A stretch of DNA of 64,000 nt from Leucoraja erinacea (Eukaryota), in the NCBI RefSeq assembly GCF_028641065.1, contig NC_073384.1:57412001-57476000 (forward strand). The letters run 5' to 3'. The position numbers and the translations under genes were made by a program. Each line of letters starts with the position of its first letter. Position 1 is the stretch's first letter. This document shows positions 1 through 64,000 of the stretch, one piece after another. Under the pieces are notes generated by a model. The model ran no database searches. It was not told where the DNA came from and worked only from the letters and a program-made list of their open reading frames with translations.

Positions 1-187
1 AGACAAAATGAGACGGGTAATAAACTTTATCAAAAATTAGGTGGACGACTTCTCCAAATATAAGATTGTGCTGTGAAAGTGAGTCCCAGTTATTTGAATG
101 CCCTGCAGTGTTGAAGCAGAAAGCCACAAAAAAGTCAGAACTAAAATATTGTATGTTATGGGGAATGGCAATGATCAGTGGTACTTA

Positions 188-1725
188 CAGTGCCCTCCAT
201 AATGTTTGGGACAAAGACCCGCCATTTATTTATTTGCCTTTGTGCTCCACAATTTGAGATTTGTAATATTAAAAAAAATCACATGTGGTTAAGTGCACAT
301 TGTCAGCTTTTAATAAAGACCATTTTAATACATTTTAGTTTCACCATGTAGAAATTACAGCTGTGTTTATAGATAGTGCCCCCCCATTTCAGGGCACCAT
401 AATGTTTGGGACACATGGCTTCACAGGTCATTGTAATTGCTCAGGTGTGTTTAATTGCCTCCTTAATGCAGGTATAGGAGCGCTCTCAGCACCTAGTCTT
501 TCCTCCAGTCTTTCCCTCACCTTTGGAAACTTTTATTGCTGTTTATCAACATGAGGACCAAAGTTGTGCCAATGAAAGTCAAAGAAGCCATTATGAGACT
601 GAGAAAATAGAATAAAACTGTTAGCGCCATCAGCCAAACCTTACTGTAGGCTTACCAAAATCAACAGTTTGGAACATCATTAAGAAGAAAGAGCGCACTG
701 GTGAGCTTACTGATCGCAAAGTGACTGGCAAACCAAAGAAGAGAAATACAGAAATACAGAGGCTACGCTGCAAGATGCAAACCACTGGTTATCCACAAAA
801 ATAGGATGGTCAGGTTACAGTTTGCCAAGAAGTACTTAAAAGAGCAACCACAGTTCCGGAAAAAAGGTCTTGTGGACAGATGAGACGAAGATTAACTTAT
901 ATCAGAGTGATGGCAAGAGCAAAGTATGGAGGAGAGAAGGAACTGCCCAAGATCCAAAGCATACCACCACATCTGTGAAACACAGTGGTGGGCGTGTTAT
1001 GGCCTGGGCATGTATGGCTGCTGACGGTACTGGCTCGCTTATCTTCTTTGATGATACATTTGCTGATGGTAGTAGCATAATGAATTCTGAAGTGTATAGA
1101 CACTATCAGCTCAAGTTCAAACAAATACCTCAAATTCTACAGCAAGATATGGGAGGGGTAGTTGAGGCCAGTTCATTGGCTATATTTAAGAGGGAGTTAG
1201 ATGTGGCCCTTGTGGATAAAGGGATCAGGGGGTATGGAGAGAAGGCAGGTACAGGATACTGAGTTGGATGATCAGCCATGATCATATTGAATGGCGGTGC
1301 AGGCTCAAAGGGCCGAATGGCCTACTCCTGCAACTATTTTCTATGTTTCTATGTCTAAGACAATGATCCCAAACATATTGCTAAAGCAACAAAGGAGTTT
1401 TTCAAAGCTAATAAATGGTCAATTCTCGTGGCTGTCAATCACCCGATCTGCAAAGGATATGCAACAAAAATACTAAACATGACTACTTTCATTTACATGA
1501 CATTGCTGTGTCCCAAACATTATAGTGCATTGAAATGGGGGACTATGTACAAACACTGCTGTAAGTTCTACATGGTGAAACCAAAATGTATAAAAATGGT
1601 CTTTATTAAAATCTGACAATGTGCACTTTAACCACATGTGAGTTTTCCTCTTACAAATCTCAAATTGTGGCAGGGGCAAATAAATAAATGATGGGTCTTT
1701 GTCCCAAACATTATGGGGGGCACTG
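188..1725 (+). mobile_element. Tc1/mariner DNA transposon (IR/DR type), degenerate
   Basis: TA on both flanks. Long TIRs: cagtgccctccataatgtttgggacaaagaccc and gggtctttgtcccaaacattatggggggcactg. Inner direct repeat near 390-415. Transposase remnant WTDETKINL...VKHSGG.VMAWAC...QQD/NDPKH with frameshifts and a deletion. Confidence 0.95.
1157..1353 (+). mobile_element. CR1 (HER1-like) LINE 3' fragment nested in Tc1
   Basis: VVEASSLAIFKRELD...GYGEKAGTGY and a (ttctatgt)n tail. It splits the Tc1 QQD|NDPKH motif. Confidence 0.9.
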
Positions 1726-1924
1726 TATTTGGAATGCAACGGTTAGAGTTGCACGTTTAATAATAAACAGACTGTGGGACCGGTTGGGTCCCAGTCACAT
1801 GGGAGGCCTGGTCCCCCAACACAACCCATTCCCCAACACAATATTCCACCACTCACCCATAGCCCCTAACTTCGCAGGCACGGCTCATTTCCCCTCATCC
1901 CCATACACTCCCTCCCCCTCTTCT

Positions 1925-2400
1925 TTATGTGTGGGAGGGGAGATGGGGAGGTGTGGAGGGAAGTGGGGTGTGTGTGTGTGGACAGGGAGATATACGAGGG
2001 GGGAGAGGGTGGTGTGGTGGGGGGGGATGTGTATGTGGGTGGGGAGGGGGAGTGGGTATTGGAGGGGGAGAGGGATATGTGGGGGAGGGTATGTGTGGGG
2101 GGGGGGAGGGTGTCCTGCATGGGATATGTGGGGGGAAGGGGTGTCTGGGTGGGGGGAGGGGTGTGTGGGGGCGGGGGGGGGAATTGCGTGTGCGGGGAGG
2201 TTGCGGGGGGGGTGGGGGTTGTGGGGGCGGGGGAATGTGGGGCCGGGGGGTTGTGGTGGGGGGGTGTGGGGTAGTTGTGGGGAAGTTGTGAGGGAGAGGG
2301 GTGTGTGGGTGGGGGGGGAGAGGAGAGTGAGCTCAGAGAAAACACGGGGAAGAGCCATGGGGGAGGGGGGTGGGGTATCACGGTAGATGGGGGGAGGAGC
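1925..2400. repeat. G-rich low-complexity tract
   Basis: Dense G-runs that explain the overlapping Gly- and Pro-rich ORFs. Confidence 0.9.
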
Positions 2401-2535
2401 CAGTGAAGAGGACCAGAGGGGTAGTGGCTGGAATTGGCGGTGCGATGGGGACTCACAGCGGGCACTGGTCACTGGTCGTTCTCCGCCGGGATCAGAGTCT
2501 CTGCTCTCTGTTTGGTGACTTCGGCAACTTCTCTG

Positions 2536-2665
2536 ACTCTGGGCTGGGCTGGGTGTCCATCTCTGGGCTGGGCTGGGTGTCCGACTGTGGGCTGGGCTGG
2601 AACTCCGACTCTGGGCTGGGCTGGGTCTCCGACTCTGGGGGCTGGACTGACCAGGGTCTCCGACG
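2536..2665 (+). repeat. Minisatellite, ~24-bp unit
   Basis: About 5 copies of gactctgggctgggctgggt(g/c)tcc. Confidence 0.85.
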
Positions 2666-3339
2666 CTGAGCTGCTTCGGGACCCTCTGAAAATTCAGTTG
2701 GAAAACTCCATAAGCCATCCTCAGCTCCAGTAAAGATGCGATGGCGCAGGAAGGGGCGGACTGTCCCGGTGAGCGACTGGGAAAGAGACTAATCCGTGCG
2801 GCGCTGAACGGCAGAAGAGATCGATCTGCACACGCGTGGTTTTTAAGATTTTTTTTAAACCTCGCTAACTTTTACCACATTCAACTGATCGGAACGAAAC
2901 TAGGTGCACTCGCAGCACAGGGGAACAGTAAGTGAAATGGCAAAAATCGTAGCACTATCGTAAACTGGTTTTGTGCAAATAGAAAGACTGCACAAACCGG
3001 AAGATAACAAGTTCAGAGTTTTAGTTATGTATAAGACAGATAGTAATGCAACCTTACAAACCAATGTTCCAGTACATAACGTTATTGCATTTCATGAGGG
3101 AGTATTTTGTGTGGCATCCACAAACAATCAGTGGATAATTCCAAGTAAACACATGGCATCCAATCTGTGATAGCAGAAAATTTAAATCAAATGAAGACTC
3201 TTCAATTATAAGGTGCATTAGCTGAGCATAGTTATGATCTTTCCTAGTGACAGTAAAGTTCTCACAGTACTTAGCCTTGCTGAAGCAGTCATATATTGCT
3301 GAATAAACAAACAGAGCAGGAACAGAGCCATCTTGTCCC

Positions 3340-4580
3340 TGATAGAACTTATAGTGGGGTTTTTTGAAGAGGTCACCAAGAGGGCTGATGAGGGGATGGG
3401 CAGAGGACACTGTATTTGTGGAATTTAGCAAGGACTGACAAAGTCCTGCATGGTAGACAAACCTGGAAGATTAGATCAAATCGAATCCAAGCAGGAAAGA
3501 TATACCAGGATGATGCCAGGATTAGAGGGTGTGAGCTATAGGGAGAGGTTGAGTAGGCTGGGTCTCTATTCCAATGGAGTGTAGGAGGATGAGGGGAGAT
3601 CTTATAGATGTGTACAAAATCATGAGAGGAATAGATCGGATCTTTTACCCAGAGTAGGGGAATCGAGGACCAGAGAACATAGGTTCAAGGTGAAGGGATA
3701 AAGATTTAATAGGAATCCGAGGGTCACATTTTTACATGGAGGGTGGTGGGTGTATGGAACAAGCTGCCAGAGGAGGTAGTTGAGGCTGGGAATATCCCAT
3801 CATTTAAAAAACAGTACATGGACTGTTGGAGGGTTATGGACCAAGCTCAGGCAAGTGAGACTAGGGTAGCTGGGACATTGTTGGCCGGTGTGGGCGAGTT
3901 GGGCCGAAGGGCCTGTTTCCACACTGTATCACTCTATGACTCTATGACTTTAAGCAGAGCTAGCCAACTGGCTACTAAATTATCCTAGAAGGAGACAAAG
4001 AGTGGTTTGAAAGCCAGTGACCAGTGTAGTGCCGTAGGGGTCAGTGTTGGGTGCACTGTTGTTTGTTATCTACATTAGAGTTTAGATGACAATGTAGTTA
4101 ACATTGTTAGTAGATTTGCAGCTGGTGGTGCAGTTGACAGTGAGGAGGAATATCCAAGTTTACAACAGGATCTAGATCAGTTGTGAAGCTGAGCCAAGAA
4201 ATGGCAAATGGAATTTAACTATGACAAGTGCGAGGTTTTGTACTTTGATATTTCAAACCAAGTCAGGACATACACTGTAAATGGTAACGCCTTGCAGAGT
4301 GTAGCAGAGTAGAGAGTTCTGGAAATATGGGAGCATGATTCCCTAAAAGTAGTGACTCAGGTAGGCAATGTAGTAAAGAAGATCTTGAGCATGCTTGCTA
4401 TCATTGGGAAGGGCATGGAGTACAAAAGAAGGGACATCATGATGCAGCTGTACAAGGTGTTGGTGAGACCACACTTGGAAGTACCATATAGTTCCGGTCA
4501 TCCAGGAATGGGAAGGATGTCACTAAGATGGAAAAGGTGCAAAAGAGATTCACCAGGATGTTACCTGGGCTTGAGTTATA
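3340..4580 (+). mobile_element. Nested degenerate CR1 LINE fragments
   Basis: RT and C-terminal remnants (LYKVLVRPHLE, VGVWNKLPEEVVEAG) and a ctctatga tail near 3945. Confidence 0.85.
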
Positions 4581-4971
4581 GGTTTCTCTCTCTACAGATG
4601 CTACCTGTCCTGCTGAAGATTTAAAGCATTTTCTGCTTTTATTTCAGATTTCCAGCATCTGAAGTTTTTTTTTTGATTTTCACAGAGCATGTCGCTTTTA
4701 AAAAAAAAATAGAAAACACATCTGCTGGAAGATGTTACGCAGCAGATAATGCCATCTGATAATGACGGATTCTGGGAAAATATCAGACATGCCAGGCTGA
4801 ATCACAAGAGGCACTAATCAACCTGCCAATGTTTAGTAGCGTGACCTGGCATTTCTAGGCATGAACAACTCAGCAGCGTCATTTCATAACAAATACACCA
4901 GTTTGAATGATAAAGTCAAAAACGAGTTAGCAAATGATCATGAGATGAATGAATCAAAGCTCAATACCGAC

Positions 4972-5104
4972 CTTCTGCATGCTGCAGCAAAAGAAAGATG
5001 GAGTCTTCAGAAACTATTTGCTTCTTCAGTTGTACCATGTTAGGCACACTGTGGGGAATGATGGTTTTTTTGTTCCTGCTGCCCTCGCTGCTTTTCCTTA
5101 GACT
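4972..5104 (-). CDS. RPS6KC1: RPS6KC1 coding exon (kinase-like N-lobe), 133 nt
   Basis: ctccgtcag|AGTCTAAGG...GCAGAAG|gtcggt. Encodes SLRKSSEGSRNKKTIIPHSVPNMVQLKKQIVSEDSIFLLLQHAE(G), matching vertebrate RPS6KC1. Phase 0-1. Confidence 0.93.
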
Positions 5105-8100
5105 CTGACGGAGAACAGAAAGGTCAATTAAACCTCTACTGCATTTGATCATCCTGTGCTCTGCATTTATGCACTACTCGAATCTATCCGTGCTATTCCG
5201 TGCTGTTAGAAAACCAGTTAGTCCCCTTTGCCTTCCCTTCAGTGCCCCAAGCTTTCTGACTTATGGCAACTGGCTCCAACACACAGAGGATGGCACTGAG
5301 CTACCATTAAATGTTCTATTGATTATTGAATTGAATACTTTATTGTCACATGTGACAAGTCACAGTGAAATTCTCTGCTTGCATACCTTGCCAAGGTATG
5401 CAAACAGTCACCCATAAAGAGCCCTTACAAAGTTCCAAATCCCCGCCAGTTCCCCCTTTGCTTTTCCCCCCAACCCCCCTAACTCACGGCAGCCCCCCCA
5501 CGCCGGGTCCTCCTTTATTCCTTCCCTATTTGTCTCTCTCATTGAAGTCATCAAAATAATACATTATTTTCTTCAGAACAAATGCCAACAGTAAATTATA
5601 TTGAAAACTGTACAAGCTGATCAAAGGTCTGCATTTATCTCTCAGGTTGAGTGCGGAAGACCAAGTCGAGACCCGAGCCATTGATCACAAAGACTAGCGG
5701 TTTTTAAAAATGAACAATTTCACAGGTTAGACCATTAACCATGACCAGGTAGCTTGGACATTCTTGAAAGAACATAAACAATAGCAGCATGAGTAGTCCA
5801 TCACCTCCTTGTGACAAAATCCATTCTCAGCCTCTATGGTGGGATGGGTTGAGCTGGTGATCTACTGTGAGACACTGCAGCCACAGTGAGTCCAAAAGTG
5901 AAGATAAAGGGCCAAGATCTAGGGATCTGGCACAAGGGACACACCATGGATTGGGTGGGTGTCAGGAGAGTGCCTGAACATGGTGTTGGATGGAGTGCTC
6001 TTTCCTCTGGCTCTATATTCCCTTGCGATGGTTTCAGGGCAAACCAATCTTGGGGAAATACAGGGCGGCATTTACCCTCTTAATGGCACAACCAGAAATC
6101 TGTTCATTTGCTCCAATGTTCATGCACTTGTAGTCCTTCGTGGAGATAAAGGTCAAAGTGTTTTGAAACTAAGGTGATAAAACCTTGGGGTGTTATTGCA
6201 GTGTATTTAGTCACTGTTATACCTTGCCGCCTACTGATCAGATGGCTACTGTGTCCAAGTTAGGACTGAACTTAGTGAGTGCTTTGGTGTTGCACATGAC
6301 CACAAATGCAGTGAGAATCTTATCATAACCCTGACTTACGTCTTGCAGTTAGTGGAAAGATTTTGGGGAAACAAAGCACATATTACTTGCTGCAGGACTC
6401 CCAGCCTCCGACCTACCGTAAGTAGTTATTTATAATCAATAACACTGTGACTCATCCAACATTTGGTCCAGAGAAAAAAAACCAAGTACTTCATTAAATC
6501 AAAGATAAAATAGTCTCAACTCCAAATTATTCCCTTATTTGAAAATACAAGCTATGATCCATGAACATTTTTAAGGATCTTTGCAAAATATAATTAAATA
6601 AGCTTTCTCATTCCATATTGTGTTCGCTATCAGAGGATTCTGTTCACATTCTATTCAGAAAAGTCCCAGCTGCCGACTCTGTCTGCTATCAGATAGCTGA
6701 TCTCAATTAAGGCATCAAAAGGATCACAGCAAATGGCAGCTGTGGTCCAATGCTATGGATAGCAAAAAGGAGAACCACTTGGGTTCCTGTTATTGATTGC
6801 AAATAATTGAGTGCATTGCACAGTCTAAACTAACATATGAAGAATATCTAAATGAGTCAGAATCCCTGCTGCCTATTAATCAATGGTTAGGCTTCTCTGT
6901 GTTTCTTGATTGAACTATGATGGAAATTTCTTAGGAACTGGTTTCATTGGCTTCTGACGACCCCTCCACTTGCAAGGTTTTTGCACTTAACGTTACTGGA
7001 GCGCACAATATGCTTGCTTATTTAGGCCAGCGGTGTTATTATCTATGCAAATATCAGAATTACTTCAAGCTCAGTGCAATTTCTGTTCAAAATTTAAAAG
7101 ATTTTTTTTATTTTGGCCAGCCAAGACCACCAGCCAAGTCGATTGCAAATCGTGCCACAGTATTTTTTTACGCCCTACTCTCACCAGATGAGCTCTCTAG
7201 TAAAAACCAGGGAACATGCCAAGACTATGCAGTGCCCTATCACCAGAAAATCTGCAGCTGGTGTAACTCCCCACATAGCAAATGTACCGGTTGAAATGCT
7301 GTGCGAGTACAAACTAAGTCAACATCTTTGGGAAATGTGAACCAGAAGATACTGAGAGTAAATACAATGATAAATATAGTTGTATGCTAAAGGGGTACTT
7401 AATTTAACAATCATTAAAAGATAACCAAGATTATAGGAAGCCAGTTTCGAAGCATGCTGGAGCGCCACAACCAAGGGAAATACTTAATCAACTGAATCCT
7501 AAAACAAACAACTGTTTTGGCAAAGTGGTGTACTACATATTAAAATTTATCGATGAGGTGTACCAACTCATTTCACTTTCTTTGCTTCCAAAGTGGAACT
7601 TCATTACCACATGAACATGTGATCTCGAATAAGGTACCAAGTCCAGGAATGGGCTGGGGGAAGATGATGTTCCTTTCATTTTTACTGTTGTGCAGCTCAG
7701 ATTGAATAGAATTTGCTGTAGTAACACACCAAATTCAGAATGGCACTCCCTACCTCATGAGCATGATTTTTTCCACTGCACAAAACAGCCATCCTTACAG
7801 CATCTTAGTGAGAGATTGCTCAATTAGTGTCAATTAGTGATGAATTATGGACAGTTTTGTGCTGCTGGGAATGAGTTGAGAATGTCCAGGCTAATTTAAC
7901 TTGGAATAACAGCTGTTAAGTAGAGAGACAGAGACAAAGCTACTAACCCATCTGCCAAGATGTATTTAGACATCTTCTACAGGTGAAAGAATAATACTTT
8001 AAACAGGTCTCGCTTTCGTCATTCCCTACACAAAAATTTGGATTAATTGAAATTTGAAACCAAGTTTGTTAATAATGAGCATAATGAGAAATATTAAGTG

Positions 8101-8527
8101 TCTTTTATTTTAAAAAACCTATTTTAAACTCCAGTTTAAAATACAATGTTTTTCACCTCTCAAAGCAAAACATAAGGAATTTATGTCTTTCTTTTTATTT
8201 TAAATGTCCATGTAATACATGTTTTACCACACTAAAGCTAATGATTATAAAGCATCTTTCGCAACCATCAGCTGTTCCAAAGTGCCTTGTAGGTAATGAA
8301 TGTTCACTGTTCTAATGTATGGAGATGTGGTATCCAATTTGCATAGAACATGGTCCACAGACATTCATGAGAAAAATCACCAAATGCGTTCCAATGACAT
8401 TAGGTGGAATGTCAGTATTAGGCAGTTCCTTGGGACAACTTCCATGCTCCAAGATAATGCCATGTGATCTTTATGTCCATCTGAGAGGACAGATGGGACT
8501 TCAATAATGTCAGTACTGAATGTTCAA

Positions 8528-8673
8528 GCTTCTTTGTGGATTGTCACCTTGTCGTGGTGGAGAAGCTTGTGTGGACCTGAGATCCTGAGAGCGATGCCGT
8601 CTGGAGCAATGCTCCTGGTAGGGCCATCCATGGCGGTAAGGTCGAGGGGGAGGACTCTGACAAAGAGCAATCC
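8528..8673 (+). ncRNA. Candidate HDV-like self-cleaving ribozyme
   Basis: P1 gcttctt/gagaagc; P2 ggattgt/gcaatcc; P3 cacc/ggtg; L3 ttgtcgt; J4/2 Caaaga. Pairings assigned by eye. Confidence 0.65.
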
Positions 8674-8958
8674 AACCAAGATCTCAACGGTGGAACAGGC
8701 GGAGGATGATGGCTGACCTTAGTGGAGCGTCACAACGGCTGGGAAGGCGGATGAAGGTTGCAGCAGAAAAAGGTCTCCGGTCGTTTTGGACTCCATGCCA
8801 CTGGATCCTGACCCAGATCTGTCAAGGACCGTGGGGTGGCTGTCTGTGCACGAGTCTCCCCACGTTAAACGCACAGGCGTCACGCACAGGCGTCCTCCAT
8901 ATAGGGAATAGCACCCTGGAGACACCCATGGTCAGCCTGACCGAAGGGGGCCTAAGAA
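8528..8958 (+). mobile_element. Complete short RTE-derived non-autonomous retroelement
   Basis: 10-bp TSD gaatgttcaa (8518-8527 and 8959-8968). 5' end resembles RTE-clade (Rex3/BovB) 5' UTRs: caccttgtcgtggtgg, cctggtagggcca, gacaaaga. Confidence 0.8.
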
Positions 8959-9321
8959 GAATGTTCAACATTGATCATGTGTTTAAATTCATAGGAACAG
9001 GGGTAAACCATTTTGTCTCTCGTATATTGGCAGATCGAGGTCTGAAATCCATATATTCACCTTATATCTTGATACCTCGAGTAAACTGAAAATCTATCAC
9101 TCTCCAATTTAATACTTGCACAAATGATCTGGCATCAACTACAGTTTGCAGAATAGTGTTTCAAACTTCTTCAATGCTTTGTGGTAAAAACACTTCTCTA
9201 TTTCATTTCAAAAAATTCATGGCTGTAGTTTTTAAGACAATGGTCCCAACCACATCCAACACTCCTCAATCAGAAAAGTTTTTCAAACCAAGTGGTTTTC
9301 ATTTTCTTCTTATCCTATTAC

Positions 9322-10248
9322 ATAGAAACATAGAAACATAGAAATTAGGTGCAGGAGTAGGCCATTCGGCCCTTCGAGCCTGCACCGCCATTCAATATGA
9401 TCATGGCTGATCATCCAACTCAGTATCCCGTACCTGCCTTCTCCCCATACCCTCTGATCCCCTTGGCCACAAGGGCCACATCTAACTCCCTCTTAAATAT
9501 AGCCAATGAACTGGCCTCAACTACCTTCTGTGGCAGAGAGTTCCAGAGATTCACCACTCTCTGTGTGAAAAAAGTTTCCTCATCTCGGTTTTAAAGGATT
9601 TCCCCTCTATCCTTAAGCTGTGACCCCTTGTCCTGGACTTCCCCAACATCGGGAACAATCTTCCTGCATCTAGCCTGTCCAACCCCTTAAGAATTTTTCT
9701 ATAAGATCCCCTCTCAATCTCCTAAATTCTAGAGAGTATAAACCAAGTCTATCCAGTCTTTCTTCATAAGACAGTCCTGACATCCCAAGAATCAGTCTGG
9801 TGAGCCGTCTCTGCACTCCCTCTATGGCAATAATGTCCTTCCTCAGATTTGGAGACCAAAACTGTACGCAATACTCCAGGTGTGGTCTTACCAAGACCCT
9901 GTACAACTGCAGTAGAACCTCCCTGCTCCTATACTCAAATCCTTTTGCAATGAAAGCTAACATACCATTCGCTTTCTTTACTGCCTGCTGCACCTGCATG
10001 CCTACCTTCAATGACTGGTGTACCATGACACCCAGGTCTCGCTGCATCTCCCCCTTTCCCAATCGGCCACCATTTAGATAATAGTCTGCTTTCCCGTTTT
10101 TGCCACCAAAATGGATCTCACATTTATCCACATTATACTGCATCTGCCAAACATTTGCCCACTCACCCAGCCTATCCAAGTCACCTTGCAGTCTCCTAGC
10201 ATCCTCCTCACAGCTAACACTGCCCCCTTCACAGCTAACACTGCCCCC
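9322..10248 (-). mobile_element. Young CR1 (HER1-like) LINE, 5' truncated
   Basis: ORF2 C-terminus (LQGDLDRLGEWA..WQMQYNVDKC..LVRPHLEYCVQFWSP) and a (ttctatgt)n tail. Confidence 0.95.
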
Positions 10249-10404
10249 CTTATCCTTCTGATCTTGAAAATTTCTGATCAAATCACCTCTTGATCTTACA
10301 AAATTTTCAAAAGTACGGCTATTTTCTGTGATCTCATAATTTATCCAATGGAATCCAGATATAATTTTGGTAAATATGTGTTGTATTATTTTTAGTACCA
10401 GTAG

Positions 10405-10655
10405 TTTAGTTTATTTTAGAGATACAGTGGCCCGTCGGCCCACCGAGTCCATTCCCACCAGTGATCCCCGCACATTAACACTATCGTACACACGCTAGGG
10501 ACAATATACATTTATACCAAGCCAATTAACCTACAAACTTGTACGTCTTTGGAGTGTGGGAGGAAACCAAAGATCTCAGAGTAAACCCACACAGTCACGG
10601 GGAGAACGCACGTACAGACCTGTAGTCGGGATCAAACCCGGGTCTCTGGCGCTGC
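10405..10655 (-). mobile_element. tRNA-derived V-SINE (HE1-like)
   Basis: B-box-like gggtttgatccc, V-domain, CR1-like 3' end with a taaac tail. Confidence 0.85.
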
Positions 10656-11395
10656 AGTATGTATCCATCCTATCATAATCATCATAATCATAATCGTAAT
10701 TTATTAGCCGAGTACGTTTTGCAACATACGAGGAATTTGGTTTGCTGTACAGTCATAACAAGAAAGCATCAGGACACAAAACTACATAAAAATTGACATA
10801 AATATCCACCACAGCAGCTCCTCCACATTCCCCACTGTGATGGAAGGCAAAAGTATTGTTCTCAGAATATATCCTTTCTAAAGTATTGTTCTCGTAGTTG
10901 CTCACAGAACTCCAGATCTAGTCTAGGCATGGCTTTGTATAGCTGCAACATTGTGCCTGTTCTAGGCCAGCATTCCATTAGCCTCTTTTTATTATTTGGA
11001 GTGGGACCTGACATAAATCAAACAGCAAGACCATCTATGGGATTGTCCATCTGTTCTCATCTGGGCTATTAAGGGAACAAGTGACTATAGGATGGCAAAG
11101 TTGCAAACATTCTGGCTTCAATATTGTATATCATTGGGCAAAGAGGTTCTCATTAACCATCCGCGAAGGCAAGCATTGGTGCTGTTTCTCTTACTCGCTT
11201 TCAACATTACAGCAGAATAATTAAGACGAGGTATGAAATAGCTCAGGATGTGTGTGGAATAAGACGAGGTATGGAAATATTTTTGAAGAAGAGTATATTG
11301 AGAATATGCAAAACAAAAAAAAGTCAAGGAACAATTACAATATTAGAATTAAACCACAAAGCTGGAATGAACTAACATTTTAGAAAGTTGCTTAC

Positions 11396-11443
11396 TTTTA
11401 AAATGAAGGTTTCCTGTGTTCTGGAATCCAACACGAGCAAAAC
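11396..11443 (-). CDS. RPS6KC1: RPS6KC1 coding micro-exon, 48 nt
   Basis: tttctgaag|GTTTTGCTC...TTAAAA|gtaagc. Encodes VLLVLDSRTQETFILK. Phase 0-0. Too short for the ORF track. Confidence 0.93.
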
Positions 11444-14089
11444 CTTCAGAAATAAATAAATACAGGTCAATAATACATTTTCCATCAACGCTCAATAGAG
11501 AGTGCATGCATACTTACTTATCGCAATGTCAAATCTCAATTTGAAAATTGCATTTAAAAATAATATCAGATACAATAAGGCACCATGGAATACCTGAACC
11601 TGATCCCCAAAAAATTATGTTAAATAAGGAAGTGGCAGGGAGGAGAGGACTGGACAAACATTTACCATCTCCTCGCCCCTCTCCTCTGTTATTCTTATAT
11701 TTACAGTGTGCTGACACGAAGAAAGCACATCTGCGATTTTTTTTCGCTGTAAATTGGCCATCGGCAGATAGTTTTCCCAAACAGGTGTTTTATAAATGAC
11801 TGTAAATCAGCCCCTGGAAACACCACCTCCAAGGCAGGCGAAACCAACGATGATACAATTAGAGCCAGATACATCAGGCAAGTAGATAGTCTCCATCTGT
11901 TCAATGTCATATTTAATCACTTTTACTTCTTTAAATCTACAGCAACTGAGCTTTCATAAACTTACTTACTAAAACATGAATATTGGTGCTGCCAAGTCCT
12001 GCTGTAGCTGAGTTATAACAGCATGGAATACAGCTGGGTTGTATCTAACCCAACTGGTGGTCTATGATGTAAACAGAAATGCAGTATTTTGCATTTTAAT
12101 TATTTATCATCCACAATAAACGCTTTCTACAGGGGGTGACAAATGTCTTTACAAAACCTGTTAACATTTTACCACAACTTGACTTTCTCCCTCCACGCCT
12201 CTGGCATGATGTAATACTGTATTTCTATATCCAATTGATCTGTATTTTTGAATCGTGATATTTTATATACAATCCTGAATAGCATAAATGTGCAGATCCA
12301 AAATGTTTATCCTGGCTCCCCATGCTGGACAAAATGATTAATTTAGTTCAGAGATACAGCATGGAAAAAGATCCTTCCACCCACTGAGTCTACTACACTA
12401 CACTAGTTTATGTTCTATGTTATCCCATTTAATTGGATAGTTATATGGACGGGAAAGGAATGGAGGGTTATGGTCTGAGCGCAGGTATATGGGACTAGGG
12501 GAGAATATGTGTTCGGCACGGACTAGAAGGGTCGAGATGGCCTGTTTCCGTGCTGTAATTATTATATGGTTATATGGTTATTTGTCCTCGGATAGGAGAG
12601 ACTCCTTTAAGACTCCCTTAAATTTATTTTTAAGAGGTCAGTTAACCTACACACCTACACGTTGCGTGCAGCCACAAGGAGAACCTGCAAACTCCACACA
12701 GACAGCACCCAAGGGCAAGATCAATTTCGATCTCTGGCACTATGAGGTCAATGTGTCTTAATATCATATTCTAAATTAAAATTAAAGAGAGTTGAGGTGC
12801 AAAACAGCTATTTTAGAATTATGAATGCTATTATTGTAAAGCTGCTTTGGTTATTTTAGAATAATTGGGAGTCAATAGGGGCTAAAGGGGATAATAGGGG
12901 CTAAAGATGCTTGTCCAATATATATTAACAGGCATATTCAGCGGGTGTTGATACCTCATAGGTGTGTATTTTAATTGTCTAGTATTTTCTTTGTGATATA
13001 ATATCAATTTGCGGGGAGAGTGATAAATATCCCTTCTCAATGCATGAGGGAAACTATCCTTGGCCCTGCCCAATGCCCAGGCTCCCAACCTACCCACACT
13101 AATTTGTTTCTGTTTGTGGAAGATGTGATAATCTTCTACACTCAACAGATATCCAATGAGGTCAAGTCACCAACATATAGGCCTTAGGACCGACCATTGG
13201 ATCGCACTACAGACTTAGAGAGTGAACTGTCAGTTTCCAAAAGCTTCTCATAATCAAAGAGCTCAATAAAGAAAACAAAATGATTTATTAAAAAGGAAAT
13301 GCATTAAACACTAACAAATAATATAAAACATAATACTAAAGTGGGAAAACATTACAAGGAAGCGAGGTCATTTCCCTTTTATACGGTTTCTATACCAACC
13401 ACCCTGACCTACAGCCAAGAGATGTGATGAGCTTCTTCAAAGGGAAGGCACAACTGCACAATGGGGTCCATGGTGAGACGAGCACTGGAGGAATCAAATA
13501 TATCACAGAATGAAATCATAAAGTGTTACAGATAATCTGGAGATCTCGATTCAAATTGCCACAACGACCCAGTTTAATTTCCCTTTACTGGTGATTTGGA
13601 GAATTTTCACCAGTAAAGCCACTTTTATTAATTATCCAAAATAAGAATTCTGATTAGATTTTCAGAACTGGGTGAGAGGTGGGTAAAGATATGAAGGGCT
13701 TTCAATTCATTTCTCTTTTTTTTCTTCTCTCTTTTCTCTCTCCTATTCTTTTTGCTTAGTTCACACCACCTTCTTCTTTTCTTTTTCGAGCTATATAATA
13801 TTCTCTCTCTCTATATTTCTTGCTTTTCTTCCTTTTTTTTCTACTATTAAATTTAAAATACGTACATGAAATGTAATATGTTATTCACGTCTTATATTAT
13901 TGTACATCACTTCTAAGAAAAATATTAAAAAATTAAAATAAATTGTTTTGTGTTTGCTCCTTATTTATGTTGAATGTAAAAATTTGGTCTGCTATTTCTT
14001 CTTCAGCCGCCTAGTAGTATGGGTTCTAAGATGACTATAGAAGCTAGTGTGGTCGTTGTGTTCCCTCCCACAGATGGATCTGATAACTC

Positions 14090-14370
14090 AGGAGAGTTGA
14101 TGGTCTGATAGGGGTGATGTAGGACACCAGGTTGAGTGGTGCAGCAACAACAACCTTTCGTTCAACGTCATAACTACCAAAGAACTAATCGTTGATTTCA
14201 GAAAGGGAAATTGGGGAGACGACGTGCCATGATTTAATTGGTGGGCAGCAATAGGAGTTAGCAGCTTCAAATTCCTGTGCTTTATCAACGTGACTAACCT
14301 GTCCTGGGCCAAGATGCAATCACGGAGAAAGCGCACCCAATGCCTCTACTTTCTTAGAAGTTTAAAGAGA
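14090..14370 (+). mobile_element. Rex1/Babar-like LINE RT fragment
   Basis: WCSNNNLSFNVITTKELIVDFRK motif. Confidence 0.7.
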
Positions 14371-14374
14371 TCTG

Positions 14375-14670
14375 GGTTGGCATAGTGGTGCAGTGGTAGA
14401 GCTGCTGCCTTACAACACCAGAGGCCGGGGTTCAATTCTGACCTCGGCTGCTGTCTGTATGGAGGTTGTATGTTCTTAAATTGACTGCGTGGGTTTCCTC
14501 CGGGTCCTCCGGTTTCCTCCCACATTCCAAAGACGTGCAGGTTTCTAAGTTAATTGGCTTCTGTGAATTGTCCCTAGTGTGTAGGATAGAACTGGTGTAT
14601 GGATGATCGCTGTTCAGCACAGACTGAGTGGGCCGAAGAGTTTGTTTCCATGCTGTATCTGTAAACTAAT
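14375..14670 (+). mobile_element. V-SINE
   Basis: A-box tggtgcagtgg, B-box ggttcaatt, V-domain gggtttcctccggg...ctcccaca. Confidence 0.88.
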
Positions 14671-17302
14671 TGATGTCATTTTTTGCAGTATTTTTCTTTA
14701 CACTGCCTTGTATAATTCATGTACAATTTAAGTATTTGTATGTTGTCTGAGTCTGTGCCTTTGATGCTGCTGTATCTGTACCTTACTGCATTCGCGCATT
14801 GACCATTAACTTGGCTTCACTTCACTTGACTATGAGCACCACATGCATGGCTTTGAAGTTCCCAATATCATCCCAAATGGATCTCCATGCTAAACATGTT
14901 CCAAGCAGTCAATGGCAATTTGAACAACTTTAAAAGTGTAACTCAGACCCTAGCTTTAAATGTTAAAATTAATCACAGCTGTGAAATCTCATTGTTGCAT
15001 AGGTTGCTTTAATATTTTGGTTCAGTTCAATTTATAAGTTCATCACTGATTCTATTAATGTTCTTGCATTTCAAAAGATCTCCACACTTTACTCTTAACT
15101 GCATATTGATAGAATATCATTATATGAAAAGTCAAAATTATAAGCCCTAAAAAAAGTAATGGTGAACGTTGACTGAAAGATTCACATAATGTGATAGAAG
15201 TTGAATCGATTTTCCTTGTGACTTCCTGAAATTAAATGCTTTGAAGATCCTATGACTTTAAGTGGACAACACTCCAGTAACTCAAACTTGGGATCTGTTT
15301 GACAGTCAAATTCCATGCACTTTTCAACACTACAAAAGCTTTGCCAATTTGGTTTGACTCTTTTTCTTTCGACAATTCTACCAGAAGTGTAACTGAATAT
15401 TGAACAATTAACCTGTTCACTGCCAAGTTTGTTTTTTTAACTATTGGTCATGACCCGATTATACTCGTAGGGTGGCACTGAACAGGTTAAACGCTCATTC
15501 CCACAACCCCACCCCCTATATCATGACACTTGGAGCATCACCACTGCAGGGGACTCAGGGTCATATTAAGAACCAGTTAGGTGTAATGACCCATGTCTGT
15601 GTGTCGTTTCCATTCACAGGAATCACTGTTCAGTCAGCCACACTTGGACAAATATCAGAAGATAGATGGTTAACAATGCCAATGCCACACTGGTTTCTAC
15701 AAAGAAGGTGGGAAAATATTAAATATAAGTAACAGAAATGTAAATCTGAGTGCTGCCATAGTTCGTAGCAACATGAAGTACAAAAAAAGCTTTTTTCTTG
15801 TGTACTTAGTGCAATTGGATCCCACGGCATCTAAATGGGTAGTTTAGACCCCAGAATTACTGCTGTACCACGAGGATGTAGCATAATTACTCTTGTAATA
15901 AAATATCCGGAATCACTGGTCCTTAAGTTGTTCTTCCCATCTGGAAAGCCATCGAATGCTTCCCAATACAAAACAACCTCCCTCCGTAAATTATAGTCAG
16001 AAGAAAATTTTGAAAATGCAACAAAGAAGATGCTTGAATGAATTTGCTTAAAGTGTGCGACTGACTTTTAATTCAATGTCCCAACCAACCAGCAGCATGA
16101 CCTAACTACCCCAAGGGTCTACCATCTGCTCTAATCTAAAATCCCGTCAGCCATTTTCAATGGAAAAGAGACATAATTAACTGATGAGAGAAAGTAAAAT
16201 ACAGTGGTGAATAACTTACCAAGGCTAGCTTACTATATCAAGGATGACAGCAAATATAAAGGACAATAATGGCTGAGGGACAAAATTGCAAAGCTTACAA
16301 AAGATTCATCACGTAAAATATTTCAGATTAAAATGTGGTCATGTCACATTTGATTCTCATAAAACAAAACTAGAACTGGCATTATACTTTGCATTTTAAG
16401 GAGCAGAGTAGACCAAGCTATTAGAAAAGCGGAAGAACACATTCATTTCAAAATGCCACGTGAGTAGTGGAAAACCAAGGCAGTAAAAACACTGATAGAA
16501 TTAAATAAGTCAAAGTGTGTGGCATCCTGCAAGGAGCTGTTGCAAAAGCATCTCCAACCTCCACTGATGTAATGATTAGGAACGTCAAAAACTGACCCGA
16601 CAACTGTGTACCAAAAACTACTTTGAACGATTAAGGGAATAAACTTGGATGTGACACATAACAAAGTGGTCAATCAACAATCTGTTAGTAAGGGAAATAT
16701 ATAGTGACCATAATATGCTTCATTTACATAAGAGATATTGGATAAAAGATAATGATAAAAGATATAGATATAAAAAATATTAGACAAAAGATCTAGAAGG
16801 TAAAGATAAAGATAGATAGGGGAAAGATAAAGTAAGAGGGGAGCAAGAGGGACATGAATCAAGGTTTCTAATTAATTTGGTATATGTTCGGAAAGGGTGA
16901 CAATTGAGAATGTATCTTAGTGGACAAAGCTACAGAGTCAGTGATAAACATTACAAGTAGTAATGCATCAGGAGGTCACCTGCATAAGCAGAAGAGTGCA
17001 CCATCTCACAAATGTCACACCTGTCGTTCTGCCCCATTCCTGTAGCTGTCAGACAATGCTATCCACGTGGCTTAGTGGAGAGAACAAAGTGATGATCCCA
17101 TTGAAAGGCACAGTTGAGGAGTCTTGACTGAACAGACCCTACGAGGAACCTTTACCACAAAGAGAGCAGAGAAACATTTGAGCAGAGAGTCAGGATAAGA
17201 GGTTAGCTACAAGACTGAGATGAGGAGCCCAAAAACGCTGAGAATGAGAAATAAATTCAGGGCAATTTAATTTACGATGATAGGGAAATCAAAAAACACT
17301 TA

Positions 17303-18147
17303 AGGGCCTGTCCCACTTAGGCAACTTATTAGGCGACTGCAGGAGACTATGCGGTCGCCACATGGTCGTCACATGTTCACGGGTGGTTGCCGGGGAGTCG
17401 CCTTCATGGTCGTGAGGAGTTCCCGCATTCTGGGAACTAGTCGCGGCCTCATTATGGTCGCCGGTAAATTTTCAACATGTTGAAAAATTAGCGGTGACCA
17501 GAATGAAGCCGCCATGGAGAGTAGCGAGAATTCTCTTGCCGTAGGTGCAGTGGTAGTGGGTTGCCAGGAGGTCAAAGGTTGTCGTAGGTTGTCGTAGGTT
17601 GTAGCCAATGCTGACCGGTGAATTTCATTGGCTCATTGGGAAAAAAAACGTACGCAGTAGTTTTCAGAACCAAGGATAACCGACCGGTAATGTTAATGTC
17701 CGCCGAGCTTCACAGCTGTGTATCTCTGGCTTCTTAAAAGGTGTCTCCACACCTCCCCCCCCCCCCACTTTTAAAGGACCTGCGTGACCCTTCCCGTATT
17801 CTGTGCTTTCACTGTCTTAATTACAGTGCCAACCTTCCTGTTCATCGCGGTGTGTGTCTGTATCACATTGGCTTTGCACCGTGTGAATTTCACTCAGACA
17901 GTGCCCCCTCCCCCCGCTTGCCCTGTTCCTCGCCTGNNNNNNNNNNNNNNNNNNNNNNNNNNNNNNNNNNNNNNNNNNNNNNNNNNNNNNNNNNNNNNNN
18001 NNNNNNNNNNNNNNNNNNNNNNNNNNNNNNNNNNNNNNNNNNNNNNNNNNNNNNNNNNNNNNNNNNNNNNNNNNNNNNNNNNNNNNNNNNNNTTCCAGTC
18101 GCCGGTTTTTCAAGCGACTGCCGGCGGCTTAGCAGTCGACAGGCCCA
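17303..18147. mobile_element. PIF/Harbinger-like MITE spanning the assembly gap
   Basis: TTA on both flanks; TIRs gggcctgtc(ccact) and gacaggccc. Confidence 0.7.
17937..18092. other. Assembly gap (156 N)
   Basis: Run of N. Confidence 1.
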
Positions 18148-18487
18148 TTAGGAGTGGGCAGAAAGGAGTTGTGATGAAAGATCAGATGAGCTATGACTTT
18201 CAATGATGCCACAGATTTGGACGCTGCATGGCCAATACCCACTCTTGTTTACTGCTGGAGTGTTGAGCTGCATGAAATCAGCATCAAATGTTTTCATGGC
18301 CTATCTTCTTTACCTGCTTCTAGGGAATGTTCATTGTGTATGCAAGAACACACTCGCCAAGGTGATGTCTGCTGCATTTTGAGCCACAACTTGTATTTGC
18401 ACAACAGATTCAGTTTCTTAATCTCAAATTTTATAACAGTGGTAGCAAATTTATCGTGTGTTAGGGGGGGAAGTGAGCACAAGTCGA

Positions 18488-18780
18488 CATGATGGCGCAG
18501 CAGTAGAGTTGCTGCCGCAGCGCCAGAGACCCGGGTTTAATCCTGACTATGGGTGCTGTCTGTCTGGAGTTTGTCCGTTTTCCCCGAGACCTGTGTGGGT
18601 TTTCTCCGCGATCTTCGGTTTCCTCCCACACGCCAAAGACGTACGGCTTTGTAGGTTCATTGGCTTGATGTAAATGTAAAATTGTCCCTAGTGTGTGATA
18701 ATGTACGGGGATCGCTGGTCGGTGTGGACTTGGTGGGACGAAGGACCTGTTTCCATGTTGTATCTCTAAACTAAACTAAA
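18488..18780 (+). mobile_element. V-SINE
   Basis: tRNA-like head, V-domain, (taaac)n tail. Confidence 0.88.
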
Positions 18781-20029
18781 AAGTCAATTAGTTGTAGTCT
18801 TGGAGACACAGAGTAAGATCAGTAAATATCTTTTTCTCTAAAATACATTAATGAACAATAAATGCAACTTTATAACAATCCAAAAGTTTCATTTTTCACA
18901 ATTAATGATGATGGCTTTCGTAATTAACTGAATTAAACATCCATTGTGGGATTTGAACTCCAGAGATTTAGTCTAGGCCTCCAGGTTACTAGTTCAGTAA
19001 CTTATCCATCATCCTACTATCCTGCTGAATGTAATTACCTCCTGAAGGCATCAAACTCCATCTTCAGTTTGCTGCCAATTGTTCAGAAAAATCTGAAGAT
19101 CAAGCACCGAGTGAGTATACCACTAATGGAGCCCTTTTTCAAACTGTTAACAAAGCATCCAATCTCCCCAAAATGGGAATCTGTGCACAGAGCACAACCG
19201 GTAAAAATGATAAAAGGCATTTAGGCAAGGAGTTTGGGTTGCACTTGCTTTTAACTGCACCCCCAACCCCTACCAGCCCTCCAGAGGTGTCGGTCATGAG
19301 GTTGAGGGGAATGGAATTTAAAATGCTTAACTATATAATTATTCATATATCAAATAAGCATTGCACCTTCAAGGCCAGAATGACTGAATGCCTCGAATTA
19401 ATTGAAGATCATCTGGAAGAGCCAGGATCAATTAATAAAAGATCACAGAGGCGGGGGGGGGGGAGGGGGGAGAATAAATTGTACAGGAAATCATCAGTAT
19501 TATCAGTAATAAACATTCACAGAATTAGAGGAATCCTTGTGTCATGGGCTGATAGGTAGCAAACAGCGTATGATAATAGACAAGTTCTCCGGGTGATAAG
19601 TCTTGTATCCAAAGATATTTATCTGCACCTTTCCTTTTCATTATTTGTTTCAATAACCTGACTGAAGGAATAATGAGGAAGATATACATGCTTACATAAA
19701 AGTATTGATATATTGGGCTGAGTGGGGTGTATTGGAATTGCATAGTCCTACAGCATGGAAACAGGCCCTTCAGCCCTACTCATTCATGCTGACGTTGCCC
19801 CATCTAAGACAGCCCCATTTGCCCAAATTTGGTTCATATCTCTCGAAGCATTTCCTATCCATGTACCTGTCCAAGCGTTGTTAAATGTAGTTGTTGTACC
19901 CTCAGTGAGTGAAAAAGTTGCTCCTCAGGCCCCTATGAAAATCTGTCCCCTTTCACCTTAAACCTATCTCCTCTGGTTCTTAATTATCCTACCCTGGGTA
20001 AAACATTCATTCTATCAATTCATGTTCAT

Positions 20030-22860
20030 AGGAAAAATAGGATCAGAATTAAGCCATTAGGCCCATCAAGTCTACTCTGCCATTTAATCATTGCTGATCT
20101 ATCTTTCCCTCTCAACCCCATTCTCCTGCCTACTCCCCATAATCTTTGCCATCCTTACTAATCAAGGATCTGTCAATATCCACCTTAAAAATACCCAATG
20201 ACTAAGCCTCCACAGCGGTCTGTGTCAATTAATTCCACAGATTTACCATCCTCTGATGACATAAGTTCCTCCCCATCTCCTTTCTAAAGCTATGTTATTT
20301 TATTCTGAGGGTGTGCCCTCTGGTCCTAGACTCCCTCACCAGTGGAAACATCCTTTCCACATCCACTGTGTCCAGGCCTTTCATAGCAACATAGAAACAT
20401 AGAAAATAAGTGCAGGAGTAGGGCATTCGGCCCTTCGAGCCTGCACTGCCATTCAATATGATCATGACTTTCACTATTCGGTAAGCTTCATTGAGGACCC
20501 CCTCACCCTTCTAACTGCACGAGTACCGGCCCAGTGCCGTCAAACGCTCACCCTACATTAACCCACTCCTTCTGGGATCATTCTCGTAAACCTCCTCTGA
20601 ACAATACCATCACATCCTTCCCTAGATATGGGGCCCAACACTGCTCACAATATTCCAAATGTGGTCTGACCAGTACCTTACAAAGCCTCAGCATTACATC
20701 CCAGTTTCTATATTCCAGTCCACTCGAAAGAAATGCTAACATTGCATTTGTCTTCCTTACTACCGATTCCAATTGCAGATTAACCTTTTGGGAACTCTGC
20801 ACCAACATTCCCAAGTCCCTTTGCATCTTTTATTTCTGAATCCACTCCCCATTTAGAGAATAGTCGATAACTTTATTCCTACTAACAAAATTCATAACTT
20901 CACTTTGCTATGCTGTATTCCAACTGCCACTTCTTTGCCTACTCCTCCAACCTGTCCAGGTCCTTTGCAGAGTCCCTGTTTTCTCTACACCACCTGCCTC
21001 TTCACTTATCTTCATATCATCCACATATTTGGCCACAAAGCCTTCAATTCCCTCATCCAAATAGTGTCATACAGTCATAGAGTGATACAGTGTGGAAACA
21101 GGCCCTTCAGCCCAACTTGCCAACACATCCCTCAGAATACTTAGTAACTTTCCAACTACAGAAGTTAAGCTTACCAGCCTATAGTTCCCAGCATTTTCCC
21201 TGCAGCCCTTCTTGAAAAGAGGCACGACATATGCCACCCTCCAGTCTACCGGCATCTCTCCTGTATTTAAGAATGACTCGTAAATTTCAACCGGGGCATA
21301 CTTCGTGTTTTTGACGAACGCATCAATTTCCCTCGTCAGCCAAGCTTCCTTACGTTTGCCTGCTTTGCCCTTCACTCTAACGGAGATGTACATATATCCT
21401 GAGCTTTCGTCAACACACCTTTAAAAACATCCTGCTTGGCTGATGTTCATTTCCCCTCAAATAACCTGCTCCAGTCAACTTGCGCAAGACCTTCTCTCAT
21501 ACCCTCAAAGTTGGCCTTACCCCAGTTGAGCATTTTAACACGTGGACCCTCTCCGTCCCTATCCATAACTATCTTAAACCAAATCGAACTGAGGTCAATG
21601 GTCCCAAAAGGCTCCTCCACAAACACTTCATTAACTTGCCCTTCCCAATTTCCCAATACTAGATCCAGTGTTGCCCTCTCATGTGTGGGGGCCTCCACAT
21701 ACTGCTTAAGAAAACTCTCCTGAACACTTTTGAGGAATTGCACCCCATTTAAACCCTTTACACTATGATTTTCCCAGCCTATATTGGAAAAGTTAAAATC
21801 CCCTACTACAACAACCTTATTCGACCTGCAGCTGTCTGCAAACTCCTGGCACAGTTGTTCTTCTAATTCCCGTTGACTATTCGGGGGTTTGTTGTATACC
21901 CCCAACAAGGTGATCATCCCTATCTTGTTCTTCAGTTCCACCCACGGAGCCTCACTAGACCAACCGTTTGTAATGTCACCTCTGATCACAGCCGTGACAT
22001 CCTCCTTAACCAACAGTGCAACCCCCACCCTCCACTTTTTCCCTCACCCCTGTCTCTCCTGCAGCTCCTCTACCCCGGAACATTGAGCTGCCAGTCCTGC
22101 CCCTCCCTTAACCAGGTTTCAGTCATGGCTACAACGTTCCAGTCGCTTGTACCTATCCATGCCCTAAGCTCATCTGCCTTACCCATCAGGCCCCTTGCAT
22201 TAAAATACGTGCAGTTTAAACCAACCCTCCTTCCTCACTCTCTGCCTTTCACCTGTCTATTTTGTCCACTAACCTTCCCCACACCACCCTCCGTACCAAC
22301 TTCTAGCTTCTCACGTACCTCTGTCCTATACAAGATCCCATCCTCCTGCCAATCCAGATTATACCCTCCTTTGTAGCATGAGCAAACATGCCTGCCAGGA
22401 TGTTGGTCCCCCTCCAGTTAGTCATCCCTGCCCCAGAAGAGATCCCAATGATCCAGAAATGTAACTACATGCCCCAACTCCTCAGCCACACATTCATTTC
22501 CCCAATCTTCCTATTCTTACCTACACCAGCACAAGGTACTGGAAGCAATCCTGAGATCACCACCCTGGAGGTCCTGCTTTTCAGTCTTCTACCCAATTCC
22601 GTAAACCCGTGTTGCAGAACCTCCTTCTTCTTCCAATCTATATCATTTGTGCCAACATGCACATCAACCTCCGGCTGCTCCCCCTCACTCTTGAGGATGC
22701 CGTGCAGCTGCACCGAGACGTCCTGGGCCCTGGCAACAGAGAGGCAACGCACTATCCTGGAGTCTTGCCTGTTGCCGCAGAATCTCCTGTCCACACCTCT
22801 GACTATTGAGTCGCCCACCACTGGCTCTGCCTGACGTCACTCTTCCCCGTTGAGCCTCAG
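20030..22860 (-). mobile_element. Near full-length degenerate CR1 LINE with internal deletions and nested fragments
   Basis: ORF1 SGNH esterase (VGDSIVRG..HVGTND, 22465-22821), APE endonuclease (GVALLVKE..VGDFNF..LDLVL, 21447-22028), RT pieces (NYRLVSLTSVVGKL; LVRPHLEYC). Confidence 0.92.
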
Positions 22861-22879
22861 TATATCATTGAAGAGTAGC

Positions 22880-23675
22880 TGCCCCAGCACCAACCCGTGG
22901 ATCACTGCTAGTCACTGGCAGCCAACCAGAAAGGGCCTCCTTTATACCCACTCATTGCCTTCTGCCATGGTGCTCATGATGTCGACCTCCCCGTGGTGAG
23001 CCCTGTCAACTGACCTCAGCATGCGAACAACAACAAACAGAGACAGCAGCAGCACCGCAGCTTGGCGCCAACCCGGAGCATGCACCCTTTTTAGGGTGGG
23101 CACCTACGGATGTCGAACTGGATGGCATCACCCTGCTGCAGACTTCTGCTGCCTCAAACGCAAGAAGAAGAAGCCTTCTGCCATTCAGCCAACCTTCTCT
23201 CCATGTTAGTATCTTCCCTCTAATATCATGGGCTCTCATCTTCTTTAGCAACCTCCTCATGATTGTATACAGCTCTATAAGATCACTATTGTGCCTCTGG
23301 AGCTTAAAGAAGTAAAGGCCTAGCTTTCCTAAATTCTCCCAGTAGCTCTGGCCCTCAAGTCCTGGCAGCATCCACATAAATCTTCTCTGCACCAATTCTA
23401 ACTTAATGACATTCTTCCTCTAGCAGGGTAACCAAAACTGAACACAAATGTGGCCTCACCAAAGGCTTGTACAACTGCAACAGAATGTCCCAACTTTTAT
23501 ACTCAATACCCTGACTGATGAAGGCCAATGTACCAATAGTCTTCTTTACCACCACATCTACCTGTGACACCACTTTCAGGGAATTGTGGACCTGGACTCC
23601 AAGATCCCTCTGCTCTACAACACTTCCTAGGACACTATCATTTATTGTGAAGGTCGTGCACTGGCTTGACTTCCA
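22880..23675 (-). mobile_element. Mixed CR1 and Rex1 fragments
   Basis: VQRRFMWMLPGLEG..LGLY and LLKKMRAHDIRGKILTW remnants. Confidence 0.75.
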
Positions 23676-25023
23676 GTAGTAATAAACTAAATAGTCATAA
23701 GCGTTGTAATTAAAGTGAGCAAACAGAATAGGGTCGTTGGGGTTCAGGGAGAAGAGCGTAGTTATTCATTTTCAATCCAATCAAAATAATTCAGATTATT
23801 TCCTCAGGAGGGGGTCTCGTGTTTCTGTGGGCTACTTGAAGACATTTAAATTAGAATCTGATCACTGAACCCAACCAACTCCTTTATGTCTAATTGCTGG
23901 CACTGAGAGACCTTGGTACGAGATGGTGAGTGTTCAGCACTATTTCCAACAAGAACATCACAGGCTCATTGCACAATAGAGCTCTGCTGCAAGCACAGAA
24001 CTGGTTTGCATCAGCCCTTTAGAGGCACTAAAGACTGGAAAGGCTGTTGTTTTCCCTTGCTAGATTAGAAAAAACAAAATCTTCAGGTCTTATGCATAAA
24101 CTGATTCAAAGAAACACAAATATTTTAGATTAAGCCCCAGTTCACAAATTAAGAAAATTCGAATAGAGGCATGGGGGACACAAACCTACCTTCAACTAGT
24201 AATTTAATCAGGTTTTAGCCTTGTAATTTGCTCTAAGCTCTCCCAGTGTTCGATTCAAAAGGAATCTGCTGAAAATGATTCACTGTGATATTTGCAGCAA
24301 CCCATCAGTATTATGTTTAGTCCTCACGACAAATATAATTTGTGAAATTGCATAAAAAAATTAATACTCTGTGGCTCAACCGTATCTGTTTTATACAAGG
24401 TCACTAAATAAAATCTCCTTTGAAGAAGTGATTGAGATGTCAAAAGGTTCTCATTAATTCTCTCTGTATAATATTAGTTTCTGCCGGTATCAGTTCTCTT
24501 TGCAAACATGAATGCAGGGATTAAGATAAACACTACCTCTCACTCATGCATAGATATGAGAGGAAGAGAGAGCACAGTAATAATTCAGAAAAAAAGAAAC
24601 GGAGTCATATAATATTGTGTCAAATGATATGTGGTACAGTATACATTCACCTCTTAGATTGTCACAGACCCCGACCTAAACAAAGTTTGATGTGAAAGCT
24701 ACTGAGCAGCAAACAAAACTAAACACTTGCTTAAACTCAAAAGAATAAATGCCCAGAATTTAAGATATTAGTTCAATTTCAATTTTCACTTGACCATGCA
24801 AAACTAAAATTGATATTAAAAAAGACCAAGGTTTAAAGGTCCTCTTATAATATGTACTGCACCTACATCATCTTACAATCCCCTTTCTCTGTGCGCGGAA
24901 AAAAAAAGCAACAAACCAAGTCATTTTTCTTTTGTTTCCTGTCAAAACCAATTGCTTCAAAGCTCCAGTCTCAGCTGGCGGTTGATTTATGGTTGAACCC
25001 TTGAAGTGAAACTGAAGAATTAC

Positions 25024-25116
25024 CTTGTCAATCACCCCAAGGACTCTGAAGGCCTTCAGTTCCTCTGCAGGACTCCTCAGGTTCCAAGCAGGCCTTGAAC
25101 TTAGCGGTCCTGGAGG
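25024..25116 (-). CDS. RPS6KC1: RPS6KC1 coding exon, 93 nt
   Basis: cttccattag|CCTCCAGGA...GACAAG|gtaatt. Encodes PPGPLSSRPAWNLRSPAEELKAFRVLGVIDK. Phase 0-0. Confidence 0.95.
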
Positions 25117-26109
25117 CTAATGGAAGATATCAAAGAAAACACATCAATCACAGCCACACTTAAAGGAAGATGGCCTACTGGAGCAAATGCCACGTTACAG
25201 AAAACTAAATCTGTCACACAACAGTTGTGCGTAAGATCAAAAGGCAATTTCTCTCCGCTTCAAACCTGCAGCAGGCACCAAGGAGAACGCACTCCCCCAT
25301 AGAAGATATTTATTTGGTTCGGATACTGTCATTGTTAAGTTTAGGGGGTGACAGCTGTTCACAAATATCAGCAATGTAATAGTCACAAGTGTTTTTTAGT
25401 ATTGTGTAACAAAAGAGCAGTTATCACCAGTCAACAAGATCTTTGTGACCTATATATAGAACTGCCACTTGAATAAAGCAACCACGAAGAGAAGCTGTAA
25501 TGGATTAGAACACTGAAGAAGCTGTAGACATTCCTGTAAATTCCTACCATTACTCAGTGGAACTCGTAATTATAGAAGTGTTTCAATAGAGGAGGCTATT
25601 CAGCCCACCATGTCCAAGGCTGTTCCCAGTGGAACAAGCCTGTCATTTCCATTAGCCTGTTTTACCCCCCACCAAGTTCCTTGCAAATTAATTGCCCACC
25701 ATTGCTTATCTATTCCCTACTGAGAGCCTGATTGGCTTTTTCTTCCAGTAGGCTGGAAATTCCTTAACAATCGTGCTTTACACACATTCTCCTGTATCTT
25801 TTCATGGAAAACATATATCTTTGGCCCTGGTTCTTGAACCACTTTTCCTTAATTTGCCTCATCGGAACCAATCATCATCTTGTATACCTCAATCAAATGA
25901 TCCCTTAATCTTGGGTTAGCTCCATGGTGACGCGACAGATGTATTCATTCTAACCATGTAGCCACGATCCAAGACCAGTAAATCTCTCTGTCCATGTCCA
26001 TTCTCAAGTGAGGTGACCCAGGCCCTCCAGACTTCCCTAACCTTGAAAAAGGCTACAACTAACTACACAATCTATGCAATTCATAATCATTATAAGATCA
26101 CTCTCTAGA

Positions 26110-26533
26110 TACTCTCTAGAATTTAGAAGATTGAGAGGGGATCTTATAGAAACTTACAAAATTCTTAAGGGGTTGGACAGGCTAGATGCAGGAAGATTGT
26201 TCCCGATGTTAGGGAAGTCCAGGACAAGGGGTCACAGCTTAAGTATAAGGGGGAAATCCTTTAAAACCGAGATGAGAAGAACTTTTTTCACACAGAGAGT
26301 GGTGAATCTCTGGAACTCTCTGCCGCAGAGGGTAGTTGAGGCCAGTTCATTGGCTATATTTAAGAGGGAGTTAGATGTGGCCCTTGTGGCTAAGGGGATC
26401 AGGGGTATGGAGAGAAGGCAGGTACGGGATACTGAGTTGGATGATCAGCCATGATCATATTGAATGGCGGTGCAGGCTCGAAGGGCCGAATGGCCTACTC
26501 CTTCACATAATTTCTATGTTTCTATGTTTCTAT
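26110..26533 (+). mobile_element. Young CR1 (HER1-like) 3' end
   Basis: YSLEFRRLRGDLIETYKIL.. and a ttctatgt tail. Confidence 0.95.
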
Positions 26534-26649
26534 CACCCCTCAGCTTCCTTCAGCCTATCCATTCCCTTCATATAACTCAAGCCCTACAGTACAGGCAACA
26601 TTTTTGTACATCTTTTTTGCACACTCTTCAGCTTAATTACGTTCTTCCT

Positions 26650-26870
26650 TCTGGGGTTGTTTTTTCCTTTTTTGTGTCTTTCTCAAAATTCTTTCTTTTC
26701 TTTTTCTTTTCTTCTTTCTTTCCCTTTTTCCTTTTTCCTTTTTTCCGATTTAGTTATTAGTTTATAAAATGTTAAAATTGAAGCAGTACGAAAATTGTAT
26801 AATTGTTATGTCGATTAATTTTTCTTTGTACAATTGCTTCCAATAAAATAAATACTTAAAAAAAAATAAT
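26650..26870 (+). mobile_element. Probable L1-like 3' UTR remnant
   Basis: T-rich tract, aattgaagcagtac, AATAAA and an A-tail. Same layout as 30170-30445. Confidence 0.55.
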
Positions 26871-26889
26871 AATAATAATAATAATTACA

Positions 26890-27520
26890 TTCTTCCAGTA
26901 ACGCGGTGACCAGAAGTGCACACAATACTCCAACTGTGGTCTCATCAATGTCATGTACAACTGTCACATAACATCCCAACTCCTGTGTAGGAAGGAACTG
27001 CAGATGCTGGTTTAAACCAAAGATAGACACAAAAACTGGAGTAACTCAGCAGGTTAGACTACATCCCTGGAGAAGAGACCTCCCACCAGAGATGCTGTCT
27101 GACCTGCTGAGTTACTCCAGCTTTTTGTGTCTATCCCAACTCCCGTACTCAGCGCTCTATCTAATGAAGGTAAGCATGTCGTATGGATTCTTCACTACCC
27201 TGTCCATCTGTTTTTCTACTTTCATGAAACTTTGTACTTGTAGCTCTTGGTTTTCTCTATTCTGTTATAGTTTCCAGCCCCTTGCCATTCACTGTATACG
27301 CCCTGCTCAGGATTAACTTCCCAAAATGCATCATGTTACAGTTGTCCGAGTTCAATTCCATCTGTCATTTCTTTGCCCACTTTCCCAGCAGATCTAGATC
27401 CTATTGTAACCTTAGACAACATTCTTCACTATTCACGATGCCAGCAATTTGGTGTCATCGGCAAATTTATTAATCATGCCACTTTCATTCTCATCATTAA
27501 AATATATGACAAGCAACAGA
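26890..27520 (-). mobile_element. Old CR1 RT fragment
   Basis: INKFADDTKL motif. Confidence 0.8.
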
Positions 27521-27569
27521 CGATCCCTCCACCAATAAAAGCACAACTGATTCGACCAGCGCAGTAAGT

Positions 27570-28464
27570 ATGAACAATCCCCGTGCCACAGGCGTCCATA
27601 CTCCGTGGAAGCCCCATGAAATAATGGCAGTATTAAACAAATTCCCTGATAGAAAGAAGTCACCTGCTGCCTTTATAGACTATTTGAGAACCACAATGCG
27701 TGTATATCATGCAGATTCCCGGGATTTATGGAAGACCATACAACAGATAATTACTCCAGCTGAAAATACTAAATTTCTAGTAGCCCTAGGACACCCAACA
27801 TGAAGCCTTGGCAAACATAGTAATGGATGACAGTGCAAGAGAAGAGGCTGTTTTAACAGCCCTTGCATACACGTTTCAAACAGCAAGCGATCTAACACGA
27901 ATTCTGGAAAGAAAACCAGAAAAGGGTGAATTTTTAGACCGTTTTTCAAAATTATCCATGGACCAATCAGGTGACTTAAACTATCAAAATGGAGCAAGTT
28001 CCCCACAATATTGTGCTATCTTATTGAATTGGCTTCCCACTACAGTAGCGGACTCAATTAAGACTGATAACAGGGACTGGTCTGAGAACTGCGCCAGTCA
28101 AATGGCCAGAGCTGTGAGGCACTATTGGAAGGATGGTAGGAAACAGGAACATTATCCTGTAACTAGAAGAGAAACTGAACATATGGTTAAGAAGGAAGAA
28201 CCAAGCTCTGACTCAGGACCACGGAGTCCCCAAATGTTAGTGAGGAACGGAATGGGAGAAATTAGAGTCCCAGACTCATCAGATTATTATTACAATTATA
28301 CTCCCAATCTAGAACCCATTCCAATGGAACAAAGGGGTAAAACAAAGCCAACCATATTATCTAATCAATGTTACACTTGTGGGGGAATGGGACACTGGAG
28401 TCGAGCCTGTCCGACAAGGGAGCGAGTGAGAGAGGGGTCAAAGAAAGGATTTCCAGGATTATGA
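27570..28464 (+). pseudogene. gag: Retroviral gag (capsid-nucleocapsid), frameshifted
   Basis: VHTPWKPHEIMAVLNKFPDRKKSP capsid-like start; CYTCGGMGHWSRAC zinc knuckle at 28369-28410; frame break near 27805. Confidence 0.8.
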
Positions 28465-29922
28465 AGAAATTAGAGATCCTAGAGGATATAGAAATATCTG
28501 AGATCCCAGGAATTATAGGAGGTCCTTCAATTCAAGAGACTACTGGGACCCGAGAGAAGAGAGAGAGAACTGGCCCGAATGTCAGGAACCAAGAAGCCAC
28601 ACACCGTTTACTCAAACCAACCCATTCTCTCAGTCACGACTTACCAACCCGTCCAGGAATTGTGGACGTGGAGACATGACCCCTACTCTAGAACCCCCTT
28701 AAGTAATTCACCAGAATGAACGAATTGGATGTACTATTGTAGTAAAAACTGAAGATCACATAAAAGAAAATTGTAAACAATCTTATCACTGCCCAAGAAA
28801 ACCCCTTAGAGCAAAGAACATTGTAAATCAAGGAGCTTGTCACAACTGTACACAATTAGGTCATTGGAGTAGGGAGTGCCCAATGAGAAGACAGAATATA
28901 GCAGAACGGAAGAGAAACCAAGGGGGCAATAAAGAAAGTAAGAAAATGAACCCAGTAGCTGGTGTCAGAAAGAATAAGATCAAAAGGAACCTAAACTGGC
29001 ACTAGGGAGAGAAGAAACAAAGTTACTGTGCAGGAGGTACAGGAGTAGGGAAAGGAGCTATTGTACTAACTTGTTACTAAGTTGTTGTACCTTCAGGACA
29101 GTATAATCTACAGCATACTACTATCTGGAGAATGAGGTAAAGAGAATGTGGACCCTTTAGAACGGCAGAAGACACAGCTCAGGTAAGGTAGTTCCCCAGT
29201 AACAAGGAGGAAATGATACTGTCCTGTCCCTTTAAGACACATCTGGGAAGGCCAACAGTTAGAGAAGGCTGCTCCTCAGTATCCCTACTCTTTGAAACTA
29301 ACATCGAGGAAGAAGAAGATACCTACCCTGGTGCCCAACTTTAACATCATCTAGCTGTTGACACCAGTGAATGAGAAAGAACATAACAGCATCCAACCTT
29401 TTCTAACAGATACAGACAACCTATGACAACTATCTAATTTGAAGAATTGAATTTAAAGTTGAAAATAGACACTCCTCTGTGGCTCGGGGCAAAATACTCA
29501 CTTTGCGCCTAAATTTTGTTATAAAAATAAATTGATTTGAAAAAGGGCTTATGGGGTATAGTCTTAAAAAATTATTAGAGGATTGATAGTTGACTTTGCA
29601 TTCTTCTCGTCTCACCCACAGGACGATAATCGAAGATGGGACGGGACTATTTAGTTTCTATCAAGAAAGGGACAGACCCTAGCGGATATCAGGAATTAAG
29701 ACATACCCTGGAAACGTAAGGTAGTGGTATAAAATGATGAGGTAGACTGAAAATTTAGATAGTGAGTTCCCCTCGGAAGGTCAATACTAACCATCCAGAA
29801 AGAGTTTCTTAGAGGTAAAAGGAAAATAGTTATGAGGAAGAACCCCTATGGACTGAGAGCTGAGCCAACATACTAAGGAAGAAGTACTGGAGGAGAAATC
29901 TATAATTAAAAAGAGGAATAAA

Positions 29923-30444
29923 ATAAAAATGTGGATATCAAATATGTTTGAAACATTACATCTGGAAGAGATGAGATTCCTCTTAGCAGGTAAAGCAGAC
30001 CAATTCCAAAAGACGTGGTCTATGTTTCTGGACCTATTACAAGTATGAGGTGCAATAGTAATTTAAATAAACAAATAAATAAATAAGTGGTATCAGGACC
30101 TGGTAACGGGAGGTAAAACAACAAAAACAGACTTAGTTGGTAGTCCCCTTTCTGTGGAGTTTAATGTTATAATAGAGCGATTGTTCCTATTTTCTTTTTC
30201 TTTCTTTTCTAGGATCTATTTTCTCACTTTACTTCCTTCTCTAACTTCTTTTCTAAGGGGCTTTCTTTTCCCAACACTCTTGCACTTCACGACTCTCGCG
30301 CACTTTCTTTACTTTCCTTACTTCTACCTTTTTCTTAAAGCTCAAAAAAAATGAAGCGGTACAAAAAATGTATTAAGATATATGTGTTGTGTAGTATTGT
30401 AATTTACCGTACTTCTAATAAAAATAAAATTAAAAAAAAAAAAA
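29923..30444 (+). mobile_element. 5'-truncated L1-clade LINE inserted in the ERV
   Basis: 15-bp TSD aaaaagaggaataaa (29908-29922 and 30445-30459) at a TT|AAAA site. ORF2 end KMWISNMFETLHLEEMRFLLAGKADQFQKTWSMFLDLLQV*, T-rich UTR, AATAAA, poly(A). Confidence 0.88.
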
Positions 30445-31331
30445 AAAAAGAGGAATAAAGAAATGGGTGTTGAGATATCAGTCGATGTATTTGACCGGTG
30501 GATCTAAATTGTTTGACCCTTGATAGTAAAGCGGCTTCTATTGTCAAGATGGAAAGAAATTGTCCCTGGATTCGGCATCCTTAAATGGCTTGATGATAAA
30601 ATTGACAACATATGGAAATTGATTGATTAAATTTGAACATCTGGGAATTCCACAGGAATTGGAATGGAATTGTGTTATCGACCACAAGCTGTGGAATGAG
30701 GAGGATGAGATGGGCCCTGAAACCTAAAATATTAAATTGAAGGTTGAGACTGAATTTGGTTGAATTTAAATATTTTTCATGGTTTGCTTTAAATAAAAGT
30801 CACGCCTGTTGGGAAATCTGGCCTGAACCCAGCTGAAATTTATATGAAAAACCATCATCAGCTATACATTAAAGAACATTGTGTGATTACGGAGAGGGCT
30901 GATTAGTGTTGATCCTGATTAGTGTTGATCTTAGTAAAGAGTATATTACAGAACAGAATAGTAATAGGAATACAGTGATAGAGCAGAATATAGTAGGGAT
31001 AGTTATAGTGAAATGGAAAAGGCATAGTGTTGATAGAATGGGAATAGTACAGTGAATGTATGGTAAAGCACTAGAGCATGAATGATAACTTGCTTTGTCC
31101 AGGTTTTTCAGGAATTATAGGTTGGACTATGGAAATGGATGGAAGAATGGGCAACAACATGGATGGAAGGAATTTGCGCCCACGAAAACTCGGGAAGCTT
31201 GATAAGCTTTTGGGAAGAAATATTATCGTCTTCTTGTTGTTAATGGATAATGACACACATATGTATATCTGATTATCTGATTATTTGGTTATCATCAATG
31301 ATGGTTTATCATATATGATAAAAGGAAGGAA

Positions 31332-32086
31332 TGTTAATTCTGGCCAAATTGGAGATGCCAGGACTAAAATTGAGTAAAGGCTGGGCTGCTAGGCCATTTG
31401 ATCAATTTAAATGTGCCTTCTGCAGAAATAGGACAAGCTGCAGAATGGTGCCAGCTTGTCTAGAGCCTAGATAAGAGTTGCAGGACGAGAATGGAACATC
31501 TGCAGATTCTTACAATTAGGTGTAAATTGCATGAAACGGATTGGGTGAATGCAAACCAGACATATACATTGTAAATATTGTTACAAAGCTTTACTTTGCT
31601 AGATGTTGATTGGGTTAAGTGTTGAGCCTTGTCTGGGTTTCTTGAATATCCAGGCACATGTTGCATAATTCATCTCTGTTAACTTGTATCTAGAAACTTT
31701 GTCAGATGCTTTGTATTAGTCACTGTATTATTGGGGTTAGGGAAATGTCTATCATGTACTGTGTTAATCGATATCTGTTATTGGACTGTATAGAGACCAC
31801 CCCTATGTGGTTTGGCCCCTCAAGGTTCGGGAACCTATAAAAGGCCGTTCCCACAAGCCCCTGTGTCGATCTTCTGGGAGAACGTTTAGGACTGGGTGAC
31901 CTTCTTGAGTGTCTCTGCTTGCACGAGGCTAGGAGGGCTTGGCCAGATAGATACAAGAATCGAACCCGCAGTGGTTAGGTATAGTAGTGGGGAACTGTTA
32001 TTGTGTTTTACCAAAATAAAGTTTAGATGCACAAGTGCTTCTCAGTGGTTTTTGACTGAAACTAGACTGGGGGGAAGCTTAGAACA
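31332..32086 (+). mobile_element. 3' LTR, 755 bp
   Basis: TGTT...AACA termini directly after the polypurine tract; TATAAAA at 31836; AATAAA at 32015. Confidence 0.8.
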
Positions 32087-32308
32087 AGCTATTTACACTG
32101 TGAGGCAGCAGATCTACCAACGGCGGCAATGTGCTGCTTTAGTCTGTATGGTGTGTAAAAATAATGATCACTGGCAAACATTCTTGTGGACAAAATTTGC
32201 ATTATCTCGCAGTAAAACAGATTTTATGAACTGCGAGGAAGAATTTTATCTACGCATTTTAGCAGAGAAACATGCGAAAGGTAAAATAAAATGCAAACGT
32301 GGACTTAC

Positions 32309-32433
32309 CCACGACTGAAGGGAACCACCGTCCACGGGTGTCCTGAGACATCGAGTAGAGATCTGTTCTGCACGCATTAGATACTCTGCAGTCTTCTTTT
32401 TCACTGCTTCTCGGCGACTCGGACTCGATTCAC
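32309..32433 (-). CDS. RPS6KC1: RPS6KC1 coding exon (MIT domain C-terminal half), 125 nt
   Basis: tatatccag|GTGAATCG...TCGTGG|gtaagt. Encodes (G)ESSPSRREAVKKKTAEYLMRAEQISTRCLRTPVDGGSLQSW. Phase 1-0. Confidence 0.95.
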
Positions 32434-32734
32434 CTGGATATACCAAAGATATTCAGAAACATTTTAATTTATTGAACCTGTATCCTAAAACAGCTTGAAA
32501 AACGTGTTCATTCTCAGCAACTGCAAATTTCTGAAAGGTGTCATGCAATGAATTCTATGGCAGGCAGTTTTCAAATTGAAACTAATGTCACAAATGGCAC
32601 AAGTAATTACCATCTGTGAAAACAATATACTTTTTGGCTACATCACCATGCATTGGCTATAGTAATTAGCTCAATGAAGGCACAATACAAACACTTCATG
32701 TGACTCAGTGAAGTAGGACTTTCAGCCACACTGA

Positions 32735-32833
32735 AGATAGACACAGATTGAAGCTGGAGTAACTCAGTGGGTCAGGCAGCATCTCTGGAGAGAAGGAATG
32801 GGTGACCTTTCGGGTCGAGACCCTTCTTCAGAC
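32735..32833 (-). mobile_element. Penelope-type pLTR fragment with a minimal hammerhead-like core
   Basis: ctgaagaagggtctcgacccgaaaggtca on the minus strand, followed by the gatgctgcctgacc..gagttactccagc family motif. Confidence 0.7.
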
Positions 32834-33377
32834 ACACTGCCCCCACTTTAATCATGTAAAAATATAAATGATTTCTCTTGATTAAATATTCAAATCCTTT
32901 TTTTAAGGCACACCAAAAATCAATATTCAAAATGTTTAATGTCATGGCTGATAATAGTACAGATGTGTTTCAAAACAAAGTCCATATTATTTATTGGCTA
33001 TCACCGTGCACTGTGTATTTGAGTGATGGAGAAGTATAGTGCATCTGAACACACTTTTTGTGCACGCTTTTGTCTTCACACCCTTCTCGCGCCAGAGATC
33101 ACTCATACAATGGAGAATGTTGGTTCAGGTAGTGTCCATTGCAGCCATGAATGAAGATTTTTTTACATTTTTCCTTTAAAAATGCAAGTCAGGACGTGTG
33201 GAATGAATTGTGGTTGTGCATCCAGTTATGCCTCAAGCTCCAACTCTACTTCACCCTAAAGACACACATAGTCAACTATGTAAGAATCATTTGCTCACCA
33301 AGATAAATGGGTTGGATTGACTGACCCTCTTCCATTTTGCCCAATATATTGAAATAAAAACAATTTATAAGCAGTTC

Positions 33378-33719
33378 CATATAACCATATAACCATATAA
33401 CAATTACAGCACGGAAACAGGCCATCTCGGCCCTACAAGTCCATGCCGAACAATTTTTTTTTCCCCCTTAGTCCCACCTGCCTGCACTCATACCATAACC
33501 CTCCATTCCCTTCTCATCCATATGCCTATCCAATTTATTTTTAAATGATACCAATGAACCTGCCTCCACCACTTCCACTGGAAGCTCGTTCCACACCGCC
33601 ACCACTCTCTGCGTAAAGAAGTTCCCCCTCATATTACCCCTAAACTTCTGTCCCTTAATTCTGAAGTCATGTCCTCTTGTTTGAATCTTCCCTATTCTCA
33701 AAGGGAAAAGCTTGTCCAT
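33378..33719 (-). mobile_element. Young CR1 3' end, (ggttatat)n-tail family
   Basis: Nearly identical to 57144-57490. Confidence 0.95.
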
Positions 33720-34004
33720 TGATAGTTCCTATCAACCTTTCCTTTTGTAAGTTCCTCAATAACACAAACTAATTGCAATGCTGAAAATACAGGAACGCCA
33801 TAGAAGACACTGGACTTGTAGGCATTATATTAACACTAAACTGAGGATGTTACCCCAGCATTACAGCAAACTACTAAATATACGCAACTATGGAAACCAA
33901 TGTATATCAAAAATACATGAATATTTATTGCATTAATCAGAGAGCATGTGATGAAAATCAAAACTTTATCAACCAAACAAAACACATTTGCTAGCTTGAT
34001 TGTT

Positions 34005-34420
34005 GCAAAATGCTAAAGTAACTCAGTTTGATCAGGCAGCATCTCTGGAGAAAATGGATAGGTGACGTTTCGGGATGGAACCCTTCTTCAATGTCAGTGT
34101 CTGAAGAAGGGTTCAACCCAAAACGTCACCTATCCATTTTCAATAGACAATAGGTACAGGAGTAGGCCATTCGGCCGTTCGAACCATCACCACCATTCAC
34201 TTTGATCATGGCTGATCATCCACAATCAGTACCCCGTTCCTGCTCTCTCCCCATATCCCTTGACTCCGCTATCTTTAAGAGCTCTATCTAACTCTCTCTT
34301 GAAAGCATCCAGAGAATTGGCCTTCACTGCCTTCTGAGGCAGAGATGCTGCCTGACCCGCTGAGTTACCCCAACATTTTGTGTCTATCTTTTGTCTAAAC
34401 CAGCAACTGCAGTTCCTTTT
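34005..34420. mobile_element. Inverted pair of Penelope-type pLTR fragments, interrupted by a CR1 3' end (34142-34340)
   Basis: Palindromic arrangement centred near 34095, with ctgaagaaggg...aaacgtca-type cores on both strands. Confidence 0.7.
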
Positions 34421-34626
34421 TATTATATTCAGTGTTCAATTGGAAAGATGGTTTCTGAATCAGATATTCTAATATACAATATTTAATTAACTGCAGGCGA
34501 GAATTCAAGATTCAAGATTCAAGAGAGTTTATTGTCATGTGTGCCTGATAGGACAATGCAATTCTTGCTTTGCTTCAGCACAACAGAACATAGTAGGCAT
34601 TAACTAAGAATGTGCTTAAATCATAA

Positions 34627-35278
34627 AAGTCAAAGTCAAAGTATCCTTTATTGTCATTCTGACCTTTCGGTCTGAACAAAATTTCGTTGCCTATAATAAA
34701 AATAACAAAACACACAATAAACACAAATTTAAAATCCACCACAGTGAGTCCACCAGGCACCTCCTCACTGTGATGGAAGGCAAAAGTCTTAAAGTCTTTG
34801 TCTCTTCCCTCCTTGTTCTCCCTCTGCGTTGAGGCGATCCAGGCCTCCGATGTTGTGACCCCACCGGCTGATGGTAAGTAAGTCCCGCGGCTCAACCGAG
34901 CTCCGCAAACGGGCCGGCTCAAACTCCGCGGCCTGGGGCGGTTGAAGCTGCCGCCCTCCAGTCCAGCGGACGAAGCTGTTGTTGCGGGAGCTCCGGAAAA
35001 ACAGGTCACCAACCTGTGACCTGCGAGCTCCTGATGATGTCGTCCACTGGGCCCACGGCCGAGCCTCCAAAGTCGGCCATCCAGCCTTGTCGCCTCCGGA
35101 ACGCCAGAACGCCTCCACAGCTCCAAGTCAGGCCGCCGCCGGAACGCCGGAGTGCCGCCACAGCTCCGTCGGGCTGCAGCCAGGAACGACGGAACGCCAC
35201 CACAGCCCCGAGGCCGCCAGCTCCACCATTAGGCCTCAGCGCCGACGGAGACAGAGGACACGGGGGGACACGACAAAT
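34627..35278 (-). mobile_element. Unclassified GC-rich retroposon with a (gacttt)n tail
   Basis: Shares ctgtgatggaaggcaaaagt and ccaccacag motifs with 10690-10855. Nested next to a Rex1/L2-type tail at 34503. Confidence 0.55.
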
Positions 35279-36029
35279 TATAATAATGCTGCAACTTCCT
35301 CTGTACCAATTATGACCCTTCTCAACCTCTGTACACTATTAAAATATATTTGGAGAGATTGGTGGATAGGATAGGTTTAGAGGGTTATGGGCCAAACACG
35401 GGCAAATGGGACCCACTTAGATGGACATCTTGATCAACTTGGATAAGTTGGGCCAAAGGGCCCGTTTCTGTGCTGTATGAATTTATGAGATATAAGACCA
35501 TGTTCAATGGAATCAAAGATAGACACAAAATGCTTGAGTAGCTCAGTTGGTCAGGCAGCATCTCTAGAGAGAAGGAAAAGGTAACATTTTGGTCGGAAGC
35601 TTTCTTGAGACTGAAAGATAGAGGTGGGGCGGAAAGCATTTCAAATTTTGACCAATAATATTTTCTCTCAGGTAATTAAATAAAATAACCTCAAAAATAT
35701 CATAAAAACAGCATCATTTTTAAGAAATTCTGAAAAGGGTCTCGACCCGAAACTTCGCCTACTACTTTTCTCCATAGATGCTGCCTAAACCGCTGAGTTT
35801 CTCCAGCATTTTTTGTCCACTTATAATTTTTAAGAAAGTTATCTTAAGGATGTTGAGGTTAATCCGCATAATTTCACAGAGACTGAGCGCCTGTGGAAAT
35901 TGCTGAGGCCAATACGTTGTCGATGTTCACGGCTACATAGTGTGGGAGATATGTGTAGCAACATCTCCCACAAAAGCCTCTGGGGAACAAAAATCATGAT
36001 GATCTGGAAACTACAATAAAAGTCTATAC

Positions 36030-36370
36030 CATCGGGCAAAAGGTATAGAAGTGTGAAAACGCACACCTCCAGATTCAGGGGCAGTTTCTTCCCAGCTGTT
36101 ATCAGGCAACTGAACCATCCTCCCGCAATTAGAGAGCTGTCCTGAACTACTATCTACCTCACTGGTGTCCCTCGGACTATCTTTGAACGGACTTTACTGG
36201 CTTTATCTTACAATAAACATTATTCCCTTATCATGTATCGGTACACTGTGAATGGCTCGAATGTAATCATGTATTGAGTTCCTCCGCTGACTAGTCAGCA
36301 CGCAACAAAAACTTTTCACTGTACTTCGGTACACGTGACAATAAACTAAAACTGAACTGAAACTAAACTA
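36030..36370 (+). mobile_element. Rex1/L2-type LINE 3' end
   Basis: PSGKRYRSVKTHTSRFRGSFFPAVIRQLN, AATAAA and an aactg tail. Confidence 0.8.
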
Positions 36371-37254
36371 TAACTATTTAGCATTGCCTCACCAGATGAT
36401 ATTTGCTGCGCTCTCTTGAAACAAAGTCGACAAGGGCAACATTTTCTGTTTCGGCTTTGAGGAATCTTTGGATGGGGCATTCTGCAGAAGAGGTGATAGA
36501 ATAGGAGGAGCAAGGGGTTTCGAAGGGAACATGACGAGTGTGTGTCAATGTTCATGGCATCCCCCAGTATCACAGATGGAGCAGATTAGATTAGAGCAAT
36601 CCATGTCATTGGGCAGCTACAGTAGTCCCATATAAGCAATGGGGCAAGCTACAGGATAGATCCCTGTTATATAGCAGTTTCATGGGGCAGGGAAGATGTA
36701 GTTCATGCCTGAGGGAGGTATTTGATATTTGCAAACCACCCCGCTATTGACCATGATGGTAAACTGCTTTACTCATGACAAGGTTTAGAAGGAAACAACC
36801 TGAAAAAACAAAAAACAGATGTAGTTCATTGTCTGCGGTGCTATGGAATATATATAGGATGGATGACATGTGAATTCTTGCTTTGCTTCCATATAAATTC
36901 TCCTTCATTCAGTGGGAGGTCTGATCTCTACCAAATGGTAGCAGTTTGGTCCAAAGGAACAATGACCAAGCCAACAGTAGATCCACTTTGAGTAGATCAC
37001 TGCATACAGACACAGAGATTATAATCATTCACGGTTTATGGTTCCATAAGAGCAAAGGTGCCCGAATCAAGAGCCTAGCTATTCTCCAGGTATATGGAGT
37101 TGCAAATCACTTCCCTACAAGAGAAGAAAAAATGGTACACAGGAACATGCCTCACTTCTGCAGGAGTAGAAACATACCACCTCACTAGCGTACCACTTCA
37201 TCACGAGCAGCGTTCTGCGCAGGTTGCCTAGGAAGCTAACTCCAAAATGGTGGT

Positions 37255-37432
37255 TGAAGACAACAAACCTACGAACCTGTGCGTCCTTGGAGTGTGGGAG
37301 GAAACCGGACCACCCAGGGAAAACCCACGCGGTCACGGGGAGAATGTACAAACACCGTACAGACAGCACCCGTAGTCAGAATTGAACCCGGGTAGCTGGC
37401 GCTGTACAGCAGCGACTCTACCGCTGCGCCAT
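37255..37432 (-). mobile_element. V-SINE 5' part
   Basis: A and B boxes and V-domain. Confidence 0.85.
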
Positions 37433-38589
37433 CATGTCACCCATTTATATTGGTAAATCTACCGTTCTATTGCAGATAGGGTGCACTAAATGTCAGCCCT
37501 TTAAATTTGCCCTATTAATATTTCTCCATTTGCTGATACTATTTCTTGCTTGCCTTTTGTTCCATTGCCTATTTAATTTACACAGTACATATCTAATGTT
37601 CAACTCTCAATGTGTTGATCAGTCCACGGGGGGATTCTAAACTTCCAGTCATCTGTCACTTTCATTCTCTGTGCAACTCTGATTCCCATCCTCATCCTGT
37701 GTTGTTCCAATAATCCGCATCGTAAGCTGAGGGACAGCATCTCGTCTTCTCCCTGATTACACTACACCCTCTGAACTTAATATTGACCTCAGCAATTTTA
37801 AGTAACCATCTTTTTTTTAAGTTCCTCTCCACATACGTGGCTGCTACCTTTCTGCTGTAATAATTACCTGGATAACTTTGGTCTACACTATCAGATATGC
37901 CTTCTGATGTTTCCCCCCTTCCCCCTGTATGCTATTTAATAATGCTCACCTTTCCATTTTTCCCGTTCTAATGAAGGGTCCTTGACCTGAGGCGATGGAT
38001 CTGTTTCAATCACTACAGATGCTGCCAACCTGCTGCGTTGCTTTCTGCATTTCTATTTGTGTTTCCTATTTCCAGCTTGTTGCTCCAATTGCGTCTCTCT
38101 CCTTGCTGACTCTCCTTTGAGGTTCCCTTCTCTCCCTGCAAGCTCATTTAAACCCCTCCAATGTCAACAGACTGCCTCTTGAAATACACACATATGGAAG
38201 AAAGTAGCACTAGTTGTACTTGCAGTAGTGCACTCAGTGTTCAATGAAGGTAATGGGCTGCACACAAAAGCCCCTATTCATGCCATTAATGGATAGAACA
38301 TCTGATATCTGACTTATGAATTCATAGGTGATGGATAGATGCCAGGTTAACAACAGCCTCACTAAAATAAAGTGCCCAGGCCAATTTCACAATTGGCACC
38401 ATTTCTCCCACAAACAACTGAAAAAAAAATGTGTGCATGAACTGCCCTTGGAAAAACAGGCATTAATGGGTCCTATTTTCAGGCTATTGCGAATACACTT
38501 GATGGAATATAAAACTCTTAATTAATCTCCCAGTTTACAGGACTGCAAAAAAATGATATTCTTTGGAGTGAAAAGAACTGAAACAGGGA

Positions 38590-40050
38590 TAAAGGGGCCA
38601 TGGAATGCCCTTGACAAGTTGGATTAAGAAACTTTGAAAGGCATTTTATACATACAGTACAAATCAGCAGACAGTTAGGGGGAAGGTTGGACAAGTCAAG
38701 GATGAAGGAGGGAATTCATGACTAGAGCCGGAGGAAGAGGCAAGGTACCATCAGTGGTTTGCATCAGTGCTCACCAAAGAGATGGGTCTGAAGGATAGTG
38801 AGATCAGTGTGGAGTTTCTCAGTAAGGACATATTGATATCAAGAAGATGATGGTGTTGGGTCTCTTAAAGAACACTAAGACGGATAAGCCATTAGGGCAC
38901 TTTGGGATTTATCCCAAGTTATTAAGATAGGCAAGACAGGAAATAGATGTGGCCTGAACAGGTGTGGCCTCAGAGACTAGAGAATAGCCAATGTTGGTCC
39001 TTCGTTCCCGAAGGGCAATGAGGATAATCCAGCACATTACAGGCCGGTAAGCCTCACGTCAATGAAAGGGAAGGTCATGGAGAAGATCCTCAGGGATCTG
39101 ATTTACTCACATTTGGAAACGCAGGACTTATTAAGGATGGTCAGCACAACTTTGTGTGAGGGAGGTCATGTTTTATGAACTGGTTTGAGTTTTTTTTTTG
39201 AAGAGGTGATGAAGTTGATTGATGAGGGTAGGGCAATGGATGTTGTCCAAGTGGACTTCAGTAAAGCATTTGAGATGGCCCCGCATGGTAGGCTGATCCA
39301 AAAGATTACAAAATATGGAATCTACCATGACCTAGTGGACTGGATTCAAAATTAGCTTAGCCATCGAAGACAGAAGCTGAAGGAATGATATTCTGACTGA
39401 AGGTCTATGGTCAGTGATGTTTCAGCTGGTCAGGAAGCATCTATGCAGGACATGGATGTCTTGGGTCAGAACCCTTCCACGTCCTCCAGAGATGCTGCCT
39501 GACCCACTTAGTTGCTCCAACACTTGCGGGTGTTTTTTCTTTGTAAAACCAGCAACTGCACTTCCTTGCGTTACCGAATCAGAGTACTGCTTGCATGCTT
39601 GCCTTACTCAGTTACAGTACTGAGTATGTCAGAAAGACATTTACAGCTTTATAAAACTACCTTTGGAATATTTTGTGTATTTCTGGTTGCCGCATTACAG
39701 GAAGGATTTATAGAGGTGTAGAAGCAGTTTGCCAGATCATTGCCTGGATTGGAATGAATTGGCTGTAAGGGGAGCTTGGACAAACTTGGACTGAAGAGTT
39801 GGAGGCTGAGGCGGGACCTGATAGAACAGTATAAAATTATGAGAGAGATAGGCACAATAGTCAGTGGCTTTTTCCAAGGATGGTCTTGCCAAATGCTGGA
39901 GGGCATCGGTTCAAGATGAGATGGGGGTGGGAAAGAGTTTAAAGAAGATTTCAAGGCATTTTTTGTTTACAGTAATTGGTAGGTGCCTGGAACACACTGC
40001 CAGGAGAGGCGGTGGAAGCAGATACAATAGCAACATTTAAGTGGTATTTG
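38590..40050 (+). mobile_element. Old CR1 ORF2 fragment
   Basis: YRPVSLTS, DFSKAF and AWNTLPGEAVEA remnants. Confidence 0.85.
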
Positions 40051-40056
40051 CATATA

Positions 40057-41447
40057 GGGCGGCACAGTGGCACAGCCATAGAAGGGCGGAACGGTGGCGC
40101 AGAGGTAGAGATGCTACATTACAGCGCTTGCAGAGCAAGAGACCCGGGTTTGATCCCTACTACGGGTGCTGTCTGTAAGGAGTTTGTATGTTCTCCCCGT
40201 GACCTGTGTGGGTTTTCCCCCCCAAGATCTTGGATTTTCTCCAACACTCCAAAGACGTAGAGGTATGTAGGTAAATTGGCTTGGAATAAGTGTAAATTGT
40301 CCCTCATGTGTGTAGGATAGTGTTAATGTGCGGGGATCGCTGGTCGGTGCAGACTTGGTGGGCTGAAGTAGCAATGTTACAAAATTTTGAGATTTAAAAA
40401 ATCAAGTCTGCAATTTATCCCATCAGATAAAGCATAACAATAAGTTTAATTTGACACCTAATTCACTTTCATATCTCAAGTAATAAAAAAGTTATGGCCA
40501 TTTTCATACTCGGAAATTAGCATCTTGTTTCCTATTGATTTTCTATGGACATAACAAAAAAGCTGTGATCGAGGACAGTCAAAAGCCCATAACCTTCTTA
40601 AAAATTAAGAGAACTGAATGAAATTTTCAGTTATCATAGATTGAACCATTCTGAAACAAATATAAAATAATCTTACTTGGAGGACCTGAAATTAAAGCAT
40701 ATAATTCGTTAGTTACCCCAATTGTAGCTAATTTCAAACTTCAATTACTAGATCTAAACATCTATCCATTTCTTAATAAATGATTAACATTTTTAAATAG
40801 CCTAAGTGTCCAAATAATATTCACAAATAATTCACAATAAAACATGATTTTTAAATCTCATTTACATCAATTTATAGGCCAAATGGAAGGCCAATTGCTG
40901 TAAATTAAAGTCAATTTAAATCGGCTTTCTAGTGGGTTCCTGTGAACGCGCTGGTTTAGAACGTTCACATTGCAGTGGATTTGTGCCCCCAAATGCCCAG
41001 AAAAATACTGCGGGATATAAAGAGCCCAAAATGAACTATTCGCTATAGAAAACGTTATATACAGGGTTCTTAAGAAGCCCCTTTTAATGTAAAAATAAGG
41101 TACATACCTTTAATTGTTTGCTTTATAAAACCCTGGGGCTGCGAGAGGTAGCGGGTTTAGAGAGTGGTTTTTAAACTACTATAACTATTATACAAGGCCA
41201 TAAAAACTAATAATACCTTTTGCGACGGGGTCTTTCAGCGATTTTCCGTTAATGATTTACTAGGCTGAACATTTTCGATTGCAACAGCCTAGTAAAAATC
41301 GCGTTTTAAACCCGCCCCCTCTAAACAGCGCCAAAATCACGCACACGGGGCTGGGACAGATTCTCAGCCACGATTCAGGTAGGTTTTGTAACATACCTAG
41401 CTGAAGGGCCAGTTTCCGCGTTGTCTCTCTAAACTATAAAACTAAAG
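40057..41447 (+). mobile_element. V-SINE split by a DNA transposon
   Basis: Head and V-domain at 40057-40368; tail resumes at 41400-41447. Confidence 0.85.
40369..41399. mobile_element. Non-autonomous TIR DNA transposon, 1031 bp
   Basis: TIRs tagcaatgttacaaaa and ttttgtaacataccta; 7-bp TSD gctgaag. Confidence 0.85.
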
Positions 41448-44400
41448 TAACACGCAGAGGATGGAGGGATATAGACTATTTGCAGGCAGATGGGATTTAA
41501 TTTGGCATCCAGCACAGACATGTTGGATTGAGGCCTGTTCCTGTGCTCTACTGTTCTACATTCTATCAATACAAACCTGTACAGTCATCACCACTCTGCT
41601 GTGATATACTCTCTGCAACATTATCCTTTACTCTTGGGACATAGGATGCATACAACACAAGTGGAAAAATGAAAGCAGAAATTGCATAAAGATGCCAAAA
41701 TTTGTGATATTATTCATATCTTTAAAATTATCAACACGATTACACTAACTTTTTTTTACCACACCTAGGCTGTTGAATATTGTAATGAGGGCATTTATGG
41801 TCTCAGTTAGCAACAACTTTCAAGTATATTGTAAACATTTTTCTCTGCATGTTGTACTCTTCCGATATCACTGGTGTCTGCTCCTGCACGTCCTTTCAAT
41901 ACTAAAATTCACGCATCAATGAGACCCAGATAATGATACAATTGCTGATATCACAATGCCAAACGTGACATCACGTAGAATGTTTGTGTTGGTCAGACCA
42001 CACAGGTCCACGTGGCTGAAGGCAAAAGAGACTGCAGATGCTGGAATTGCAAGTAAAAAACACAAAGATGGAAGAACAGTGGAACAAGCAGCATATCTAG
42101 AGGCAAAACGCGTAAGATGGCATTTTGGGTCAAAACACTGCAGCTTAGGAGAACACTGTGCATGATATTGAGTCATAGAGTTATAGAGTCATAGAGTGTG
42201 GAAACAGGCCCTTCGGCCCAATTTGCCAACACCGGCCAACATGTCCCAGCTACACTAGACCCACCTGCCAGCATTTGGTCCATATCCCTCCAAACCTGTC
42301 CAATCTATATAGTGGAGTGTTATTACCATTCTACTATCATATCTAAAGACGTTTTGGAAGAGTCACCACAAAAGGAATGTAAAGAGCTTCAAGAATCTCA
42401 GAAATCTAACTTTTCTGCAGAAAATAAAAGCAATGGTCACATATCCTCCAAATACAAAAATAAATCATGCTACAGAGTTCCCCCGTTCACCAATATCTAA
42501 ATCCACCAAAACCATCATCTTTTTTCCCCAGCCTGGAACGCATCTGATGTACTATCAACCCAAGCACTGGCTTCAGATACTTGATCATAGCTGAGTGCAT
42601 TCCCTTCACAATACTCGTTTCATAAGTGGCATGTAGGCCATCAGATTTGCATCTTCTTTGAGAAAAGGAAAACAATTCCAGAATATGACTATTCCCAAGT
42701 CATCAATAAAAATACTGCAATGTAACACATTGGAAGAGTTTTATTCCTTTTGTCATTTTGAAACAATGCCCATTATTTTTTCCCCCACAAACGGCATGCT
42801 GTTTGTTGCATGTTATTTGAAACCACCAATTTTCCTGATATTTTGTCAATTTAAATGTTGTACATTGACATGAGTAGATTCTGTAGCACGAGGCATTTAT
42901 TTGCAAAGGGATCTATAAAAGTATGTAACTTTATTGATATGTGTACAACACTCCATGACGACGCAATATACCTGTCTTTGCCCCTCCAGCAGTCACTTTA
43001 ACTAGTTGAAATTCTGAAAACAAACGTCAGGGTTTTCTGTAGCTGACAGTACAAGGAATATACTGACTAAATAAGGATTTGTTACTGCCATCCACAGGAA
43101 TAGTGGCTCCATTGCTTTTTTTTTTTTAATAGTAACATTATTCTGCAGAAATTGTTTCCCTCACCATCACTCTTATATTTCTAACAAAGGTGTATTGTCA
43201 ATAAAAACCTTTTTACAATAATCTTCAAATTTTAGACACTTAGAGGCATGGCAAAACCACATTAATTTTGTATGGTGATGGATTCATTTGTGAAGTTTAG
43301 ATTATGAAAGCCATTCCAATTAAAAAAAAGACTTAATTTCACTGCATTCTACATTGCTAACACCAATGCCCCAAATCTTTTTCCGGACTACCCTTCTTCC
43401 CTGACTTTTAATTTCAGCAATCACAAATCCTTGAAACATATTAAGCAAACAATTTTTATTTTCTATTTTTTATTTTAAAATTTATATATTATGTCTATGC
43501 AGAAATTCAAAACTCCATATTAAAAAGACGCCCTGACTCTCAGACTGAAGAATGGTCTCGACCCGAGACGTCACCTATTCCTTTTCTCCATAGACGCTGC
43601 CTGACCTGCTGTTACTTCAGCTTTTTGCGTCTATCTAAAATATTCAGCATGTGACAAGCTCATGAAGGCCTCGAACTCTGAGTGCTTTTAACTACATCTT
43701 TTTAACAATGATGGCCTTAGTACTGTTACACCAGTAAAAAAAGCCAGACACACAGCTGGGATCAACTAAACAAGCAAGATTGTCTTCCCTTTTGTAGACC
43801 AACAATACTTCATCAGGCTAACAAGGATAACAGATCTCTAATGCCACAGATTTTAATCACCAATGCAATTTCCAATATCCCTCCGGTCAGACGAACATAT
43901 TTACTGAGAGTTTTGCTCAATTTTGTTACTTTGGGAGATGACATGCTCACCTGTAATTGTCACACATTAAAATACCATACTTGGTACGGGCAATTTCCTC
44001 ATCACAGCTAAAAATCAGACTGTTCAGCCACAGGTGAACAATAGTCTCTACCTGGCTATAATCCAGTGAAGACAAAAAATAATTTGATCTTTTCATCAAT
44101 TTATAAGGTGAAAACGTTACTTACTAGTGACCAGATAAAAGTACTTTCTGTATTTTTCACAGAATAGCAATTGATTTAGCTAAACGCTAAATTAACCTGC
44201 ATTTTATCCAGTTAACTACAACATCATTAATTGATAGGCAATGGAAATTGTGAAAGGAAAGAAATTGTTTTCACAAATTTCAGCAAATTAATAACTAAAG
44301 ATCCAAAATGAATAAATTGTGCGATTATATATGAAACCGGAAAGCTGCATTCCTTTTCATATGAAGAGGACTCGCAACTAATCATTTATAATTTATAATT

Positions 44401-45657
44401 TATAATTTTCGGAAAATAGGAGCCCGACAACTAAAATGTGACAAAACCACCAAACTGGCAAGATGAATGTACGTGCTTACATGCATCTGATCAGCCACAT
44501 AAGGGAGAATGATTACCTTGATAACTGCAGAATTGAGTGGAAGAGGTTCTTTTCTAAACAGGACATCATTGGGTAGAAATTCATCCTCGGTCGTGTAAAA
44601 GTGCAACGTCTAGTAGCTGCACATTGAAATTCACTTCTGAAATTCGCTCCCACTGACTTCCGTACAGCAGAATTTCAGAAGAGAGTACAACACACATATG
44701 CTGCAACAATGTGAGTTTAGCAAATTATAAACTTCCACCCCCATACACTTTAGCTAATGCTGATACAAGTGTGTAAATGCAACACTTGCTGAAATCAGAA
44801 TATATTCTGAACATATCAAAGTAACAAGGAGGGGAGTGCTGATTTCAAATGTTATTCAAGGCCACAGCTGGGAGACTCAAACCATTTTCAGATTCTGGCT
44901 TCATTTGAATTTTATCAGTGAGCTGCAGATGTCAAGCAGAATGTTAAACACTTTCTCAAACAGGAGCGCACCCTCCTCATAAAAATTCTCTAACCATAGA
45001 AACCGACCCAGAAGCAAATAGAGGGAAGAAATAATTACTGTCAAGAGAGAAAAACAAGTGATCAGCAGAAAACATCTCTCAAGATTCTCCTCAGAAACCT
45101 GCCTCAATTTTCTTTTTAAACTGATCAGAAAAGCAGCTGATACTCTGCAGCATTTAAATGACGGAGCTGATGGGATGGAGAGCCATCCTTTGGATTTGGC
45201 AATGACACAGAGATAAGCCGCAAAAGTGGCAGCACTACATTGCAAAGAGTTATTGATAGATTAAACAAAGTAGCAAAAACTCTTGCAAATGAATTCTATA
45301 GCATGCAAATGAGAAGGCATATGCTGCACACAAAATAAATATTTTCACATAAGAATATGGAAGGGTACCGACCTATCCACATTCTCCAGCCATGCTGCCT
45401 GGCCTGATGAGTTACTCCAGCACTTTATGTCTATCTTTGGTATAACCCAGCATCTGCATTTCCATGATATTAAATATGTTCATCAAATATGTTCAGGGAG
45501 GCTGGCTAAACTGAGGTCAACATTAGTAATTTGTTGAATCGATTCAAGTGTTTGCGGTGTAAGTGGATGTGCTGTCACCAGAGATGGCTCGCTCAAGGCA
45601 TGGGGCTCACCATGTGGGTTATGGCCGGGTCAAGGTGGCCAGGCACACAATCTGTGC

Positions 45658-46249
45658 CAAAGATTATAGATCAGAGCAAGATGCGCCACTCTGCGAAAAA
45701 AGTGTAGTATGACATGGGTATGACATGACATCATTTTATTGAGCAGCAATTTACATTAATATTAATACATTTTACAATAATATTAACTAAATATGTGACG
45801 TGATCGATGCTATATAAAACACTGTTCCCTCCAACACTGATTACACCAAAGATGATAGAGCGGATCAATCTTTGGAACGGATTACACCAAAGATACTAGA
45901 GGAGCGTTGCCCGCTGCCTCGGGAGCGCCGACCACGGGCAGACGCTTGAGGCTCTCCCGCCGGCCAACTTCATCTGGTACCGGGGGGGACCGAGAATCAG
46001 TCCTGGATCAACTCAGGAGTGGAGGAAACGTCCTCTTCCCCCAAAGATACTAGAGGAGCCTCCAGTATCTTTGCTTTTCCCTGTGACCTGATGTAAGAGC
46101 AGATTGTATAACTGTGGAACCCGTCCCCGCTACCAAAGATGTCGCGTTTGGCATAAACAAATGGCGGCCGTGACGTTCCGTTACGTACTACACGTCAGCC
46201 CATTGGATTTAGGAAGAGTGGTCTATCTTGCTCTGCTCTATAATCTTTG
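45658..46249. mobile_element. MITE, probably P superfamily
   Basis: Perfect 8-bp TSD atctgtgc; ~34-bp imperfect TIRs caaagattataga.cagagcaagat. Superfamily inferred from the CA..TG termini and TSD length. Confidence 0.8.
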
Positions 46250-46562
46250 ATCTGTGCTGTTCCTCATGTAGCGCCTGTAGGGAAGCCAGTCACATCTTCA
46301 CTGGCCTGTCCTCAAGCAGCTGAGGGTTATCCGGGCTTTCCTTGAAAGATTAAAACTTGGGACTTCATCATTCGTGTCAGTTGCAAGGTTGTGGTCGGTG
46401 ATGTTTACGACAGTCAGGAGGTGTGCCACCAAGAGGAGAGGTGGGGCCCACATTTATTTGTCGAGCTCCAGGCATGTTCTCCCAGCAGATTAATTAATGT
46501 CCTTTGTCAGGGAGTGCACATCACTAGCCACCAGCGATAAACATTATTTAAGGAAAATGTTT

Positions 46563-46866
46563 TTAGTTTAGTTTAGTTTACTTTAGTTTAGTTTAGTTTA
46601 GAGGTATGGTGTGGAAACAGGCCCTTCGGCCCATCGGGTCTGCACCGACCAACAATCACCCGAACACTAGTTCAATCCGACACACTGGGGACAATTCACA
46701 GAAACCGATTAACCTACAAACCTGCACATCTTTGGAATGTGGGAGGAAACTAGAGCACCCAGAGAGAACGTACAAACTCCACACAGACAGCACCCGTAGT
46801 CAGGATCAAACCCGGGTCCCTGGCGCCTCTAGGCAGCACCTCTACCACTGTGCCCACCATGCCGCC
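46563..46866 (-). mobile_element. V-SINE
   Basis: (taaac)n tail, V-domain, tRNA-like head. Confidence 0.88.
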
Positions 46867-48651
46867 CCCTTTTCTTGTGAACAGCAGGAGATTCAAAGTG
46901 GTCAAGCACAGGAAGACACTCAAGCCACATTGGTCTCAATGCTCCAGATGATCCTCATGGCTTCCCGCAGATGAATAGCCACCAAGGTTTGTGCGGCAGC
47001 TCGCGTGTCAGGTAGAGCAGCAGCGTTCAGCTGTTGGTGCAGGACTCACATCGTAGAGACGAAGCTTACAGGCTGTAATTTATTTTTCAAACCAAAATAA
47101 ACATACTATGTTGGTTCCGAATGTTGCTGTTTTTGTCCCCCCAACAAACCTAGTATTTTGCAGAAAACAGAATCAGAGCAGCAACAAAGTCTTTGAAATT
47201 GTCTCACGGAGTAGCAATGATGGTGGCATTATAGTGAATGTATGATAGGACAAAATCAGCTGGAAATACATTTGGACAAAAGCCTCCTAATGGCAACCTT
47301 TGTTGTTTCTGTAACCATTCACTTGCATTAGCGTCGCTGCAGCTGCAACTCATACAGTTTCACTTGAATGAAAATATTAAGGCAAGAAACCACTCGCTTA
47401 TTTTATTTTCATTCAACTTTACTGCATTTATTTTGTAAACTGCGTGCACAACAATACACTAAACATCTGGAGAAGCAGGTAATTAACGTGTCATACCAAA
47501 TTAACACATTTAATACTAAGCCCATGCATGCGATCATAATTATAGCTGTTTTCTTCTAAATGATGATACTGTAGCTTAATGTTTGATAGTGCACAAGTAG
47601 TGATTTTCTGCATATTCAGTACAAAAAAAGGGCATCCATAACTTGCCATGGTTCAACCAATGCAGTTCTCTTGCAACTCAAATTTCATAGAGTGCACACA
47701 GCAATGTCTCCCCCCTGTCATTATTCAACATCAAAATTACAAAAAGCTCCAGCAAATTCTATGAAAGTGTTCCCTTTTACTTCCAAGCAGTTACAGTAAT
47801 GATTACAATTAGTCTATTAATTGAAAAACATTTTCCATAATGTATTGTACTGCTTGGTGCTCCTGCTAAAATTGACTCACTTAGTTCATTTACATGCAGA
47901 ATAAAATCATATTTGAAAACAGCATATTTAAATCAATGTGTAAAGCTTATCAATCAGATGTTCTATTTGCAAGTAAAATTAAAGTATCAGTCATATTTTT
48001 CTTTCATATTAAATGGAAGTAAAAAATCTTTGATTCCTGGTACCGTCCCATTTAACAGCAAGATAGCAATGTGAATGCTGTACACAACAACCACTGTGCT
48101 TACTTATATATGAGAATAACGTGTTGTTGCTCTACAGCACTGCAAATCTATCCAACAAATGATAAAAAATATGCAAACAAAATGAAGATGCGGCAGCCAT
48201 ATTACAAAACACAATCGTTTTATTAAAAGCATACTGTACACTCCCCTCCACCACCTCTGAAAAGGCTTCAGGCATCACGACTGCCCGCTTTTACATTTTC
48301 TCCAAATCTAACGTAGCCACTCCATATGAAGACTCCTTAAAATGTCCCCTTTCAATCTCATCTTTGGACTTCTCTTCTGTTTATGTGTCACCACCTGCTC
48401 AGTGCAATTCTCCTTTCAACCTTTCAAAATGTCTTGGGACGCCCTGCTTTTGTTCAAAGGCGCTTTTTACTTTAACTGTTGCTGCCGGCACTGCAAAACA
48501 GTTGTGGCTGTCCAAGTAAAGTTGAACATCGAGTAAACAGATTGCTTGAAAACTCCCCAGTACTGTCAGATTAACTAAATTCCCAATTACTTTATTGCTT
48601 AAAAATTCAGAAAATAACACGTTGAGTTCTGGATATAAAAATATTAGATGG

Positions 48652-48815
48652 AAACATAGAAACATAGAAAATAGGTGCAGGATTAGGCCATTCGGCCCTT
48701 CGAGCCTGCACCGCCATTCAATATGATCATGGCAGATCATCCAACTCAGTATCCCGTACCTGCCTTCTCTCCCTACCCCCTGATCCCCTTAGCCACAAGG
48801 GCCACATCTAACTCC
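48652..48815 (-). mobile_element. HER1-like CR1 3' end
   Basis: Matches 9330-9490. Confidence 0.92.
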
Positions 48816-49133
48816 TAGATGTAGATGTACTATGAATGGGGAGAATGGCCCAATTCTATCCTCACATAACATTCTGAGCATTCTTAGCCTGAGAAGAAGT
48901 ATGACATTGCATTCATTTGAAGTTAGGAGTTTGTCACTGAATCATAGAGTCAAGCAGAGTAGAAACAACTCCACGGGCCCATCATGTCCAAGTCAACTAT
49001 TGTACCCATTTACACGAATCTCATTTTCCCACATCAGGTCCAGAGCCTTCTATGCTTTGACTAGTCAAGTACCTGAGAATATCTGCCTCCACCAGCTCTT
49101 CAGGCAGACATCCAGTTACTAACCCTTTAACTC

Positions 49134-49550
49134 CTCCTCCCATTCCCACACTGACCTCTCTGTCCTGGGCCTCCTCCATTGTCAGAGGAACAACAACTCG
49201 CTTGGGCAGCTAACACCCCAGTGGTATGAACATTGACTTCTCTAACTTCAAGTAACCCTTGCATTCCCTCTCTCATCATCCCCTCCCCCTTCCCAGTTCT
49301 CCGACCAGTCTTACAGTCTCCGACTACATTTTATCTCTGTTTGCTTTGTTATTACCTTCTTCCAACTAACAATAATCTATTCTACATTGTCCTTGATCTC
49401 CATTCCCTGTCCTGTTTTCACACCTTATACTTCCTTATCTACGTACCTCCCACTCCCCTGACATCAGTCTGAAGAAGGTTCTCGTCACCCATTCCTTCTC
49501 TCCAGAGATGCTGCCTGTCCCGCTGAGATACTCCAGCATTTTGTGTCTAT
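49134..49550 (+). mobile_element. Penelope-like element 3' end (end of the GIY-YIG region plus pLTR)
   Basis: DLSVLGLLHC...P.GMNIDFSNFK* remnant, followed by tctgaagaagg..gtcacc..gatgctgcctg. Confidence 0.7.
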
Positions 49551-50702
49551 CCAGATACCAATGCAGAAAGAATTCCCCCCTCAAAACCTCCTTTCTTTCA
49601 CCTCAAACCTAAGGTGCAAAGGAGTTCTGAATGGGATGAATGATGACCTCCTTCTGCAGCGTAACTATAATGCGACTCTCGTTAAAACTTACAAAAACCT
49701 TCTTTGCAACTCCGTACCGAGTTTGCTGAAATCCAGCCTCTGTATTCTGTAAACACTGGCAACATAAAAACTCTTCCTATATGTCACAGTGCAGCTTGTA
49801 TCTTCATTAATGAGATACGCATGTATTTTACGGTTTAATTGCTCTTCACATCACAGGAAGAGCAGGTGATCATTGTGGTCTATCTCTATATCAAGTATCA
49901 ACAAAAGTCTGCTGGGAGAAGATTAAAAGTATAAAGAAAATAAATGGCCAATTGCAAAATTGATTTTGCAATCGTGTCGGCATTTTATATGTGTGATATT
50001 CAAAACAAAGTGACCATTCTTGGTTAGGCAAACTCTTAATTGTTGTCGTACCTGACGAGTTGTCTTTGCCAGGAACCAACAAATACACAGAATAAGCATT
50101 TCTGTATATCTTTTAGAACATAACCCCCCCCCCCCCCCGTACTACCAGAGGCTAAAAACAAAAAGTCCATTAGAATATAACTTGGTCAGCATACAAATGA
50201 TTTCTACTTTAGTCTGCAATCAAATTATGACTTCAACCATTTGGTAAGTCAAATGTATCAAAAGGTCCAATAATGTTAGTGATTTCAAATGTATTTGCCT
50301 CGAAAATGTAACTTGTCTACAAATATGTTAGAGGAGTTGCGCGGGAAGATTGTGCCAGTTTCTACAAGGCTCCCAAGCTCAGATATTCTATCAAGCTCAA
50401 GGCATTGTTTGCAATGGGAAGATTTTAACAACAATTTTATTTGTAATAGCAACATTAAGACAGGAAAACACAAGGCATCGTGAGACAAGAATAGACAAAA
50501 GGAGATCATCATACAACCAAAAGCTTAATCAAAGAGGAAAGCTTAAAGGAGCAATTATAAGACGGACTGAGAAACAAAAGGCTGAGAGGTTTGGGGAGAG
50601 AATTTCTAACCTTCAAACCTGGGCACTGAAGTCAAAGCCTTTGAAGGTAGAGCAATTACATGCAGGACAGAAAAAAGAATCAGATTCAGAGCAGTGTTTA
50701 CG

Positions 50703-50824
50703 AAGGAACTGCAGATGCTGGAAAATTGAAGGTAGACAAAAATGCTGGAGAAACTCAGCGGGTGAGGCAGCATCTATGGAGCGAAGGAAATAGGCGACGT
50801 TTCGGGTCGACACCCTTCCTCAGA
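50703..50824 (-). mobile_element. Penelope-type pLTR fragment with an intact minimal hammerhead core
   Basis: ctgagga-a-gggt-gtcg-accc-gaaacgtc on the minus strand. Confidence 0.72.
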
Positions 50825-51779
50825 GTAGAGCAAGTTTCTCCAAGCACGAGAGCACTATGTGGCATTACAAATAGGACCAGGGCTAAGCCACTGATAGGTT
50901 TGAAAGCAAGATTCATAGTTTAAAATTATGGTACTGTTTAAAACGAGGAGCCAGTATATATCAACAATGAAAGTTGAATCGAAACAGTACAGGATTTAAG
51001 CAACTTCAAGCTTGCAGCAGAAGAAGAGGACTCATGAGGAAAACATTATAATAATTAAATCCAGTGATAGGAAAAGCATGGATGCAAGGTTCAACAGCAG
51101 GGTAGTTATGGCACAGCGAGAATCAAGTGACGTTATAGAGGGTAAAATCACAATATCATGGATATGAAATACCATGTCCAAGACATGGTAGATTGTGAAC
51201 AGCCTGGTCCAGAGACAGGACAGACTCGCATGAAACTAGAGAATCAAATTGGTGAAGGATTGAATATAATGTCTTCTGCCTTCCTTAAAGGAATTCTCTG
51301 CTCATCCAATGCTGGATTCAGGACAAACAGTGGGATCATTTAATTGTGAAAATATCAATGTAAAAGGTGGCAGTGAGGTTAAGTTGTGCATCATGCCATA
51401 TAATTGAAAACACAAGAAACCTCAAATCGGATTCCTTTGAAGCATGCCAATTTTAAAATGTCCAATATCTGTCACTGAACCGGTTGTATTTCCCTTGTGG
51501 GGCAAAGTGGAGAAGAGGGGGTAACTTTTTTCTGTTAAAATTGTGTTATGAGAAGATACTGAAAGTTTTCTATTCCTTGCACAATTTGAATTGTGAATAA
51601 TTTAATTCAGATTTGCAGAATTTACATTAAACCTGGTTTGATCAGAAATCATTGTCTATTTTAAAGTATTTTTAAATGCAGAAACACAGAATAGAGAAAA
51701 AACGTCAATGTTATTCTTTTGGTATATGTATACTGTATAATCAAGAAACCTGCATGATCACTGCTTTTGACAAACTCAC

Positions 51780-52151
51780 CTTGAACTCCTTGAAGCAAAA
51801 AATCAACTCCAATCTGGTAGAAATGGAAGGCACTTTCATAATCCTGTTCTGCCTCCTTTTGCAAAGCCAGCTTTATCTGCTCTCCAGCCTTTACCAAGTA
51901 GTCACCTCTCCCAGTTCTCTGCTTCAGACTTCCAAATGGTTGTGACCATGAGACTTTGTTTCCGTCTGCTCCATCTTTGCTCATGTCCTGACGAGGTCTC
52001 GCACTAGGTTCGGGGGAGCCGTTAGGTCTCCTATATCTGGTTGGAGAGCTTCGATTTGATGCCATTCCATCATCACATTCGGTGAGAGAATCCACATCCA
52101 CTGTCAGTGACAAAATATCACTGTCGCTGGACAACCCTGGTTGTTCTTGTT
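51780..52151 (-). CDS. RPS6KC1: RPS6KC1 coding exon (linker plus MIT domain N-terminal half), 372 nt, or 357 nt from acceptor 52136
   Basis: Polypyrimidine tract then cgtag| ... GTTCAAG|gtgagt. Encodes SSDSDILSLTVDVDSLTECDDGMASN...DYLVKAGEQIKLALQKEAEQDYESAFHFYQIGVDFLLQGVQG. Phase 1-1. Confidence 0.95.
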
Positions 52152-52699
52152 CTACGGAGGGCAAGGAAAGAGAAGAAAATTAAAAGGCAAGTAAAAGAAT
52201 TCCAGTAAAAGAATGAAAGAAGGAAAGATGTTGGCAAGCTGGGAAGGGTGTAGAGAAGATTTATGAGGATGTAGCCAGGACTTAAAGGCCTGAGCTGTAG
52301 GGAGAGTCTGAGCAGGCTAAGACTCTATTCCTTGGAGCGCAGGAGGATGAAGGGTAATCTCACAGAGGTGTACTAAATCATGGGAGGAATAGATCGGGTA
52401 GGGTGCGGATGCTGAAGGGTGATAACATAGAACTCGTGTGAATGGGTGATTGATGGTGAGCATGGACAGAAGTGTGAAGGGTCTGTTTCCATCATTCAAT
52501 CATGGATAAGCAACGTTTCAGGTTGGGACCCTTCTTCATTCCGATGATAGTAGGGAGGGGAAAGCTGGGAGTGAGGTGAGGACAGGACAAAGCCTGGCGA
52601 GTGTATGTTCAATACAGATGAGGAAGATGTACACAAAATATACACTAAAATATACACTGGGATATAAGATCAGCAACAGAAATGGGGGGGAAACAATAG

Positions 52700-53715
52700 C
52701 GCATGGAGTTTTAATCCCATCAAGTGTGAGGTGTTGCACTTTGGGAGGTGGAATGCAAGGGGAAAATACACAATTAATGGCAAGATCCCAAACAACGTTG
52801 ATGTACAGAGGGATCTTGAAGCTCAGGTCCACAACTCCCTGAAAGTGGCAACACAAGTAGAGAAGGCATATGATATGCTTGCCTACACTGGACGGGACAT
52901 TGCTGACAAGAGTCAGGAAGTCATGATGCAACTGTACAGAACTTTAGATAGGTCGTATTTGGAGTAATGCATGCAGTTCTGGTCACCCCATTACAGGAAG
53001 GGTGCGGAGGCCTTCAAAAAGGTGCAGAAATGGTTTACCAGAATGATGCCTGGATTAGGGGGTATTAGCTACAGGGAGAGGTTGGACAGACTCGAATTAT
53101 TTTCTCTAGAATGCTGGAGGTTGAGGGGAGAAGTATATAAAATTATGAGAGGCATAGATGGGATAGAAACTTTTACCCAGGATGAAAATATGATTTACTA
53201 GAGGGAATATCTTTAGGGTGAGAGGGCAAAGTTTAAAGGAGATGTGCAGAGCAAGATTTTTTTTACACAAAGGGTGGTGAGTGCTTCTACCTCACTGCCA
53301 GTGATGGTGGTTGAGGCAGATACAATAGTGACATTTAAGAGACATTTGGATAGGCACATGGATATGCACAAGAGCGGAACTCACTATCAAAACATGGAGG
53401 GGAAGGGGGACAATTTTTTGGTGGCCACGCGCGCATGCGCACACTCACACACACGCGCGAGGCTTCGGAGGCTCAATCCAGCGCTAAAAACTGAGATTTT
53501 AAAATCGGGATCACAAAAACTTGGGGGGGATGTCCCCACCTCTCAAAACATGGAGGGGACATGTCCCCTCTGCCCCCCCCCGGGTTTTCCGCCCCTGGAT
53601 ATGCAGGGAAGAGAGGGATCTGGATCATGTGCAGAGGGTTAAGAGTTGGTCTTGGCATTATGTTCAGCATAGACATTGTGGGCCAAATGACCTGTTCCTG
53701 TGCTGCTTTGTTCTA
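52700..53715 (+). mobile_element. CR1 3' fragment
   Basis: QFWSPHYRK..SYRERLDRL..FFTQRVV. Confidence 0.88.
53369..53597. mobile_element. hAT MITE inside CR1
   Basis: 8-bp TSD gatatgca; TIRs caagagcggaa and ttccgcccctg. Confidence 0.85.
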
Positions 53716-54802
53716 CGTTTCGATTCAGGGCAGAACGGAGATGACATGAAGAGGCAAGGTGACCAGCCTGCACACCATGCTACAAACCTCACGGCTGGCA
53801 ATCACCAAGGTCAATTAGGTGTTCTGAGGAGGTGCAAACAATTCTTGTCCGCAGCAATGCAGGAATCTGGTTTCAAGCCTATCTAAGCCTCTCATGTTTC
53901 ATGTACATCTACCAGGTCTCCCCTCAACCTCTAGCGTTCCAGAGAAAACAATTAGTCTAAGTCCTATCAAGCAATAAAGCATGGGCAGTAGCTCAATGCC
54001 CAGGAGCAAAAGGGAGTCAGTGACAAGGGATTAGAGACCTGCTACTTCCAGCATTTTCTCTTTTCAGTTTCATTAATATCATCACTTTCCTCCTATTGAT
54101 CCGCAGTAGCAACATAGAAGAACCTTCATGTTAATTCACTGTGGCAATTTCTGCAATATATAGATAGAAACATAGAAACATAGAAAATAGGTGCAGGAGT
54201 AGGCCATTCGGCCCTTCGAGCCTGCACCGCCATTCAATATGATCGTGGCTGATCATCCAACTCACGGGGAATAAAATCAAATGCAGACCCAAGCATATAA
54301 TTTGTTCCTTCCTATCAATCCATCACAGCTCAAACATTGCTTTCCTTAAATTCACTGACCAGATTCCCTATATCTGTGCATCTCATGCAATTGCTGGCAA
54401 GAAGGGGGGGAGAGGCAAGGATCAGGAGGGAATTGTCTTCTATTGGGGAACATTGCTTTCAAGTGATGCAAATGAAACAAAAGTTGAATGGCATTGCCAC
54501 GTGACTCCTTCATATTGCATGCATGTATTACAAGATGTGTTACTAGGAATAAATGTATACACAACAAAATCAAGAAAAGGATAGTAAAACAGAATAGTGT
54601 GAACTTCAAGTTTGGGAGGACACTGAAGATTCATCTTCCGTGCCGATAGGCAGAAGTAGGAAATTCTTGCTATTGAGGGAGTGCAGCGTAAGTTCACAAG
54701 GTTAATTCCCGGGATGATGGGACTATCATATGATAATAATAATAATAATAACTTTATTTATAAAGCGCTTTTAGACAACATCAGTTACCACAAAGTGCTG
54801 TA

Positions 54803-54983
54803 CATGGGAAGTCAACAAAAATTTATTACAAACTACTAAAACCATTAAGACGACAGGACTATAAAAACAGTAAAAATTAAAAGACATTAAAAGCACTAAT
54901 GTCTTTTAATTTTTACTGTTTTTATAGTCCTGTCGTCTTAATGGTTTTAGTAGTTTGTAATAACTTTTTGTTGACTTCCCATG
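54803..54983. repeat. Long inverted repeat, 87-bp arms, 7-nt loop
   Basis: 54803-54889 is the reverse complement of 54897-54983, with one mismatch seen. Confidence 0.95.
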
Positions 54984-55504
54984 ATGAAAGAATGGAATGA
55001 CTGGGCTTGTATTCACTGGAATTTAGAAGGATGAGAAGAGATCTTATAGAAACATATAAAATTATTAAGGGATTGAACATGCTACATCAGTGCTTCTCAA
55101 ACCATTTCAGTGTTATTCACCCTTGAGTCTTTATCACAAAATTTCATTCATCCTCGACTACATTTTATTATGTTATTTTGGTAATTTTCATCTTATTCTC
55201 CCTTGTGTATCATTTTATATATAATTGATTTTGTCACATGAGCAAAAATTAAAAATTAACTAATTTCTTAAGTGTTTGTTTTATTCAACTTTATGAACAT
55301 CCTAAAAATATGTAAAGAAAACCAGGAGTGAAAAAAGTTTCATTACCACTGGATTTGGAAAATCATTCTATTAGAATGATTTAAAAAACCATTACAACAT
55401 CTAAACACTGGGCTTCAGCCCCATCTTACCCTTTCGGGCTTTGATTACTGCAGTTTTTTCTTAGAAAACTAGCTCAAAAAACCATGAAGTATGTGATGTA
55501 ATAC

Positions 55505-56062
55505 ATTTGCGTACAGTTTTGGTCTCTTAATCTGAGGAAAGATTCTTGCCATAGAGGGAGTACAGAGAAGGTTCACCAGACTGATTCCTGGGATGTCAGA
55601 ACTTTCATATGAAGAAAGACAGGATAGACTCGGCTTGTACTCACTAGAATTTAGAAGATTAAGGGGGGATCTTATAGAAACTTACAAAATTCTTAAGGGG
55701 TTGGACAGGCGAGATGCAGGAAGATTGTTCCCGATGTTGGGGAAGTCCAGAACAAGGGGTCACAGTTTAAGGATAAGGGGGAAGTCTTTTAGGACCGAGA
55801 TGAGAAAAACATTTTTCACACAGAGAGTGGTGAATCTGTGGAATTCTCTGCCACAGAAGGTAGTTGAGGCCAGTTCATTGGCTATATTTAAGAGGGAGTT
55901 AGATGTGGCCCCTGTGGCTAAAGGGATCCGGGGGTATGGAGAGAAGGCAGGTACAGGATACTGAGTTGGATGATCAGCCATGATCATATTGAATGGCGGT
56001 GCAGGCTCGAGGGGCCGAATGACCTACTCCTGCACCTATTTTCTATGTTTCTATGTTTCTAT
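55505..56062 (+). mobile_element. Young HER1-like CR1 3' end
   Basis: Intact 123-aa ORF2 tail and ttctatgt repeats. Confidence 0.95.
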
Positions 56063-56526
56063 TAGTATCCAATTAATATAACTTTCTATAACTCTCTCTG
56101 ACGAAAGCTCACAATACCGCCAAATATCAACTTTGGCAGCTAAATTGCTGCACAAAGTAAAGCAACAGTTCAACAGTTGCCTACAGCGATCCTCCAGTGT
56201 TGCCATTTATAAATGTATGATCCCACTAGCTCCTCTGGTCTTCCCTAAAAGGTTGTATTACAGTAAATTTGGGAAATATCCTGCTGCTTTGAAATTAGAA
56301 AACCATAGGCAGAGAGAAAAAAACATAGCAAGTTTCCAGTTCAACTGCCATTAAAACCAATGAGCTTCAAGAAGTCATGTGAAGAGAGTTTATTGTCATG
56401 TGTCCCAGATAGGGCAATGAAATTCTTGCTTGCTGCAGCACGACAGAATAGTTTAGGCATAACTACAGATCAGATCATTGTGATCATATACCATAGAATA
56501 TATAATACACACATAAATACACAGAT

Positions 56527-57490
56527 AGGTGTGGTAAATTGGATTAGTAAGTATGCAGATTATACCAAGATAGGGGGTGTTGTGGATAATGAGGAGGATT
56601 TCCAAAGTCTACAGAGTGATTTAGGCCATTTGGAAAAATGGGCTGAAAGATGGCAGATGGAATTTAATGCTGATAAATGTGAGGTGCTACACCTTGGCAG
56701 GACAAATCAAAATAGGACGTACATGGTAAATGGTAGGGAATTGAAGAATACAGTTGAACAGAGGGATCTGGGTATAACCGTGCATAGTTCCTTGAAGGTG
56801 GAATCTCATATAGATAGGATGGTAAAGAAAGCTTTTGGTATGCTAGCCTTTATAAATCAGAGCATTGAGTATAGAAGCTGGAATGTAATGTTAAAATTGT
56901 ACAAGGCATTGGTGAGACCAAATCTGGAGTATGGTGTACAATTTTGGTCGCCCAATTATAGGAAGGATGTCAACAAAATAGAGAGAGTGCAGAGGAGATT
57001 TACTAGAATGTTGCCTGGGTTTCAAAAACTAAGTTACAGAGATAGGTTGAATAAGTTAGGTCTTTATTCTCTGGAGCGCAGAAGGTTAAGGGGGGACCTG
57101 ATAGAGGTCTTTAAAATGATGAGAGGGATAGACAGAGTTGATGTGGACAAGCTTTTCCCTTTGAGAATAGGGAAGATTCAAACAAGAGGACATGACTTCA
57201 GAATTAAGGGACAGAAGTTTAGGGGTAATATGAGGGGGAAGTTCTTTACTCAGAGAGTGGTAGCGGTGTCGAATGAGCTTCCAGTGGAAGTGGTGGAGGC
57301 AGGTTCATTGGTATCATTTAAAAATAAATTGGATAGGCATATGGATGAGAAGGGAATGGAGGGTTATGGTATGAGTGCAGGCAGGTGGGACTAAGGGGAA
57401 AAAAAAATTTTGTTCGGCACGGACTTGTAGGGCCGAGATGGCCTGTTTCCGTGCTGTAATTGTTATATGGTTATATGGTTATATGGTTAT
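56527..57490 (+). mobile_element. Young CR1, 5' truncated, open ORF2 C-terminus
   Basis: ISKYADYTKIGG..WQMEFNADKC..LVRPNLEYGVQFWSP open to the stop at 57394; (ggttatat)n tail. Inserted in a minus-strand Rex1-like piece (56385-56526 and 57491-57830). Confidence 0.95.
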
Positions 57491-59659
57491 AAAGTGTAAT
57501 AGGCAGTTATAGTTCATAGTTTGTTTGAAATTGTGGTTAATAGTCTGATGGCTGTGGGGAAGAAGCTGTTTCTGAACCTGGACGTTGCAGATTTCAGGCT
57601 CCTGTACCTTCTACCTGGTGGCAGCAGTGAGATGAGTGTGTAGCCAGGATGGTGTGGGTCCTTGATGCTGCTGGCAGCCTTTGAGGCAGCGCCTGTGATA
57701 GATCCCCTCGATGATAGGGAGGTCAGAGCCAATGATGGACTGGGCAGTGTTTACAACTTTTTGCAGCCTTTTCTGCTCCTGGATGCTCAGGTTGCCGTAA
57801 CAAGCCACGATGCAACTGGTCAGCATGCTCTTACAAACCACTTTAAAAGCAATGCCTTTTTTAAGTATCGAAAAAAAAAAATTAATATCTGAATAAATTA
57901 AGTAATTCACCTTTCATTCACCCCTCTAGTTTCATTCACCCCAAAATAATTGCATTCGCCCTTGGGTGAACCATTCACCAGTTTAAGAAGCACTGCGCTA
58001 GATGCAGGAACATTTTTCCCAGTGTTGTGGGAGTCCAGAACCAGAGGCCTCAGTATAAGAATAAGGGGAAGGCCTTTTAGAACTGAGAGTTGGAAAACTT
58101 TTTCACCCAGAGTGTTGTGAATTTGTGGAATTCTCTGCCTCAGAAGGCAGTGGAGGCCGATTCACTGGATGCATTAAAAAGAGAGTTAGATAGAGCTCTT
58201 AGGACTAGCGGAACGAAGGGATATGGGGAGAAGGCAGGAACTGGGTACTGATTGTGGATGATCAGCCATGATCACATTGAATGTTGGTGCTGGCTGGAAG
58301 AGCTGAATGGCCTACTCCTGCACCTATTTATGCATCTATGTATGATCCTAGGCTATGCTCCTTTATTTCTAAACCTGCTTCCAGTTCTTGTCTTTCCTTT
58401 GTATTATGTTCCTATATTATTATATGCAAATGTCAAAAGGCACCTTTAAGTTGAAGACGAGTACACATTCACTCCGAAGAATATCGTGTTGCATGTAAGT
58501 AATCATGCTTCTGGGCTAGGTTGCAGCCATTTTGTACAAAAAGACCTTCAAAGTTATTTTAAAAAAAGCATTTTAATTGCTGGCTGCAGCTTCAAAATTG
58601 TGCCATAGTGGAATATAGGTATAAATGGTAAACAATAAAATAAGGCTTCATGGTTATTCAAGGAATGGGGCCGAGTCAAAATAAATGCAAGGACAAGATG
58701 AGAGATAACATTTATATCGAAAACACTTCGGCCATGGAAAATAACCTTACCGATAGTTTCATCTTGGCAGATATTTGCCCACATCTGTTCCCAGATCCTG
58801 CAGGCAATGTGCATAGCACTAACACTGACTGCCACCTACTGCCAGGGACACTGTAATGCTGACTAAATAAGACTTCTCTTCATATACATGAAGCAGCACT
58901 TCCATTTTGCTAGCTGTCTTACACACACAGTTCCAATCAGAAAGCAAAGACTCAATTCCTGCTTCCATAGGCACTGATTTTGCCAGCTATGCTTGCATTA
59001 AAGAAACAACTAACAAAAATCTCTTCTAGCATTTCCCATTGCTTAACAACGCAAATATTACAATGGAAGGACATATGCAGATTGATGGCCAGCTCCATGG
59101 ATATATTCCAATGGAAAGATGTTTGACTTTACTGCAATGCATTCAAAACTAGCAGATTAAATTTCACACTGTAAACAGTACAGCGAAACAAACTACCAAG
59201 GACCTTCCAAACATATGATAAAGATCTTATGTTACTATTTTAAACAATCAAGTCCACAGTGTTTGTATTCAGAATGGATCAAAGTGTTTGGCCTTGTGTC
59301 TAAGCTGCAGGCATTATAATACCACAGGAAATGGAAGAGATACCTAGTTTGCAGATTCTAGGGGACCGTCGCATCCCTTAAATTACATTATATTTGTCAA
59401 CTCTCTCACAGCAGAGGTAACTATTTAGCCATCAAGTTAATGTTAACCCAGAGCATTTTGTATTTGTTGCAATCTCCCCCCCCCCATTCAGTTTATCATA
59501 AAGCTAATGTACATGTATGTAGGAGAGGAAACTTTGGAAATTTAAAGAATACTGATACAATAGGTAATGATAAACAGTGTGGCAGGGTAGAACGGAGTGA
59601 ATCTCAGTAAAAGTGCAACATCAAATGTTGTCAAAGTAGGGGAAAGTGAAGACAAGCCA

Positions 59660-61340
59660 AAACTAAATGTTAAAACAAATCTTGATTAGAATGCACACAA
59701 CGTTTATGACAGGATAGCTGAATTAGTACCCGCAAACAGGTGGATTGATTTCTCTAAAAATAATTGCAGAGGTGAGGTTGGAAATTGACAGGGATTGACT
59801 TCTTATCCCAAGGTATCAAATTTCAGATCATCATCAGAAAGGAAAGTGAGTTAAAGACAGTGGGCAGAATTTGAAGCTTTGATAATGAAAGATGATATTA
59901 GCTACACAAACACAAAAATATCATCTGTTTGGGTAGAGATTAGGAATAAGGGGTAGAAAACACAGGTGGAGGTTTCCTTCATGGTAGCAATTTTGGACAT
60001 ATTTTCAGTTCCCAAATAAAGGGGCTTCCATCATGCACTCACTTTCATAAAAACTGGACGAAGATGGTCTTGAGAATAAACGTGAAATGAACCCTTAACA
60101 GTTTCTTAGAATAAAGGGTTATTGATCCAGAGGTGAACACCTTATTTTGCATCTTGTCACGGATATTGATATAGGTATAATTAGCTCTTATTTTATACGT
60201 TCCTCTGGGAAGCAGTGATCATAATTTGCTAAACTCCCATTTCAGGTTGTAAGTGACATACTCAAGTTTGAATCTAAGGTCTTACATAAATAAAAAGCAA
60301 TTGCATTGATATGAGACACAAGTAGATTAAAATAATAGCCTAAAAGAAATACATGTCGTAGTGGTTTTTTGAAGAAATATTTTATAATATGCACTCCATT
60401 GATAAATGAAGATGTCACGGAAAAGGTGATCCCTTCATCCATGGCTGGCTAAAGTAGGCAAGATTCATATTACATTGAAAGAAAAGACAAGGTTTTAACT
60501 GTAGCAGCTTTGAGAATCAGGAGAATTTGGCTGATCTCTGCCTCCTAATCTCATTTTCCTGCCTTCTCCCCATAACCCTTGACACCCGTTTGTGACTCAC
60601 TGACCAAACCAGAGTGTAGGGGAAGAGGTTCATTGTGCCTTTGGGGACTAGTAAAGTGAAATTTCACTATCAATCATGGATCGGGCCTTTCTTTAACCAG
60701 AATGCTGCCTGTTTTAAAAGAAATTTAGCTACAAGATGAGGTTCGACAAATTTTGATTTATTTTCTCTGGAACTTTGGAGGCTGAGGGGAGACCAGATGG
60801 AAGTTTACACAATTATGAGAGGCTTAGATAGGGGAGACAGTCAGACCTTTGGGGGGGGATGGAACAGGGGTAGAGATGGAGGCAGATACCACACTGTTGT
60901 TTAAAATCTTCTGGATAGACTTGTGGATCTGCAGGGAATGGAGGGATATGGATCACATACAGGCAGAGGAGATTAGTTTAACTTGGCATCACATTTTGCA
61001 CAGGACATTGTGGGTCTAAGGACCTTTTACTGTTCTGTACTGTTCTATGAGGAAGAGAGACACCAAAATATGGCTGGCATGTTTGCCTAGCCTCAAAAAC
61101 CAGGAAAATGATTGAATCAATTGCTAACAGAAGTGATAACAGAGCATTTAGAAAAGCATAGCATTGTTCCACGGGGTGAAAAAGGTTACAAGAAAGAATC
61201 TGTGTCAAACAAATTAATTAGAAATCTTTGAGGTTGTAACTATCAGGAGAGATAAAGACTAACAGTATATGTAGTGTGTTTCGATTTCAAAAAGGCAATT
61301 GGTAAGAAGTCACAAAAGAGTATTGCACAAGGGCTCAAGA
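59660..61340 (+). mobile_element. Highly degenerate CR1 endonuclease/RT remnants with younger inserts
   Basis: LNAH, SVWVEIRN, PLGSSDHN and DFKKA motifs. Confidence 0.6.
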
Positions 61341-62152
61341 TAATGATAGCAACATATTATAGACAAAAGATTAAGTGAACATTCAGAAAATAAATACCCC
61401 ATGGATAAACCACCATGCAAAGTGCCCACCAGACGACAAAAAATAGCTTTTAAAAATAAAAACATGTTCACTCAGATTATCCTTTTGATATTTTTAAAGG
61501 TTTCCTTATACTGCTGGAATTATGGAGTAGAACAAAGCATTTAACACTAAAAAAACAGTAAAATTCAACAAATCAGGCAGCCTCTGTGGGGAGCGAGAAG
61601 CAGAGTTAGTGGGAGTCATTCATGCTGTTAAATGATATGCAGCTGAGTTCTGGCCCTCAGCTTCCTACAATCTATATTAGTGACTGTGATGGAGGAGGGA
61701 AACGGCAGAGAACTATGTCCTGTGGCCAACCAAATCTATATTGACTACCAACCATCCATTTGTACTAATCCTACATTAAACCTTGTTTCATGTTTCTCCC
61801 AGAGTCTGTCACTCACCCAACACAAAGGCGTAATTTTACTGTCCAATTTACACACAATCCCACACTTTGAGACATGGGAGGAAATTGCAGGAAACTCCTA
61901 TGGTCACAGGCAGAACATGCAAACTCCACACAGACAGCACTGAAGGTCAGGACTGAACGTGGTCCCCAGCAGTGAAGCAGCACCTCTACTAGTTGTTGAG
62001 AAATAGTGGGAAATATGGGATGGTCCGCTTCGGTAAGAAGATATTTAAAAGTTACTTGGAGAGGTAGATATCCTCATACAGGAAGCAAAGATAGCGTGTA
62101 AATACAGAAAACAAACAGGAAGCAAATCGATATTGCTCTTTATTGCTAAGGG

Positions 62153-63223
62153 CAGGGCCGGCCTTAGGAGGTGCAGGGCCCAATTGGGAACAATTTTGGA
62201 GAGCCCCAGGTTCCCAGCTATGGTCTGTAGAATCGTAGAAATATAAATAAAGTCTATTATAAACATTATATCTCTATGGCAGAATGGAAAGTAATGAAAA
62301 TGTGCGCTTAAAAAGATTTTTGGCCATCTAACTCAGGGTCCCCCTCCGCTGTGCAGGACAAGAGGATTTTTCCCATCGATGAAAAATAAAACAGTTATTA
62401 ATGTTTAAAAATGTTGAGATTCTCTCTCCTGTCAATAACTGCCAGGACGGCCACGCCCCTTCTTGTGGGTGGGGGGACAATAAAACCCGGAAGTGTGGGC
62501 GTGGCTCAGTCTCTGCAAGATGGGGGAGGGAGAGGTCACCTTGGTAGCCTTGCACCCTGCTTGAAATGGTAGGAAACTTTGTTTGAATGGAGTTTCAAGG
62601 AATAGCCATGAGTCAACTGCCAGTCCACCAGCCGTGAGTGAGTGAGCTGCCAGCCCAATGAAAGCCTCTGTGAAATGAAAATCCTACCCTTTTGTGGGGG
62701 GAGGGTGTGTGTAAAGGAGGAAGGAGTGAGGGAAGGAGTGAAAGGAGGGAGGAAAGGGAAGAAGGGAAGAAGGGAGGGAGATGGCCGGCGGCGTGAGCGG
62801 ATGCCGGGGTCCGGGCGGACGGGTGTGCGCTGAGGCCGAGGTTTGTAAACATTGCTCCAACCCCCGGCCCGACCCTACCAGTATGTTTCATTGCGTCACC
62901 CCGGGGAGAGAGAGGGGTGGAGCCAGGGCTGTGTGCGTGAAGCACGGCGACTGGAGAGGCGGGAGCGCTGCCCCAGGACCGTGAAGGATCGACACACATC
63001 CCCCTTCTCCATTCCCCCTCACACCACCCTCCCCGTCTACCCCTTTCTCCCCGTCTACCCCTTTCTTCCCCCTCCACCCTTCTACTCTCTCCCCACCACT
63101 CTCTCCCCCCTCCACTCGGGGTAGATCTACCGGAGCCAAGAGTAGATTACTCTAGCGCGGGATCTCCTTAGGCGCGGGGCCCAATTGGGAGCAATTGGTC
63201 CAATTGGCTTAAGGCCGGCCCTG
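62153..63223. mobile_element. hAT non-autonomous element
   Basis: TIRs cagggccggcctta and taaggccggccctg; 8-bp TSD gctaaggg/gctaacgg; subterminal ccaattgg palindromes. Confidence 0.85.
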
Positions 63224-63649
63224 GCTAACGGCAACACAGTCTCATAATTTTATAACTATGCAAGGCATTAGTGGTATGCAACAATGCTAAAAGAAATTTC
63301 CTCTTTAAAATGGTAATTTGTTTTAATACACAAGGAACTGCAGGTACTGGTTTACAAAAAAAGACACAAAGTGCTGGAGTCACTCAGATTCGGTGGATCA
63401 GGCAGTTTCTCTGGAGAGCATTTTGGTTTGGAACCCTTCTTTAGACTGATTGTGGTGGTGAGGGGGAGCTGGGAGAGAGGAAGGGGAGGATAAAGCCTGG
63501 CCAGTGATAGTTGGATGCAGGTGAGAGGGGGCGCGGGGAGGTGATCAGCAGATGGTTGGACAAAGGCCAGAGATAAAAAGACAAAAGGTGTGAGGATTGA
63601 AGTGTGAGGTGCAAATAGAGCAGCCGGAGGAAGGGGAGAAATTACATTT

Positions 63650-63965
63650 CATGTAGTGGAAGAGTCTGGAACCAGAGGGCACAGCCTCAGAATAAAAGGA
63701 CGTACCTTCAGAATACAGGTGAGGAGGATTTCTTATAGCTAGAGGGTGGTGAATCTGTGGAATTCATTGCCACATGGAGCTGTGGAGGTGAAGTCATTTG
63801 GTATTGTTCAACCAAAGATTGATAGAATTCTTGATTAGTAAGGGTGTCAAAGGTTACGTGGAAAATGGCAGGAAACTGAGTTGAGAGGGAAAAATAGATC
63901 AGCCATGACTGAATGGAGGAGTAGATTCAATGGGCTGAATGGCCTAATTTTGCTCCTATGTCTAG
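63650..63965 (+). mobile_element. CR1 3' fragment
   Basis: TRGHSLRIKG..RVVNLWNSLP. Confidence 0.85.
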
Positions 63966-64000
63966 TGGTCTGAATTGGAATGAGTCCAGGTGGGGCACAG

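What the first reader, a model, noticed from the sequence alone, without database searches (positions are those of the whole stretch)
8528..8958. Complete 431-bp non-coding RTE-derived retroposon that begins with a candidate HDV-like ribozyme
Seen: a 10-bp TSD (gaatgttcaa) bounds the element, and its first base G8528 starts a nested pseudoknot. The pairings are P1 8528-8534/8560-8566, P2 8538-8544/8667-8673, P3 8545-8548/8556-8559, L3 UUGUCGU, a long P4, and J4/2 C8661-AAAGA. Known: RTE and R2 elements use 5' HDV-like ribozymes to release themselves from read-through transcripts. Inference: this is a ribozyme-headed SINE-like family with no Pol III promoter, mobilised by an RTE. It lies antisense to RPS6KC1, so it should not cut the host pre-mRNA. 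P1.1 looks weak.
Basis: partly seen in the sequence, partly recalled or inferred. Interest (0 to 1): 0.7.

Follow-up and report, generated by a model that had tools for sequence, protein, structure and literature searches.

The report
Ribozyme-headed hybrid RTE mini-retroposon
This 430-base insert is one of an estimated thousand-plus copies of a short jumping element whose first 145 bases keep a base-pairing pattern shared with many related elements and are predicted to cut the RNA free at its first base, a known trick; this copy lies backwards in an intron, so it likely leaves its host gene's message intact.

Summary
The element, its 10-bp target duplication and the HDV-type fold are real. 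Conservation in three families of this genome begins at C8529, and target duplications end there in 24 of 36 copies. G8528 is a copy-specific extra base. Corrected fold: P1 8529-8535/8559-8565, a 3-bp P3, and P1.1 = G8551-C8566 plus U·U. P2 and the catalytic C8661 stand as written. P1, P2 and the P4 base show two-sided compensatory changes across 18 heads (score 0.50 against 0.26 shuffled). A first-base C and a one-pair P1.1 occur in active ribozymes (L1Tc, C. briggsae). The head comes from an APE-RT LINE of this genome, but the last 33 bases match a different short family, so the element is a hybrid. No LINE with that tail was found. The copy is intronic and antisense in a PX-MIT-kinase (RPS6KC1-like) gene. 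Cleavage is untested, and RNA reads were uninformative. This is a new member of a known kind (NARTc, R2 SIDE, bipartite RTE). The scan noted similar elements before in other genomes.

The parts
8518..8527 (+). Left target-site duplication (10 bp)
   Evidence: The 10-mer is found only here and at 8959 in the window.
8528..8528 (+). Extra G at position -1, likely untemplated; can extend P1 by pairing C8566 and so compete with P1.1
   Evidence: G in 7 of 47 intact family-A starts. One extra base in 6 of 36 TSD-bearing copies, a G only here. P1 duplex -4.9 without and -8.3 kcal/mol with it.
8529..8673 (+). HDV-like ribozyme fold; predicted cut 5' of C8529
   Evidence: Covariation; family boundaries.
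8529..8565 (+). P1 8529-8535/8559-8565 (7 bp, C1-G); P3 8546-8548/8556-8558; L3 8549-8555 with U8549 and G8554 (U20/G25 equivalents)
   Evidence: The majority 5' and 3' strands are exact complements in families A, B and C. This copy has two U·G wobbles.
8538..8673 (+). P2 8538-8544/8667-8673, plus C8545-G8665 with A8666 bulged
   Evidence: 8 of 8 pairs show two-sided changes; six of them were recovered blind by RNAalifold.
8550..8567 (+). P1.1: G8551-C8566 plus U8550·U8567
   Evidence: G 85 of 86, C 84 of 86. These positions were fixed by the search pattern, so no covariation was seen; no double-changed variant in the genome.
8573..8656 (+). P4 domain; basal stem 8573-8577/8652-8656 and a large conserved distal part
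   Evidence: 5 of 5 basal pairs covary. The distal part is absent in L152.
8661..8664 (+). J4/2, C-N-A-A, with predicted catalytic C8661
   Evidence: C in 84 of 86 family-A heads, 21 of 27 matched B and 17 of 17 matched C heads; 3 and 6 unmatched.
8674..8909 (+). Rest of the leader, shared with the 5' UTR of an APE-RT LINE (LINE-A)
   Evidence: 19 of 20 LINE loci match the leader, most of them to base 380-390, and continue into endonuclease coding DNA (Pfam). Four majority differences over about 380 bases.
8911..8928 (+). Short piece resembling the LINE-A endonuclease coding region (16 of 18 bases); its last 6 bases overlap the tail
   Evidence: The exact 12-mer alone has E = 0.15, so this is only suggestive.
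8923..8954 (+). 3' tail hairpin shared with a different short family (D), not with LINE-A
   Evidence: 31 of 33 majority positions match family D; no match to LINE-A 3' ends.
8955..8958 (+). Short (AAG)n tail; the 3' boundary is ambiguous by 3 bases because the TSD begins with GAA
   Evidence: Sequence; longer (AAG)n tails in other copies.
8959..8968 (+). Right target-site duplication

Best explanation
This is one copy of a short, non-autonomous retroposon that joins the 5' leader of an APE-RT (likely RTE-clade) LINE to a 3' tail shared with another short family, and its first 145 bases form a conserved HDV-type double-pseudoknot pairing pattern predicted to self-cleave just before C8529. Mechanism: a copy read through in sense by a host Pol II transcript would fold co-transcriptionally. 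C8661 and a Mg2+ ion would cut at the -1/+1 bond and release an RNA that starts at +1 whatever lies upstream (inferred from HDV-like ribozymes). An RTE protein would bind the tail hairpin and (AAG)n end, and copy the RNA by target-primed reverse transcription (inferred). That gives the observed insertions that start at +1 C with 0-2 extra bases and 8-18-bp duplications (shown). This copy is antisense in its intron (shown), so the fold would not form in the host pre-mRNA. Its extra G and two P1 wobbles likely slow it even if read in sense.
For: Boundary, independent of pairing: conservation starts at the first P1 base in A (n=86), B (n=30) and C (n=23), each the exact complement of its own P1 3' strand. 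TSDs were found in 36 of 101 copies with a tail (38 copies without a tail dropped); they end 0 bases from +1 in 24, 1 base in 6, 2 bases in 4 and further off in 2; mismatched-flank control 6 of 784. Contigs of three related organisms pile loose ends at 8529 (62, 42, 53). Metagenome heads classed without using P1: 7 of 7 pairs in 11 of 17, against 1 of 102 other matches; at least 6 Watson-Crick pairs in 10 of 17, against 39 of 254 cross-family swaps; +1 is C in 12 of 14 and -1 is G in 1 of 14. On a structure-blind alignment of 18 heads the covariation score is 0.502, against 0.260 +/- 0.019 shuffled and 0.107-0.205 slid; RNAalifold recovers P2, P3 and the P4 base. Precedent: L1TcRz cuts before C1 and a G at -1 disrupts its one-pair P1.1 (PMC3185411, passages); the C. 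briggsae ribozyme has C1 and a P1.1 of one standard and one non-standard pair, and is fast (PMC13635239, passages). LINE link.
Against: No cleavage was measured. PolyA RNA of a related organism shows no pile-up of read starts, and about 95 reads of one locus run across the 5' junction, on the mate strand that usually means antisense. P3, L3 and P1.1 were fixed by my search pattern, so their invariance is no test, and no P1.1 double change was found. The J4/2 motif was used to class the heads and to set the ends of the aligned heads. The heads are related (about a dozen lineages), so the shuffles overstate significance. P1 is pyrimidine/purine-biased: 66 of 254 swaps also reach 7 of 7 when G·U is allowed. 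Only 1 of the metagenome heads showed endonuclease DNA in the flank held. The window copy alone folds into another structure with z = 0.14. No Rfam ribozyme match. No LINE with this tail was found. An internal promoter starting at +1 would give the same boundary.
Confidence: 0.8

Rival explanations
1. The fold is conserved but not needed as a nuclease: the head works as an internal Pol II promoter, a protein-binding site or an end-protecting structure, and the sharp +1 boundary is a transcription start.
For: In L1Tc the same 77 bases are promoter and ribozyme, and the cut site equals the start site (PMC3185411). The large P4 is more conserved than catalysis needs. No start pile-up in RNA.
Against: C-N-A-A in J4/2 and U/G in L3 are kept while helix sequences turn over. 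A promoter does not explain RNA covariation between +1 and +37. The two roles do not exclude each other.
Confidence: 0.13
2. One reading: cleavage before G8528 with a G1-C pair and a 4-bp P3.
For: In this copy G8528-C8566 strengthens the helix (-8.3 against -4.9 kcal/mol), and G is the usual first base of viral HDV ribozymes (recalled).
Against: G at -1 in 15 of 86 intact starts over three families and 1 of 14 metagenome heads. The fourth P3 pair fails in families B and C. It would use up C8566 and abolish P1.1.
Confidence: 0.03
3. It is an ordinary Pol III SINE, or a dead internal-deletion fragment of LINE-A, and the fold is incidental.
For: One A-box-like and four B-box-like matches with one mismatch each (no shuffle control run). 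LINE-A copies are degenerate.
Against: No tRNA gene in the window and no exact A or B box. Many copies share one length (most at 420 bases to the tail motif) and carry their own TSDs, so the short form was amplified as a unit. Covariation is strong.
Confidence: 0.04

Closest known systems
L1TcRz in L1Tc/NARTc of Trypanosoma cruzi (PMC3185411 and PMC4035085, passages read)
   Same: HDV-like fold at the exact 5' end, cut before C1, 3-bp P3, one-pair P1.1 disrupted by a G at -1; carried by both the LINE and a non-coding derivative.
   Different: Other clade and host; 77 bases with a short P4 against about 145 here. Activity is shown there and untested here.
R2 SIDEs and R2/R1 hybrid SIDEs of Drosophila (PMC3414825, abstract read)
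   Same: Ribozyme head plus 3' recognition end without a gene; the hybrids carry the head of one LINE and the tail of another, as inferred here.
   Different: Rare and confined to 28S rDNA; this family is dispersed and abundant.
Bipartite non-autonomous RTE elements: RTE-N1/N2_Lch, RTESINE1/2, WALLSI3, Bov-A, RTE1-N1_LA (PMC5786205, parts 1-4 of 5 and supplement part 6 of 15 read)
   Same: RTE 5' end plus RTE-type 3' end, no small-RNA head; tail exchange is described. By eye, the printed RTE-3_Crp 24-155 and RTE-2_Croc segments closely resemble this head and leader.
   Different: [quoted passage not shown] Head and tail here come from different families.
HDV-like ribozymes of RTE elements (Ruminski et al. 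2011; not held, known here only through PMC5786205, PMC6765202 and PMC3774820)
   Same: Proposed release of promoterless RTE RNA from read-through transcripts, with the cut at the 5' junction.
   Different: Cannot tell whether this C1 / G-C P1.1 type or these families are in its tables.
C. briggsae, Ackermannviridae and CPEB3 HDV-like ribozymes (PMC13635239 and PMC4836649, passages read)
   Same: P1.1 of one standard pair plus a U·U or C·U pair; U20/G25; catalytic C in J4/2; C1 in C. briggsae.
   Different: Compact P4; not described as retroposon heads in the passages read.

Membership tests
HDV-like ribozyme | Nested double pseudoknot: P1, P2 and P4 helices | tested here: met
   Two-sided changes in 5 of 7 P1, 8 of 8 P2 and 5 of 5 P4-base pairs; P1 boundary test.
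HDV-like ribozyme | 3-bp P3, 7-nt L3 and P1.1 pseudoknot | tested here: inconclusive
   Pairable in 17 of 18 (P3) and 18 of 18 (P1.1) aligned heads but fixed by the search pattern; no P1.1 double variant. A changed but paired P3 is seen by eye in printed RTE-1_OAf and RTE1-N1_LA.
HDV-like ribozyme | Catalytic C and downstream A in J4/2; U20 and G25 in L3 | tested here: met
   C8661 84 of 86, A8664 85 of 86, U8549 84 of 86, G8554 73 of 86. The L3 bases were partly selected by the pattern; C8661 in family A was not.
HDV-like ribozyme | Cut site immediately 5' of P1 | tested here: inconclusive
   Indirect only: element boundary equals the first P1 base in 24 of 36 TSD-bearing copies; RNA reads show no start pile-up.
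HDV-like ribozyme | Mg2+-dependent self-cleavage giving 2',3'-cyclic phosphate and 5'-OH | not testable with these tools
   Needs a bench assay.
Bipartite non-autonomous RTE | Carries the 5' end of an autonomous LINE | tested here: met
   Leader shared with LINE-A copies that continue into endonuclease and RT coding DNA.
Bipartite non-autonomous RTE | Carries the 3' end of the same LINE | tested here: not met
   LINE-A ends in another hairpin and (GAT)n; the tail matches family D at 31 of 33.
Bipartite non-autonomous RTE | No protein gene and no small-RNA head; TSD and microsatellite tail | tested here: met
   No tRNA; no exact A/B box; the ATG-started frame has no Pfam match; TSDs.
Bipartite non-autonomous RTE | Partner LINE belongs to the RTE clade by RT phylogeny | not tested
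   Only Pfam endonuclease and RVT_1 hits and by-eye likeness of the leader to Repbase RTE families printed in PMC5786205.
SINE (Pol III head) | tRNA-, 7SL- or 5S-derived head with internal promoter | tested here: not met
   ARAGORN found none; Rfam found none; only one-mismatch box-like matches.

The most novel reading that the evidence does not exclude
One C1-type HDV-like ribozyme with a G-C/U·U P1.1 and a large conserved P4 heads a whole branch of RTE/BovB retrotransposons, from invertebrates to mammals (the full fold reads by eye in the printed elephant RTE1-N1_LA and most of it in aardvark RTE-1_OAf). It is a portable, promoter-independent launch module that can be grafted onto other LINEs' tails, as here. 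Thousands of dispersed vertebrate copies would then cut host pre-mRNAs when inserted in sense, which predicts antisense bias in introns.
Probability: 0.35. Interest if true: 0.62.

Novelty: new member of a known kind. Interest (0 to 1): 0.4.

Why it matters
Ribozyme-headed, gene-less retroposons are known (NARTc, R2 SIDEs), and RTE ribozymes have been proposed, so a specialist would not be startled. The value is practical. Covariation fixes the fold and the predicted cut site for a widespread RTE head that Rfam does not model. It gives a natural minimal version (L152) for assay. It makes testable Kojima's open question of why RTE, Ingi and R2 alone yield bipartite elements. It may also bear on RTE 5' UTRs used in gene-writing tools (PMC13708176, passages).

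Tried and rejected
Rfam scan of 8300-9200: two chance matches on the minus strand, no ribozyme. Single-sequence folding was uninformative. Search for RNA runs: no RNA holder listed; the one raw RNA run laid twice gave no start or end pile-up. Search for a LINE carrying the tail: by blast to the element, the 30 loci were the short element or pieces of it, as were 9 of the 10 loci (two of these are one place); the tenth (L231) led to family D, whose 25 fetched copies were short non-coding elements. A double change at P1.1: 0 matches. Pfam on 85 minus-strand frames of at least 38 codons gave no kinase hit; the exons were found by motif instead. The PDB search gave only weak MIT-domain matches; the Atlas gave no answer. 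Leader-tail pairing (lead from e1-8169519): a three-way junction can be drawn in several A, LINE-A and C copies, but the energies are within one SD of shuffled leaders (-8.5 vs -6.9 +/- 2.8, n=49; -7.4 vs -6.0 +/- 2.2, n=7; -7.1 vs -6.5 +/- 2.1, n=12), so it is not accepted. No covariance model was built. Of 120 metagenome pattern matches about 100 are chance hits in GC-rich DNA and served as control. Ruminski 2011, Webb 2009 and a 2011 review were not held; their tables and supplements may already list this head.

Full report
Observation. The 10-base duplication is real and unique in the window, at 8518-8527 and 8959-8968. The DNA between is a repeat of the window's own 2.19-Gb genome, G000: 3403 candidates, the 40 best at 93-100% identity. 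A 32-base head pattern with up to two mismatches occurs 2193 times. Of 20 unselected family-A heads, 12 carry this element's tail, 4 a LINE tail and 4 neither, which suggests about 1,300 full short copies. The 57 short copies examined differ from their majority by 3.5% on average, the window copy by 3.1%; about half were top hits to the window copy, so this is biased low. The same insertion exists in three other coded organisms. Minus-strand exons for PX, MIT and kinase parts lie on both sides, so the copy is intronic and antisense. The gene name RPS6KC1 is recalled from that architecture.

The register is off by one. Stacking copies on the core motif, without using pairing, conservation begins at the base equal to C8529 in family A (n=86) and at the matching C in two other families of this genome, B (n=30) and C (n=23). 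In each, the first seven majority bases are the exact complement of the seven after P3, and the three sequences differ. The base before is mixed: G in 7 of 47, 6 of 20 and 2 of 19 intact starts. Target duplications were found in 36 of 101 copies that had a tail within 1.5 kb (38 without one were dropped). They end 0 bases before +1 in 24, 1 base in 6, 2 bases in 4 and 5-6 bases in 2; mismatched flanks gave 6 of 784. In the window copy the one extra base is G8528. Contigs of related organisms pile their loose ends at 8529.

The fold. Seventeen were classed as related heads by P3 closure, P4 base and J4/2 alone. P1 formed 7 of 7 pairs in 11 of these 17 against 1 of 102 others, and at least 6 Watson-Crick pairs in 10 of 17 against 39 of 254 cross-family swaps; +1 was C in 12 of 14 and -1 was G in 1 of 14. 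With G·U allowed, 66 of 254 swaps also reach 7 of 7, so part of the P1 signal is composition. On a MAFFT alignment of 18 heads (the window copy, one each of A, B and C, and 14 metagenome heads picked as one or two per lineage), 85% of cells pair against 71.6 +/- 1.2 shuffled. The covariation score is 0.502 against 0.260 +/- 0.019, and slid controls give 0.107-0.205. Two-sided changes occur in 5 of 7 P1, 8 of 8 P2 and 5 of 5 P4-base pairs. RNAalifold, not given my structure, finds P2, P3 and the P4 base. Limits: the heads are related, so shuffles overstate; P3, L3 and P1.1 were fixed by my pattern; a search for a P1.1 double change found none. C8661 is kept in 84 of 86 family-A heads. The single window sequence has no unusual stability, and Rfam has no matching ribozyme model.

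Precedent for the odd features. L1TcRz cuts before C1, has a 3-bp P3 and a one-pair P1.1, and a G at -1 extends P1 and disrupts P1.1 (PMC3185411, passages). That is the state of this copy: the P1 duplex goes from -4.9 to -8.3 kcal/mol with G8528, against -9.1 for a near-majority copy. The C. briggsae ribozyme has C1 and a P1.1 with one non-standard pair and is among the fastest (PMC13635239, passages). CPEB3 has one G-C and one U-U pair in P1.1 (PMC4836649, passages). R2 ribozymes vary widely in P1, P2, P4 and J1/4, and extra bases at 5' junctions are common where the cut is at the element end (PMC3774820, parts 2-3 of 7, section 16 and passages).

Origin. Nineteen of 20 loci fetched with L031's downstream DNA match the leader, most to base 380-390, and run on into endonuclease and RT coding DNA (Pfam Exo_endo_phos_2 below cutoff, RVT_1 above cutoff). 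Majorities of short element and LINE-A differ at 4 places in about 380 bases. By eye, Repbase RTE-3_Crp and RTE-2_Croc segments printed in Kojima's supplement closely resemble this head and leader; no RT tree was made. The tail is not LINE-A's, which ends in another hairpin and (GAT)n. The last 33 bases match family D at 31 positions, a separate short family with another leader. Just before the tail, 16 of 18 bases match LINE-A's endonuclease coding region and overlap the tail by six bases, which would fit a template switch; the exact 12-mer has E = 0.15, so this is a suggestion. No LINE with this tail was found. There is no tRNA gene and no exact A or B box.

Mechanism. Shown: boundaries, duplications, conserved pairing, conserved core bases, head and tail sources, antisense intronic position. 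Inferred: read-through transcription in sense, co-transcriptional self-cleavage before C8529 by C8661 with Mg2+, recognition of the tail by an RTE protein, target-primed insertion. I put this at 0.8. The main rival is a non-catalytic or promoter role with the same +1 (0.13). RNA reads did not decide: in the one raw polyA run, 475 and 420 reads were laid, no start pile-up appeared, and about 95 reads of one locus cross the junction on the strand that usually means antisense.

Known relatives and novelty. It works like L1Tc/NARTc and the R2 SIDEs, and its head-tail mismatch parallels the R2/R1 hybrid SIDEs (PMC3414825, abstract; PMC4035085, passages). [quoted passage not shown] A review says the same of RTEs and some SINEs (PMC6765202, passages). 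Eight searches listed no paper that, by title, abstract start or the passages read, describes this family or this fold for vertebrate RTE/BovB heads. Ruminski 2011 and Webb 2009 were not held, and their supplements may cover it. The leader-tail pairing suggested by one of them was tested and not supported above shuffles.

Verdict. Observation partly confirmed, interpretation partly supported. New member of a known kind; interest 0.4. The boldest reading left open is that this C1-type ribozyme heads a whole RTE/BovB branch up to mammals and travels as a module onto other tails (0.35; interest 0.62 if true).

Noticed in passing
L038/L039/L253 (family B); L047/L056 (family C): Two further short RTE-like families share the core motif but differ in helices and tails: 234 and 46 exact matches to their 23-base patterns. 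B ends in (TAAG)n; C ends in a hairpin with short (ACG/ATG)n.
   Followed up: partly
L231, L300-L324 (family D): A separate family of about 420-450 bases (1687 candidates) with another leader, the same 33-base tail and (ACT)n. Its head lacks this core motif and was not folded.
   Followed up: partly
L152:1162-1245 (-): Metagenome head with the whole fold in about 80 bases and P4 reduced to a short hairpin: a natural minimal version.
   Followed up: partly
L095: Two heads in tandem, 158 bases apart.
   Followed up: no
window 8706-8957 and family-A leaders: An ATG-started plus-strand frame of 60-69 codons is the longest frame in 32 of 57 short copies; no Pfam match for the window copy's frame. 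It may be chance or an upstream frame of the LINE.
   Followed up: partly
window 8886-8954: The leader end can pair with the tail as a three-way junction in several A, LINE-A and C copies; energies do not clear the shuffles.
   Followed up: yes
L041, L057, L060, L031: Other short derivatives join the same head to the true LINE-A tail (4 of 20 unselected heads, against 12 with the hybrid tail and 4 with neither).
   Followed up: partly
window 8200-9300 against runs X16, X18, X19: The insertion is present at the same site in three other coded organisms (flank contigs run into the element to 8557-8558), so it predates their split.
   Followed up: yes
L082/L083: Two tails in inverted arrangement about 155 bases apart.
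   Followed up: no
window 27790-28464 (+): A 224-codon frame with a CCHC zinc knuckle (Pfam E 5e-7), gag-like by recall, inside the same host gene.
   Followed up: no
window 840-1262 (+): A frame that looks like a Tc1/mariner transposase fragment (label recalled).
   Followed up: no
PMC5786205 supplement, part 6: Printed 5' ends of RTE-3_Crp, RTE-14_Lch, RTE-7_PM, RTE-4_PM, RTE-60_LMi, BovB_Plat, RTE-1_OAf and RTE1-N1_LA show the same P4 and J4/2 features by eye; RTE1-N1_LA shows P1, a changed P3, L3 and P2.
   Followed up: partly
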